A DNA stretch of 41,557 bases, from the IMG/VR virus record IMGVR_UViG_3300045988_063404; one strand, written 5' to 3'. Of this stretch, positions 1 to 41,557 are shown in pieces (within the stretch, counting starts at the first letter, position 1; every line of letters begins with the position of its first letter). Position numbers and translations under genes: made by a program. Source of the DNA: a virus. The notes below the pieces were generated by a model. It worked only from the letters and a program-made list of their open reading frames with translations. It was not told the origin of the DNA and did no database searches.

Positions 1-55
1 ACTCAAGTTACAAGACTCAAGTTACAAGACTCAAGTTACAAGACTCAAGTTACAA
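1..55. repeat. 14-bp tandem repeat ACTCAAGTTACAAG (about 4 units); same unit as the array that ends the window
   Basis: Direct reading: three full units plus 13 nt. The first 43 nt equal the last 43 nt of the window. Confidence 0.9.
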
Positions 56-77
56 TAAAATAAATAAAAAAAAGGGC

Positions 78-106
78 TTTACAAGCAAAATAAAATATGA
101 TATACT
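78..106 (+). promoter_or_regulatory. Host sigma70-type early promoter, TTTACA-17 nt-TATACT with TGn extended -10
   Basis: TTTACA at 78-83, a 17-nt spacer and TATACT at 101-106. TG sits at 98-99, there is an A-tract upstream (66-73), and the first ORF follows. Confidence 0.6.
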
Positions 107-167
107 GTAATTAATAAAGTTATTGATAGTATGTTTTTATATGTTAAAAAGGAAGGAAGTAGTTAGT

Positions 168-539
168 ATGTTTGAAAAAATCAGTCGTTCAAAGTTTCTT
201 AATGTGCATGAAGGTAAAAGAGTAACGCTTCTGGACGCTAGAAGTATGTCTGAAGAAAAACTGAATGAATGTATGAGTAAATTTGAAAATGTCAATTTTT
301 ATGAACAAGCAGTTGCACTGAAGGTGGATAAAAAGTACACCGGAATTTTACATAAATACTCTTCGGGATTTTTTAGAGAAATAGAAGATAATGAAAAAAG
401 CTATGCGTCTTTTGCAAAAGGCAGTTATATTATGAGTGACAACAATAAATTCTCTATGCTTATTACTCCCGTCAATCCTATATTTGAAGACGACGAAAAA
501 TTATATAATGTAATTTTATATAGAAAAGAGAACAATTAA
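168..539 (+). CDS. Hypothetical early protein (123 aa)
   Basis: ATG 168 lies 8 nt after a GGAAGGAAG Shine-Dalgarno sequence, which is a better context than the upstream TTG 123 or ATG 141. I recognise no motif. Confidence 0.6.
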   Translation: MFEKISRSKFLNVHEGKRVTLLDARSMSEEKLNECMSKFENVNFYEQAVALKVDKKYTGILHKYSSGFFREIEDNEKSYASFAKGSYIMSDNNKFSMLITPVNPIFEDDEKLYNVILYRKENN

Positions 540-562
540 TTAGAGACACTCTTATATATTTC
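537..562 (+). promoter_or_regulatory. Phage-promoter-like variant element (TAATTAGAGACACTCTTATA)
   Basis: The 16-mer TAGAGACACTCTTATA at 541-556 is identical to 37813-37828. It resembles the TAATTGAGAC promoter family but has a 1-nt insertion and no initiating G. Confidence 0.3.
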
Positions 563-854
563 TAATTAAATTCTAACTAGACATTGTTTGTTAACATGAG
601 ATATAATATAGATACAGAAACATATCTTTGAAAATTAAATATTGTAATTCGACGTGTGACTGGACATAATAGCACACTTGCTTTTTATTACTGGCACTAA
701 TAAAAAGAACGAATATAGCATGGCCTATGGTGCGACATAGGCTAGGGACGTTGGCACACCTGAAAAAACGAACAGGAATACATCGACTAACATGGTGGAT
801 AAATCTAATATTCAGAGAAATAATTAAAAAGTAGAATTAAAAGGTGTAATTGAA

Positions 855-1058
855 ATGGAAAATAATAATGGAATTGACGCATGGGAAATAAAGATGTTAC
901 ACAATATGACATTGTGGGGATTGATAACGCCCAAGATTGAATCAATCGTAGCTAGATATTCAAGCATGATTGATAATGCAAAAACTATTAATGATAAAAA
1001 ACAGATTGAACATGAATTTATTGTTACTATGTATTCTTACGGTATCATTTGTGACTAG
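855..1058 (+). CDS. Hypothetical early protein (67 aa)
   Basis: ORF with an AAAGGTG Shine-Dalgarno-like sequence about 8 nt upstream. It sits between the first early gene and the RNA polymerase. No motif recognised. Confidence 0.5.
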   Translation: MENNNGIDAWEIKMLHNMTLWGLITPKIESIVARYSSMIDNAKTINDKKQIEHEFIVTMYSYGIICD

Positions 1059-1073
1059 CATAGAAAACATATC

Positions 1074-1147
1074 AAGACACACTAGTTAAATAGTTAGATA
1101 GTTAGTAGTTAGTAGCTAGTTACCTGGTGTGTCTATTATTTTTTTTT
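1074..1147 (+). terminator. Terminator-like structure: 8-bp stem AGACACAC/GTGTGTCT around a large TAG-rich loop, followed by a T9 run
   Basis: AGACACAC at 1074-1081 is complementary to GTGTGTCT at 1127-1134, followed by ATTATTTTTTTTT. The ~45-nt loop is unusually large for an intrinsic terminator. Confidence 0.35.
1083..1122. repeat. TAG-rich element, copy 1 (TAGTTAAATAGTTAGATAGTTAGTAGTTAGTAGCTAGTTA)
   Basis: The 22-mer TAGTTAGTAGTTAGTAGCTAGT at 1099-1120 is identical to 4067-4088. Confidence 0.8.
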
Positions 1148-1169
1148 ATCAAGAATGGAGAACGAAGCT

Positions 1170-3794
1170 ATGAATATTACGCTGAATGAAGAGCTTGAAT
1201 TAGAAGGTGAGTATCGACACATAGCAATGAAAAAACTCAAAGAGACACTATCCAAAAAAGAAGAAAATGGAGAAGCAATTCATACGTCTATGGGCGCAGG
1301 TATTATTAATCACCTTTATGTGAACCTTGCAAGTAATATGAGAATCTGGTTAGCTGCGCAGCTAGCACCTAAACGGGGAGTAAAGCCTATGTATTATCAG
1401 TTTCTCAAGTATGCTCATGCACAATTTGAAGATGAAGATACATTTATTTCTATCTTGTGTCTTTCCCTTTTATCTAATGTAATTAATCAAATAGCTTTAC
1501 CTAATGATAGAAGACATCCAACACTTACTAACATAGGGGAAAGTACGGGCCGACAACTCGTAGATGAAGTTCACTTGCAGGAATTTTTAAATTACTTGCA
1601 AGGGGATGAGTATCAATCTTATATTAATAGTGCAGTATTTCAGAAATGGCTTAAAACACATGACAAAAAAATGTTTGAATTTACTAACATCCCTATAGGT
1701 ATCGCAAGGGGACTCAAGTCTCGTAATAGTGACTATTACAGGCGTTACTATGTCCAGCAGATTGAGAACAAAATAGTATCCGCAGGTATTCCATGGTCTG
1801 CCAAGAAATTTGATAAAAATGTATTTTTCACTTTAGGAAGCAAGCTAATTGAGGTTTTATTAGCGTCTACAGATCTTTTTGAACTGAAATCAGAAGGTGG
1901 TGATATTGATGAGCTACATGCTACTCAAAAATTTATGGACGTATGGCAGACCAATACAGACTATGTACTTCTTCATGCTTATAAAACATGTCCTACGATA
2001 ATACCGCCAAGAACCTGGACAGATATAGATGAAGGAGGATATTATGGGGAACTTGCAACCTTTAATAACATTCTGCGTCTGTATCGTTTTCAAGACGGTG
2101 GCTATTATTATAAAAAGTACATGCAGAAACTTAAATCAGCAGATCTTGCGTCACCAATGAAGGCCCTTAATACTATTCAAAAAACGCCATGGAAGATTGA
2201 TAAAAAGGTTCTTGAAGTAGCAAAAGAGCTTGTCAAAATGGGTGGGGATCGAGCTGGTCTTCCCTCAACTGAACCATTTAAAGGGCTTCCCAAGTTATAT
2301 CATCCAACTGAAAAACAACTCAAGGAACATAAACATAAAGCCTATATGATATATAAAAAAGAAGCAAGTCGCAAGGGCAAGCTGATTAGAGTATTAGCTA
2401 ACATCAAGACAGCTGATAGATTCAAGAACTACGAACGTATTTATTTTCCATGCAATATGGATTTTAGAGGTCGTATCTATCCCATTCCAGCTTTTAGCTT
2501 TCAGGGAGATGATCTAAATAAGGGACTTCTCCAGTTTGCAGATACACCAAAAATTACAGACCCAGCTAGTGAACGATGGTTCTTGATTGCAGGTGCAGAA
2601 TTTGCAGGGATTGATAAAGTGTCTTTTGCAGATGAAATTAATTGGATTAAGAAGAACGAACGTAATATTCTTGACACTGCTTCAGACCCAATAGCTATGC
2701 TAGATTGGTGGGGAAATCTTGATGCTCCATTTGAGTTTTTACAGTTTTGTTTTGAGTATCAGAAAATGGTAAACTACAAGGCAAGTCATAATGGTTCTAT
2801 CATAGGCTGGTCTACAGGCGTTCCGGTCGCTTTTGATGGAACATGCAGCGGATTACAGCATTTTTCAGCAATACTTAGAGATCCCATTGGAGCTGAGGCG
2901 GTAAACCTCAAACCATCTGATAAACCTCACGATATTTATGGTCAAGTAGCACAAATTGTTAATCAAGTCCTAAAATATGATTCAGAACATGGTACATCAG
3001 ATGCCTGGGATGATGAAAAAAACAAGCTCAAGTTAGGTACAAAGACACTTGCACAGTTATGGCTTAACTTTGGTGTAACTAGAAAAGTTACTAAGCGTTC
3101 TGTCATGACACTGGCATATGGTTCTAAACAGTTTGGGTTTAGGGATCAAGTTCTTGAAGACACAATTAAACCTCATATGGATGAAGGTGTCTGGACAGAG
3201 AGCAATGCTAATCAATCAGCAGGATATATGGCTAAACTAATTTGGGAAGCAGTTAGAAAAGTAGTAGTTAAAGCCGTAGAAGGTATGGAATGGCTTCAGA
3301 AGGTGGCTAGAATGATCTGCAAGAATGAAAATGTGGTGCAATGGACAACTCCAATGGGTCTTTTGATTCATCAACCATACTTAACGCACCAAGTCAAGAC
3401 ATATCGCTTACGCTTTGCACAGACACAGAAGAGAATTTACGTCCCCTACACTTTGGGAAATATAGATAGCAGAAAGCAAGCTAATGCCATAGCACCTAAT
3501 TTCATTCATTCTATGGATGCTAGTCACTTGCAGTTGACTATATGCACTGCTACAGACCAAGGTATAAACCATTTTGCGATGATTCACGATTCTTATGGAA
3601 CCACAGTAGCAGACGCCGAACGGCTCTTCAAGACTATCAGAGAGTGCTTTGTGAAGATGTATACGGAACATGACGTACTTCAAGAGTTTGCTGATGAAGT
3701 ATCACACCTAACAGAAAAGGAACTTCCTGAAATGCCAAGCAAAGGAGCATTTGATATTAAAGAAGTCTTAAATAGCCTTTATGCGTTCCATTAA
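1170..3794 (+). CDS. Single-subunit DNA-directed RNA polymerase (T7 gp1-like)
   Basis: Colinear with T7 RNAP from memory: FPCNMDFRGRIYP, AFDGTCSGLQHFSA, VTKRSVMTLAYGSKQFGFR, APNFIHSMDASH, IHDSYGT, and the C-terminus YAFH versus T7 FAFA. ATG 1170 (MNITLNE, compare T7 MNTINIA) has a GGAGA Shine-Dalgarno sequence 8 nt upstream; ATG 1155 has none. Confidence 0.97.
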   Translation: MNITLNEELELEGEYRHIAMKKLKETLSKKEENGEAIHTSMGAGIINHLYVNLASNMRIWLAAQLAPKRGVKPMYYQFLKYAHAQFEDEDTFISILCLSLLSNVINQIALPNDRRHPTLTNIGESTGRQLVDEVHLQEFLNYLQGDEYQSYINSAVFQKWLKTHDKKMFEFTNIPIGIARGLKSRNSDYYRRYYVQQIENKIVSAGIPWSAKKFDKNVFFTLGSKLIEVLLASTDLFELKSEGGDIDELHATQKFMDVWQTNTDYVLLHAYKTCPTIIPPRTWTDIDEGGYYGELATFNNILRLYRFQDGGYYYKKYMQKLKSADLASPMKALNTIQKTPWKIDKKVLEVAKELVKMGGDRAGLPSTEPFKGLPKLYHPTEKQLKEHKHKAYMIYKKEASRKGKLIRVLANIKTADRFKNYERIYFPCNMDFRGRIYPIPAFSFQGDDLNKGLLQFADTPKITDPASERWFLIAGAEFAGIDKVSFADEINWIKKNERNILDTASDPIAMLDWWGNLDAPFEFLQFCFEYQKMVNYKASHNGSIIGWSTGVPVAFDGTCSGLQHFSAILRDPIGAEAVNLKPSDKPHDIYGQVAQIVNQVLKYDSEHGTSDAWDDEKNKLKLGTKTLAQLWLNFGVTRKVTKRSVMTLAYGSKQFGFRDQVLEDTIKPHMDEGVWTESNANQSAGYMAKLIWEAVRKVVVKAVEGMEWLQKVARMICKNENVVQWTTPMGLLIHQPYLTHQVKTYRLRFAQTQKRIYVPYTLGNIDSRKQANAIAPNFIHSMDASHLQLTICTATDQGINHFAMIHDSYGTTVADAERLFKTIRECFVKMYTEHDVLQEFADEVSHLTEKELPEMPSKGAFDIKEVLNSLYAFH

Positions 3795-3812
3795 AAGCTA
3801 TAAAATGTCTAG

Positions 3813-3836
3813 TAATAGAGACACAGATATAGAAAC
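3813..3836 (+). promoter_or_regulatory. Phage-promoter-like variant (TAATAGAGACACAGATATAG)
   Basis: One substitution from the TAATTGAGAC core, located 24 nt upstream of the consensus copy at 3837. Function uncertain. Confidence 0.3.
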
Positions 3837-3860
3837 TAATTGAGACACACAATAGGGGAA
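3837..3860 (+). promoter_or_regulatory. Phage RNAP promoter, TAATTGAGACACACAATAGGGGAA (predicted +1 G at 3855)
   Basis: Same length and layout as T7 TAATACGACTCACTATAGGGAGA. The 10-mer TAATTGAGAC recurs at 4280, 16212, 16237 and 37838. Confidence 0.75.
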
Positions 3861-3965
3861 AGGGAGAAAGACTCTTTAAGATATCTTTAGGAGTAGTACT
3901 AGATAATCTTAATTCTAACTACTATATACTATCTATTATCTATCTATTAAAGATACTTAATATAA

Positions 3966-4012
3966 ATATCTTAAAGAATATCTTAAAGAATATCTTAAAG
4001 AATATTTTAAGA
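3966..4012. repeat. 12-bp tandem repeat ATATCTTAAAGA x about 4
   Basis: Direct reading: three exact units and one degenerate unit. Confidence 0.9.
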
Positions 4013-4055
4013 GCCTTTTAGGATTACTATTAGTTATCTTATAAGGCTCTTTTTT
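4009..4055 (+). terminator. Terminator-like hairpin: 9-bp stem AAGAGCCTT/AAGGCTCTT, 25-nt loop, T-run
   Basis: 4009-4017 is complementary to 4043-4051, followed by TTTT. The large loop makes function uncertain. Confidence 0.35.
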
Positions 4056-4066
4056 GCTTTTATATT

Positions 4067-4098
4067 TAGTTAGTAGTTAGTAGCTAGTAGATAGTAGC
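4067..4098. repeat. TAG-rich element, copy 2 (TAGTTAGTAGTTAGTAGCTAGTAGATAGTAGC)
   Basis: Shares a 22-mer with 1099-1120. It also shares the 16-mer TAGCTAGTAGATAGTA (4081-4096) with 37951-37966. Confidence 0.8.
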
Positions 4099-4279
4099 TT
4101 TAAGAGTTCTTATGGTATCCAGACGACACCTGAAGATATAGAAGCTCTATATTTATCTATTGCTAAAACATGGTTTAGAATCCAGATAATTCAGCTGTGT
4201 GTCTATCAAACTGTGTGTCTGTTACTATTGCCTCCGGCGGATGCAATTGATAACAGCTCTCATTTAGCAGTTTACCAAT

Positions 4280-4303
4280 TAATTGAGACACACAATAGAG
4301 AAG
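4280..4303 (+). promoter_or_regulatory. Phage RNAP promoter, TAATTGAGACACACAATAGAGAAG (predicted +1 G at 4298)
   Basis: The first 20 nt are identical to the 3837 copy. It lies 35 nt upstream of the next gene. Confidence 0.75.
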
Positions 4304-4334
4304 AACAGTTGTGAAAGGAGGTTGACAATCTAAG

Positions 4335-4616
4335 ATGAGAACTAATACTAATTTCAAGAAAGGGGATCTGGTCTATTCACCATACTTTGGCTATGGAATA
4401 GTAACAAAGATTATGATAGATCGCTGTGTCTATCCTATCATAGTCACATGGTATGGAGAAAAAACATATTTAGAAACTCCCAGTTCATTCACAGAAGATG
4501 GCTATATGTTTAGTAAGGCTACCACAAACCCAAATCTCAAGATTACCGTAGTAGAAAGGATACACAATTATAGAAAGCTCTTAAAGCGCTTTAAAGAATT
4601 TTTTGAAGGTGAGTAA
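4335..4616 (+). CDS. Hypothetical protein (93 aa) sharing an N-terminal module with the next gene
   Basis: FKKGDLVYSPYFGYGIVTKI...FTEDGYMF parallels FKVGDRVLSFMDGVGVVEKI...YTADGKYY in the 4641 ORF. Confidence 0.6.
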   Translation: MRTNTNFKKGDLVYSPYFGYGIVTKIMIDRCVYPIIVTWYGEKTYLETPSSFTEDGYMFSKATTNPNLKITVVERIHNYRKLLKRFKEFFEGE

Positions 4617-4640
4617 GTAAATTTATAAGGATGGCAAAAA

Positions 4641-5135
4641 ATGGATGCACATGATACAAAATTCAAAGTAGGAGATCGTGTTCTTTCTTTCATGGATGGA
4701 GTTGGTGTCGTAGAGAAAATTTTTGATCCTAAAATTATCCCATATTCAGTGATGATAAGGTGGGAAAATAATGCAAAAGAAAAAGACTTTTACACAGCAG
4801 ATGGCAAGTATTATGAGGATGATAGTGAACCTGAACATGATATTTTTTCTCTTGAAAGCTCCGAAGCGACTGATGAAGGCACTGTAGATCTCATGATGGA
4901 TGCACTGCATAATAAGACAGAAGATGCTATCAATCCCGCTCATTACCAGACAAAAGGTCTTCCAGAAGCATATGAAATAATCAATCATTTAGCACATAAA
5001 GAGCAGTATGAGGGATTCCTGTGGGGAAATATTATTAAGTATGCATATTGCTATGTTCGAAAGGGGGACAAAGCAAAAACAGCAGGTAAGATTGCCTGGT
5101 ATGCTAATAAGTTGTTAGATCTCAACAAGAACTAA
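4641..5135 (+). CDS. DUF3310 / T7 gp1.7-like (nucleotide kinase family) protein, paralogue 1
   Basis: The C-terminal INPAHY...YEGFLWGNIIKYAYCYVRKGDKAKTAGKIAWYANKLL matches the pattern I recall from the T7 gp1.7 C-terminus (PSHY...FKGYCFGNILKYRLRAGKK...KADFY). Confidence 0.6.
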   Translation: MDAHDTKFKVGDRVLSFMDGVGVVEKIFDPKIIPYSVMIRWENNAKEKDFYTADGKYYEDDSEPEHDIFSLESSEATDEGTVDLMMDALHNKTEDAINPAHYQTKGLPEAYEIINHLAHKEQYEGFLWGNIIKYAYCYVRKGDKAKTAGKIAWYANKLLDLNKN

Positions 5136-5169
5136 ATCGTTCAAAAAGTAGTCTATATTGGCCTGTATT

Positions 5170-5219
5170 GCGTTTGCGTAATGTGAATGAGTAATTTATC
5201 GTTCATGCTTTGCAAACGC
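5170..5219 (+). promoter_or_regulatory. Long interrupted hairpin, candidate RNase III-type processing site or attenuator
   Basis: The outer stem pairs GCGTTTGC (5170-5177) with GCAAACGC (5212-5219). The inner stem pairs TGAATGA (5184-5190) with TCGTTCA (5199-5205) and includes one G-U pair. An internal loop separates the two stems. Confidence 0.4.
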
Positions 5220-5250
5220 AGGGAAGGGCTTTTTAAGGAGAAATAATGAC

Positions 5251-5847
5251 ATGAGAATTACCAATTTACAGGTCTATGACATGAATAACTCTATTAGAGC
5301 TTCTGGCTATCCAATGAAAGCCTATCTGGATGTTAAAGATCAGTATAGCTTTCTTGATAAAAAAGATTGGAGGAGAGCTGTGTCTTTGGCTAGTCGTGAG
5401 TCGAGTGAAGGGCATGATAACTTCTTGTCAGGTATCGTGGTGTCTTTTGACTTAACATGTTCTGTAAAGATGTGGACTGAGTTTGAGAGATACCATTTTG
5501 CACAGATAGTATCCAGTCAGTCTACGATGCACAGACTCGCAAAAATGGAACTTGATACAGCGTTCCTTCCATACACAGACCCAGTTATTGTAAATCGTCT
5601 TAAAGTATTGCAGAAGCAGTACACCGAAGAACCAAATGACACCAACTACCTTATTTTGCTATACTCTTGCCCTACTGGTTTGAATCTTACCGCCAGAGTA
5701 ACAACTAACTATAGGCAGCTAAAGACTATGATTAAGCAGAGATATAATCACAAGCTTCCGGAATGGAGAGCTTTCTGTATAGAAATTGTATCTCAGTGTC
5801 CTCTTGCTAAGGATTTTTTTGGTATGATAGGAAAAGAAGAAGAATAA
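5251..5847 (+). CDS. ThyX-like (flavin-dependent thymidylate synthase fold) protein with a divergent signature motif
   Basis: GHDNFLSGIVVSFDLTCSVKMWTEFERYHFAQIVSSQSTMHR parallels ThyX [40 protein letters not shown]. The later segment LNLTARVTTNYRQL parallels LYTRFFWTVNARSL. The canonical RHRxxSxxxxSxR motif is not intact. Confidence 0.4.
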   Translation: MRITNLQVYDMNNSIRASGYPMKAYLDVKDQYSFLDKKDWRRAVSLASRESSEGHDNFLSGIVVSFDLTCSVKMWTEFERYHFAQIVSSQSTMHRLAKMELDTAFLPYTDPVIVNRLKVLQKQYTEEPNDTNYLILLYSCPTGLNLTARVTTNYRQLKTMIKQRYNHKLPEWRAFCIEIVSQCPLAKDFFGMIGKEEE

Positions 5848-5863
5848 AAAGGAGATATAAGAA

Positions 5864-6631
5864 ATGAGTATCGAAGTTAAGAAAGAAGTTTCCCCTCGTA
5901 TTTTTGACAGGGTACACAATGATATTTATGGTTATGGCACGGTTATTGGTGTTGCAAAGCCAAATGTTCTTGTTTTGTTTGATAAGACAAATGGCGATTT
6001 TCATGCAGGTGGTGATTATAAAAGAGCTTGTGATTCATGGGTCGATGTTTCCAGTAATGTACGTACTAATAGATGCTATTGGTGTGCGGTGCTGGAGCTT
6101 TCAACTTCTTTAGATGAGACAGAGCGGGAGGAACGAAATGTGGCAGTATATCTTGTTCCATTTGATTCAGAAGACTATAAAGAACACCCTATTAGAGTAG
6201 TTGTTAAAATCCCATATATTCCTATGTTTAACGGCTCTATTGTTCTCCGTAACGAAAAGGGAGAGTGTCTTATTCTTTGTGACGATGGTGGTTATTGTTG
6301 GGTTAAGATTGAAAGACTTTCTTTACTTGCGGGGGCTCTTGGCACAGGTTCCTCCGATGCTTGGCCTAAGAAGGAAGAAGGAGCGGAAGAGAAAGATGAA
6401 GATACAGTAGCATCTCCTTATTACTATAAGATTGCACGAGTAGAGCCTAATGAACTTATGGGAGACCTCATGTCTTTCGAACAGCATGAAGGGTTCCTTT
6501 GGGGAAACATTATCAAATATACCTATCGTTATGGCAACAAAGGCGAAAAGGCAGAGACAGTCAAGAAAATTAGGAAGTATTGTGATATGCTTCTTGAGAT
6601 TCTGGAGCCTAAGAGTGAATTGGAGGATTGA
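5864..6631 (+). CDS. DUF3310 / gp1.7-like protein, paralogue 2 (255 aa)
   Basis: The C-terminal HEGFLWGNIIKYTYRYGNKGEKAETVKKIRKYCDMLL is nearly identical in pattern to the 4641 ORF. The N-terminus IFDRVHNDIYGYGTVIGV resembles the shared N-terminal module. Confidence 0.6.
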   Translation: MSIEVKKEVSPRIFDRVHNDIYGYGTVIGVAKPNVLVLFDKTNGDFHAGGDYKRACDSWVDVSSNVRTNRCYWCAVLELSTSLDETEREERNVAVYLVPFDSEDYKEHPIRVVVKIPYIPMFNGSIVLRNEKGECLILCDDGGYCWVKIERLSLLAGALGTGSSDAWPKKEEGAEEKDEDTVASPYYYKIARVEPNELMGDLMSFEQHEGFLWGNIIKYTYRYGNKGEKAETVKKIRKYCDMLLEILEPKSELED

Positions 6632-6697
6632 TAGATATTGGAGCAGATGATTAGGAACTGTAACATTTTTTTTTTGGAATGAAAGGAAAAGAAGATT

Positions 6698-7144
6698 GTG
6701 AAACTACCAATTTTAAAAATTAATAAATTGAAAGAGCATGTGATGATTCCTAAAGTAATGACTGAGGGTTCTGTTGGTCTTGATCTTGCTGTGTCTGAAC
6801 CCGCTACTTTCTTTCCGCATTATGTAACCAAAGTACATACTGGTCTTGCTATGGCAATTCCTAAAGGCTACCATGGGGAGGTACATATTCGTAGTTCGTG
6901 GGGAAAGCGAGGAATTAGGCTTGCCAACTGTACAGGAATTATTGATTCTGATTACAGAGGGGAAATTATTTTGATGGTCATTAATGATACTAATGACATA
7001 TATTATGCTCCAGAATTGGAGCGAATTGCACAATTTATACTAGTTAAAGACCCAACATTTACTATTGAAGAAGTAAATGAATTAGATGAAACTGAACGTG
7101 GTATTGGTGGATTTGGCTCTACCAATCTTAAAGAGGAGGAATAA
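6698..7144 (+). CDS. dut: dUTP diphosphatase (dUTPase)
   Basis: Motifs GSVGLDL, IDSDYRGEI and ERGIGGFGSTN. GTG start with a purine-rich Shine-Dalgarno sequence; the length is typical of trimeric dUTPases. Confidence 0.9.
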   Translation: MKLPILKINKLKEHVMIPKVMTEGSVGLDLAVSEPATFFPHYVTKVHTGLAMAIPKGYHGEVHIRSSWGKRGIRLANCTGIIDSDYRGEIILMVINDTNDIYYAPELERIAQFILVKDPTFTIEEVNELDETERGIGGFGSTNLKEEE

Positions 7145-7149
7145 TTATT

Positions 7150-7773
7150 ATGTCTAAACATGATTTCACTAATGGAGTAACACCAAAAGGCAGCTTACTG
7201 TTTCCGCACATTTATGAACCTGAAACCTACGAAGGTAAAGATGTAGGCTATACAGTCAACATTAAATTTGACCAGAAAGAAACTGATGCTCTCATTGCAG
7301 TTATTGACAAAGAACTGGAAAAAGCTAAACATTCTATCAACCTTAAACCAGGGCAGAAATGGTCTGCTGAACCATTCCTTGGTTATAAAGAAGACAAGGA
7401 TGGTGATATTGTCTTTAAGTTCAAAGCTAATTCGCACTACACAACAAAATCTGGAGATATGCATAAGGTTACTATCCCAGTATTTGATGCTCATGGAACA
7501 CCAATCAAAGAACCGCTGTCTATTGGTAATGGCACTATTGCAAAAATTGCATACACTCTTGTACCATACTGGATTTCTAAGGTTGTCAATGGTATCAAAC
7601 TTCGTCTTGATGCAGTCCAGATTATTGACTTAAAAGAATATGGGCAGAAGAGTGCAAAGGTTTTTGGTTTTGGTGAAGAAGAAGGCTTCTCTGCACCATC
7701 AGAGGATGCAGTGAATGCAGATGTTTCTTCATTACTTGAAGAGGCAGAAGAGGATGGAGACGTAGAGTTTTAA
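7150..7773 (+). CDS. Single-stranded DNA-binding protein (T7 gp2.5-like)
   Basis: Position immediately before endonuclease I, size 207 aa, and an acidic C-terminal tail ending in Phe (EEAEEDGDVEF), as in gp2.5. Confidence 0.8.
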   Translation: MSKHDFTNGVTPKGSLLFPHIYEPETYEGKDVGYTVNIKFDQKETDALIAVIDKELEKAKHSINLKPGQKWSAEPFLGYKEDKDGDIVFKFKANSHYTTKSGDMHKVTIPVFDAHGTPIKEPLSIGNGTIAKIAYTLVPYWISKVVNGIKLRLDAVQIIDLKEYGQKSAKVFGFGEEEGFSAPSEDAVNADVSSLLEEAEEDGDVEF

Positions 7774-7775
7774 TA

Positions 7776-8243
7776 ATGAATAAGAGGTTTTTTAGTCGGA
7801 GAGGCGGATGGTCTAAGCATGTAGATACTACCTATCGTTCTGGTCTGGAAGATAAAGTTGCAGCACAACTTAGGGATGCCAAAATTGATGCAAAGTATGA
7901 GGAGTATCAAATTCCATATGAGATTCCAGCATCTTTGCATCACTATACACCGGATTTTGTTTTACCTAATGGTATCATTATAGAGACAAAAGGTGTCTTT
8001 GATGTAGACGATCGAAAGAAACATCTCTTAATCAAAAAGCAATATCCTAAACTGGATATTAGATTTGTCTTTTCATCATCTAAGACCCATATTTATAAGG
8101 GTTCAAAGACAACATATGCTGACTGGTGCAACAAATATGGATTCAAGTTTGCGGACAAATGGATTCCAGATACATGGCTTAGAGAAAGAAAGAGAGCTAT
8201 CATAGGCTTGATTTATAATAAAAAGAATAAAGACACACAATAG
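7776..8243 (+). CDS. Endonuclease I / Holliday junction resolvase (T7 gp3-like)
   Basis: YRSGLEDKVAAQL and HHYTPDFVLPNGIIIETKG closely match T7 gp3 (YRSGLEDKVSKQL, HTYTPDFLLPNGIFVETKG). Confidence 0.9.
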   Translation: MNKRFFSRRGGWSKHVDTTYRSGLEDKVAAQLRDAKIDAKYEEYQIPYEIPASLHHYTPDFVLPNGIIIETKGVFDVDDRKKHLLIKKQYPKLDIRFVFSSSKTHIYKGSKTTYADWCNKYGFKFADKWIPDTWLRERKRAIIGLIYNKKNKDTQ

Positions 8244-8263
8244 AGAGAAAGGATTGAAAAGGA

Positions 8264-8623
8264 TTGGCATTTGTGAATTTAAAATTTAGAAAGAGGGATG
8301 GCACTGACTATATCTATATCGTAAAAAAAGATCTTCATAATATTGGTATAACACCTCTTAGAAATAAATGTTTGAGGAGAGGGGGTCTTGACACAGGGTT
8401 TCATTTTATCGTTAGACCAAATGGTGAAGTGATAGCTGATCGAGTTGAATATGCACACGCTGGTTGGTGGTTTAATTTTCCAGAGAGATCTTTAGCTATT
8501 CTTGTAGACACCAATGGGGATGAAATGTCAAGTGCCATAAAGAAGGCTATTAAAGAGATCACTAATAAGTATCCACAAGCACAGATTTTGGAAACTACTG
8601 ATGCAGGTGATATGGAGGACTGA
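8264..8623 (+). CDS. T7 gp3.5 (lysozyme / RNAP inhibitor)-like protein, truncated and lacking amidase residues
   Basis: The N-terminal VNLKFRKRDGTDYIY, then GLDTGFHFIVRPNGEV and SLAILVDTNG, align with T7 VQFKQRESTDAIF, WLDVGYHFIIKRDGTV and SIGVCLVGG. TTG start after AAAGGA. Confidence 0.65.
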   Translation: MAFVNLKFRKRDGTDYIYIVKKDLHNIGITPLRNKCLRRGGLDTGFHFIVRPNGEVIADRVEYAHAGWWFNFPERSLAILVDTNGDEMSSAIKKAIKEITNKYPQAQILETTDAGDMED

Positions 8624-8628
8624 GTTAA

Positions 8629-10278
8629 ATGATAGAGCATGAAGAGAGTACCGCAATTCGAGTTCATCTTCCATGTCCAGATTGCGGTTCTCATGATGCT
8701 CTATGTGAGTACAGTGATGGACACACATATTGCTTTTCATGCAAAACGTATCATGGAGCAGAGGATGACAGAGAAGTGGATCGCAACAAGAAGATACTTC
8801 CAATAGACAATATGAAACTGGATTCACTGAGAGCAAGAGGGATAACGGAAGCAACATGTCAGGCTTACTCATATTACAAAGTAAGAATGGATGATGGATG
8901 GGCTCAGGTAGCTAACTATTTTGATGATAGTGGAGGGCTTGTTGGTCAGAAGCTCAGATATGCTAATAAGATCTTTAAGGTTAGAGGTGATATTTCCAAT
9001 AGATTTTATGGACAGCAAAAGTGGGCTGGGGGCGGTGGTAAGAAACTTGTAATTACCGAAGGAGAAATTGATTGCTTAACCGTTTCACAGTTACAGGGCA
9101 ACAAGTATCCTGTTGTGTCTATTCCGTTAGGCGTGGGGTCTGCAAAAAAGGTTTTTAAAGCAAACATGGACTGGTTAAACTCTTTTGAACAGGTAATTGT
9201 GATGTTTGACATGGACGAAGCAGGAAGGCAGGCAGTTAAGAGCATCGAGGGTCTGTTGAAACCAAATAAGCTCTATGTTGCTAATCTCCCTCTTAAAGAC
9301 CCAAATGAATGTCTACTAAATGGTAAAGGTCAGGAAGTTATCAAAGCTATCTGGTCTGCAAAACCATATATGCCTGACGGTATCATTAATGGAAAAGACA
9401 CATGGGAAGAGGTGTCTAAGGAAGATGATAGTGATACAGGATATCCGTATCCATGGAATATTGATCTCAATAAGATGACTATGGGTATCCGTAAAGGGGA
9501 GCTAACAGTACTTACAGCCGGAACTGGTGTTGGAAAGACTACCTTTGTTCGAGAGGTTGCCTATGACATGGGTGTCAACAACCATCTTAAAGTAGGAATG
9601 TTGATGCTTGAAGAAAATGTTAAGAGGACAGTGAAAGGTCTTATGTCAATTGCTGCTGGCAAACGGCTTTACATCAATAGACAAGGCTTATCTGATGAGG
9701 AGTTTAAAGCTGCTTTTAATAAGACTATGGGTACAGGTAACTACGTCCTTTACGAACACTTTGGGTCACTTGAAGGTGACAATCTGATGGATAAAATTAG
9801 GTACATGGCAGTAGGTGAAAAATGTGATTTCATTATACTAGATCATGTATCTATCGCTGTCTCTGGTATTGAAGGAGATAATGAACGAAAGTTGATAGAT
9901 GTGCTTATGACTACCATGAGATCTCTTGTTGAAGAGACAGGAGTTGGTTTGATTGTCATTTCTCATCTTAGAAGAGTGCCAGACCAGCAGTCCCATGAAG
10001 AAGGGGGTGCTACTTCTTTGTCTCAGCTTAGGGGGTCGGGTGCAATTGCACAGTTGGCAGACACAGTTATTGGATTGGAGCGCAATCAGCAAGCAGATGG
10101 TAGAACGAAGAACCTTGTAAGAGTCAGAGTCTTAAAGAACAGATGGACAGGTGAAACAGGGATTGCCGGCTATTTGTACTATGATAGAGACACAGATCAC
10201 TTGACAGCTGTGGATAGGCTTACTGATTTTGATATTAATGAAGATGATGAGGATAATAATAACAATTGTCCTTTTTAA
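8629..10278 (+). CDS. DNA primase/helicase (T7 gp4-like)
   Basis: N-terminal zinc finger CPDCGSHDALCEYSDGHTYCFSC, a TOPRIM-type EGEIDCLT...MFDMDEAG segment, Walker A GTGVGKTT, and a DnaB-family helicase C-terminus. Confidence 0.95.
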   Translation: MIEHEESTAIRVHLPCPDCGSHDALCEYSDGHTYCFSCKTYHGAEDDREVDRNKKILPIDNMKLDSLRARGITEATCQAYSYYKVRMDDGWAQVANYFDDSGGLVGQKLRYANKIFKVRGDISNRFYGQQKWAGGGGKKLVITEGEIDCLTVSQLQGNKYPVVSIPLGVGSAKKVFKANMDWLNSFEQVIVMFDMDEAGRQAVKSIEGLLKPNKLYVANLPLKDPNECLLNGKGQEVIKAIWSAKPYMPDGIINGKDTWEEVSKEDDSDTGYPYPWNIDLNKMTMGIRKGELTVLTAGTGVGKTTFVREVAYDMGVNNHLKVGMLMLEENVKRTVKGLMSIAAGKRLYINRQGLSDEEFKAAFNKTMGTGNYVLYEHFGSLEGDNLMDKIRYMAVGEKCDFIILDHVSIAVSGIEGDNERKLIDVLMTTMRSLVEETGVGLIVISHLRRVPDQQSHEEGGATSLSQLRGSGAIAQLADTVIGLERNQQADGRTKNLVRVRVLKNRWTGETGIAGYLYYDRDTDHLTAVDRLTDFDINEDDEDNNNNCPF

Positions 10279-10294
10279 TAACTAAGGAGGAATT

Positions 10295-12178
10295 ATGAAA
10301 GTAGATTGGAAAGATCGTGAAGTATCTATGGGTATCTTTAGGGCAAAGTATGCCAAGAACCCTGAAGAAACTCCAGAAGAATTTTGTGAAAGAGTAGCAT
10401 CTATTGTGCGCCCAGAGCTTCACGACTTTGTTAAAGAGGGTCTGGAAAGTGGTACGTTCTGCTTTGGTGGACGTACCCTCTATATGGCAGGTAGACCAGA
10501 AGTTAAGGCATCTTCGTCTAACTGCTACATTATGCCAATGCCAGAAGATGACATTGCATCCATTTACAAGTCCAATGCAGAGATGGCTCGTATCTTTTCT
10601 CGTGGTGGTGGAGCGGGTGTAAACATCTCCAATCTCAGACCAAAGGGTGCAAAGGTAAGAAACGCAGCAGAGACTTCAACAGGGGCTGTGTCTTTCTTGG
10701 AGCTTTATAATACAACAGGAAACATCATTGGTGCTAGGGGGCGCAGAGCAGCTGAGATGATTATCCTCAACTGTGAACATCCAGACATTGAAGCTCTGCT
10801 TGATATGAAGGAGTCTGGAGCTAAGCTGGCATCTATGAATATTTCTGTCCTTTTCACTGATGAGTTTATGGAAGCCGTTCTGAATAATAAGAAGTTCCGT
10901 CTGCACTTTGAATGTAAAGACACTGGCGAGAACATTGAGAAGTTTATTGATGCTAGAAATTTCTTCACACACTTCTGTGAGGTTGCTTGGAATATGGGAG
11001 ATCCGGGGGTGTTATTCAATGACCGTATTCAGCAGCATAATTTTAATCCTAATCGTCCTAGTTATCATATTTCTGCTTCCAATCCATGCAGCGAATTTCT
11101 TGGAGCTGATTATAGCTCTTGTAATCTCGGGTCTATTAACGTATACAGCTTTGTCAGAAATAAGTTTAGCATTGCTGCATTTTTTGACTACAAGGCGTTC
11201 TCGGAAGCAGTAGTAAGAGGCGTTTTAGCACTGAATGATGTTCTCTCTTATGGTTACGATAAGCAGCCTCTTCCAGAGAACAAGAAGTGCATTGATGATT
11301 GGAGACAGATTGGTTTAGGACTATTTGGGTTGGCAGATGCTATGATTGCTCTGCATATCAAATATGGCTCTGAGGAGTCTATTAAATTCGTAGACACGCT
11401 CTTAAATACCATGCATAATATGGCTCTAAAAGCGTCTGTAGATGAAGCAATCAAATTTGGTAGCTATGGTAAGTTCTACAAAGGTATCCTTCCAATGGTT
11501 GATAAAGACCTGATGTCTCCAGATGAACTGAAAGATGTTATGGAACATGGGATGGCTAATGCTTCTCTGCTGTCTATTGCTCCAACTGGATCTATGAGTC
11601 TCTTTATGGGCAATTACACTGGTGGGTGTGAACCTATCTTTAAACTTTACTATGACCGTTCTACACATAAAATGGAGAAGACGGGAGATCATTTCCGTGT
11701 CTATGCACGATCCATTGAGGATCTTCTAAAATACTATGATTGCCCTCTTGATATGACGGTAGAGGAAATCAAAGAGATGTTTCCATGGGTCGTAGAAGCA
11801 CATGACATTCCATGGGCGAGTCGTGTAATTATCCAGGCAACAATGCAAAAATATGTAGACAATGCTATCAGCTCTACTGTCAACCTTCCACATGATGCAA
11901 CTGTAGATGATATTTTCAATATCTATGTAGCTGCTTGGAGAAGTGGGTGCAAAGGTATTACGGTATTTCGTGATGGTTGTAAGCGAGGAAATATTCTTGG
12001 GGTTGAAGATACTAAGAAAGAAGAAGTACAGAAGAAGGAAGAAACAGCACCTAAGCAGCCAAAATGTAGTGGTGATGCGGATTACAGAATTTGTCCGAAC
12101 TGTCATGAAAAACTCTTCAAAGTAGAAGGGCATTGTGGTTACTGTGTTGGTTGCGGGCATAGTGCTTGCATGGTTTAA
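10295..12178 (+). CDS. nrdJ: Ribonucleotide reductase, class II (adenosylcobalamin-dependent, NrdJ-like)
   Basis: Active-site SNPCSEF, ISSTVNLP and KGITVFRDGC, plus a C-terminal Cys cluster CPNCHEKL...CGYCVGCGHSAC typical of short class II RNRs. The class assignment is from motif memory only. Confidence 0.7.
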   Translation: MKVDWKDREVSMGIFRAKYAKNPEETPEEFCERVASIVRPELHDFVKEGLESGTFCFGGRTLYMAGRPEVKASSSNCYIMPMPEDDIASIYKSNAEMARIFSRGGGAGVNISNLRPKGAKVRNAAETSTGAVSFLELYNTTGNIIGARGRRAAEMIILNCEHPDIEALLDMKESGAKLASMNISVLFTDEFMEAVLNNKKFRLHFECKDTGENIEKFIDARNFFTHFCEVAWNMGDPGVLFNDRIQQHNFNPNRPSYHISASNPCSEFLGADYSSCNLGSINVYSFVRNKFSIAAFFDYKAFSEAVVRGVLALNDVLSYGYDKQPLPENKKCIDDWRQIGLGLFGLADAMIALHIKYGSEESIKFVDTLLNTMHNMALKASVDEAIKFGSYGKFYKGILPMVDKDLMSPDELKDVMEHGMANASLLSIAPTGSMSLFMGNYTGGCEPIFKLYYDRSTHKMEKTGDHFRVYARSIEDLLKYYDCPLDMTVEEIKEMFPWVVEAHDIPWASRVIIQATMQKYVDNAISSTVNLPHDATVDDIFNIYVAAWRSGCKGITVFRDGCKRGNILGVEDTKKEEVQKKEETAPKQPKCSGDADYRICPNCHEKLFKVEGHCGYCVGCGHSACMV

Positions 12179-12203
12179 GTGAGCATAAAGGAGGAAGTTA
12201 GGT

Positions 12204-13541
12204 ATGCTTATCTTTGATATTGAGACTGATGGTCTGTTAGACACAATGACGAAAATTCACTGTATGAGTATATCTGATGGACACCATAATGTTACTGGTT
12301 ATAGACCAGATGAAACTGAAGATGGAGTAAAGAGACTCTGGGAAGCTGTGAATAACGGAGAAGGAATTTGTGGACATAATATTATTAACTTCGATATTCC
12401 AGCTATCCAGAAGATCTATCCATGGTTTGATATACCTAGAGACAAGAGGCAGTATGTTGTAGACACATTAGTTCTGGCTAGACTGGTATTTTCCAATATT
12501 TCTGAGTCTGACTATGATGCTTTTAGACACAAGGAGATGCCGGGGGCTTTAATTGGGTCGCACACCTTAAAGGCTTACGGCTATCGTCTTGGTGTCTATA
12601 AAGGCACTTATGCAGAAGATACAGAAGATGCTTGGGCAATGTTTAACGAAGATATGCTGAAGTACAATAAGCAGGATGTAGTTGTTACGGAAGCTCTTTA
12701 CGAAAAGGAACTGGAAAAACATTATCCTGAAGCTGCTATTGCCCTAGAGCATAAGGCTCAGTGGCTAATGACAAAGCAGGAACAGAATGGCTTTCCCTTC
12801 GATATTGAAGGAGCAAAGGAACTTGAGAAGACCCTTAGAGATAGAGTTGCTACTGTGTCTTCAGAAATCAAAAATCTTGCTCCCCCTATTCCTGGAAAAG
12901 TATTCATTCCTAAAAGAGACAATAAGAGACTTGGATACAAAGCTGGTGTCCCTATTCAGAGATACAAAGAGTTCAATCCTGGTTCAAGACAGCAGATTGA
13001 ATGGGTCATTAGACAACATTATGGGTACAGTCCATCAAATGCAGACTTGTATGCAGAAGATGAAAGATTGAAAATTGATGAAACAACTTTTCATTTCATT
13101 GCAAAAGACAAAGAAGCTCCAGAAGAAGTTAGGGTGTTAGCTCCATTATTTGAAGAGCAGTTGATGCTTACGAAGCGTCTTGGTCAGCTTGCAGATGGAA
13201 CGCAGGCATGGTTGAAGTGTGTGAAAGGAGATGAAAAGATTCATGGAAGAGTCAATCCTAATGGCACTGTTAGTGGGCGTGCTACTCATTCTCAGCCTAA
13301 TGTTACTCAGGTTCCTCATGCGTCCAGTCCCTATGGCAAGGAGTGTCGTAGCTTATTTGGGGTGCCTAAAGGGTGGATTCAGGCTGGCATGGATGCTTGT
13401 GGTTTGGAGCTTAGGTGTCTATCTCATTTCCTATACCCTTATGATAATGGTGCATATGCTCATGAAGTAGTTCACGGTGACATTCATACAGCCAATCAGA
13501 AAGCTGCTGGTCTACCTACAAGAGATAAAGCAAAGACGTTT
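12204..13541 (+). CDS. DNA polymerase (T7 gp5-like, family A), exon 1
   Basis: 3'-5' exonuclease motif IFDIETDG and the polymerase domain up to GDIHTANQKAAGLPTRDKAKTF (T7: GDIHTKNQIAAELPTRDNAKTF). The homology stops after KTF, and the read-through tail NNMGVYKS...* is non-homologous. Confidence 0.9.
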
Positions 13542-14216
13542 AACAATATGGGCGTCTATAAATCCATTGAAAACGGTGAAACTCTTACTATGTAAGACAA
13601 TACCGTGCGAAGCCATCCAACTTAAAGGAGGTGATATTGTGAAGAGATGTATAATATGTGGAAAACTTTTGCCTTTAGAAGCATTTCATAAAAGTGCTAG
13701 TAATAAAGATGGGCATGATAATAGATGCAAACATTGCAAAAGTATTATGGCACATAACAAAAGAGAGTCTGATTATTTCAGGCAATACTGCATAACGAAG
13801 AAGAGTGAGTGTAAACACAAAAACATTCCTTTTGATTTAGACCCAGAGTATTTAGAAGAAATATGGACAGGAGAATGCCCAATCTTCCATGTACCTTTAA
13901 GCAAAAACCATAAAGGTAGAGGGTCTACGTATTCAGCGCATTTAGATAGATTTTACCCTAATAAGGGGTACGTCAAAGGAAATGTAGCATGGATAAGTGG
14001 TAGAGCAAACCGAATCAAATATGATGCAAGTATCAAAGAATTGAAACAGATTGTAAGTTGGATGGAACGTGTAACGACTATTCCGAAAGGAAGTACACCT
14101 AAGCAGGTGGAAGCGGTGGATACAGAGGATTCTGTAAAGAGATAGTCTGTTCTATATGGTGACATATAGCGGTCGAAAGACGCTTTGTAACTAGCGACTA
14201 CAGGGGAACACAAAAC
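13542..14216 (+). mobile_element. Putative group I intron (about 675 nt) carrying an HNH homing endonuclease, inserted in polymerase motif B
   Basis: The boundaries come from restoring KTF|IYAFLYGAGDEK (T7: KTFIYGFLYGAGDEK). Exon GACGTTT (13535-13541) can pair with GGGCGTC (13550-13556), giving U-G pairs at the splice site (P1). A GNRA-capped 7-bp hairpin lies at 14152-14169. The last intron nucleotide is C, not the canonical G. Confidence 0.6.
13639..14145 (+). CDS. HNH homing endonuclease (intron-encoded)
   Basis: GTG 13639 lies 7 nt after AAGGAGG. The protein has an N-terminal Cys cluster CIICG...CKHCK and an HNH core AHLDRFYPNKGYVKGNVAWISGRANRIK. Confidence 0.85.
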   Translation: MKRCIICGKLLPLEAFHKSASNKDGHDNRCKHCKSIMAHNKRESDYFRQYCITKKSECKHKNIPFDLDPEYLEEIWTGECPIFHVPLSKNHKGRGSTYSAHLDRFYPNKGYVKGNVAWISGRANRIKYDASIKELKQIVSWMERVTTIPKGSTPKQVEAVDTEDSVKR

Positions 14217-14750
14217 ATATACGCATTTTTATATGGTGCTGGTGATGAAAAGATGGGTAAGCTCATTGGGGGTGACGCAAAGGATGGTAAGGCAATTAAG
14301 AAAAAGTTCTTGAAAGCTAATCCAGCTATTGTGCAACTTCGAAAGGCTATCCATGATTGTTTGGTAGCAGAAGAGTATCGTGGAAAGATCATTAAGTGGC
14401 ATAGAAAGTACCTAAAGGGTCTTGATGGTAGACACTTGCATGTTAGATCTGTTCACTCAGCTCTTAACTTACTTCTACAATCTGCGGGTGCTTTGGTCTG
14501 TAAATACTGGATCGTAAGAACAGAAGAGCGTTTAATAGCTCGGGGGCTAAAGCATGGCTGGGATGGTGATTTTACCTTAATGGCATGGATTCATGATGAA
14601 GCCCAGTATGCTTGTAGAACTGAGGAGATTGCTAACATAGTGATCGAAGAAGGGGAGAAGGCTATGAGAGACACACAAGCCCATTTTAATTTCAGAGTGC
14701 AGTTGGATGTTGATGGAATGAAAGGCAAAAACTGGTATGACTGTCATTAA
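14217..14750 (+). CDS. DNA polymerase (T7 gp5-like), exon 2
   Basis: IYAFLYGAGDEKMGK..., KGLDGRHLHVRSVHSALNLLLQSAGALVCKYW, GDFTLMAWIHDEAQ and the C-terminal NWYDCH are colinear with the T7 gp5 C-terminus (...NWAICH). Confidence 0.9.
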   Translation: MYAFLYGAGDEKMGKLIGGDAKDGKAIKKKFLKANPAIVQLRKAIHDCLVAEEYRGKIIKWHRKYLKGLDGRHLHVRSVHSALNLLLQSAGALVCKYWIVRTEERLIARGLKHGWDGDFTLMAWIHDEAQYACRTEEIANIVIEEGEKAMRDTQAHFNFRVQLDVDGMKGKNWYDCH

Positions 14751-14777
14751 CAAAAGAAAACGGAAGGTGTTTATTTC

Positions 14778-14981
14778 TTGAATAAATATTTGGAAATACT
14801 TTGCAAGATGATGCAGAAGCAGTACAGACTTCAGAGTGACTTTGCCAGGGAACATGCTTTTATTATTGCAGAAGCTGCTTCTCGTGGTCACATTTCTTCG
14901 GTGTTGTCTGGGATAGCTACAAACTCTTGGTACGTTACGGCAAATGGATTTAAGCTATTGAAGAAGGAAGGATATTTATAA
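14778..14981 (+). CDS. T7 gp5.7-like small protein (in T7, an inhibitor of host sigmaS-RNAP)
   Basis: IIAEAASRGHISSV...ANGFKLLKKEG matches my recollection of T7 gp5.7 (LVAEAASRGHISCL...ASGTRFLKRMG). TTG start 9 nt after GGAAGGTG. Confidence 0.55.
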   Translation: MNKYLEILCKMMQKQYRLQSDFAREHAFIIAEAASRGHISSVLSGIATNSWYVTANGFKLLKKEGYL

Positions 14982-14982
14982 T

Positions 14983-15732
14983 ATGCTCTACATTCTTTTA
15001 GATGCCGATATGTTATGCTTTGTGTCTTGCTCTTCAGTGGAGCGAGAGATAAATTGGGGGGATGGGCTTTGGACTCTTCATGCTGACGCTAAAGAAGCTG
15101 AGACACAGGTAGATGATCGTATTGAAGGAATTGTCACTACTATCTTGGATAAGCTTAATTATGAAGGTGAATACAAGATCATTATGTGTATTTCAGATCC
15201 CGAATCTAACTTTAGAAAAAAGATCTTGTCTACCTACAAAGCTAATAGAATTGGTAAAAGAAAACCTGTTTGCTACTCTGAGGTACTCACATGGATTAAA
15301 ATGAATTACAATACAAAGATGATTTCTACTCTAGAGGCAGACGATGTAGTTGGTATCTTGGCTACCCGATTCAAAGGTCAGGAAGTTCATAGTTCAGGTG
15401 ACAAAGACTTTAGGTCTATTCCGGGCATATTCTACAATTTTCTTAAAGGGGAACTGTATCACATCTCTGAGAGAGAAGCCGACAAATGGTTTTATACCCA
15501 GACCCTCATAGGGGATCAGGCTGATAATTATAATGGGTGTCCGGGCATTGGTGAAAAGACAGCAGAAAAGATTTTTAAGAAGGAGGGAGTATCATGGGGG
15601 ACGGTGGAGAAAACATTTCTAAGAAAAGGGCTGACGAAAGAGGATGCTTTACAGCAAGCAAGAGTAGCTCGAATTTTAAGAGACACAGAGTACAGAGATG
15701 GAAAGATACATCTCTGGTGCCCATCGAAGTAG
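14983..15732 (+). CDS. 5'-3' exonuclease (T7 gp6-like, FEN/PIN family)
   Basis: LDADMLCF, STYKANR, LEADDVVGILA, GDKDFRSIPG and ARILRDTEY...IHLWCP are colinear with T7 gp6. Confidence 0.9.
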   Translation: MLYILLDADMLCFVSCSSVEREINWGDGLWTLHADAKEAETQVDDRIEGIVTTILDKLNYEGEYKIIMCISDPESNFRKKILSTYKANRIGKRKPVCYSEVLTWIKMNYNTKMISTLEADDVVGILATRFKGQEVHSSGDKDFRSIPGIFYNFLKGELYHISEREADKWFYTQTLIGDQADNYNGCPGIGEKTAEKIFKKEGVSWGTVEKTFLRKGLTKEDALQQARVARILRDTEYRDGKIHLWCPSK

Positions 15733-16214
15733 ACCCAAATGATGATAAGACCCTGAAATATATTGCATCTAAGGTATTTGAACAGATGCGTTCACTCCAT
15801 TCTAAGCCTGGCAAGACCTATGCTCATCTGGGGGCTATCTATGATAATCTTTATTTGTTGGCAAAAGCACATCACCTTATTCTATTTAGGAACACTAGAG
15901 GCCGAAATATTGGTGTCTTAGCTTTTGACATTGGAATACCTTGGTACACACATTACACATGTTTCAGTGAAGTTTTTGTTTTAGGATTAGACCCATCTTT
16001 CTATGGATTTGGTCGAGTAGCTTTGCAGTATATGAAGAAAAAAGCTAAGGATCTTGGTTGCTCTATTATGGAGACAGGAGCTTCCATGACTGATGACCCT
16101 AAGATGATTGAAAATCTTTATAAGAGGCATGGTAAGTGTAATTTTATGTATTCTTGCTTTGTTTGGACATTACCTATTACTAAGTCTATGACTGGGACTA
16201 TAGAGTATAATTAA
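15594..16214 (+). CDS. GNAT-like acetyltransferase (putative); start uncertain
   Basis: YGFGRVALQYMKKKAKDLGCSIM fits the GNAT motif A pattern (xGxGxxLLxxxxxxAxxxG). ATG 15594 has an AAGGAGG 6-7 nt upstream but overlaps gp6 by 139 nt. GTG 15717 is an alternative start. Confidence 0.45.
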   Translation: MGDGGENISKKRADERGCFTASKSSSNFKRHRVQRWKDTSLVPIEVDPNDDKTLKYIASKVFEQMRSLHSKPGKTYAHLGAIYDNLYLLAKAHHLILFRNTRGRNIGVLAFDIGIPWYTHYTCFSEVFVLGLDPSFYGFGRVALQYMKKKAKDLGCSIMETGASMTDDPKMIENLYKRHGKCNFMYSCFVWTLPITKSMTGTIEYN

Positions 16215-16236
16215 TTGAGACACTATCCATAGTGAC
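16212..16236 (+). promoter_or_regulatory. Phage promoter-like element with the TAATTGAGAC core but a longer downstream half
   Basis: TAATTGAGACACTATCCATAGTGAC is 2 nt longer between the core and TAG than the consensus copies. Confidence 0.35.
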
Positions 16237-16260
16237 TAATTGAGACACTCATTAGAGGAG
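16237..16260 (+). promoter_or_regulatory. Phage RNAP promoter, TAATTGAGACACTCATTAGAGGAG (predicted +1 G at 16255)
   Basis: Same core and spacing as 3837, 4280 and 37838. Its position is analogous to T7 phi6.5. Confidence 0.7.
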
Positions 16261-16269
16261 GTATACATT

Positions 16270-16458
16270 TTGGATAACATTAAGATTCCTTATGTACATG
16301 AAAATATTGTGAAGTATCTTGATAACTTGTATAACTTTGATTCTCTGTTGTATACCCTTAAAGATGAACCAGCTGAATACAAGATTGGCTACATTAAGGG
16401 AGCTAGGGATATTATCAATCATTTACGGTCAATTGCTGAAGAGCAGAATGAGAGGTGA
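16270..16458 (+). CDS. Hypothetical protein (62 aa)
   Basis: TTG 16270 lies 8-9 nt after GAGGAGG. The TTG 16240 start in the ORF track lies inside the promoter, upstream of the predicted +1. Confidence 0.5.
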   Translation: MDNIKIPYVHENIVKYLDNLYNFDSLLYTLKDEPAEYKIGYIKGARDIINHLRSIAEEQNER

Positions 16459-16459
16459 T

Positions 16460-16681
16460 ATGGTGTGTTTTTGGAGTACACCTAAAATTCCCAAACCGTC
16501 TGTTACTGCCAGAGAGCTAACACCTTCTACTGAATCCTCCACACCAAACTCTCCTGTATTTGGGGGTACGGATGATTGGAAGCAGAAACGAAGAGGTTCT
16601 CAGGCATTACAGATCAGGCGGGGAGACACAAGTATGAATAATAAAGTTAATGTAAATGACACAGGAGGTTGGAATATTTAA
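16460..16681 (+). CDS. T7 gp6.7-like virion protein
   Basis: MVCFWSTPKIPKP...SPVFGG resembles T7 gp6.7 MCFSPKIKTPK...SVEFGG. The ATG follows the upstream stop by 1 nt. Confidence 0.7.
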   Translation: MVCFWSTPKIPKPSVTARELTPSTESSTPNSPVFGGTDDWKQKRRGSQALQIRRGDTSMNNKVNVNDTGGWNI

Positions 16682-16683
16682 TT

Positions 16684-16947
16684 ATGGGAAAAGTTGGTAA
16701 AGTTATCTCAGCGCCATTCAGAGCAGTTGGTAACCTTTTTGGTGCAGGTGGCAGAACCACAACTGTGCAACAGTCAACAGCTTCAGCAGCAGCTCCAGCA
16801 GCAGCAGACGCACAGAATAATGACACAAACATAGACACTGATGCAGCTAAGCGTAAGAAGAAAGCTATGGGCAAAAAGAGTCTTATGATTGGTACTGGTT
16901 CCGATTCGGCCGGAGGTGGCACAACAGGAACTGGTCTTAACATTTAA
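16684..16947 (+). CDS. T7 gp7.3-like tail/host-range protein
   Basis: MGKVGKV... Ala/Gly-rich, with KKKAMGKKSL and the C-terminal GGGTTGTGLNI, versus T7 gp7.3 MGKKVKK..., GGKKSLSV and ...GGGINI. The ATG lies 2 nt after the preceding stop. Confidence 0.7.
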   Translation: MGKVGKVISAPFRAVGNLFGAGGRTTTVQQSTASAAAPAAADAQNNDTNIDTDAAKRKKKAMGKKSLMIGTGSDSAGGGTTGTGLNI

Positions 16948-16964
16948 GCAGGGTGATAAAAATA

Positions 16965-18500
16965 ATGAAGAAAGAAACAACTTTTAATCATGAAGAGACA
17001 GCAAAGTCTATTTATGAAAGGTTGTCTTCTGATCGCTCTCCATATGTAACTAGAGCAGAAGATTGTGCTACATATACAATTCCTTCACTCTTTCCTAAAG
17101 ATGGTTCTAATGGGTCTTCTACCTTCGATACGCCTTACCAAAGTATTGGGGCTAGAGGTGTAAACAATCTAGGGTCTAAACTTATGTTGGCTCTGTTTCC
17201 TCCGAACGACACTTTCTTTAGACTTACACCTGGTGACGATGCAGCAGGTGACCTTGCGAATCATCCTGAAATGAGAGAGCAGGTTGAACAGGCTTTAGCT
17301 AATCTTGAACAGAAAGCAATTCAGTATGCAGAGACACATCAATATAGAGTTACCCTTGCAGAAGCTATTAAGGTGTTGGTAGTTACTGGCAACTGTCTGC
17401 TCTTCTTACCTCCAAAGGAAGGAGGGATGAAGCTCTATAAGTTAAATTCTTATGTTCTTCAGAGAGATGCTTTAGGTAACGTAGTACAGCTTGTAGCTAT
17501 GGATAAGATTGCCTTTGCTGCTCTTCCAGATGATGTAAAGGGTATGGTAACTCGTGGTGGGGAAGATAAGAAACCAGAAGATATTATTACTCTCTATACA
17601 CATGTCTATCTTAATAAGGATGTATTCTACTCTTATCAGGAAGTTAATGGTGAGGTAGTGAAAGGGTCTGAACAGCAATATCCAAAAGAAAAGACACCAT
17701 GGATTCCTTTACGTATGGTAAAGGTGGATGGGGAGTCGTACGGCAGATCTTTTGTAGAGGAATATCTTGGTGATCTTAGATCTCTTGAAGCCCTCTCTAA
17801 GGCGATTGTGGAAATGTCTGCAATCTGTGCTAACGTACTCTACTTAGTCAACCCTAACGGTATTACAAGACCCTTTAAGTTGGCAAAGGCTAAATCGGGA
17901 AGCTTTGTACCAGGAAGACCAGATGATGTACAGGCTCTTCAGTTGAACAAAGGAGCAGATCTTCAGGTAGCAGCATCAACTGTTACCATGCTCTCTGACC
18001 GCTTGTCTTTTGCATTTATGCTTAACTCAGCTGTCCAGAGGAATGGGGATCGAGTAACTGCCGAAGAAATCAGGTACATTGCATCGGAGTTGGAAGACAC
18101 ATTGGGTGGTGTCTACTCTATTCTCTCTCAGGAGCTTCAGTTGCCTCTTGTAAGAAGACTTTTGATACAACTGGAAGGAGCTGGTCAGATCCCAGATCTT
18201 GAGGGGTTGGTTGAACCAACTATTACTACTGGTCTGGCTGCTATTGGCAGGGGTCACGACTTCAATAAAATGATGACATTCAGTCAGATTGTTAGTCAGA
18301 ATCCAGCAATGGCTCAGGTTATAAACTGGACTGTTATGGCTGAAAGAATGGCTAATGGTCTTTCTATCAATACTGAAAACTTGATTAAGACACCAGAACA
18401 GCTTCAGCAGGAACAGCAGCAGAGCCAGATGGCAGAAATGGCTACAAGAGCAGCACCCCAGATGGCTGCTGGTATGATGAAAAATGAAGAAGGAGAATGA
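16965..18500 (+). CDS. Portal (head-tail connector) protein (T7 gp8-like)
   Basis: AKSIYERLSSDRSPYVTRAEDCATYTIPSLFP versus T7 AKSVYERLKNDRAPYETRAQNCAQYTIPSLFP. I prefer ATG 16965 over GTG 16953. Confidence 0.95.
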   Translation: MKKETTFNHEETAKSIYERLSSDRSPYVTRAEDCATYTIPSLFPKDGSNGSSTFDTPYQSIGARGVNNLGSKLMLALFPPNDTFFRLTPGDDAAGDLANHPEMREQVEQALANLEQKAIQYAETHQYRVTLAEAIKVLVVTGNCLLFLPPKEGGMKLYKLNSYVLQRDALGNVVQLVAMDKIAFAALPDDVKGMVTRGGEDKKPEDIITLYTHVYLNKDVFYSYQEVNGEVVKGSEQQYPKEKTPWIPLRMVKVDGESYGRSFVEEYLGDLRSLEALSKAIVEMSAICANVLYLVNPNGITRPFKLAKAKSGSFVPGRPDDVQALQLNKGADLQVAASTVTMLSDRLSFAFMLNSAVQRNGDRVTAEEIRYIASELEDTLGGVYSILSQELQLPLVRRLLIQLEGAGQIPDLEGLVEPTITTGLAAIGRGHDFNKMMTFSQIVSQNPAMAQVINWTVMAERMANGLSINTENLIKTPEQLQQEQQQSQMAEMATRAAPQMAAGMMKNEEGE

Positions 18501-18502
18501 TT

Positions 18503-19276
18503 ATGGAAGGTGAAGAACAGGTAATGAACACTACTCCAGATGTAGATGCTGGTGAAGTGGTTGATACAGGAAAGACTTCTGAAAAGGAAGCTATTGATAC
18601 TCTTGAAGAACATAAAAATGTTGAAATCACCGACAATGGAGAAAAGGTAGACACAAAAGAGAAAGAGTCTCCAGAAAAGAAAGCTGAAGACAAAACTCCT
18701 GAAGAGACTATTAAGGAAGTTGAACAGGGTGTCAAAGACCAGAAACAGGCAGAGCAGGATGTAAAGAATGATCTCTCTGCTAAAGGTGTTGACTATGATG
18801 CTCTTTCTAAAGAGTATGAAGAAAATGGCAAACTTTCTGATGAGTCTATGAAGGCTCTTAAAGGAGCGGGATATCCTGAAACTGTCGTAAAGGCATTTAT
18901 AAAGGGATTTGAAGCGCAGGTCAATGAGTTCACTAATGCAGTCTATAAGATGGCTGGTGGTGAAAAGGAGTACGGTAGGCTCTGTGAGTTTATCAAAGGT
19001 CTTGGTGAAGCTGATGCTCAGGCATTTAATGAAACCATTGACTCTGGTAGTCTGACTCAGCTGTCTGCTCTTATCAATGGCTACAAAGCACAAATGACAA
19101 CTAAATATGGAACGTCTAATCGCTCTATCCTTGGAGGTGCTAATACGGTCGAAAACAAAGGCTTTAATAGCAAAGATGCTATGGTTAAAGCCATGAACGA
19201 CTCACGTTATGGTGTAGATATGGCATACACAGAAAAGGTACAGCGTATGACAATGCAGTCCACATTCTTGGGCTAA
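18503..19276 (+). CDS. Capsid assembly (scaffolding) protein (T7 gp9-like)
   Basis: Acidic, Glu/Lys-rich protein between portal and capsid. ATG 18503 lies 7 nt after AGGAG; ATG 18497 is also possible. Confidence 0.8.
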   Translation: MEGEEQVMNTTPDVDAGEVVDTGKTSEKEAIDTLEEHKNVEITDNGEKVDTKEKESPEKKAEDKTPEETIKEVEQGVKDQKQAEQDVKNDLSAKGVDYDALSKEYEENGKLSDESMKALKGAGYPETVVKAFIKGFEAQVNEFTNAVYKMAGGEKEYGRLCEFIKGLGEADAQAFNETIDSGSLTQLSALINGYKAQMTTKYGTSNRSILGGANTVENKGFNSKDAMVKAMNDSRYGVDMAYTEKVQRMTMQSTFLG

Positions 19277-19312
19277 TTATTATTTTATTTTTTATTAAAA
19301 GGAGTTGATTTA

Positions 19313-20302
19313 ATGGCAGATATAACTGTCGCACAGCCCGGTCTTATTCAGGGTACTTCTGATGCACTGGGTGCTTATCTGAAGGTATTTGCAGGTGAAA
19401 CTCTTGCAGCCTTCTCTCGTTCTTCCGTTACTATGGGGAGACACATTGTTCGTACTATTTCTTCAGGCAAATCTAGTCAGTTTCCAGTTTTTGGTCGTGC
19501 TGATGCTGCTTACCTGAAACCTGGTAAGTCTCTTGATGATATTCGTCAGAACATTCCAACTGGTGAAAAGGTAATCGTAATTGATGGTCTTTTGACTACT
19601 TCTCAGATGATTCCAGATATTGATGAAGCCCTGTCTCACTTTGATGTACGTTCTGAATATACCAAACAGATGGGTGAAGCACTTGCTCTGAAGATGGATG
19701 GAGCTGTCCTTGCTGAAGCTGCTAAGATGGTAGTAGCTAACAAGGAAAATCTTACTGGTCTTGGTAAAGGTGAAATCATCACTAAAAAGATTGCAGCAGC
19801 AGATATTGGTGTTACCGAAGCTGAAGGTAAAGCTATTGTTCAGTCACTTCTGGAAATTAAGGCTAAAATGTCTAATAATTACGTTCCAGAATCTGAACGC
19901 TATGTCTTCATGACACCGACTGCTCGTACCTCTCTTATTGCATCTCTTGTGGCTATTAATCGTGACTATGGTGGTGTTGCTTCTATTACGGAAGGTGACA
20001 TTCTCCGTATCGCAGGGTTTGATATCATTGAATGCCCACATCTGACTATGGGGGGTGCTGAAGTTAATGAGGGACTGCTTCAGGGTACAGGTCATGTATT
20101 CCCGGCTGATTACAAGGATAAATGTGCCTTCATTGCAATGCACAAGTCCGCAGTCGGTACTGTGAAATTGCGTGATCTGAAGCTCGAACGTGCAAGACGA
20201 GCTGAATATCAGGCTGATATGCTGGCTGCTTCTTATGCCGTTGGTCATGGTGGCCTTCGTCCAGAAGCAGCTTACATGGGATGCATTGAAGCATCTGTGT
20301 AA
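19313..20302 (+). CDS. Major capsid protein (T7 gp10-like)
   Basis: LKVFAGETLAAFSRSSVTMGRHIVRTISSGKSSQFPVFGR, SAVGTVKLRDLKLERARRAEYQAD and GHGGLRPEAA are close to T7 gp10A. Confidence 0.97.
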   Translation: MADITVAQPGLIQGTSDALGAYLKVFAGETLAAFSRSSVTMGRHIVRTISSGKSSQFPVFGRADAAYLKPGKSLDDIRQNIPTGEKVIVIDGLLTTSQMIPDIDEALSHFDVRSEYTKQMGEALALKMDGAVLAEAAKMVVANKENLTGLGKGEIITKKIAAADIGVTEAEGKAIVQSLLEIKAKMSNNYVPESERYVFMTPTARTSLIASLVAINRDYGGVASITEGDILRIAGFDIIECPHLTMGGAEVNEGLLQGTGHVFPADYKDKCAFIAMHKSAVGTVKLRDLKLERARRAEYQADMLAASYAVGHGGLRPEAAYMGCIEASV

Positions 20303-20341
20303 TGGTTAGTCGAGTATAGAGATATACTCAAAATATAAAAA

Positions 20342-20371
20342 GGGGTCGTATAGCTAATACTGTATGACCCC
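20342..20371 (+). terminator. Strong hairpin after the capsid gene (T7 Tphi-position terminator candidate)
   Basis: GGGGTCGTATAG (20342-20353) pairs with CTGTATGACCCC (20360-20371) in a 12-bp stem with two G-U pairs. The loop is CTAATA and it is followed by TTATAT. Confidence 0.6.
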
Positions 20372-20377
20372 TTATAT

Positions 20378-20439
20378 GTCCCTTTAGTTTAATGGTAGAA
20401 CACTTGTAGATTTGGGTTCGAGTCCCAAAAGGAACACCA
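20378..20439 (+). ncRNA. tRNA-derived / tRNA-like element with encoded CCA but no anticodon arm
   Basis: The acceptor stem pairs GTCCCTT with AAGGAAC (one C-A mismatch). The D-arm is GTTT-AATGGTA-GAAC and the T-arm is TTGGG-TTCGAGT-CCCAA, followed by discriminator A and CCA. Only 9 nt (CTTGTAGAT) occupy the place where the anticodon arm and variable loop (about 22 nt) should be. Confidence 0.6.
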
Positions 20440-20475
20440 CAACTATTTATTTATTTTAAAAAGAAAGGAGCTACT

Positions 20476-21045
20476 ATGATTCTTACATCTAATAAAGCTC
20501 TTGAAGCTATCAATGATATGTTAGCAGCGGTAGGAGAAGCTCCTGTCAATTCTCTTGAAGACTCACAGAATGTCGATGTTGAGAACGCCATTAGAATCTT
20601 AGAGAGAGTCAACAGACAGGTGCAGTCTAAGGGGTGGTCTTTCAATCATATTGAAGACACCTATCTGAATGTTGATATTTTGACTAATAAAATTAAATGG
20701 CAGGATGATCTTCTTTACATTGTAGGAACTGATGGCACAAAGTACATCCAAAGGGGAGACTATGTATATGACTTTGATAATCAAACAGACACATTTGACT
20801 CTAACATTGAAGTAGAGATTATTAGACTCGTAGACTTTGACTACATGCCTTCAGTAGCTAGAGACTACATTGTAGCTAAGGCATCTCGTATATTTCAGTC
20901 TCAGACGCTTGATGATGATAGCATTGGTCAGAATCTTATGTATCAGGAAAAAGAAGCATGGGCAGCACTTCAGGAATATGAAATGGAACTTGGAGACTAT
21001 TCTATGTTTGGTATTCAGCCTGTACAGATCTTAAAGGAACGATAA
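20476..21045 (+). CDS. Tail tubular protein A (T7 gp11-like)
   Basis: INDMLAAVGEAPVNSLE and RVNRQVQSKGWSFN versus T7 VNDILASIGEPPVSTLE and KINRQIQSRGWTFN. Confidence 0.93.
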   Translation: MILTSNKALEAINDMLAAVGEAPVNSLEDSQNVDVENAIRILERVNRQVQSKGWSFNHIEDTYLNVDILTNKIKWQDDLLYIVGTDGTKYIQRGDYVYDFDNQTDTFDSNIEVEIIRLVDFDYMPSVARDYIVAKASRIFQSQTLDDDSIGQNLMYQEKEAWAALQEYEMELGDYSMFGIQPVQILKER

Positions 21046-21046
21046 A

Positions 21047-23419
21047 ATGAAAAATACACGAATTTCACAGACCATTAAGAACTTAATATCTGGAATTTCT
21101 CAGCAACCAGATCTTCTTAGGCTTCCTGGGCAGCTTGCTCAGCAGGTCAATGGATTCTCTACGGAGTCTGCTGGCCTACAAAAAAGACCACCAACCCTCT
21201 ATGTGAGTGATCTGGGGTCTGAACCTACTAATGCCAATTCTCTGGTACACATTGTAAACAGAGATGAAACTGAAAAGTATGTCATGCTCTTTGATGGGTC
21301 TTCGGTAAAGGTCTGGGATGATCATGGTAAGACATATGATGTAAAATACGAAGGAGATGGGCAAGCATATATTACAGTTGATAATCCTAAAAAGTCTATT
21401 AGACTTGTCACCATTGCTGATTATACTTTTATCGTAAATAGAGACAAAGTAGTCAAAATGGGGAATACTCCAGTTCCATATTATTGGGATGATCATTCAT
21501 GCCTTGTCAATGTCAAATCTGGTCAGTATGGTAGAACATACCAGATTATTATTAATGGACAAACGATTGCATCTTTTACAACTCCTAATGGGGATAGTGC
21601 AGATCAGACTCAACAGATTGATACAAACTACATTAGAGATCGTTTAGCAGATTCAGCTGCTTCTAATCACTGGAATGTAGAAAAATATAATTCATGCTTG
21701 TACTTACGAAAAGATGATGTGAGTATTCAGAGTGTCAAATGTATTGATGGTTTCAATGGGTTTGGAATGTTTGGTTTCTTCCATACAGCCCAGAAGTTTA
21801 CAAACTTACCTACGGAAGCTAAAGACGGCTATACATTAAAGGTATTGGGGGACAATGGGTCTGGTTCAGATGACTATTATGTCTCATATAAGGCTTCTGA
21901 AAACGTCTGGAAGGAATGTGCTAAGCCAGGTATTATTGCAGGTTATGACAACTCTACAATGCCACATGTCATGACCAGAAATGCCGATGGTTCATTTACG
22001 GTAAAGCCAGCAGAGTGGGATGATAGAGATACCGGGGATGAGGACTCAAACTCTAATCCTTCTTTTGTTGATGGAAAGATCAATGATGTATTCCTCTTTA
22101 GAAATCGTTTAGGATTTATTAGCGGTGAAAATATTATCCTTTCTAGATCAGCTTCCTTCTTTAATTTCTGGATGGGGTCTGCCGTAGAGGTACAGGATAC
22201 AGACCCGATTGACTTGGCTGTGTCTAATAATGAGGTAGACACACTTTATCACGCTGTACCCTTTGCTCAGGACTTGGTACTGTTTTCAGCTAACTCTCAG
22301 TTCATTATGGAAGCTAATGGGGTATTGACACCTCAGAATGCTGCTGCTCCTCTAGCTACTCAATTTACTTCGGCTAAAGAAGTAAAGCCAGTGGGGGCTG
22401 GACGAAGAATGTACTTCATAGTTAAGAGAGCTGAGTTTTCTTCAATGAACGAATACTATACCATGAATGATACGCAAGGTACTAAAGATGCACAAGATGT
22501 ATCTTCCCATGTACCTTCGTTTATCCCTAATGGTGTATATGAACTGTGTCCTTCTAACAATGAACATATATTACTTGTACTATCTTCTGGTAACACTTCC
22601 AGAATTTATGTGTACAAATATCTGTTCTCTGAAGAATCTCGATTGCAATCTTCTTGGTCTTATTGGGAATTTAAGGGAGCAACTATTTATGGTGGGGGTT
22701 TCTTTGATTCTACTTTCTATATGCTAGTCTCCAGAGCAGGGGAGTTGTTCATGGAGAAGATGATTTTCACCTATAATACTAAAGACTACAATGATGAGCC
22801 TTATAGAGTATTTCTGGATCGTAAAGCTGTGTCTGCTCCAATTGCTGATGAGAATTATGACGACATCAATGATAAGACTCATCTTCATATTGGTAATGCT
22901 TATGGTAATCATTTGTCTACTGGTGCAACTTATGGTATAGTTACATCTGATGGACACTATTATGAATTTAATTATAATGACGTAAAGAACGATAATGTAT
23001 ACATCAATAAAGACCTTAGGGGACAAAAGGTCACTTTTGGAGAAATCTTTACGTTCTATGTTCAGTTTTCTCAGCTTATCATTAAGCAACAAGGAACATC
23101 TGGCATTGTAGCAGAAGATGAAGGCAGACTTCAGGTTTCTCGAATGAAGATTAACTTTGAAAAATCTGGTTACTTTGAAGCACAGGTTAGGTATAACGAC
23201 TCCAGATCTCCACATGTATATTATCATACTGCTCGTATCTTAGGAACATCTAGTAATAAGATGAATGTTATGCCAATGGAAACTGGGTCTATGATTATTC
23301 CTATAATGAGTAAGAATAATAACTGTCAGGTATCTATTAAGACACAAGCTCCAACTGCTATGTCTCTTATGGGATTCACTTGGGAAGGTAATTACATCAA
23401 GAGGACTAGAACTATATGA
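21047..23419 (+). CDS. Tail tubular protein B (T7 gp12-like)
   Basis: 790 aa (T7 gp12 is about 794 aa), immediately after gp11, with the N-terminal ISGISQQP motif typical of gp12 homologues. Confidence 0.9.
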   Translation: MKNTRISQTIKNLISGISQQPDLLRLPGQLAQQVNGFSTESAGLQKRPPTLYVSDLGSEPTNANSLVHIVNRDETEKYVMLFDGSSVKVWDDHGKTYDVKYEGDGQAYITVDNPKKSIRLVTIADYTFIVNRDKVVKMGNTPVPYYWDDHSCLVNVKSGQYGRTYQIIINGQTIASFTTPNGDSADQTQQIDTNYIRDRLADSAASNHWNVEKYNSCLYLRKDDVSIQSVKCIDGFNGFGMFGFFHTAQKFTNLPTEAKDGYTLKVLGDNGSGSDDYYVSYKASENVWKECAKPGIIAGYDNSTMPHVMTRNADGSFTVKPAEWDDRDTGDEDSNSNPSFVDGKINDVFLFRNRLGFISGENIILSRSASFFNFWMGSAVEVQDTDPIDLAVSNNEVDTLYHAVPFAQDLVLFSANSQFIMEANGVLTPQNAAAPLATQFTSAKEVKPVGAGRRMYFIVKRAEFSSMNEYYTMNDTQGTKDAQDVSSHVPSFIPNGVYELCPSNNEHILLVLSSGNTSRIYVYKYLFSEESRLQSSWSYWEFKGATIYGGGFFDSTFYMLVSRAGELFMEKMIFTYNTKDYNDEPYRVFLDRKAVSAPIADENYDDINDKTHLHIGNAYGNHLSTGATYGIVTSDGHYYEFNYNDVKNDNVYINKDLRGQKVTFGEIFTFYVQFSQLIIKQQGTSGIVAEDEGRLQVSRMKINFEKSGYFEAQVRYNDSRSPHVYYHTARILGTSSNKMNVMPMETGSMIIPIMSKNNNCQVSIKTQAPTAMSLMGFTWEGNYIKRTRTI

Positions 23420-23874
23420 TAACTATTGATAAAGCTACAGAAAAAGATATTTTGGAATTTGCTGATAACATTAGACCAATGGATGCTGAAGAAGTAAAGG
23501 TGGTGTCTGGTAAACCCTTTAGGGAACATATGTATTACCTCATGAAGAACCTGAAGCATGTGAAGGTTATTCGCTGTGATGGGGTCTTACTTGGTATTGG
23601 TGGATGGTACAGAAAGATGCTTGATTGGGGTATTTACTCTCAAGGTGTCATAGGATGGATGCTTTTAACCAATGCAGTGAAAGAGCATAGTATAGCATTT
23701 CTTAGGTGGTCTAAAGAACTTGTAAAGACACTTTTGGAAGCTTATCCATTCATTACGAATACACTTTACATTAAGAACAAACTTCATATCAAATACTTAG
23801 ATTTCCTTGGAGCTAGTTTTCATCCAGACATATTTAGAAAGGATATACTACATTTTATTATTGAAAGGAGATAA
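23416..23874 (+). CDS. Internal virion protein A candidate (gp13 position)
   Basis: Called by synteny (between gp12 and gp14) and size (152 aa). ATGA overlap with the gp12 stop. I cannot confirm sequence similarity to gp13. Confidence 0.5.
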   Translation: MITIDKATEKDILEFADNIRPMDAEEVKVVSGKPFREHMYYLMKNLKHVKVIRCDGVLLGIGGWYRKMLDWGIYSQGVIGWMLLTNAVKEHSIAFLRWSKELVKTLLEAYPFITNTLYIKNKLHIKYLDFLGASFHPDIFRKDILHFIIERR

Positions 23875-23877
23875 TCT

Positions 23878-24561
23878 ATGTGTTGGTGGGCCATAGCAGC
23901 TCAGGTAGGAATGCAAGCATATGGGATGAGCCGACAATATAAGGAGCAGGCAAAATACTATGAAGCTCAGTCTCAGGGAGCAACTACTGAAATGAACTAT
24001 GCCTTTCAGAATTATGAACAGGAGAGGCAGGATGCTTATGATGCTGCTGTAAATGATATTATTAAAACACGAATTAACCAGATGCAGCTTAACTCACAGG
24101 TCAATGCTGCTGTCAATGAAGGTTATGCTGGTGGTGGTAGAACAGCAGATAGACTTATAAGAGCAGCTGATGCAGACACTTCTCGTTCTGTTGCTTCTGT
24201 TCAGGACAACTATTTGAGAAAGTCTAATGAAGTTGATCTTAATAAGGAAACTACTCTTCTATCTACAAAGGACTATATTGCTCAGTTGCAGAAACAGAGC
24301 GAGATCTCTAGGTATCAGAAGTTTTCAGATATTCTGTCTCTTGCTTCTACGGCATGGTCTGGATATAATGAATACAAGACACAGAAATCTGCTGCTGAGT
24401 CTAAAGGTGGTACATTTGACTTCTGGGGATCTCATAGTGCAGATACAAAAGAAACTGGGTCTTTCTTTACCTACAATGCCAATGCGCTGCCAACAATGGC
24501 AAACTATACGAACACTTATCATCATGGTAAACTTGTAAAGACCAAATATAATATTCCATGA
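23878..24561 (+). CDS. Internal virion protein B (T7 gp14-like)
   Basis: The N-terminus MCWWAIAAQVG versus T7 gp14 MCWAAAIPIA; Gln/Ala-rich; syntenic. Confidence 0.75.
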   Translation: MCWWAIAAQVGMQAYGMSRQYKEQAKYYEAQSQGATTEMNYAFQNYEQERQDAYDAAVNDIIKTRINQMQLNSQVNAAVNEGYAGGGRTADRLIRAADADTSRSVASVQDNYLRKSNEVDLNKETTLLSTKDYIAQLQKQSEISRYQKFSDILSLASTAWSGYNEYKTQKSAAESKGGTFDFWGSHSADTKETGSFFTYNANALPTMANYTNTYHHGKLVKTKYNIP

Positions 24562-24573
24562 TAGGAGGGATAA

Positions 24574-26805
24574 ATGAATAATATAGTACAAAATGCAGTG
24601 GGTACACAAAGGCAGTTCACTAAACAGCCAGTAGCCACTTATCAGACGTCATTAAGAAACTTGGTAGCTTCTCAGGGTATCACTAAGTCCGGTGCAGGGG
24701 ATAGGCTTTACAATACCTTAATTGGTCTTGGAGATACAGCAATGAAATATGCTTCTAGTGAGGAAGATAGAGCTAGAGCAAAGACAGTAGATGTTGAACC
24801 ACTCATCAATGCAGCAACAGACGATGATTGGAAGAAACTGTCAGCTATTGAACTTCTTAATAAATATGGGAAGTTTCAGTTGGCTGATAATCCATATGCG
24901 GTAGCCACTATTGAACAGGCTCGTGGTAAGTACATGTCTGAGAAATTTAATCAGAACTATAGCCTTCTGAAAGCACAAACTCCTGTTAAAGACCCAGAGG
25001 AAGAACGACAGAGGTATGCTGATGAGAAGAATAAGTTTCTTAAAGATAATATAGAAGACTCTTATGACACTCAGCAATTCTATAAAGGTTTCTGGGAGTC
25101 TAATCCACAAGATGTATTAAACATCACCAATGAGAAAGTTGCAGAGAAATCTAAGAGTCTTGATATTATTGGTCGTTCAGCTCTTCAGGCACAAGCAGCT
25201 ACATATATTAGTGAAAACGCAGATAAGAGTCCTGAAGACTACGTTAGCGGTCTTCAGAAGCTCATAAATAGTTCTACCTTAATGTCTTATCAGTTGAGTG
25301 ATAGAAAGGCCATGTTGGAGGGGGTCTTAAAAGATACAGCTACAGAATTAGGATCTCCAGATAAGATAAGACAATGTGGAAATATTATCATTACCAATAA
25401 TTCAGATGGTACAAAGCCTGTTCGGGTAAAGGATATTATTGACCTAAATCCCTTCATCAGGACAGCAGAAGATACAGCTCTGGCTAGACCAAATGAGTGG
25501 ACAAACAAGCAGTATGAAATTATGGCTAATTGTAATACTGTTGATGACCTGGATAACTGGTGGAATAAACTTTCTCCAGAATCTCAACATATGATGCAGC
25601 CACAATATGGTAAGTACAGAGTTGCTCTTGTCAGAGAAGAAAATATTAAAAAGGAACAGATGATTCGAGACAATAGACGTATGCATGCACAAATTCAGAA
25701 ATCTCAGAGTGCAGATATTTCACTGAATCTTGCGCTTGCTAATAAGGCAGACAATACGTACTGTTCCGCAGATGATGCCTATGATGCAGCAACTAGAAAG
25801 TTATCTACTATTAGTCCAGGAGACACAAATACCTTTGCTAAAGTTCTTTTTTGGGCTCCTAATTCTAGGATGCGTTCGGAATATAAAAATTATTTTCAGC
25901 AGGGTATTTTTGGGGCTTCTGCCAATGAAATGGGTGATTCTAGTAATCCTAAGAGTGTAACAAATGCTATTGCTCTATATAAATATAATCCAGCACTCTT
26001 TTCAGCTACTTTTGGCAAATCTTTGGCTTCTGATGTTCAGACTATTAGTGCCTTGATTGATGCCAAAGGAAGTCCTGAAGAGGGATTCAAATTCTTCTGT
26101 GAAGGTAGAGATAACATGGCTCGAAGTGAGCAGCTTAAAAAGGATGCTGAATCCTTTGCTTCTAATGCTATGTCTGCTGGTTATGAAGCAGAATTAATAG
26201 ATGCTAATAATCCTTCTACGAATGTTTCAGTTCCAATTACTTCTGATACTTTTTCTAATGTTAGCTCTACAGCACTCAAATACCTGAGAGCTTGCACACT
26301 AGATGAATCAGCAGCTAAATCTATGCTTCAGTTTATGCTAAATAAGAACTATGTTGTTTATGCGGATAATCCAATGCCTAAAGCTGTATTTGCTAAAAAG
26401 ACAGATGCAACCAATGGCATTGATGCTTCTACAGATCAGTATGGCACAGCTACTAAATTTATGAACTATAAAGTAGAATCTGCTAATGCTGCATGGTCGG
26501 GTATGCACTCTACGTGGTGGTGGGGTGTAGATGATAAACTTCACTTTGGTGATCCTAGCTATGGTTTTGATGAACATGATGGCTATACTCTTGATGAGTT
26601 TTATGATATGTGTAATCAGTGGTATTATGATGCTCAGGCAGCTGAAGAAGCTAAAGCTGCTAGTAATGATAGTAGTAACTCTAGTTCTGATGATAGCAGC
26701 TCTGGTGCTTCCGGAAGCAGCTATACAACTGATGATGGTGGAGTAGTTACATCTACAGGTAGCCACAGAGCTACATATAGTGATTGGTCATGGAATGATT
26801 TCTAA
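24574..26805 (+). CDS. Internal virion protein C (T7 gp15-like)
   Basis: 743 aa versus 747 aa in T7, and syntenic between gp14 and gp16. Ser-rich C-terminal tail. Confidence 0.7.
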   Translation: MNNIVQNAVGTQRQFTKQPVATYQTSLRNLVASQGITKSGAGDRLYNTLIGLGDTAMKYASSEEDRARAKTVDVEPLINAATDDDWKKLSAIELLNKYGKFQLADNPYAVATIEQARGKYMSEKFNQNYSLLKAQTPVKDPEEERQRYADEKNKFLKDNIEDSYDTQQFYKGFWESNPQDVLNITNEKVAEKSKSLDIIGRSALQAQAATYISENADKSPEDYVSGLQKLINSSTLMSYQLSDRKAMLEGVLKDTATELGSPDKIRQCGNIIITNNSDGTKPVRVKDIIDLNPFIRTAEDTALARPNEWTNKQYEIMANCNTVDDLDNWWNKLSPESQHMMQPQYGKYRVALVREENIKKEQMIRDNRRMHAQIQKSQSADISLNLALANKADNTYCSADDAYDAATRKLSTISPGDTNTFAKVLFWAPNSRMRSEYKNYFQQGIFGASANEMGDSSNPKSVTNAIALYKYNPALFSATFGKSLASDVQTISALIDAKGSPEEGFKFFCEGRDNMARSEQLKKDAESFASNAMSAGYEAELIDANNPSTNVSVPITSDTFSNVSSTALKYLRACTLDESAAKSMLQFMLNKNYVVYADNPMPKAVFAKKTDATNGIDASTDQYGTATKFMNYKVESANAAWSGMHSTWWWGVDDKLHFGDPSYGFDEHDGYTLDEFYDMCNQWYYDAQAAEEAKAASNDSSNSSSDDSSSGASGSSYTTDDGGVVTSTGSHRATYSDWSWNDF

Positions 26806-26818
26806 AGAGGTGATATGA

Positions 26819-29800
26819 ATGACAGATGTTGACGCTTTTCTAGCTGCTGTGTCTGGAACAGAGTCTAATGGTAACTATGAGGCATACAATGCAAAGACAG
26901 GAGCTAGAGGTAAATATCAGTTTATTCCTAGCACTTATGCTATGTATGCTGATGACCCAAATGACTGGTCTCCAGAGATGCAGGAACTTGCAGCACATAA
27001 AATGGCAGCTGAGTATATTCAGAACTATGGATATAGAAATGCTGCTATTGCGTGGCAAGGTGGTGAAGGAGCTATCGGGCATGAAGACTGGTCTGATGGA
27101 AACATGACCACAGGTGAGTATGCAGACACAGTTATGGCAAATATGCAATCCTATATGAATGGAGACTTTATTGATAAAGCCGTAACGCCTTCTGGTGCTT
27201 ATGGTTCTAAGCATCCATTTGTAATGCCAAATGACACACAACAACAGAAGGTCTATGGCTTCTGGGATGAGTTTTATAATAAGTTCATGAACCAGTTTGT
27301 AGACCAGGGGGCTGTGTCAGCAGTAAGAACGGGTTGGGCTAACTTTGTCAATAGGGACTCTATGGCTGAGTTAGGAATGAGTGACTATAGACCCTCTCAG
27401 GAAGATATTGCACTTGTCCAGAAGGGTCTTGAAGGTGACTCTATTGCTCAGAACTATGTCTTGAGTAATGCTCATAATCAAAAGACTCTTTTGGAACTCT
27501 TAGCGATGAAACAGGAAGACCGTGCAAGAGCCCAAGCAGTAGACAACATGGATTATGGCTTGTCTTCAGTAGGTTCTGTTCTGGGGTCTATTCTTGACCC
27601 TACGATTCTCTTGGCATTTGTACCGGGTGCTAATCTGGGTACAATTGCTGGACTTGCTTCTAAAGTTGCTAAAGTAAGATCTTTAGTATCTCTTGGTGGC
27701 AAGGTCATTAATGAGAGCAGAGCAGCTAAGATTGCAGCTAATGCTCTTACTTCTATGGCTTACGCAGGGGCAGACAGATTTGCAGCTCAGAGATGGGGTG
27801 GATTTAATCCAGACTATGCAACTGCTATGACATTCAGTGGCCTATTAGGGGCTCTTGGGGGTGCTATTGCTAAGTCCGGTAGTGGTGAAATGACTAGAGC
27901 TTTGGATCTGACAAAACGTGGTCTAGAAGAAGAAACGGTTCGTGTTGCTATTGGTGCTACTCCTAGAATGGATGCAAAACTTCATGTACAGGATGCTCTA
28001 ACCAAAGATATGATGGATGACTTTGCTCAGGAAGGATCTGACATTGATCTTCACTATGCTGAACGTGCTGAACGTGCTAAGAAAGCAGCAGCAGAGAAGG
28101 CAGAGCTTGAAAGAGAACCAGAGGTGGCTCAGGAAGGCACTGCACTTGAAGGGAATGTACAGTTTCGAGAAGATGCAGTAACACCAGAAGAAATCAAAGG
28201 TGATAAAGATGTCAGCAGAGAAGTAACAGAGAACAAGAGTCCTGGTTATGAACCAATGGCACCTAAAACGGTGGATACAGCTAGATCTGCTAGCACAGAC
28301 ACAGCAGCTACAAAGTCTTCTGAAGCTGTACAGGCTCTCCAGGATGCTACAACAAAGGCATATCACGACCTTGTAGAACCTAACTCTATTACTGATACTC
28401 TTATCAAAAATGGTCAGATGTTTATCCTTACAGAAAACAAAGCTCGCAAATGGGCAGCTCATTATGGTATTACATTAGACCCCGATGCAAAGGCATTTAG
28501 CTTACCGGGTCTTGGTGTCTCTGTTTTAATTCGTGAAAAGATCAATAAGAGAAACCTTACAGGGGTCGTAATGCATGAAGCTGGTGTTCATATTGCACTA
28601 AAAAATATGCTAGAACCAAAGATCTATAATAATGTTATTAATATGGTTAAGACTCGTATGATGCACTCTAAGGATAAAGATTGGATTAATGCTACTAGAA
28701 ATGCTACAAGTCCAGAAGAAGCTCTTGCTTACTGGATTGAAAACATGGGTAATAAGCATAAATCTGATAACATTGTTAAAGAAGTCCGTAAAGGTATTGA
28801 GCATTGGCTAGACCCTAACTATGATGCGGATCAGTGGATTGCAGACACCGTAGCTGGGGCATTAAAACAGTATGCATCTAAGAACAAAGATGTGACTAAT
28901 GTTGTCAATATGATTCTTGACCCTATGATGTCTAAGAAGAGTAAGTTATGGGCAGCTGCTAGAAAGGCTACTAGGTCTACTAATCCAGAAGTTGTCTTTA
29001 AGTATTGGATTAATAATAATCCAGATAAGAGATCTACCCTCTATAAGGAGATCAAAAAACAGGCTATTGTTCAATATGGCAGAAGTGATCTGACGGATAA
29101 AGAGATCAAAGACTTTGCATTAAAGACCTACTTTAATCCAGACCTATATGGCAGTGACAAGATTATTGATGTTGACAATGTTCATCCAGAAGATGTTGAG
29201 TCTAATGTTGTGAAAGCTGATAAGACACCAATCTATCCAGACACAGCTAATCCGGCTAGAGAAAGATTTGACAATGCTCAGGGGAATCTTGAAAAACTTA
29301 TGGTTCGAAATGCTCATGAGACTCTTCATAAGGATGACCCAGTGCAGACTCTTCCAGATGGCTCTCATGTCATTGAAGGTATCACCTACTCTAAGAATAA
29401 CTCCAATGGTGAGGGGTTAGCTCAGGCTATAGATGATATTGGGGGTATTGACTACTCTAAGACTACTACAGAGAAGACTATTTTTGATGAAGTGTCTGAT
29501 AAAGGACAAAGTTCTAAATATCGCCAAAGTTCCTTTGGTATCTTTAGTGGCTTAGGTCTTCATACGGAACATAGTTTCATCGGCAATTTATATGGTATTA
29601 TGAGAAACTCTCATTCTCGTCTTATGCAAATGGCATCTAATATAATTTTTAGTGACCCTCGAATGGAAGCTAACTATACTAATTTCTTACCAGCAGCGAG
29701 CATAAAACAGATGATGCTTGATCGTTGGAACTCCCAGTATATTTCTTTTCTTGATAAGAGACAGCAGTATATCAGAGATACTTTTGGTGTCTTTAATGGT

Positions 29801-32191
29801 CTTCAGAGAAATCACCTCATTCATAAGGTGAACGAACAGATCATTGACTGCTACAATGCAAAAGCTAGAGGAGACATATTGAAGCTCAAAGAGTTCTCTC
29901 CAGAAATTCAGGGTCTTGCTAAGGATATGGAAGATCTTACAGCTGACATTATGCACCAGATGCAGAAGAGATCAGAAAACCTGGGGGGTAGAAGGGGTCT
30001 AGGGTCTTTACTTGCCCAGACAGATATAACCAACTCTGCTAAGGAGTTCTTCCGTATCACTGACGAAGAGAAACTGTATGAATGGATGGGTCGTAACTAT
30101 AATGATCTTAATGATGTCTTAGAAGATTTGACCGAATACGCTAGACGCTTTATGGACAGAGATGCTGAAACTAAATACTTTATTGAGCTAAAGAAACGTG
30201 AGTTTGAAGCTAAGAAAAAGACCTACAAAGGAAAGACTCCCTTACAGTGGTTTGACCCTACTGAAGAAGAGATTGAAGAACATCTTGAACAGGCAGCTAA
30301 GAACTGGGCATATGGTCGTGTGGATAAAAACAATTCTCGTCTGAACTTTGATCTGAAAGACACAAAGCTAGCTAATCCATATACAGCTTTTTCAGACTCT
30401 TTGAAGCATCGCTTACCTATTGATACTTCCGGAATCATGAAGATGAAGAATGGGACAGAATTTAGCTTTGATAAGAATATTAGAAGTTATGATCTTGATA
30501 ACTTCTTGCCACAGATTATGAATAGACTCAGTGGTGAAATTGCTCTTAGAGCTACCATTGGGGACTCTAAGACACAGCAAGATTTCTATAGCAAGATTAT
30601 TCAGGAGCTTGCTAAGAACAGTCCTATTAGAAATGGTAGTAGAGAACTTGAAGCATTGCAAATGGGGCTTCATAAGATTCTTGGTATTGGGTCTTACAAT
30701 ACTAATGAACAGAAACTTGGTGATGCTGTGTCTAATTCACTCAGAAGTCTTTCCTATGCTAACGTAGGGGGTAACATGACCTATGCGCAGCTTGGAGAAC
30801 TTGGGGGCTCTATTGCTTATGGTGGTTGGAAAGTATTAGCTAACAATATTCCAATCTTTGGAGACTTAGCTAAGAACATTCGCCTTGGTAAGGATGGAGC
30901 TGAGATTATTGAGAACGTCACCAGAAAGATCTATGCTGAAGATATTGCAACTAGAGGGTGGCGCACATCTTCTTCCACAGACTCTAAAGTGTACAGACAG
31001 CTCTTTGATAAGGTGTCTGCTGAGAATCCAAAACCAGCTCTTAATGGTAGAGCATTTGACGCTGTCAATAGAAATATTAAGAGAGCTGCTCTCATTACAT
31101 CTTCTGTTAACTTCATGCCTAAACTGACTAATGCAATGGTTCAGTCAATGCGCCAGGCAGCTATTGAAGACAGCTTAAAGTGGGCTATGGGTAATAGAGT
31201 AAAAAGTATTATTCGAAATCCATTCTCTAAGCAGAAGTTAGCAGCTGCTAGTATTCACACTCAGAAGGATGTTGATAATGTCCAGAAGGCTATCAAAAAG
31301 TATCTTATTGATGAAAAAGGAAATATTGACCATTGGCTTGATGAAGACCCCATGTCGTTTGCTAAATGGAAGAAACTTATGGATAATGAGTCCATGAGAG
31401 GTATTCAGCAGAACAGTATTGGTAATATGACGCCATTTAAGGAAAAGCATAGACTATTCTTCCAGTTTAAAGACTTCACTATGAAGGCTATGAACCAGCA
31501 GTTTATGAGAGCTTTATCGTCTCGTGAAAGAGATGATGCTTTTGCTGCTCTGTATTCCTATGCTACCAACTCACTATCTTATTATGCAATGACAGTAGCT
31601 AAAGCCTATGCGTTTTATCCAAATGATGAACAAAAGCGTAATGAATACTTAGAGAGAAATGCTAATATTAAAAAAGTAGCTCTTTCTGGTATTTTCAGAA
31701 TGTCTATGGTTGCTCCGGCAAGCTTTGTGTCTGATGGGTGGGAAGTTGCTACAGGTGAGCCTATGTTCAGAACTACAGTTGATAATACTCGAAACACTAG
31801 AGCTGCTGATGACTCTTGGGGTAAGAGAGCAGCTGACATTGCTAATCAGACTCCAGTATTTGGTATGCTTGGTAAGGTATATGAAGCATATCAGGGAAGC
31901 AAACATCTTATGTCTGGTGATGGTATTTCCAGGGATATTGATAAGGTGATTGCTGCCTTTCCTCTAGGGTCTTATCTGGCTATGTCCTACTTCGGGTCTA
32001 TGCTTAAAGAATCTGCTAATCTTCCAGAGAAGAGATCTTTCTATACTCAAGTACAAAATAAAGGCAGAAGTAAGACACAGAAGCCACAGAAACTTGTGTC
32101 TGTTGAACCAACCAATAAGACTGCTAGACTTCTGACTTCTCAGCAGAAAGCAACAAATAAGGTACAGTCTTTGATTGACAGTTCTAAATAA
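26819..32191 (+). CDS. Internal virion protein D with an N-terminal lytic transglycosylase domain (T7 gp16-like), 1790 aa
   Basis: The N-terminal SLT motif AVSGTESNGNYEAYN...GARGKYQFIPSTY. Syntenic with gp16 but roughly 470 aa longer. Confidence 0.85.
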   Translation: MTDVDAFLAAVSGTESNGNYEAYNAKTGARGKYQFIPSTYAMYADDPNDWSPEMQELAAHKMAAEYIQNYGYRNAAIAWQGGEGAIGHEDWSDGNMTTGEYADTVMANMQSYMNGDFIDKAVTPSGAYGSKHPFVMPNDTQQQKVYGFWDEFYNKFMNQFVDQGAVSAVRTGWANFVNRDSMAELGMSDYRPSQEDIALVQKGLEGDSIAQNYVLSNAHNQKTLLELLAMKQEDRARAQAVDNMDYGLSSVGSVLGSILDPTILLAFVPGANLGTIAGLASKVAKVRSLVSLGGKVINESRAAKIAANALTSMAYAGADRFAAQRWGGFNPDYATAMTFSGLLGALGGAIAKSGSGEMTRALDLTKRGLEEETVRVAIGATPRMDAKLHVQDALTKDMMDDFAQEGSDIDLHYAERAERAKKAAAEKAELEREPEVAQEGTALEGNVQFREDAVTPEEIKGDKDVSREVTENKSPGYEPMAPKTVDTARSASTDTAATKSSEAVQALQDATTKAYHDLVEPNSITDTLIKNGQMFILTENKARKWAAHYGITLDPDAKAFSLPGLGVSVLIREKINKRNLTGVVMHEAGVHIALKNMLEPKIYNNVINMVKTRMMHSKDKDWINATRNATSPEEALAYWIENMGNKHKSDNIVKEVRKGIEHWLDPNYDADQWIADTVAGALKQYASKNKDVTNVVNMILDPMMSKKSKLWAAARKATRSTNPEVVFKYWINNNPDKRSTLYKEIKKQAIVQYGRSDLTDKEIKDFALKTYFNPDLYGSDKIIDVDNVHPEDVESNVVKADKTPIYPDTANPARERFDNAQGNLEKLMVRNAHETLHKDDPVQTLPDGSHVIEGITYSKNNSNGEGLAQAIDDIGGIDYSKTTTEKTIFDEVSDKGQSSKYRQSSFGIFSGLGLHTEHSFIGNLYGIMRNSHSRLMQMASNIIFSDPRMEANYTNFLPAASIKQMMLDRWNSQYISFLDKRQQYIRDTFGVFNGLQRNHLIHKVNEQIIDCYNAKARGDILKLKEFSPEIQGLAKDMEDLTADIMHQMQKRSENLGGRRGLGSLLAQTDITNSAKEFFRITDEEKLYEWMGRNYNDLNDVLEDLTEYARRFMDRDAETKYFIELKKREFEAKKKTYKGKTPLQWFDPTEEEIEEHLEQAAKNWAYGRVDKNNSRLNFDLKDTKLANPYTAFSDSLKHRLPIDTSGIMKMKNGTEFSFDKNIRSYDLDNFLPQIMNRLSGEIALRATIGDSKTQQDFYSKIIQELAKNSPIRNGSRELEALQMGLHKILGIGSYNTNEQKLGDAVSNSLRSLSYANVGGNMTYAQLGELGGSIAYGGWKVLANNIPIFGDLAKNIRLGKDGAEIIENVTRKIYAEDIATRGWRTSSSTDSKVYRQLFDKVSAENPKPALNGRAFDAVNRNIKRAALITSSVNFMPKLTNAMVQSMRQAAIEDSLKWAMGNRVKSIIRNPFSKQKLAAASIHTQKDVDNVQKAIKKYLIDEKGNIDHWLDEDPMSFAKWKKLMDNESMRGIQQNSIGNMTPFKEKHRLFFQFKDFTMKAMNQQFMRALSSRERDDAFAALYSYATNSLSYYAMTVAKAYAFYPNDEQKRNEYLERNANIKKVALSGIFRMSMVAPASFVSDGWEVATGEPMFRTTVDNTRNTRAADDSWGKRAADIANQTPVFGMLGKVYEAYQGSKHLMSGDGISRDIDKVIAAFPLGSYLAMSYFGSMLKESANLPEKRSFYTQVQNKGRSKTQKPQKLVSVEPTNKTARLLTSQQKATNKVQSLIDSSK

Positions 32192-32214
32192 TTTACAAGA
32201 AGGGAGGAACAACG

Positions 32215-32463
32215 ATGGATGCTTTTGATGAGTATTTTCCTTATATATTGCTAATGTTATGCGTAGGGGCTGCTATTCATATTCCAGCATGTCTGGTAAT
32301 ACTGATAGCTCTTTTACTTTTCTTATGGTTCGTTGTTTTTCCCATCTTTATTTTAATTGGTATCAATGCCCTCTTTGGTGGAGAAGTATGCTTCATTGTC
32401 ATACTTCTTACCATTGTCATTGGTATCTACAATTTATTTCAGACAGGAGATGACCTAAAATAA
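32215..32463 (+). CDS. Small hydrophobic membrane protein (82 aa, about 3 predicted transmembrane segments)
   Basis: GGGAGG Shine-Dalgarno sequence 7 nt upstream. The sequence is almost entirely hydrophobic (ILLMLCVGAAIHIPACLVILIALLLFLWFVVFPIFILIGI... VCFIVILLTIVIGIY). Confidence 0.6.
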   Translation: MDAFDEYFPYILLMLCVGAAIHIPACLVILIALLLFLWFVVFPIFILIGINALFGGEVCFIVILLTIVIGIYNLFQTGDDLK

Positions 32464-33764
32464 ATAATGAAAGAAAAGCTCAGATTTTTTATCAGGGTAA
32501 TGGTACTCAAACACAGTATTCATTTCCTTTTGATTACCTTAGAAAGGCGTTCGTGCATGTTTCTCTTATCTCTAGTGAATCCATTAATGAACTCACACAG
32601 GGTACAGAGTATACAATAACAGATAGAGTAGTTACTTTATCTGCTCCTACAACCCTTAAAATTAAGATCTATAGACAGACAACAACAACTCCTCTTGTGG
32701 GGTGGGCAGATGCTTCTGTTCTTAGAGCAGCTGATATGAATGTTCAATCTACTCAGCTTTTGCACCTTGCAGAAGAAACGGCAGACAAAGTATTTGATAC
32801 TGGTATGTCTACTGCCCCAACTAACACTACTGTGTGGGACGGACAGTATAAGAGAATCACTAACCTTCTTGACCCACAGGAAGATGGGGATGCAGTTACT
32901 TTAAGATACATTCAAGATAAGCAGAGTAGCCTTATTAATGCCTTAAAGAACGAAGGAGCTAACCAGAACGCTAGTATTGTGTCTACTGGAAATACACAGA
33001 ATACCCGACTGAATACTACAGGAGACACCCAGAATAAAAGGCTTACAGATACAGGAGATGCACAGAATAGTAGGCTGATAAGTACTGGTGATACGCAGAA
33101 CAGCCGGCTTACAACTACTGGGGATAGTTATGTAGATACTATGACTTCCTTAAAGGATGATGCAGCTACACAGGCAAGTACTGCTACTACAAAAGCCACA
33201 GAAGCTAAGAATAGTGCTACCAGTGCCTCCTCTTCTGCTTCTACTTCTACTACAAAAGCTACAGAAGCTAGTAACAGTGCAGAATTAGCTAAGAAGTGGG
33301 CTATGTCTGATTCTAGTCCAGACGATGTGTCTGGCAATAAGTCTTCTAAGACGTGGGCGACAGAAGCTAAGAATAGCGCTTCTAGTGCTTCTTCTTCTGC
33401 TTCTACTGCTACTACTAAGGCTACAGAAGCTAAGAATAGTGCTACCAGTGCTTCTTCTTCTGCTTCTACTGCTACTACTAAGGCTACAGAAGCTAGTGAC
33501 AGTGCTAGTGCGGCGGCAAAGAGTGCACAGGACGCCGCAAAATTTGACCCTTCTACGTATTACACTAAAACAGAAAGTGATACTAAGTATGCAGTTAAAA
33601 ACGATACATACACTAAAACAGAAAGTGATACTAAGTATGCAGTTAAAAACGATACATACACTAAAACAGAGACAGAGGATAAAATAAAGACTTTAGCACC
33701 TACTCCTTTTAATGCTGATAAACACTTAGTGTTCCCTTCTGGTGCAGAAATGTGGGTGGAATAA
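32460..33764 (+). CDS. Tail fibre protein (T7 gp17-like N-terminal domain) with a non-canonical start
   Basis: NNERKAQIFYQGNGTQTQYSFPFDYLRKAFVHVSL aligns with T7 gp17 ANVIKTVLTYQLDGSNRDFNIPFEYLARKFVVVTL. The frame is closed by TGA at 32451, so the only start-like codons before the conserved region are ATA 32460 (9 nt after AGGAGA) and ATT 32484. GTG 32553 would delete the conserved N-terminus. Confidence 0.8.
   Translation: MNNERKAQIFYQGNGTQTQYSFPFDYLRKAFVHVSLISSESINELTQGTEYTITDRVVTLSAPTTLKIKIYRQTTTTPLVGWADASVLRAADMNVQSTQLLHLAEETADKVFDTGMSTAPTNTTVWDGQYKRITNLLDPQEDGDAVTLRYIQDKQSSLINALKNEGANQNASIVSTGNTQNTRLNTTGDTQNKRLTDTGDAQNSRLISTGDTQNSRLTTTGDSYVDTMTSLKDDAATQASTATTKATEAKNSATSASSSASTSTTKATEASNSAELAKKWAMSDSSPDDVSGNKSSKTWATEAKNSASSASSSASTATTKATEAKNSATSASSSASTATTKATEASDSASAAAKSAQDAAKFDPSTYYTKTESDTKYAVKNDTYTKTESDTKYAVKNDTYTKTETEDKIKTLAPTPFNADKHLVFPSGAEMWVE
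32985..33672 (+). repeat. In-frame tandem repeats inside the tail fibre gene (33-nt, 63-nt and 48-nt units)
   Basis: There are four 33-nt units (TGDTQNxRLxT) from 32985. The 63-nt units (TEAKNSA(S/T)SASSSASTATTKA) start at 33198, 33261, 33360, 33423 and 33486. The 48-nt units (YTKTESDTKYAVKNDT) start at 33561, 33609 and 33657. Confidence 0.9.
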
Positions 33765-33767
33765 AGT

Positions 33768-34529
33768 ATGCAGGAAGTAGCACATAAAATACACATAAAG
33801 AAAAATGGGGCACAATATGATGTGAATTTATATGACAATAAGTTTCCTTCCCCAGACACATTCTTTCCTGTAAAGGTAGGTGGGACTACTTACTATCTCC
33901 CTGCTACCGCTTATTTAAGTGGAGATGCCGCAGGTGGAAGTACTCCTTTACGAATTAAGAAGAGTGGAACAACTTATCAGATTATAAAGAAAGCAGAATG
34001 TAACATTAACATTCCTACTTATGATAAGCAACAGATTGTAGTAGATGTTACTAATAGTATCACTGGGAATAAAGCTACATATACAAATAATGTAATAGTT
34101 CCTTTTGGTTCCTATTTTTCTGCAAAAGTTCAGAGTACAAATAGTCAGTATAATGCAGGAAGCATGACTTCTGTTTCTAGTGGAACAATAACAGAGAAAA
34201 ATATTAACCTTACTGCTTCTCCTGCTACTATAGCTATTCCTACAGGTTCTCTATACATATCAGGGGATACTACGTTTACTGTACCCGCTGGTATTACCGT
34301 AATCAAAGTTGGTGATTATTCCCGAGCTAAGTATGTTAGGGTACTTCCTAACTCAACACATTACCTTAACTGGTCATATAGTGCAACAGAATCTGGTGGT
34401 GACTATTCTTTGTACTGTGACACACATGATTCTAAGAACTGGCTAGGCCTTGCATGGGATAATGTAAAGGTAACACTCTATTGGTCTCCTGAAATAAATA
34501 ATCATTCCACGAATTTTAATTGTTATTAA
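33768..34529 (+). CDS. Tail fibre-associated / candidate receptor-binding protein (253 aa)
   Basis: Called by position directly after a short gp17-like fibre that lacks the T7 C-terminal tip domain. Beta-rich, Ser/Thr/Asn-rich composition. No motif recognised. Confidence 0.4.
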   Translation: MQEVAHKIHIKKNGAQYDVNLYDNKFPSPDTFFPVKVGGTTYYLPATAYLSGDAAGGSTPLRIKKSGTTYQIIKKAECNINIPTYDKQQIVVDVTNSITGNKATYTNNVIVPFGSYFSAKVQSTNSQYNAGSMTSVSSGTITEKNINLTASPATIAIPTGSLYISGDTTFTVPAGITVIKVGDYSRAKYVRVLPNSTHYLNWSYSATESGGDYSLYCDTHDSKNWLGLAWDNVKVTLYWSPEINNHSTNFNCY

Positions 34530-34551
34530 CAGCAGAAAGGGGAGACACAAC

Positions 34552-34806
34552 ATAGAACTAACAATTTTCATTGCAGGGCTTATTGCTACTGCTACAGCGT
34601 GGATTATCAAAGAGTTTATATTTAGACCCTTGCAGGAACAATTATATAGGTCAGAAAAGGGAGTTAAAGAGCTATCCTCTAACATAAAAGAACTGACAGA
34701 ATGTATAACAGAAATGAAAGTCTCCATAACCAGAGTTTCTATGGAGCTTGAAGAGGTAAAGCGACGTGTGGACAAAATTGAAGACACACCTCGTAAATCT
34801 GCCTAA
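34552..34806 (+). CDS. Type II membrane protein with coiled-coil C-terminus (i-spanin-like or holin-associated); non-canonical ATA start
   Basis: The open frame 34498-34806 encodes ELTIFIAGLIATATAWIIKEFIF followed by a heptad-like EKGVKELSSNIKELTECITEMKVSITRVSMELEEVKRRVDKIED. It has no ATG, GTG or TTG before TTG 34630. ATA 34552 sits 7 nt after AAAGGGGAG. Confidence 0.4.
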   Translation: MELTIFIAGLIATATAWIIKEFIFRPLQEQLYRSEKGVKELSSNIKELTECITEMKVSITRVSMELEEVKRRVDKIEDTPRKSA

Positions 34807-34837
34807 ACGATTCTTAGGGAAGCCCTCTAAACGTATT

Positions 34838-35131
34838 ATGCGATGGATACTATGGTACATATTGATTATCATAGTATCCACGCTTTTTTATTTGGTTGGT
34901 TGGTGCATGGAGTGGTGGTTGACAGGAAAGCCAGACTTACAGGAACTTAGAGCCTTCCTTCATGAAATTGTGTCTTCTCCATGGATAGCTATGTTGGGAT
35001 TCATAGGGCAGCTGTTCGTTGATAAGAACAACAATAAAATACCAGACATATTGGAGAAAGACACCCATCCCCCTACACCTAGACCACCAACTATAGAAAG
35101 GAGAAACAATAACAATAATGACACCAGATGA
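34838..35131 (+). CDS. Holin candidate (97 aa, two transmembrane segments)
   Basis: MRWILWYILIIIVSTLFYLVGW and SSPWIAMLGFIGQLFV are hydrophobic spans and the C-terminus is charged. It lies immediately upstream of the endolysin and overlaps it. Confidence 0.55.
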   Translation: MRWILWYILIIIVSTLFYLVGWCMEWWLTGKPDLQELRAFLHEIVSSPWIAMLGFIGQLFVDKNNNKIPDILEKDTHPPTPRPPTIERRNNNNNDTR

Positions 35132-35591
35132 TTTCATATCTATGATTGGAGACACAGCAGGTAAGGTATGTGCTGAATATAACCTTCCTGCTTCTGTCTG
35201 TATTGCTCAAGCTATTCTTGAGAGTGGTTGGGGTAAGTATTGCATTGGGCAGTACAACTACTTTGGACGCAAATGGAATGGTTGGGGTAACTATGAAAAG
35301 CAGCAGACCACAGAATATGAGAATGGTGAATATGTCACTATCTATGACAAATTTCAGTCTTATAGTTCCCTTGAAGAGGCTATTAGAGATTGGTGCATCC
35401 TCATTACTGAGGACTATAAATATTCTGATGTAATTGTATCATGGCATGAAAACTGGTCTGTAAAGGACTTCGTGTACACTCTTGCTCCTATTTATGCAAC
35501 AGACCCAGATTATGCTTACAAGATTATGGCTACTATTAACGCTAACAATCTTACTAGATTTGATGGATGGGGAGATGAAACTGATGCCTAA
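35118..35591 (+). CDS. Endolysin, N-acetylglucosaminidase family (FlgJ/LytD-type glucosaminidase domain)
   Basis: CIAQAILESGWGKY...YNYFG...YSSLEEAIRDW is the characteristic glucosaminidase-domain signature. Confidence 0.8.
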   Translation: MTPDDFISMIGDTAGKVCAEYNLPASVCIAQAILESGWGKYCIGQYNYFGRKWNGWGNYEKQQTTEYENGEYVTIYDKFQSYSSLEEAIRDWCILITEDYKYSDVIVSWHENWSVKDFVYTLAPIYATDPDYAYKIMATINANNLTRFDGWGDETDA

Positions 35592-35844
35592 GATTAACAG
35601 TAATATTATTGACCAGATTGCACAGCTAGAGGTAGATGCTCTTCTGGATGGTCTTAGTGACCCAGAACTAAGACGTAACCCGGCATTTCTTGATAAAGTA
35701 CGAAGGTTTCTAAAAGAGAACCAACTTCAGACCACTCCTGAGACACCTGGTGTTGCTGAGCTTCTAAAAAAGCAGCAAACAACTAATATTCCAATCTTTA
35801 AGGAGGAGGTAGGTAGCTTTGATGTGGACAGAAGAGCAAATTGA
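35584..35844 (+). CDS. Terminase small subunit (T7 gp18-like)
   Basis: 86 aa. LLDGLSDPELRRNPAFLDKVRRFL resembles T7 gp18 MLADLSDHERRSPQLYNAINKLL. It lies directly before the large terminase. Confidence 0.7.
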   Translation: MPKINSNIIDQIAQLEVDALLDGLSDPELRRNPAFLDKVRRFLKENQLQTTPETPGVAELLKKQQTTNIPIFKEEVGSFDVDRRAN

Positions 35845-37543
35845 AGCTGCCCATAATGACTTTCGTGTGTTCGTGTTTATGGTCTGGAAATCTATTGGTC
35901 TTCCAGACCCAACACCTATACAGTATGATATTGCAAAGTACCTTATGGATACACCAACTGACCGAAGCATCATTGAAGGGTTTCGAGGTGTCGCTAAGTC
36001 ATTTCTGACTTGTGCGTACACCGTATGGATGCTTTGGAAAGATCCACAACTAAAGGTATTGGTTGTGTCTGCATCTAAAGATAGAGCAGATGCAAACGCT
36101 GTCTTTATTAAACGTATTATTTACCTACTGCCTTTCTTAGAGTCTTTACAGACACAAAGGGGGCAGAGAGACACTCAGAACCTCTTTGATGTGGGTCTTG
36201 CAGTGCCAGATATTTCTCCTTCGGTTAAGTCCGTAGGTATCACAGGTCAGATCACAGGTTCTCGTGCAGACTTGCTAATTGCAGATGACGTAGAAGTTCC
36301 AAATAACTCTGGTACTCAGGTGCAGCGTGATAAGCTAGGTGAAGCTGTAAAGGAATTTGATGCAGTCTTAAAACCGGGGGGTAAGATCATCTATTTGGGG
36401 ACTCCTCAGAATGAGATGAGTCTGTACAATGAGCTTACTAAGAGAGGCTATAGCAGACGTATCTGGACTGTCCTATATCCTTCATCTATAGCTGAGAGAG
36501 AGTCTTATGGTAATGATTTAGCTCCATTCCTTGCTGAACCATATGATACAGATCCAGATAAGTTTGCAAATAAAATGATTCCTACAGACCCCAATAGATT
36601 CAATATAGATGAAATTGAGAAGCGAAAGCTGTCTTATGGTAAAGCAGGTTTCTCTCTTCAGTTCATGCTCAATACGAATCTTTCGGATGCCGAAAAGTAT
36701 CCATTAAAAGTCAAAGATTTTATTGTAGCAGACCTTGATCTGAAACAGACCAGTCTTAAATGGGCATGGTGTTCAGACGGCTCTAAACGGCTCTTAGACG
36801 TTCCCTCGGTGGCTCTAAAGGGAGATTACTTCTATAGTCCTTTGAGTCGCTCTGAGGAGGTTTCAGAGTATTCTGGAACAGTTATGGCAATAGACCCGAG
36901 TGGCAGGGGGAAAGATGAAACTGCCTATGCTATTATTAAGTTCCTCAATGGCTACCTCTTTATCATGGATATTGGAGGCTATCATGAAGGATACTCAGAA
37001 GGAACATTAACGACACTTGCTAACAAGGCTAAGTTCTATGAAGTCAATGAAGTGGTTATTGAATCTAACTTTGGTGACGGTATGTTCTCTCAGCTATTAA
37101 AACCTGTTCTAAATAGGATTCATCCTTGTTCTGTTCAGGAGATCAACAATAGACAACAGAAAGAGAAACGTATTATTGATAACCTTGAACCTCTCCTTAT
37201 GAGTCATAAAATCATCCTAAATCAGAGCGTTATCATGGATGATTATAGGGTCTATGAAAAACAGCCAGCCTATTCCTTTGTCTATCAAATGACCAGACTA
37301 TGTGATGAAAGAGGTGCTTTGGCTCATGATGATCGTTTGGATGCCGTAGCTATGGCTGTATCATATTGGCATGATGTTCTTGATCGTGACGCAAATGTTG
37401 GCATGGAAGATCATCTTGAAGAGGAATTAGAGATGTGGCAAGACCCAGATGGAGGGGCTTTGAACTGGGGCAAACCAGAGGCATTTAATGATAAGCTAAC
37501 TCTTGGTAAAATGCACGTTAAGAACTTAGATCCATTCCGCTAA
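35822..37543 (+). CDS. Terminase large subunit (T7 gp19-like)
   Basis: FRGVAKSFLTCAYTVWMLWKDPQLKVLVVSASKDRADANAVFIKRII and SVKSVGITGQITGSRADLLIADDVEVPNNS closely match T7 gp19. Confidence 0.95.
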   Translation: MWTEEQIEAAHNDFRVFVFMVWKSIGLPDPTPIQYDIAKYLMDTPTDRSIIEGFRGVAKSFLTCAYTVWMLWKDPQLKVLVVSASKDRADANAVFIKRIIYLLPFLESLQTQRGQRDTQNLFDVGLAVPDISPSVKSVGITGQITGSRADLLIADDVEVPNNSGTQVQRDKLGEAVKEFDAVLKPGGKIIYLGTPQNEMSLYNELTKRGYSRRIWTVLYPSSIAERESYGNDLAPFLAEPYDTDPDKFANKMIPTDPNRFNIDEIEKRKLSYGKAGFSLQFMLNTNLSDAEKYPLKVKDFIVADLDLKQTSLKWAWCSDGSKRLLDVPSVALKGDYFYSPLSRSEEVSEYSGTVMAIDPSGRGKDETAYAIIKFLNGYLFIMDIGGYHEGYSEGTLTTLANKAKFYEVNEVVIESNFGDGMFSQLLKPVLNRIHPCSVQEINNRQQKEKRIIDNLEPLLMSHKIILNQSVIMDDYRVYEKQPAYSFVYQMTRLCDERGALAHDDRLDAVAMAVSYWHDVLDRDANVGMEDHLEEELEMWQDPDGGALNWGKPEAFNDKLTLGKMHVKNLDPFR

Positions 37544-37678
37544 AGGATATAGCACTAGAATTGCTTTAAACCGCCCTTAGAGACGTTCTGTTATGTTTTG
37601 AAGGTAGTTTTACCTGAGACTCACGTAAAAGCCCTAAGAAACGATTTTAGAGCATCCTATATGATATTTGCTTTATTA

Positions 37679-37721
37679 GATAACTAGTTAGCAGCTAACC
37701 ACTACTACTACTAACTAGTTA
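37679..37721. repeat. TAG-rich element, copy 3, with two copies of the palindrome TAACTAGTTA
   Basis: TAACTAGTTA occurs at 37681-37690 and 37712-37721, flanking GCAGCTAACCACTACTACTAC. Confidence 0.7.
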
Positions 37722-37773
37722 TTTTATCATTATGTATAAATATACATTATTATGCATACTTATACATTATTAG

Positions 37774-37810
37774 AGAAAGATTAATTTGTTAATCTAATTT
37801 TAATCTTTCT
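37774..37810. repeat. Perfect 11-bp inverted repeat AGAAAGATTAA / TTAATCTTTCT with a 15-nt loop
   Basis: 37774-37784 is the exact reverse complement of 37800-37810. It abuts the promoter-like element at 37810. Confidence 0.85.
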
Positions 37811-37833
37811 AATAGAGACACTCTTATACAAAA
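37810..37833 (+). promoter_or_regulatory. Phage-promoter-like variant (TAATAGAGACACTCTTATACAAA)
   Basis: One substitution in the TAATTGAGAC core and no G at the expected +1. It lies 28 nt upstream of the consensus promoter and shares a 16-mer with 541-556. Confidence 0.3.
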
Positions 37834-37837
37834 TACC

Positions 37838-37861
37838 TAATTGAGACTACTATTAGGGGAG
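37838..37861 (+). promoter_or_regulatory. Phage RNAP promoter, TAATTGAGACTACTATTAGGGGAG (predicted +1 G at 37856)
   Basis: Same core and spacing as the other copies. Its position after the terminase is analogous to T7 phiOR. Confidence 0.7.
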
Positions 37862-37943
37862 AGAAGAAGAAACTTATAGTATATATAATGATACTACACT
37901 CTGTTCTTCACATTATGAGTGCATAAAGTATATTTATAAATAT

Positions 37944-37975
37944 TAGTTAATAGCTAGTAGATAGTAAGTTACTAA
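37944..37975. repeat. TAG-rich element, copy 4 (TAGTTAATAGCTAGTAGATAGTAAGTTACTAA)
   Basis: The 16-mer TAGCTAGTAGATAGTA at 37951-37966 is identical to 4081-4096. Confidence 0.8.
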
Positions 37976-38165
37976 AATATCTATAAGACTCTTATAGCCT
38001 CCATAAGGATTCCTACAGTATGTTCTTACTCTTATGATTTATATAAGAGCCTATAAAAACTATTAAAGACTCTTTATTCTTCAGGTAAGATATCATAAAG
38101 AATTCATAAACAATTCTTAATATCTTCTTTAGGATACCTTACTGTCTTTATTGCTAACATTAACT

Positions 38166-38203
38166 CTAGCTACTAATTACTAACTAACTATTATCTATCT
38201 ATA
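38166..38203. repeat. TAG/CTA-rich element, copy 5 (CTAGCTACTAATTACTAACTAACTATTATCTATCTATA)
   Basis: The 15-mer CTATTATCTATCTAT at 38188-38202 is identical to 3933-3947. Confidence 0.75.
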
Positions 38204-38210
38204 TAAAGGA

Positions 38211-38813
38211 ATGGTGTTTATGATTACTTCTATGCGAGAAAAGCTTCTAGCTATAACTAACTATCTTAAATATATCATAGTAGCCATGGTTTCTTTCCTT
38301 CTTGGCTATGGCTGCTATGCTATTTTTAATATTCATACTACTGCTAAACCTGTACCGGATACCCTTAAAGAGAGCAAAGACTCTTCTAAGACTCCTACAG
38401 AGATTCATGAGGTGTCAAATGTGACTCTTAAAGAGAAGCAAAATACCTCAGACCCAGACTTGGTGGTAGATAACAGATACATTGCTGAAGTCAATGGTCA
38501 GACCTTTGAGATTCCTAAAGAGTCCGGTATAATATCAAATGACTCTAAAGGCTCCACAAAGGACAGCAAAGGACTTCAGACCAAAGTTACATCAGACATC
38601 AATATTACTCCAATAGTACGTAAAATGGCTGATTTGGAGTACAAAAGGAACTGGGAAGTATCTACAGGTATTGGTAGATCTCACGATGGACACTTCTATG
38701 TACCTATTGGTATCCAGAGAAACTACAACTATAATAAAGCTATTGAGGTGTCTGTTGGACTCAATAAAGACCATGTGGAGAACATTCAGGTACTCCATAA
38801 GTGGAAGTTTTAG
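38211..38813 (+). CDS. Hypothetical membrane-anchored protein (200 aa; gp19.5 position)
   Basis: N-terminal hydrophobic segment IIVAMVSFLLGYGCYAIF, then a Ser/Lys/Thr-rich linker and a beta-rich C-terminus ending KWKF. The start could be 38211, 38214 or 38220. Confidence 0.55.
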   Translation: MVFMITSMREKLLAITNYLKYIIVAMVSFLLGYGCYAIFNIHTTAKPVPDTLKESKDSSKTPTEIHEVSNVTLKEKQNTSDPDLVVDNRYIAEVNGQTFEIPKESGIISNDSKGSTKDSKGLQTKVTSDINITPIVRKMADLEYKRNWEVSTGIGRSHDGHFYVPIGIQRNYNYNKAIEVSVGLNKDHVENIQVLHKWKF

Positions 38814-39007
38814 ACCTATAGCTACTATCTATCTCTTGTGTCTATATAAGCGAAGCGTAGCCCCTGTGTCTTGCTAGTATAACTAGTCTTATAAAAATTA
38901 TGTAAAAATTGTGAAGTGTCTATTAATACATTGGCCATTTTTATTTTTCCCCCCTTCGGGTATCCTTAAAATTATTTTTAGTATACCATTATACCGGCAG
39001 GCAGGCA

Positions 39008-39262
39008 TTCCTTAACATATCTTTAGGTATTCCCTAACATATCTTTAGGTATTACCTAACATATCTATAAGGTTGCTGGTGGAACCTTAAAGATATCTTT
39101 AGGTAATACATAACATATCTAGCAGGTAGCACCTCAAGCAGCTGGCTGGTGGCAGCTAACAATGATGGCAGCTGGAAACTTAATGAATATTTAAAGATAA
39201 CCTTAGGTATATTTTTAGGTAATACCTAAATTATTTATTGGATAACACCTAAATTATAAATT
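39008..39262. repeat. Array of about 22-bp units, each containing the inverted pair CCTAAC...TTAGG (e.g. ACCTAACATATCTTTAGGTA)
   Basis: Three consecutive 22-bp units lie at 39010-39075. Further CCTTAAAGATATCTTTAGGTAA, CCTTAGGTAT, TTTAGGTAATACCTAAATT and ACACCTAAATT copies follow up to about 39262. Confidence 0.8.
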
Positions 39263-39278
39263 TGCTATCTGTTATTTT

Positions 39279-39472
39279 TAATTTTCTAATAATTTTCTAA
39301 TAAAGTACTCATAAATCACTCATAAATCACTCATAAATCACTAATAAAGCACTCATAAAGCACTCATAAAGCACTCATAAATCACTAATAAAGCACTCAT
39401 AAAGCACTCATAAAGCACTCATAAAGCACTAATAAAGCACTCATAAAGCACTCATAAAGTACTCATATCTAT
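39279..39472. repeat. 11-bp tandem repeat, about 17 units (CTCATAAAGCA / CTCATAAATCA / CTAATAAAGCA variants)
   Basis: Direct reading: the unit phase is maintained from 39297 to 39461, preceded by two TAATTTTCTAA units of the same period. Confidence 0.9.
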
Positions 39473-39562
39473 ATTATCTATTCATATCTATGACTCTTGA
39501 TAAAATCATAACATATAATCTATGAGTATCTTTATAAGTATTTTATACATATAATAGGTGTT

Positions 39563-39795
39563 CCAGGGAATATGCTAAATATTACATAAAGTAATACATT
39601 TGATAGTTAAGATTACATAAAGTCATACATAGTAGCGTACCTGGTGCGCATATCAGTGTAAATCCTACATAATCAATTCAATTTAATTTAAGAAAAAAAG
39701 ATTGACATAGAAAAAATGTAGTGATATAATGCACTTAACAAGCAATGTAGCTTGTGTTTATTATCATTATTTATTATGTAAAGGAGACTTACATT
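39563..39795 (+). repeat. Early promoter-leader cassette, copy A (paralogous to 40243-40456)
   Basis: Blocks shared with copy B: CCAGGGA..., ATATTACATAAAGTAATACAT, AAAGTCATACATAGTAGCGTACCTGGT, AAAAAAAGATTGAC, TATAATGCACTTAACAAGCAATGTAGCTTG, TATTATCATTATTTATTAT and GTAAAGGAGACTTACATTATG. Confidence 0.85.
39702..39730 (+). promoter_or_regulatory. Consensus sigma70 promoter, TTGACA-17 nt-TATAAT with TGn extended -10 and an upstream A-tract
   Basis: TTGACA at 39702-39707, TG at 39722-39723 and TATAAT at 39725-39730. Confidence 0.75.
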
Positions 39796-40176
39796 ATGAG
39801 AAAACAGTACACACTTGAGAGGTTATTAGACGACGCATTAGATACGTCTTCTACACAGTATCATGAGATTTTGAATGTATTCGACGGCGTAAAAGAAGAC
39901 CCACGTGCGGAACTAATTTGGTATTATGTAATACGTAAATATTTGGAAGACTACAATTATGCCGTTTCATTGGATATGGGCATGATTCCAGCGGATTTAA
40001 GCACACGCACAGCAAAGGAGACTATAAAGAATAAGGCATTAGCTATTATTAAGTCTTCTATTTGTACGACGAAAAATCACATTGAATACTATCGTTTCAG
40101 TGATTGCTCATATAACGATGATGAGTTAACTGACATACTTAATATTGAAAAAATTATTATTAAGATTTTTTGCTAA
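39796..40176 (+). CDS. Hypothetical early-type protein (126 aa)
   Basis: ATG 39796 lies 8 nt after AAAGGAG. It is bracketed by a consensus host promoter and an intrinsic terminator. No motif recognised. Confidence 0.65.
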   Translation: MRKQYTLERLLDDALDTSSTQYHEILNVFDGVKEDPRAELIWYYVIRKYLEDYNYAVSLDMGMIPADLSTRTAKETIKNKALAIIKSSICTTKNHIEYYRFSDCSYNDDELTDILNIEKIIIKIFC

Positions 40177-40192
40177 TAGTAACAGATAAAAA

Positions 40193-40223
40193 GGCAACTC
40201 ATTATGAGTTGTCTTTTTTTTTT
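40193..40223 (+). terminator. Rho-independent terminator
   Basis: 9-bp stem (40193-40201 / 40205-40213) with a 3-nt loop, followed by T10. Confidence 0.75.
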
Positions 40224-40242
40224 GCATTACACGAATGCACTA

Positions 40243-40456
40243 CCAGGGAGAATAGCTAATATTACATAAAGTAATACATGAGAACAGTTAAGAGTACAAA
40301 AAGTCATACATAGTAGCGTACCTGGTAGCAACAAATAAAAAGAAAAAAAAAGATTGACTTATAAAAAATAAGATGTTATAATGCACTTAACAAGCAATGT
40401 AGCTTGGGTCTATTATCATTATTTATTATATATTTATTGTAAAGGAGACTTACATT
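40243..40456 (+). repeat. Early promoter-leader cassette, copy B (paralogous to 39563-39795)
   Basis: See copy A: the same ordered blocks, including an identical 30-nt stretch from the -10 element into the leader. Confidence 0.85.
40354..40382 (+). promoter_or_regulatory. Sigma70 promoter, TTGACT-17 nt-TATAAT with TGn extended -10 and an upstream A-tract
   Basis: TTGACT at 40354-40359, TG at 40374-40375 and TATAAT at 40377-40382. Confidence 0.75.
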
Positions 40457-40957
40457 ATGTTAACTAACAACAGTAATACCATTGGTACAGATTTTAAGGC
40501 TTTTAAGTTATCCGGGCATTTTTCGGCACATGCACAGGTGATGAAAAGAGAATGGAAGAGTGAGAATAAGACGGATAGGTATTGCGCATATTTTCTCAAG
40601 TCTTACAATACTATCGTAGCACGTATTACATTCAAAAATTGTTACTTCGGAAGTGCAAGCGTGTACGGCTTATATTCTACTAGCACACGTAAGCATATCA
40701 ATTGGTTTTTTACTCATTTTGATTTGAATATCCCGTTTGATGTTATAAAAGTTGCAGCTGGAAATGAGCATTCAAATATTATAAGCAAGGACGGCGCAAT
40801 ATTGCAAGTTGTAACAGATGATGATGAGGTTTTGTGGAATGAGATTTGGACGAAAAAAGCTAAAAATCAAGCGGTAAAAAAAGCGGTTGAAAACATGAAA
40901 ACAAATTGGACATGGAATTGTTTTGATTGGTCTGATTACCTGGGTAGAGAGTACTAA
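40457..40957 (+). CDS. Hypothetical early-type protein (166 aa)
   Basis: ATG lies 8 nt after AAAGGAG. It is bracketed by a host promoter and a terminator. It contains SYNTIVARI...YSTSTRKHINWF, which I cannot confidently assign to a family. Confidence 0.65.
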   Translation: MLTNNSNTIGTDFKAFKLSGHFSAHAQVMKREWKSENKTDRYCAYFLKSYNTIVARITFKNCYFGSASVYGLYSTSTRKHINWFFTHFDLNIPFDVIKVAAGNEHSNIISKDGAILQVVTDDDEVLWNEIWTKKAKNQAVKKAVENMKTNWTWNCFDWSDYLGREY

Positions 40958-40984
40958 TAAGTAAATAGTTGTTGTTGCCTAAAC

Positions 40985-41015
40985 AGGAGACTATGAATCA
41001 TAGTCTCTTGTTTTT
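40985..41015 (+). terminator. Rho-independent terminator
   Basis: AGGAGACTATG (40985-40995) pairs with CATAGTCTCTT (40999-41009, one G-U pair). The loop is 3 nt and it is followed by GTTTTT. Confidence 0.7.
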
Positions 41016-41395
41016 GCGTTAGCTGCTACCTAATTGGTGTTAATTACTACTTAAATTTGCGTTAGCTGCTACTTAAATTTGCGTTAGCTGCTACCTAAAT
41101 TGGTGTTAGCTGCTACCTAATTGGTGTTAATTACTACCTAAATTGGTGTTAGCTGCTACCTAATTGGTGTTAATTACTACTTAAATTTGCGTTAGCTGCT
41201 ACTTAAATTTGCGTTAGCTGCTACCTAAATTGGTGTTAGCTGCTACCTAATTGGTGTTAATTACTACCTAAATTGGTGTTAGCTGCTACCTAATTGGTGT
41301 TAATTACTACTTAAATTGGTGTTAGCTGCTACCTAAATTGGTGTTAGCTGCTACCTAAAATTGGTGTTAGATTTTACCTAAAATATGTGTTACCC
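41016..41395. repeat. Array of about 21-22-bp units (TTGGTGTTAGCTGCTACCTAAA / TTGGTGTTAATTACTACCTAAA / TTTGCGTTAGCTGCTACTTAAA) with a 130-bp higher-order period
   Basis: Direct reading: the stretch starting at 41041 (TAATTACTACTTAAATTTGCGTTAGCTGCTACTTAAATTTGCGTTAGCTG) recurs exactly at 41171. About 17 units in total. Confidence 0.9.
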
Positions 41396-41402
41396 AAGCT
41401 GC

Positions 41403-41557
41403 ATTCAAGTTATAATACTCAAGTTGCAATATTCAAGTTATAATATTCAAGTTGCAATATTCAAGTTATAATACTCAAGTTGCAATATTCAAGTTACAAG
41501 ACTCAAGTTACAAGACTCAAGTTACAAGACTCAAGTTACAAGACTCAAGTTACAAGA
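41403..41557. repeat. 14-bp tandem repeat, 11 units (ATTCAAGTTATAAT / ACTCAAGTTGCAAT grading into ACTCAAGTTACAAG)
   Basis: Direct reading. The last four units are identical to the units at 1-55. Confidence 0.9.

Follow-up and report, generated by a model that had tools for sequence, protein, structure and literature searches.

An apparently selectively maintained tRNA derivative without an anticodon arm, in a conserved slot between the capsid and tail genes of uncultured T7-like phages

Introduction

Mitochondrial tRNAs that lie between coding regions are reportedly the cleavage signals that separate the messages on either side of them, a proposal credited to Ojala, Montoya and Attardi in 1981. 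RNase P also has substrates other than tRNA precursors, and these include the precursors of 4.5S RNA and of tmRNA, the C4 RNAs of phages P1 and P7, the CI RNA of P4, and intercistronic sites within operons. We know of none among them that descends from a whole tRNA body whose elbow is intact, and to our knowledge none has been described at the junction of the capsid and tail genes of a T7-like phage.

In the polycistronic transcripts of plant mitochondria, t-elements, which were found by the motif GGTTCRANYCC, flank the ends of mRNAs (Forner et al. 2007, PMC1920247). Cleavage of these elements by RNase P and RNase Z produces both 3' and 5' termini of mRNAs and sets free a small, stable RNA, and canonical tRNAs play this part at other sites (PMC1920247). 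In the case of mascRNA, cleavage by RNase P makes the mature 3' end of the upstream RNA and frees the small RNA (PMC11693755). Bacterial RNase P recognises the stack of acceptor stem and T arm; its S-domain contacts the elbow formed by the D and T loops, L15 contacts the 3' RCCA, and a leader that is short and single-stranded, with a preferred N(-1), is recognised as well, whereas the anticodon arm is not among its listed contacts (PMC4919922). For recognition it suffices that an acceptor-like helix has a 3' RCCA and is preceded by a single-stranded leader, and hairpin substrates that lack the elbow are miscleaved or cut less accurately (PMC4919922).

Here, we analysed a tRNA-like element in a 41,557-nt stretch of viral DNA (IMGVR_UViG_3300045988_063404; the whole stretch is referred to below as the window). 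An earlier note, made from the sequence, had described the element as a tRNA derivative without an anticodon arm, positioned 6 nt after a hairpin that follows the capsid gene and 36 nt before gp11; both the coordinates and the sequence that it gave proved exact. We argue that the element is a selectively maintained, non-decoding derivative of a tRNA, which occupies a conserved "tRNA slot" in an uncultured T7-like clade. A literature search returned no description of an anticodon-less tRNA-like element in any phage.

Results

The window is a complete-looking T7-like podophage genome of 41.6 kb and 38% GC, with a gene for a single-subunit RNA polymerase at 1155-3794. The major capsid gene (19313..20302, plus strand, 329 aa) was recognised from the ORF list, by tblastn and by matches of its homologues in relatives to Pfam capsid families, and its product is about 50% identical to T7-like major capsid proteins (tblastn). 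The gp11-like and gp12-like tail genes begin with an ATG at 20476, the first of them encoding a gp11-like tail tubular protein A (20476..21045, plus strand; ORF list, and Pfam PF17212 on its homologues). Megablast of the window against phage isolates gave no match, and in a distant blastn search of isolates the capsid gene alone was matched, at 65-69% identity. Because the best tblastn identities to isolates are at most 52% for the capsid protein and 50% for gp11, no isolate belongs to the clade; at the three nearest isolates checked, the capsid/gp11 junction carries no tRNA-like element. A blastn match to a tRNA of a human-gut "Bacteriophage sp." was rejected, that phage being unrelated and of high GC.

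The intergenic region between the capsid gene and gp11 carries, all on the plus strand, a hairpin GAGUAUA-GAGA-UAUACUC with a GNRA loop (20312..20329; dG -7.5 kcal/mol, z -4.6), a Tphi-like 12-bp hairpin (20342..20371; dG -22.3 kcal/mol, z -7.5), a spacer UUAUAU without a U-run (20372..20377), the element itself (20378-20439), and a 36-nt A/U-rich spacer leading to gp11 (CAACUAUU...; 20440..20475), inside which lies the gp11 Shine-Dalgarno sequence AAGGAG (20465-20470). The sequence of the first hairpin is invariant across all relatives with at least 68% gp11 identity; we considered it as a phage promoter and rejected this assignment, since it has one copy in the window and is unlike the promoter consensus. 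The outer stem of the Tphi-like hairpin covaries among relatives, and this hairpin is presumed to be a leaky terminator, a 3' stabiliser of the capsid mRNA, or both. Within the A/U-rich spacer, in which 3' processing of the element would fall, CAACTATT is kept in close relatives and in locus L089.

The element is a 62-nt tRNA body. Its acceptor stem is formed by GUCCCUU (20378..20384) and AAGGAAC, the latter followed by the discriminator A73 and an encoded CCA (20429..20439 together); U8 and A9 connect the stem to the D arm GUUU-AAUGGUA-GAAC (20387..20401), which has A14, A15, G18, G19 and A21, and A26 follows that arm. Beyond a linker come the variable loop UAGAU (20407..20411), with G46 and with U48 of a 15:48 pair that covaries, and the T arm UUGGG-UUCGAGU-CCCAA (20412..20428). 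These assignments follow the Rfam alignment, with pair counts for the acceptor stem and the T arm. The acceptor stem has seven positions with a single C3.A70 mismatch, just as had been noted from the sequence, and the standard core nucleotides are all there (U8, A14, A15/U48, G18, G19, A21 and G46, and further U54, U55, C56, A58 and G53-C61). What is absent from the parts of a decoding tRNA is the 5-bp anticodon stem with its 7-nt loop: the 17 positions of the anticodon stem-loop are replaced in the Rfam alignment by the 4-nt linker CUUG (20403..20406), in agreement with the earlier statement that the element cannot decode. Aminoacylation without an anticodon was also considered and seems doubtful, the element having neither G3.U70 nor G-1.

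Infernal aligned the Rfam tRNA model (RF00005, positions 1-71) to 20378-20436 with a score of 45 bits, against a gathering score of 29 (E = 1.6e-6 over the whole window), which together with the core nucleotides upholds the view that the acceptor/T minihelix, elbow and CCA of a tRNA have been kept. ARAGORN reported neither a tRNA nor a tmRNA in the window and made no call on 15 close relatives, so the expectation that tRNA finders would return no call or a pseudo call held for ARAGORN but failed for Infernal. A covariance model built from the relatives found a single copy in the window at 82.9 bits, the next best score being 12.8; by this model and ARAGORN, the element is the sole tRNA-like element in the genome. 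Its minimum free energy (-10.5 kcal/mol, z +0.4) is not significant on its own, and z-scores for the element and 14 relatives range from +0.5 to -2.6, so that energy gives no independent support. Support for the element rests on homology and covariation, not on folding energy.

Among the systems described above, those closest to the element in presumed function are the t-elements and mascRNA/menRNA, with mitochondrial tRNA punctuation in general also near. With the t-elements it shares a non-canonical cloverleaf, a conserved T arm and the GGTTCRANYCC motif, which GGTTCGAGTCC at 20415-20425 fits in an intergenic site. This resemblance is one of function rather than homology. The t-elements are organellar and eukaryotic, are handled by a protein-only RNase P, and have no sequence homology to the phage element, whereas the latter sits in a late operon served by a phage single-subunit polymerase, right after a Tphi-like hairpin, where its processing is a prediction. 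The mascRNA and menRNA modules at the 3' ends of MALAT1 and MEN-beta are likewise tRNA-like, about 60 nt long and reduced in the anticodon arm, and an RNA-stabilising structure lies immediately before them too, though the analogy is confined to layout; they differ in belonging to vertebrate nuclear lncRNAs, in having a triple helix as stabiliser, and in receiving their CCA post-transcriptionally. With 18.2 bits against RF01684, for which the gathering score is 42.5, the element is not a member of that family. The tRNA-like domain of tmRNA also combines an acceptor stem and T arm with a CCA end and no anticodon arm, but its alanine identity pair is G3.U70, its D loop is reduced, and an mRNA-like tag module goes with it. 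In the element, the corresponding pair is C3.A70 and there is no tag, and neither ARAGORN nor Rfam identified a tmRNA. Mitochondrial punctuation tRNAs still decode, whereas the phage element appears to have kept only the body relevant to processing. Ordinary phage tRNA genes have the same origin as the element, which differs from them in being without an anticodon stem-loop and without an ARAGORN call.

Relatives, all of them uncultured and labelled here by the L-numbers of their loci, were collected in five ways: from IMG/VR by gp11, by direct pattern scans of IMG/VR, by one species-genome scan, as contigs encoding gp11 homologues of 99-52% identity, and by a metagenome scan anchored on the invariant hairpin, an anchor that is unbiased because it stands upstream of the element. 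In nearly all relatives down to about 49% gp11 identity, the stretch from the capsid hairpin to gp11 contains a tRNA or an element derived from one, beginning about 4-8 nt past the hairpin even where the tRNA identity has been swapped; among relatives with at least 49% gp11 identity, the slot is empty only in a small group at about 52-56% (L113, L117). ARAGORN found full tRNAs of four identities at the slot, namely Arg(TCT) in L033 and L073, CAT (Met or Ile2) in L096, L097, L115 and others, Asp(GTC) in L040, and Trp(CCA) in L091 and L130-L143. The element of the window is unable to read codons, even though AGA accounts for 217 of the 429 Arg codons of this phage. The Arg and CAT tRNA genes have a common backbone and differ in the anticodon loop. 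The element of the window aligns with this backbone through its acceptor, D and T arms and is, for that reason, tRNA-derived, as had been claimed from the sequence alone; the ancestral gene has the same backbone as the Arg-UCU and CAU tRNAs at this site.

A relative 92% identical to L096 lies inside a 2.5-Mb Dialister contig, and some members of the wider clade may for this reason be temperate. The same contig is what favours interpreting the slot as an attP-type site, where the phage would carry a copied portion of a host tRNA gene for site-specific integration. Yet the tRNA of the Dialister copy is internal, between the capsid gene and gp11 as in the free phage, and not at a junction; both strands of the acceptor have been preserved and covary, although an att core would not require this. 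A degenerate pattern for the 3' half, run against 185,579 genomes, met no bacterial tRNA gene and only the Dialister phage copy, and the ten large ORFs scanned gave no integrase. On the internal position, the covarying acceptor strands and the absence of an integrase from the ORFs scanned, we rejected integration, which is extremely improbable.

Across relatives whose gp11 is 49-99% identical, the slot holds about 17 distinct versions that do not decode. Some have linkers of 8-9 nt (the window, L076, L007, L054, L077, L012 and L014); others have a stem with a tetraloop, of 3 bp (L015, L064) or 5 bp (L010, L013), a hairpin of 22 nt (L011/L018), 24 nt (L008) or about 45 nt (L142-146), or an anticodon loop of 5 (L119/121), 6 (L088/L095), 8 (L122-126) or 9 nt (L094). 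The L019-21 group is reduced to the acceptor/T minihelix, and L089 to a bare hairpin followed by ACCA-CAACUAUU, which resembles the minimal RNase P substrate of acceptor-like helix, RCCA and leader. A similarity between the 3' strand of the terminator and the 5' strand of the acceptor at five loci, which misled an automatic minihelix finder, was judged to be compositional. The CCA, encoded in most versions, is not universal, reading ACAA in L054/L077 and being absent in elements of the L019 and L090 types.

The 9-nt linker between the D and T arms is homologous in L076, L007, L054 and L077: CUUGUAGAU in the window and CUUUGAGAU in L054/L077 are of equal length and the same at 7 of 9 positions. 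Since L077 and L054 share this linker with the window while their four-fold degenerate sites are about 43% diverged from it (57-61% identical), the window copy is no obvious recent deletion, and the comparison indicates that the element is not a one-off loss. The earlier note had said that full-length tRNAs at this site in close relatives, with the window copy an obvious recent deletion, would speak against it; the full-length tRNAs exist, and the recent deletion does not fit.

The null hypothesis of that note was a simple decayed tRNA gene, that is, a neutral pseudogene on its way out, in which decoding was lost first and the rest has not yet decayed. Several observations are in keeping with such a relic. 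Relatives have full tRNAs at this position, one acceptor pair is mismatched in the window copy, the fold of that copy is not thermodynamically distinctive, and the closest relatives, L076 and L007, are too similar to it for an informative rate comparison. A relic in this state is nonetheless hard to reconcile with a slot that is so seldom empty, with indels confined to the anticodon region across many independent lineages, and with the pattern of substitution in the remaining body.

That pattern was examined in an alignment, A3, of 14 distinct non-decoding elements of the window's own family. A MAFFT alignment (A1), in which the D-stem bulge was misplaced in three sequences, had been replaced by the model-based alignments A2 and A3, which are fitted to the structure, a bias partly offset by slid controls and by tertiary pairs that lie outside the model. 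Pairing is seen in 97.8% of the stem cells of A3, whereas in the slid controls it falls to 42-69%; at 6 of the 16 stem pairs both sides have changed in a compensatory manner (17 cells). For covariation, the score of 0.309 is reached by 0 of 500 shuffles (shuffled mean 0.189) among sequences that are related. The tertiary pairs behave in the same way: the Levitt pair 15:48 is always paired and covaries (AU in 12, GC in 2, the latter L012/L014), as does the elbow pair 19:56 (GC in 13, and AU in L007, which is the window's 98% relative), and both 18:55 and 19:56 are kept in 14/14 family members. One acceptor mismatch occurs in 5 of the 14 elements, including that of the window.

For a test of rates, we compared the arms with the four-fold sites of capsid plus gp11 in pairs of phages with the same lesion; because both members carry that lesion, it predates the split between them. 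The arms are 85-98% identical in these pairs and the four-fold sites, a yardstick that is not strictly neutral, 60-74%; the difference is significant in 4 of 5 pairs (Fisher p 2e-3 to 2e-8), although phage mosaicism could raise the identity of the arms relative to the flanking genes. Nine of the stem changes in such pairs keep pairing and one does not. Two comparisons, L010 with L013 and L015 with L064, look like module shuffling. The conservation and covariation of the arms point to purifying selection that keeps the L-shaped core of the non-decoding body, comprising the acceptor/T stack of 12 bp, the D/T elbow and the RCCA end. With the body retained and compensated in many diverged relatives, the simple decayed gene is disfavoured, and we judge a neutral relic to be improbable.

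The surroundings of the element suggest what the body may be kept for. The last phage-RNAP promoter upstream of the structural genes, TAATTGAGACACTCATTAGAG, lies at 16237..16257 on the plus strand and was recognised as one of a repeat family by consensus search; across the whole window, the consensus TAATTGAGACACACAATAGGG occurs only at 3837, 4280, 8225, 16237 and 37838, and that search found no phage promoter between 16237 and 37838. Because this interval is promoter-free, gp11 and the genes beyond it as far as the terminase are transcribed only if the polymerase passes the capsid hairpin, a situation that suits the earlier suggestion of a processing signal for late mRNA at this location. In distant T7-like relatives without a tRNA-like element, the hairpin is followed by T5-T10 and then by the gp11 ribosome-binding site, whereas in slot-bearing relatives it is mostly followed by (U)UAUAU. 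The median longest T-run is 2 in slot-bearing loci and 6 in those without the element (Mann-Whitney p 4e-8, uncorrected for phylogeny, from windows of unequal length and with one Trp locus misfiled among the controls), and long U-runs occur despite a slot element in L090/L114, L094 and L142-146. The UUAUAU spacer of the window is the presumed RNase P leader, with U at position -1; a U stands there in 27/27 variants tabulated, mostly as UAU, and likewise in L090, which was read by eye.

The window thus has the determinants that RNase P uses: a stack of 7 + 5 bp, G18, G19, U54, U55, C56 and A58, an encoded A73-C-C-A, a 6-nt leader UUAUAU, and U(-1). As the parts of the tRNA that have been kept are the parts RNase P uses, we propose that a tRNA has been taken over as an RNase P punctuation signal, which separates the capsid message from the message for the tail genes, and we give this proposal about an even chance of being right. 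A tRNA within a polycistronic phage transcript must be excised, and the original tRNA in the slot would for that reason have doubled as a processing site; once decoding became dispensable, the processing role alone could have maintained the tRNA body. The element would act in cis on the late transcript. Phage polymerase starting at the 16237 promoter would read through the weak capsid hairpin into the tail, core and terminase genes, and host RNase P would cut between U20377 and G20378, leaving the capsid mRNA with its stable hairpin plus UUAUAU, the same end that termination would give. Host 3'-processing nucleases would then trim the element to its CCA, so that an mRNA beginning with gp11-gp12 would be freed as a separate molecule, its stability uncoupled from that of the capsid mRNA, and an armless tRNA-like RNA of roughly 62 nt would be released. 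The miscleavage of hairpin substrates that lack an elbow would explain why the elbow has been kept.

Both the cleavage and any effect on mRNA stability or stoichiometry are steps that we infer from sequence comparison, and some observations weigh on the other side. The unremarkable folding energy, the acceptor mismatch in 5/14 elements, the missing CCA in some and the long U-runs in a few slot-bearing lineages count against RNase P punctuation. Furthermore, U(-1) could be a remnant of a terminator tail, and the constant position of the slot could mean that no other intergenic site is permissive rather than that there is a function in cis.

The extent of what is conserved also bears on a role in trans, in which the armless tRNA, once released with its CCA end, would be what functions, as a decoy or sponge for host factors recognising the acceptor end or the elbow. 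Its targets might be tRNA-directed toxins, defence nucleotidyltransferases, the CCA-adding enzyme, modification enzymes or a synthetase, and excision would be merely the route by which it is produced, so that this role is compatible with processing by RNase P. The whole tertiary core is kept (U8-A14, 15:48, 18:55, 19:56, G46 and A58), which goes beyond a minimal RNase P hairpin; most versions encode the CCA, and the element shares a transcript with the most abundant of the late messages. However, in some lineages what remains is a minihelix or a hairpin plus ACCA, the CCA is missing from some, full decoding tRNAs of four identities substitute in the same slot, no partner gene was identified, and an RNA acting in trans needs no strict position beside the capsid hairpin. 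We regard such a mimic as unlikely. Its more specific form, a decoy made in late infection together with the capsid message that soaks up host factors attacking or sensing tRNA acceptor ends or elbows, seems improbable to us, with the conservation of the full core speaking for it; its targets may include defence toxins that modify the 3' CCA and tRNA-binding sensors. Such a decoy would explain why many lineages independently lost the anticodon loop and kept the complete tertiary core, because it could then not disturb decoding. A primer-like RNA, which had also been suggested, is unsupported, since the ORFs scanned include no reverse transcriptase or comparable partner.

The element stands just 36 nt from the gp11 start codon, and this proximity raises two further possibilities that concern the tail-gene mRNA. 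The element might stay attached to that mRNA after the cut and, as a base-paired end with a 5' monophosphate, protect the gp11-gp12 message; or its 5' strand might pair alternatively with the gp11 Shine-Dalgarno sequence and gate translation. The second is consistent with the minimum free energy fold of 20336-20480, which pairs GUCCCUUU with AAAGGAGC at the Shine-Dalgarno sequence. This complementarity is limited, though, to the window's own family and is absent from the GGACACA, GGGGAA, Asp, Trp and GGGUCUU versions, and the real tRNAs found in the slot need release of their 3' ends to function, which tells against either arrangement. A 5'-terminal stabiliser or translational switch accordingly has little probability in our judgement.

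Discussion

If RNase P punctuation is correct, this clade, which is apparently from the human gut and has one branch tied to Dialister, would have an unusual route to the 3' end of the message that it makes in the greatest amount, and it would separate capsid and tail expression by borrowing the tRNA-processing machinery of the host. T7 itself uses an efficient terminator and RNase III sites. The slot would then be a counterpart, in a bacterial virus, of mitochondrial tRNA punctuation, of plant t-elements and of mascRNA.

Two practical points follow for the study of such elements. tRNA finders disagree on them, Infernal reporting a tRNA and ARAGORN nothing, so that annotation may list them as tRNA genes by mistake or overlook them. 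The element could also serve as a compact, self-excising RNA processing module.

The family as a whole is a natural experiment that shows which parts of a tRNA non-decoding roles need. In many independent lineages, the anticodon loop has apparently been lost while the acceptor/T stack, the elbow and the RCCA end have been kept.

Variation of the slot tRNA and Arg codon usage

In nearly all uncultured relatives of this T7-like podophage with gp11 identity of about 49% or more, the slot between the capsid hairpin and gp11 (a tail tubular protein A-like gene) carries a tRNA or a tRNA-derived element. On one backbone, the slot tRNA has the anticodon UCU (Arg) in loci L033 and L073 and CAU (Met/Ile2) in L096, L115, and others; the bodies of the two kinds are 90% identical, and four-fold sites of the same loci are 35% identical. 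The pattern resembles a switch of anticodon on a tRNA body that was itself conserved. In L083 to L088 and in L119 and L121, G18→A (D loop AAUAGAA) is paired with U55→G (T loop UGCAAxU), a combined change that is seen independently on these two distinct backbones and that may represent covariation of the 18:55 elbow contact.

All long plus-strand open reading frames (ORFs) of the window together contain 429 Arg codons, of which 217 are AGA, but in the capsid gene 11 of the 15 Arg codons are CGT. Heavy AGA use persists, though the ancestral slot tRNA, of Arg-UCU type, is now unable to read this codon.

Sequences flanking the slot

The acceptor 5′ strand of the window's own 62-nt anticodon-less element, GUCCCUUU (20378-20385), and the Shine-Dalgarno region of gp11, AAAGGAGC (20462-20471), have complementary sequences and are paired in the MFE fold of 20336-20480. 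This complementarity is confined to the window's own element family, and the pairing is therefore probably coincidental.

Upstream, 10 nt past the capsid stop codon, lies the hairpin GAGUAUA-GAGA-UAUACUC (20312-20329). Its sequence is the same in all relatives with at least 68% gp11 identity, among which its flanks are divergent and no covariation was found within it. The genome contains this hairpin only once; because of this and its dissimilarity to the phage promoter, it was rejected as one. Invariance without covariation, presence in single copy, and lack of resemblance to a promoter together suggest a site for a sequence-specific protein or one acting at the DNA level.

Group I introns (Rfam RF00028) sit within capsid-region genes of the relatives L015 (1369-1947; 63 bits) and, as a partial match, L094 (1-458; 34 bits), where an Endonuclease_7 ORF lies beside the intron, as does a capsid ORF that is shortened; no match to this family was found in the window. 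The 286-nt capsid-gp11 spacer of the L090/L114 type holds two minihelix-like elements and a long additional hairpin, and in L093 an additional 97-aa Gly-rich (collagen-like) ORF (1066-1359) occupies the interval from the capsid gene to the hairpin.

Genome organization and host

The replication module of the window includes a ribonucleotide reductase gene (10295-12178; PF02867, E = 4e-100). The family-A DNA polymerase (12204-14750) is seemingly interrupted. Its ORF at 12204-13595 encodes the exonuclease domain but, of the polymerase domain, just the initial portion; next come a 222-aa ORF that overlaps it and has no clear Pfam match, and then a 165-aa ORF. The gene may be split or may have received a mobile insertion. 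Dense tandem arrays with 11-nt, ∼22-nt, and 14-nt units lie at 39231-39494, 41013-41402, 41375-41557, and 1-83. The 14-nt array spans both window ends, and the genome is therefore permuted or terminally redundant. A strong sigma-70-like promoter region is present in two copies that are 89% identical (39693-39780 and 40345-40432).

Many relatives bear sample numbers in the style of the Human Microbiome Project (7000000xxx), which suggests a human-associated origin. Locus 678-4258 of L099, a 2.5-Mb contig of Dialister sp. i34-0019-2H8 (NZ_BAABYQ010000001.1), is 92% identical to and collinear with phage L096, in the order gp12 (the next tail gene), gp11, tRNA(CAT), capsid. Either a T7-like prophage or co-assembly of a phage would account for this stretch, and the Dialister contig is the sole host clue for the wider clade.

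Follow-up and report, generated by a model that had tools for sequence, protein, structure and literature searches.

An ATA codon as the probable start of the tail fibre gene in a T7-like phage of the human gut

The fibre gene and its leader

The window analysed here is a viral DNA stretch of 41,557 nucleotides (IMG/VR record IMGVR_UViG_3300045988_063404), taken at its full length, and the features found around the 5' end of its tail fibre gene are collected in Table 1. The fibre gene is preceded by a 1790-aa ORF for a gp16-like internal virion protein (26819-32191) and followed by endolysin and terminase genes, and the capsid protein is ~50% identical to those of Autographiviridae. A near-identity DNA search against GenBank phages gave no match. 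Elsewhere in the window, the identical leaders of the genes at 39796 and 40457 raised the possibility that these are paralogues, which was rejected on finding the two proteins to be unrelated.

Table 1. Features around the start of the tail fibre gene (coordinates are those of the window)
Feature	Position	Strand	Remarks
Upstream ORF, 82 aa, predicted membrane protein	32215..32463	+	Called as a gene; its TAA (32461-32463) overlaps the ATA as ATAA
Shine-Dalgarno sequence AGGAGATGA	32445..32453	+	Core AGGAG; the extension UGA can also pair with the 16S 3' tail
ATG ACC TAA	32450..32458	+	Flush against GGAG (spacing 0); third frame in the window
TGA	32451..32453	+	In frame; shuts the fibre frame upstream
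ATA, proposed initiation codon of the fibre gene	32460..32462	+	Clade conservation; residue 1 in register with T7 gp17 and PF03906
Tail fibre CDS as proposed	32460..33764	+	434 codons and stop
Out-of-frame ATG 32467 with 50-aa ORF	32467..32619	+	Frame +1; lineage-specific, unconserved
T7 gp17-type N-terminal tail-attachment domain	32475..32915	+	Residues 6-152; PF03906
ATT	32484..32486	+	Sole other in-frame near-cognate codon; rejected as start
T6 run	32485..32490	+	Lineage-specific, from the synonymous codon choices ATT TTT; relatives have ATCTTTTAT or ATTTTCTAT
GTG	32553..32555	+	Residue 32; first canonical in-frame codon and the choice of automatic gene callers

The first-pass annotation of this DNA had proposed that the fibre frame contains no canonical start codon before GTG 32553 and that an ATA lying 9 nt beyond AGGAGA (32445-32450) is the best candidate. 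The spacing of the ATA and all of the coordinates on which this proposal was built, including those of the TGA that closes the frame, were verified. A scan of frame 0 between 32454 and 32552 found no ATG, GTG or TTG, and the only near-cognate codons in frame over the same interval are the ATA and ATT 32484. The TGA upstream is an ordinary stop in this genome, ending 7 of 41 ORFs, and TAA, TGA and TAG are all used to end genes.

The Shine-Dalgarno (SD) sequence allows an extended pairing, GGAG·UGA, that leaves a spacer of 5 nt to the ATA and contains one internal mismatch (GGAG-A-UGA). With a generic anti-SD the duplex has a predicted energy of -11.6 kcal/mol against a genome median of -11.1, so that its strength is close to the median and not exceptional. 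The idea that an exceptionally strong SD compensates for the ATA was therefore only partly true, the pairing being extended but of ordinary strength. There are 66 copies of AGGAG on the + strand, which puts at ~1-2% the chance that one lies 5-13 nt ahead of any given point, and the motif is conserved in every related clade. The region around the ribosome binding site is unstructured, with only a weak 4+3-bp hairpin and a folding z of 0.58 for positions 32420-32500.

The overlap of the upstream ORF's stop codon with the ATA was not remarked upon in the earlier annotation. A Pfam search with the 82-aa product gave no match. The ORF is found in some relatives, others having a terminator-like hairpin in its place, and a fusion of the fibre with this ORF was rejected because it is missing from many relatives. 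Translational coupling of the fibre start to the ORF is possible.

The N-terminal part of the fibre protein matches the Pfam family Phage_T7_tail (PF03906) with E = 2.3e-23 and a score of 83.1 bits, the curated cut-off being 25.2; residues 6-152 align to positions 6-149 of the 157 in the profile. In a phmmer comparison with the PDB chains of T7 gp17 (8e4g, 8dsp and 7boz; E = 3e-15), residue 5 of the query falls on residue 5 of gp17. Both searches thus bear out the residue-for-residue alignment claimed previously, in which the ATA is residue 1. Similarity is weak over the first 10 residues and BLAST alignments mostly begin at Y11. An AF2 model, confident for residues 6-75 only, places strand β1 at residues 4-12 (pLDDT there ~90-95) and was matched by Foldseek to the T7 proximal fibre (8dsp, 7ey9 and 7boz) with a probability of 1.00. 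The fibre of the window and T7 gp17 (7boz, 7ey9, 8e4g and 8dsp) therefore have in common an N-terminal attachment domain in exact register, and a gene position behind a gp16-like internal virion protein. They differ in that identity is just ~33-40% and the distal part is unlike that of gp17, a separate 253-aa ORF coming next in the window. In T7 the fibre trimer docks between the adaptor and nozzle fibre docks (PMC6702177).

Conservation of the proposed start codon among relatives

Comparison was made with a set of ~70 related metagenomic loci. At the codon homologous to the ATA, every locus of the window's own clade (clade A; ~25 loci with 13 distinct upstream contexts) has ATA, as does clade C (6 loci), in which GTG-TGA stands in frame just upstream. 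Clade B (~35 loci) has TTG at this position, 7 nt after AAAGGAG and with the frame closed by stops further upstream; TTG is also present in locus L038, behind a weaker SD of the AAGGA type, and the distant clade D has ATG. The start codon of T7 gene 17 is likewise ATG. An ATA without an in-frame canonical start was found in at least 15 independent assemblies, and the loci in which the upstream stop is followed by no canonical in-frame start until the conserved coding sequence include L001, L002, L006, L007, L025, L043, L045, L049, L050 and L053. The commonest variant, seen in 66 of the 120 top database clusters, has an in-frame ATG three codons upstream of the ATA, and in those relatives this ATG might conceivably play a role. 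The sequence in frame 0 further upstream is the overlap of another gene.

The coding signature begins directly after the ATA. Residues E4, R5, K6 and A7 are invariant among the relatives, and 38% of the differences in codons 2-11 are synonymous when read in frame 0. The two remaining frames give 5% and 14%, and they run into stops in 22 of 25 and 25 of 25 distinct relatives. GGAGATG is kept throughout the window's clade and the extended pairing is present in 14 of 14 ATA contexts, the mean SD energies being -10.9 for ATA contexts, -9.7 for TTG contexts and -8.4 for ATG contexts, although these contexts are phylogenetically related and not independent.

The occurrence of ATA in two clades, of TTG or ATG at the homologous codon in sister clades and of the coding signature immediately downstream all back the earlier choice of ATA 32460, with its SD, as the best candidate. 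On these sequence comparisons it is likely, and we hold it with good confidence, that translation of the fibre gene in this T7-like phage of the human gut begins at ATA 32460.

Alternative starts

A second ATG that had escaped notice in the earlier annotation lies at 32450-32452, flush against the SD core. From it a fibre chain beginning MTKINNERK could be made by a +1 shift at ACC-TAA, and the arrangement of SD, 3 nt, slip codon and stop does resemble the geometry of prfB. The product would parallel the MDKISNERK of a 6-nt-spacer subclade of relatives in which this ATG is in frame, and ATG AAC TAA A is present also in L043 and L052. The spacing of zero is difficult to reconcile with initiation at this ATG, however, as the surveyed gene starts of this genome are never less than 4 nt from the SD core. 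The slip-plus-stop layout is confined to the window, L043 and L052 and is lacking in L001, L002, L025, L045, L049, L050, L053 and clade C; the other 7-nt-spacer relatives have ACAGAAA, AATAAAA, TATAAAA or GATAAAA, without a stop or a consistent slip site. Furthermore, close relatives show at least 3 changes in the frame of the flush ATG, which the basal 7-nt-spacer lineages have out of frame, clade C has no ATG there and still keeps its ATA, and clade B has TTG at precisely the position of the ATA. A competent start combined with a conserved slip codon and stop, as in a prfB-like +1 frameshift, was thus not found, and a start at ATG 32450 is very unlikely.

Initiation at GTG 32553, giving a fibre that lacks its first 31 residues, would have the merit of using the first canonical codon in the frame and is what public gene calls report: both the public call P0001 and the database entry of the window itself open with MHVSLIS. 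This GTG has no adequate SD, only an AAGG core being present (duplex -8.3 kcal/mol). Purifying selection on residues 1-31 is strong and shows the synonymous pattern of frame 0, and these residues include the invariant Y11, F22-P23-F24-D25-Y26-L27, K29 and F31. It had been argued before that starting here would cost conserved tail-attachment residues, and this is the case: β1, β2 and FPFDYL would be lost, the two strands belonging to a β-sandwich whose confident model matches T7 gp17. We judge a start at the GTG to be very unlikely.

There is equally little chance of another non-canonical N-terminus, whether by a start at ATT 32484, by read-through or recoding of TGA 32451 or because the gene is a decaying pseudogene. 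ATT is a known near-cognate start codon and had been listed earlier as a possible start, a suggestion that does not survive the comparison, since ATT 32484 lacks an SD (-4.9 kcal/mol) and most relatives have ATC in its place. Some gut phages do use recoding, but all three stops are in use in this genome, for which reason stop-codon recoding was rejected, and the relatives have TAA or TAG as their upstream in-frame stop. Against a pseudogene stands the strength of purifying selection in a large number of abundant genomes, whose coverage reaches ~417x.

The remaining alternative, to which we give virtually no credence, is a start at ATG 32467 followed by a -1 slip on the T6 run into the fibre frame, or a true run of T7 from which one T was lost in assembly. 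The earlier annotation was correct that this ATG is out of frame and 16 nt past the SD, and also in its arithmetic, as a seventh T would yield MKEKLRFFYQGNG in frame with the fibre. Its suggestion of a frameshift or a homopolymer error is refuted, however, by the lineage-specific, synonymous origin of both elements together with the identity of the T6 junction in three other assemblies from at least 2 samples. The ATG is confined to the window's lineage, other relatives having AACG for AATG, which in the fibre frame is a silent change of an Asn codon, and the T6 run is confined likewise, relatives having ATC TTT or ATT TTC. Of 25 distinct relatives, 22 meet a stop within 96 nt in frame +1, and purifying selection acts in frame 0 on codons 2-8, which precede the run and in which ERKA is invariant. 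Neither a conserved slippery run with a start nor a stimulatory structure, as in a programmed -1 frameshift, was found, the folding of 32420-32500 given above revealing no significant structure downstream of the run.

Proposed initiation at ATA, the likely host and known AUA starts

Initiation at ATA 32460 may be envisaged as follows. The AGGAG core, extended by UGA, would position the 30S subunit, and since the pairing leaves a spacer of 5-6 nt the ATA would lie in the P site. The initiator fMet-tRNA would then pair with the A and U of the ATA, the mismatch at the third position being tolerated, and the predicted product would begin (f)Met-NNERKAQIFYQGNGTQTQYSFPFDYLR, that is (f)Met-Asn-Asn-Glu-Arg-Lys-Ala-Gln-Ile-Phe-Tyr-Gln, in the register of T7 gp17. 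In this window, ribosomes ending the 82-aa ORF at the overlapping TAA may feed the fibre start. The weak codon probably keeps fibre output low, 18 copies of the fibre being needed per virion, and low fibre synthesis is a plausible purpose for the ATA. A further proposal, by analogy and in our estimation rather improbable, is that the ATG/TTG/ATA series, in which ATA stands at two separate points of the tree, reflects selection and not tolerance, such that, through a near-cognate start with an extended SD, fibre synthesis and virion completion are gated by the translational state of the host (IF3, ppGpp, nutrients). The 6-nt and 7-nt spacer states, which decide whether the flush ATG is in frame, might also act as a heritable dosage switch.

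The host of the phage is probably Dialister, a diderm Firmicute (Bacillota), as suggested by one syntenic block that contains the endolysin. A search for literature on Dialister Autographiviridae gave virome surveys only, and Dialister is here indicated as the probable host of an uncultured group of T7-like phages. Conserved natural AUA starts are rare and until recently were known mainly from a few cellular genes. No pertinent report came up when the literature was searched for phage fibre genes with non-canonical starts. If the proposed start is correct, it would place an AUA start in an essential structural gene of a phage clade that is widespread in the human gut, and the TTG and ATG found at the same position in sister clades would provide a natural series in which start-codon strength could be set against virion stoichiometry. 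An ATA start would also lead automatic gene finders to drop the tail-attachment part of the fibre. In about 22 of the 120 top database clusters the protein is cut off within the tail-attachment domain, and in others it reaches too far upstream, into frames that overlap. Such mis-annotation of fibres touches catalogues of receptor-binding proteins, host prediction and phage engineering.

Near-cognate initiation itself is already known and the fibre gene would be an added case. The closest precedents are the natural AUA starts of infC, ccpN and citZ in S. aureus, that of ccpN being found also in B. subtilis, which have extended SDs and reach ~10-30% of the output of AUG (PMC13009471; bioRxiv 10.1101/2025.06.19.660503). 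As in the window, a conserved AUA opens a conserved coding sequence and the SD pairing reaches toward the start across a short spacer. These hosts are Bacillota, as is the likely host of the phage, which makes the precedents relevant. They are cellular regulatory or metabolic genes with proof from Ribo-Ret and reporters, whereas that of the window is an essential phage structural gene whose AUA start is proposed from comparative evidence. The start of S. aureus ccpN depends on the medium, a likeness to the physiological gate proposed for gut Negativicutes phages.

The efficiency of AUA has been found to vary with the system. In E. coli reporters it was just ~1-2% of that of AUG (bioRxiv 10.1101/063800; PMC5499595), and in rich-medium extracts an AUA mRNA with a good initiation region was translated nearly like one with AUG (PMC5499595). 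The AUU start of E. coli infC is likewise a near-cognate codon with a third-position mismatch decoded by the initiator tRNA, its efficiency depending on context, IF3 and physiology; it serves the autoregulation of IF3, whereas no feedback loop is evident in the window and the host is not E. coli. Among phages, a T4 rIIB mutant in which AUG was changed to AUA retained ~15% at 25 °C, and an HB-3 hydrolase construct 7.5% (both as cited in PMC5499595). The T4 mutant resembles the window in being a phage gene read from AUA at a reduced level, as the fibre gene would be. The AUA codons of rIIB and HB-3 are laboratory mutations, however, whereas the ATA of the window is the conserved wild-type codon across its clade.

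The reading frame and the N-terminal domain

The start codon of the tail fibre gene in the window, a complete T7-like phage genome (41.6 kb, 38% GC) with all genes on the + strand, is in all probability ATA 32460. The first-pass annotation had proposed this codon together with its Shine-Dalgarno (SD) sequence, and its coordinates (TGA 32451, ATA 32460, AGGAGA, ATG 32467, the T6 run and GTG 32553) all proved right on re-check. Two features of the region were absent from that annotation: the ATG flush with GGAG and the overlap of ATA with the stop of the 82-aa ORF. The product from ATA matches Pfam PF03906 (T7 tail fibre N-terminal domain; E = 2.3e-23), residues 6-152 aligning with profile positions 6-149, and also the solved T7 gp17 chains 8e4g, 8dsp and 7boz, query residue 5 falling on gp17 residue 5. 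These registers agree with the one originally claimed and place ATA exactly at Met1 of gp17. In an AlphaFold2 model of the product, built from 26 homologues, residues 6-75 are confident (pLDDT about 90-95); the fold is a β-sandwich with residues 4-12 as its first strand, and Foldseek matched it to T7 and related proximal fibres with probability 1.00. A start at GTG 32553 would remove β1, β2 and the invariant F22-P23-F24-D25-Y26-L27 motif, in line with the loss of conserved residues originally predicted. In T7, fibre trimers dock at six sites between the gp11 and gp12 fibre docks (PMC6702177).

Features of the fibre start region and of other regions of the window
Feature	Position	Strand	Remark
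AGGAGA	32445-32450	+	9 nt ahead of ATA 32460
ATG	32450	+	abuts GGAG; ATG ACC TAA, third frame
Fibre frame	32454-33764	+	bounded upstream by TGA 32451-32453
ATA, ATT	32460, 32484	+	sole in-frame near-cognate codons ahead of GTG 32553
ATG	32467	+	frame +1; 16 nt from AGGAGA; start of 50-aa ORF
T6 run	32485-32490	+	
GTG	32553	+	earliest canonical start codon in fibre frame; residue 32
82-aa membrane-protein ORF	32215-32463	+	upstream; TAA stop overlaps ATA as ATAA
Fibre shaft repeat	33356-33495		near-perfect tandem, 63 bp x 2.2 copies, 94%
Fibre shaft repeat	33561-33670		tandem, 48 bp x 2.3 copies, 100%
253-aa ORF	33768-34529		begins 3 nt past fibre stop; no Pfam match
GTG start	13639 (13626-13641)		behind AAAGGAGGTGAT, -19.3 kcal/mol
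TTG start	16270 (16256-16272)		SD -13.5
TTG start, terminase large subunit	35819 (35801-35821)		SD -15.1
Endolysin leader	35098-35120		AAAGGAG, in-frame ATA 35109 5 nt on; annotated ATG 35118 14 nt from SD
Endolysin	35118-35591		PF01832
Leader 1	39700-39796		30-nt core 39725-39754; perfect sigma-70 promoter TTGACA-17-TATAAT at about 39702
Leader 2	40361-40457		30-nt core 40377-40406
Window ends	1-43, 41515-41557		identical over 43 nt

The fibre shaft contains two tandem repeats. In L085, a nearly identical phage found in a different sample, the fibre measures 366 against 403 aa from GTG, and the difference falls within the repeat region. The 253-aa ORF that follows may encode a separate protein of the distal fibre or one that binds the receptor.

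The homologous position in relatives and the alternatives to ATA

None of the GenBank phages is close to the window at the DNA level, and its capsid is ~50% identical to known Autographiviridae. Relatives were drawn from IMG/VR and metagenome scans (about 70 loci); the window's own contig is from human-gut study PRJEB4336 and at least one related contig carries a human gut label. The codons found clade by clade show one homologous start position over the whole group, at which some clades have a canonical codon and others ATA. This series, together with the frame-0 coding signal described below, bears out the proposed ATA start. At least 15 independent assemblies have ATA together with an in-frame stop while offering no canonical codon in its place; coverage is very high in some of them (about 417x for the related locus L050, for example).

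Codon at the homologous start position in groups of related fibre loci
Group	N-terminus	Loci	Codon	Context
Clade A (window's)	ISNERKAQIFYQG	about 25; 13 distinct upstream contexts	ATA in all	GGAGATG conserved
Clade B	LAKERKASVIYEG	about 35	TTG	in-frame TAA/TAG upstream; AAAGGAG 7 nt before
Clade C	IAKERKASVIYTS	6	ATA	in-frame GTG-TGA directly upstream
Clade D	MSDNGRKASVVYEG	about 10; 46-49% identity	ATG	AAAGGAG 10 nt before
L038	LADTRKANVSYQG	1	TTG	in-frame TAA directly upstream; weaker AAGGA-type SD

The ATG that lies flush with the SD throughout clade A is separated from ATA by either 6 or 7 nt. With a 6-nt spacer (GATAAA or AATAAA) it is in frame and gene callers output MDKISNERK or MNKISNERK, a form seen in 66 of the 120 top database clusters; with a 7-nt spacer (ACCTAAA in the window, otherwise ACAGAAA, AATAAAA, AACTAAA, TATAAAA or GATAAAA) it is out of frame. 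In a tree built on the N-terminal domain, 7 nt is the state of all basal lineages of clade A (the window and loci L001 and L025). Because the two states interleave in close relatives and flip at least three times, the frame of the flush ATG is not conserved. Its spacing to the SD core is zero, no surveyed gene start of the window genome lying closer than 4 nt, and the triplet is better read as part of an extended SD, GGAG-A-UGA (ideal: GGAGGUGA). The geometry of the window and of two related loci (L043 and L052) would permit a prfB-like +1 shift that reads ATG ACC TAA A as MTKINNERK, but such a shift is very improbable, since the remaining 7-nt relatives lack a consistent slip site and clade C and the TTG clades would be left unexplained.

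The first-pass annotation had also allowed for a frameshift from ATG 32467 at the T6 run, and this is refuted. Both features are confined to the window's lineage and are synonymous variants in the fibre frame: the remaining relatives all have AAC-G at the ATG (AAT to AAC, both Asn) and ATC TTT or ATT TTC at the run (Ile/Phe choices). Among 25 distinct sequences, synonymous changes make up 38% of codon differences in frame 0 over codons 2-11, which span the region upstream of and across the run, versus 5% and 14% in the other frames, where a stop occurs within 96 nt in 22/25 and 25/25 sequences. This pattern, with the invariance of E4 R5 K6 A7 among relatives, argues that translation in frame 0 must have started by codon 4, before the run. 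The suggestion that T6 is a homopolymer sequencing error also falls, the junction being byte-identical in three other assemblies (ERZ501193, ERZ28579165 and ERZ916231/ERR321377) from at least two samples. Stop-codon recoding leaves the fibre frame closed because all three stop codons end genes in the window genome (29 TAA, 7 TGA and 5 TAG).

Probable initiation at ATA, genome organisation and probable host

The SD/anti-SD duplex ahead of ATA shows extended pairing that leaves a 5-nt spacer, at -11.6 kcal/mol against a median of -11.1 over 35 gene starts of the window genome, and the start region is unstructured (z = 0.58). Extended pairing is present in 14/14 distinct ATA contexts (spacers 3-6 nt); mean SD ΔG is -10.9 for ATA, -9.7 for TTG and -8.4 for ATG contexts, a modest and phylogenetically non-independent trend. 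The extended helix would fix ATA in the P site, where initiator tRNA would decode it with a third-position mismatch and the product would begin Met-NNERK. The weak codon may serve a dosage or regulatory purpose. In the window, the 82-aa ORF terminating at the overlapping TAA may contribute coupled re-initiation. This cannot be the general mechanism, because many relatives have either a terminator-like hairpin and T-run or a gp16 stop 15-29 nt ahead of the fibre start.

The interval separating gene 16 from the fibre gene is variable. It was compared in the window, in L001 (2942-2979) and upstream of the fibre SD in L008, L025, L043, L045 and L049 (all related loci). The 82-aa predicted membrane protein, without a Pfam match, occurs in the window and some relatives; in others the hairpin (-14 to -21 kcal/mol) and T-run lie directly ahead of the fibre SD. 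The few non-ATG starts of the window genome are preceded by some of its strongest SDs, which hints that weak start codons are generally tied to strong SDs in this phage. The endolysin leader may be a second site at which ATA competes as a start, or merely a long spacer.

GenBank matches to the endolysin are to Firmicute phages only, and an 82%-identical homologue lies inside a 2.5-Mb Dialister sp. contig (L088; Dialister sp. i34-0019-2H8, NZ_BAABYQ010000001.1, about 1.977-1.981 Mb), flanked by holin-like and gp18-like genes in synteny with the lysis and small-terminase region of the window. This suggests a T7-like element, either integrated or left as a remnant, and makes Dialister (Negativicutes, within Bacillota) the probable host. 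The AAGGAG-type SD ahead of nearly every gene in the window fits an SD-dependent host.

Two near-identical leaders of about 75 nt precede two unrelated genes; the core and the RBS are the same in both, and each has a small hairpin. They are likely early host-RNAP promoters, in which case the window would be a circular permutation with respect to the ends of the physical genome. The same phage was also assembled at 41,514 bp, shorter than the window by exactly 43 nt, and the 43-nt end overlap probably reflects circularisation during assembly, not the true terminal repeat.

Gene calls and known parallels

Automatic calls for the fibre family are inconsistent and the public ones systematically wrong: of the 120 top clusters (P0001-P0120), more than 25 are either cut short or carried too far upstream. 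About 22 are truncated within the N-terminal domain, at least six run upstream through an overlapping frame and one begins at an ATG that precedes the SD and so includes the SD in its translation (MKGVIEISKERKAS). Besides exposing these errors, the ATA start is of interest for its conservation in an essential virion gene, for its two separate appearances on the tree and for the natural ATG/TTG/ATA series that sister clades supply at one position.

The fibre ATA start belongs to known SD-directed near-cognate initiation, and the mechanism itself is not new. E. coli reporters starting with AUA reach about 1-2% of the AUG level (range 0.02-3%; bioRxiv 10.1101/063800). Given an optimised initiation region, an AUA mRNA roughly equals its AUG counterpart in rich-medium extracts and falls behind it under nutrient limitation or ppGpp (PMC5499595). 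An AUG-to-AUA mutant of T4 rIIB showed a temperature-sensitive reduction of about 85%, and an HB-3 hydrolase AUA construct gave 7.5% (both cited in PMC5499595). A Bacillota host and an SD-rich genome would make the AUA precedents from Bacillota the relevant comparison. Conserved AUA starts have been described for S. aureus infC, ccpN and citZ, and for ccpN in B. subtilis too, all with extended start-proximal SD pairing and about 10-30% of AUG activity (PMC13009471), and these are the closest parallel to the fibre ATA start.
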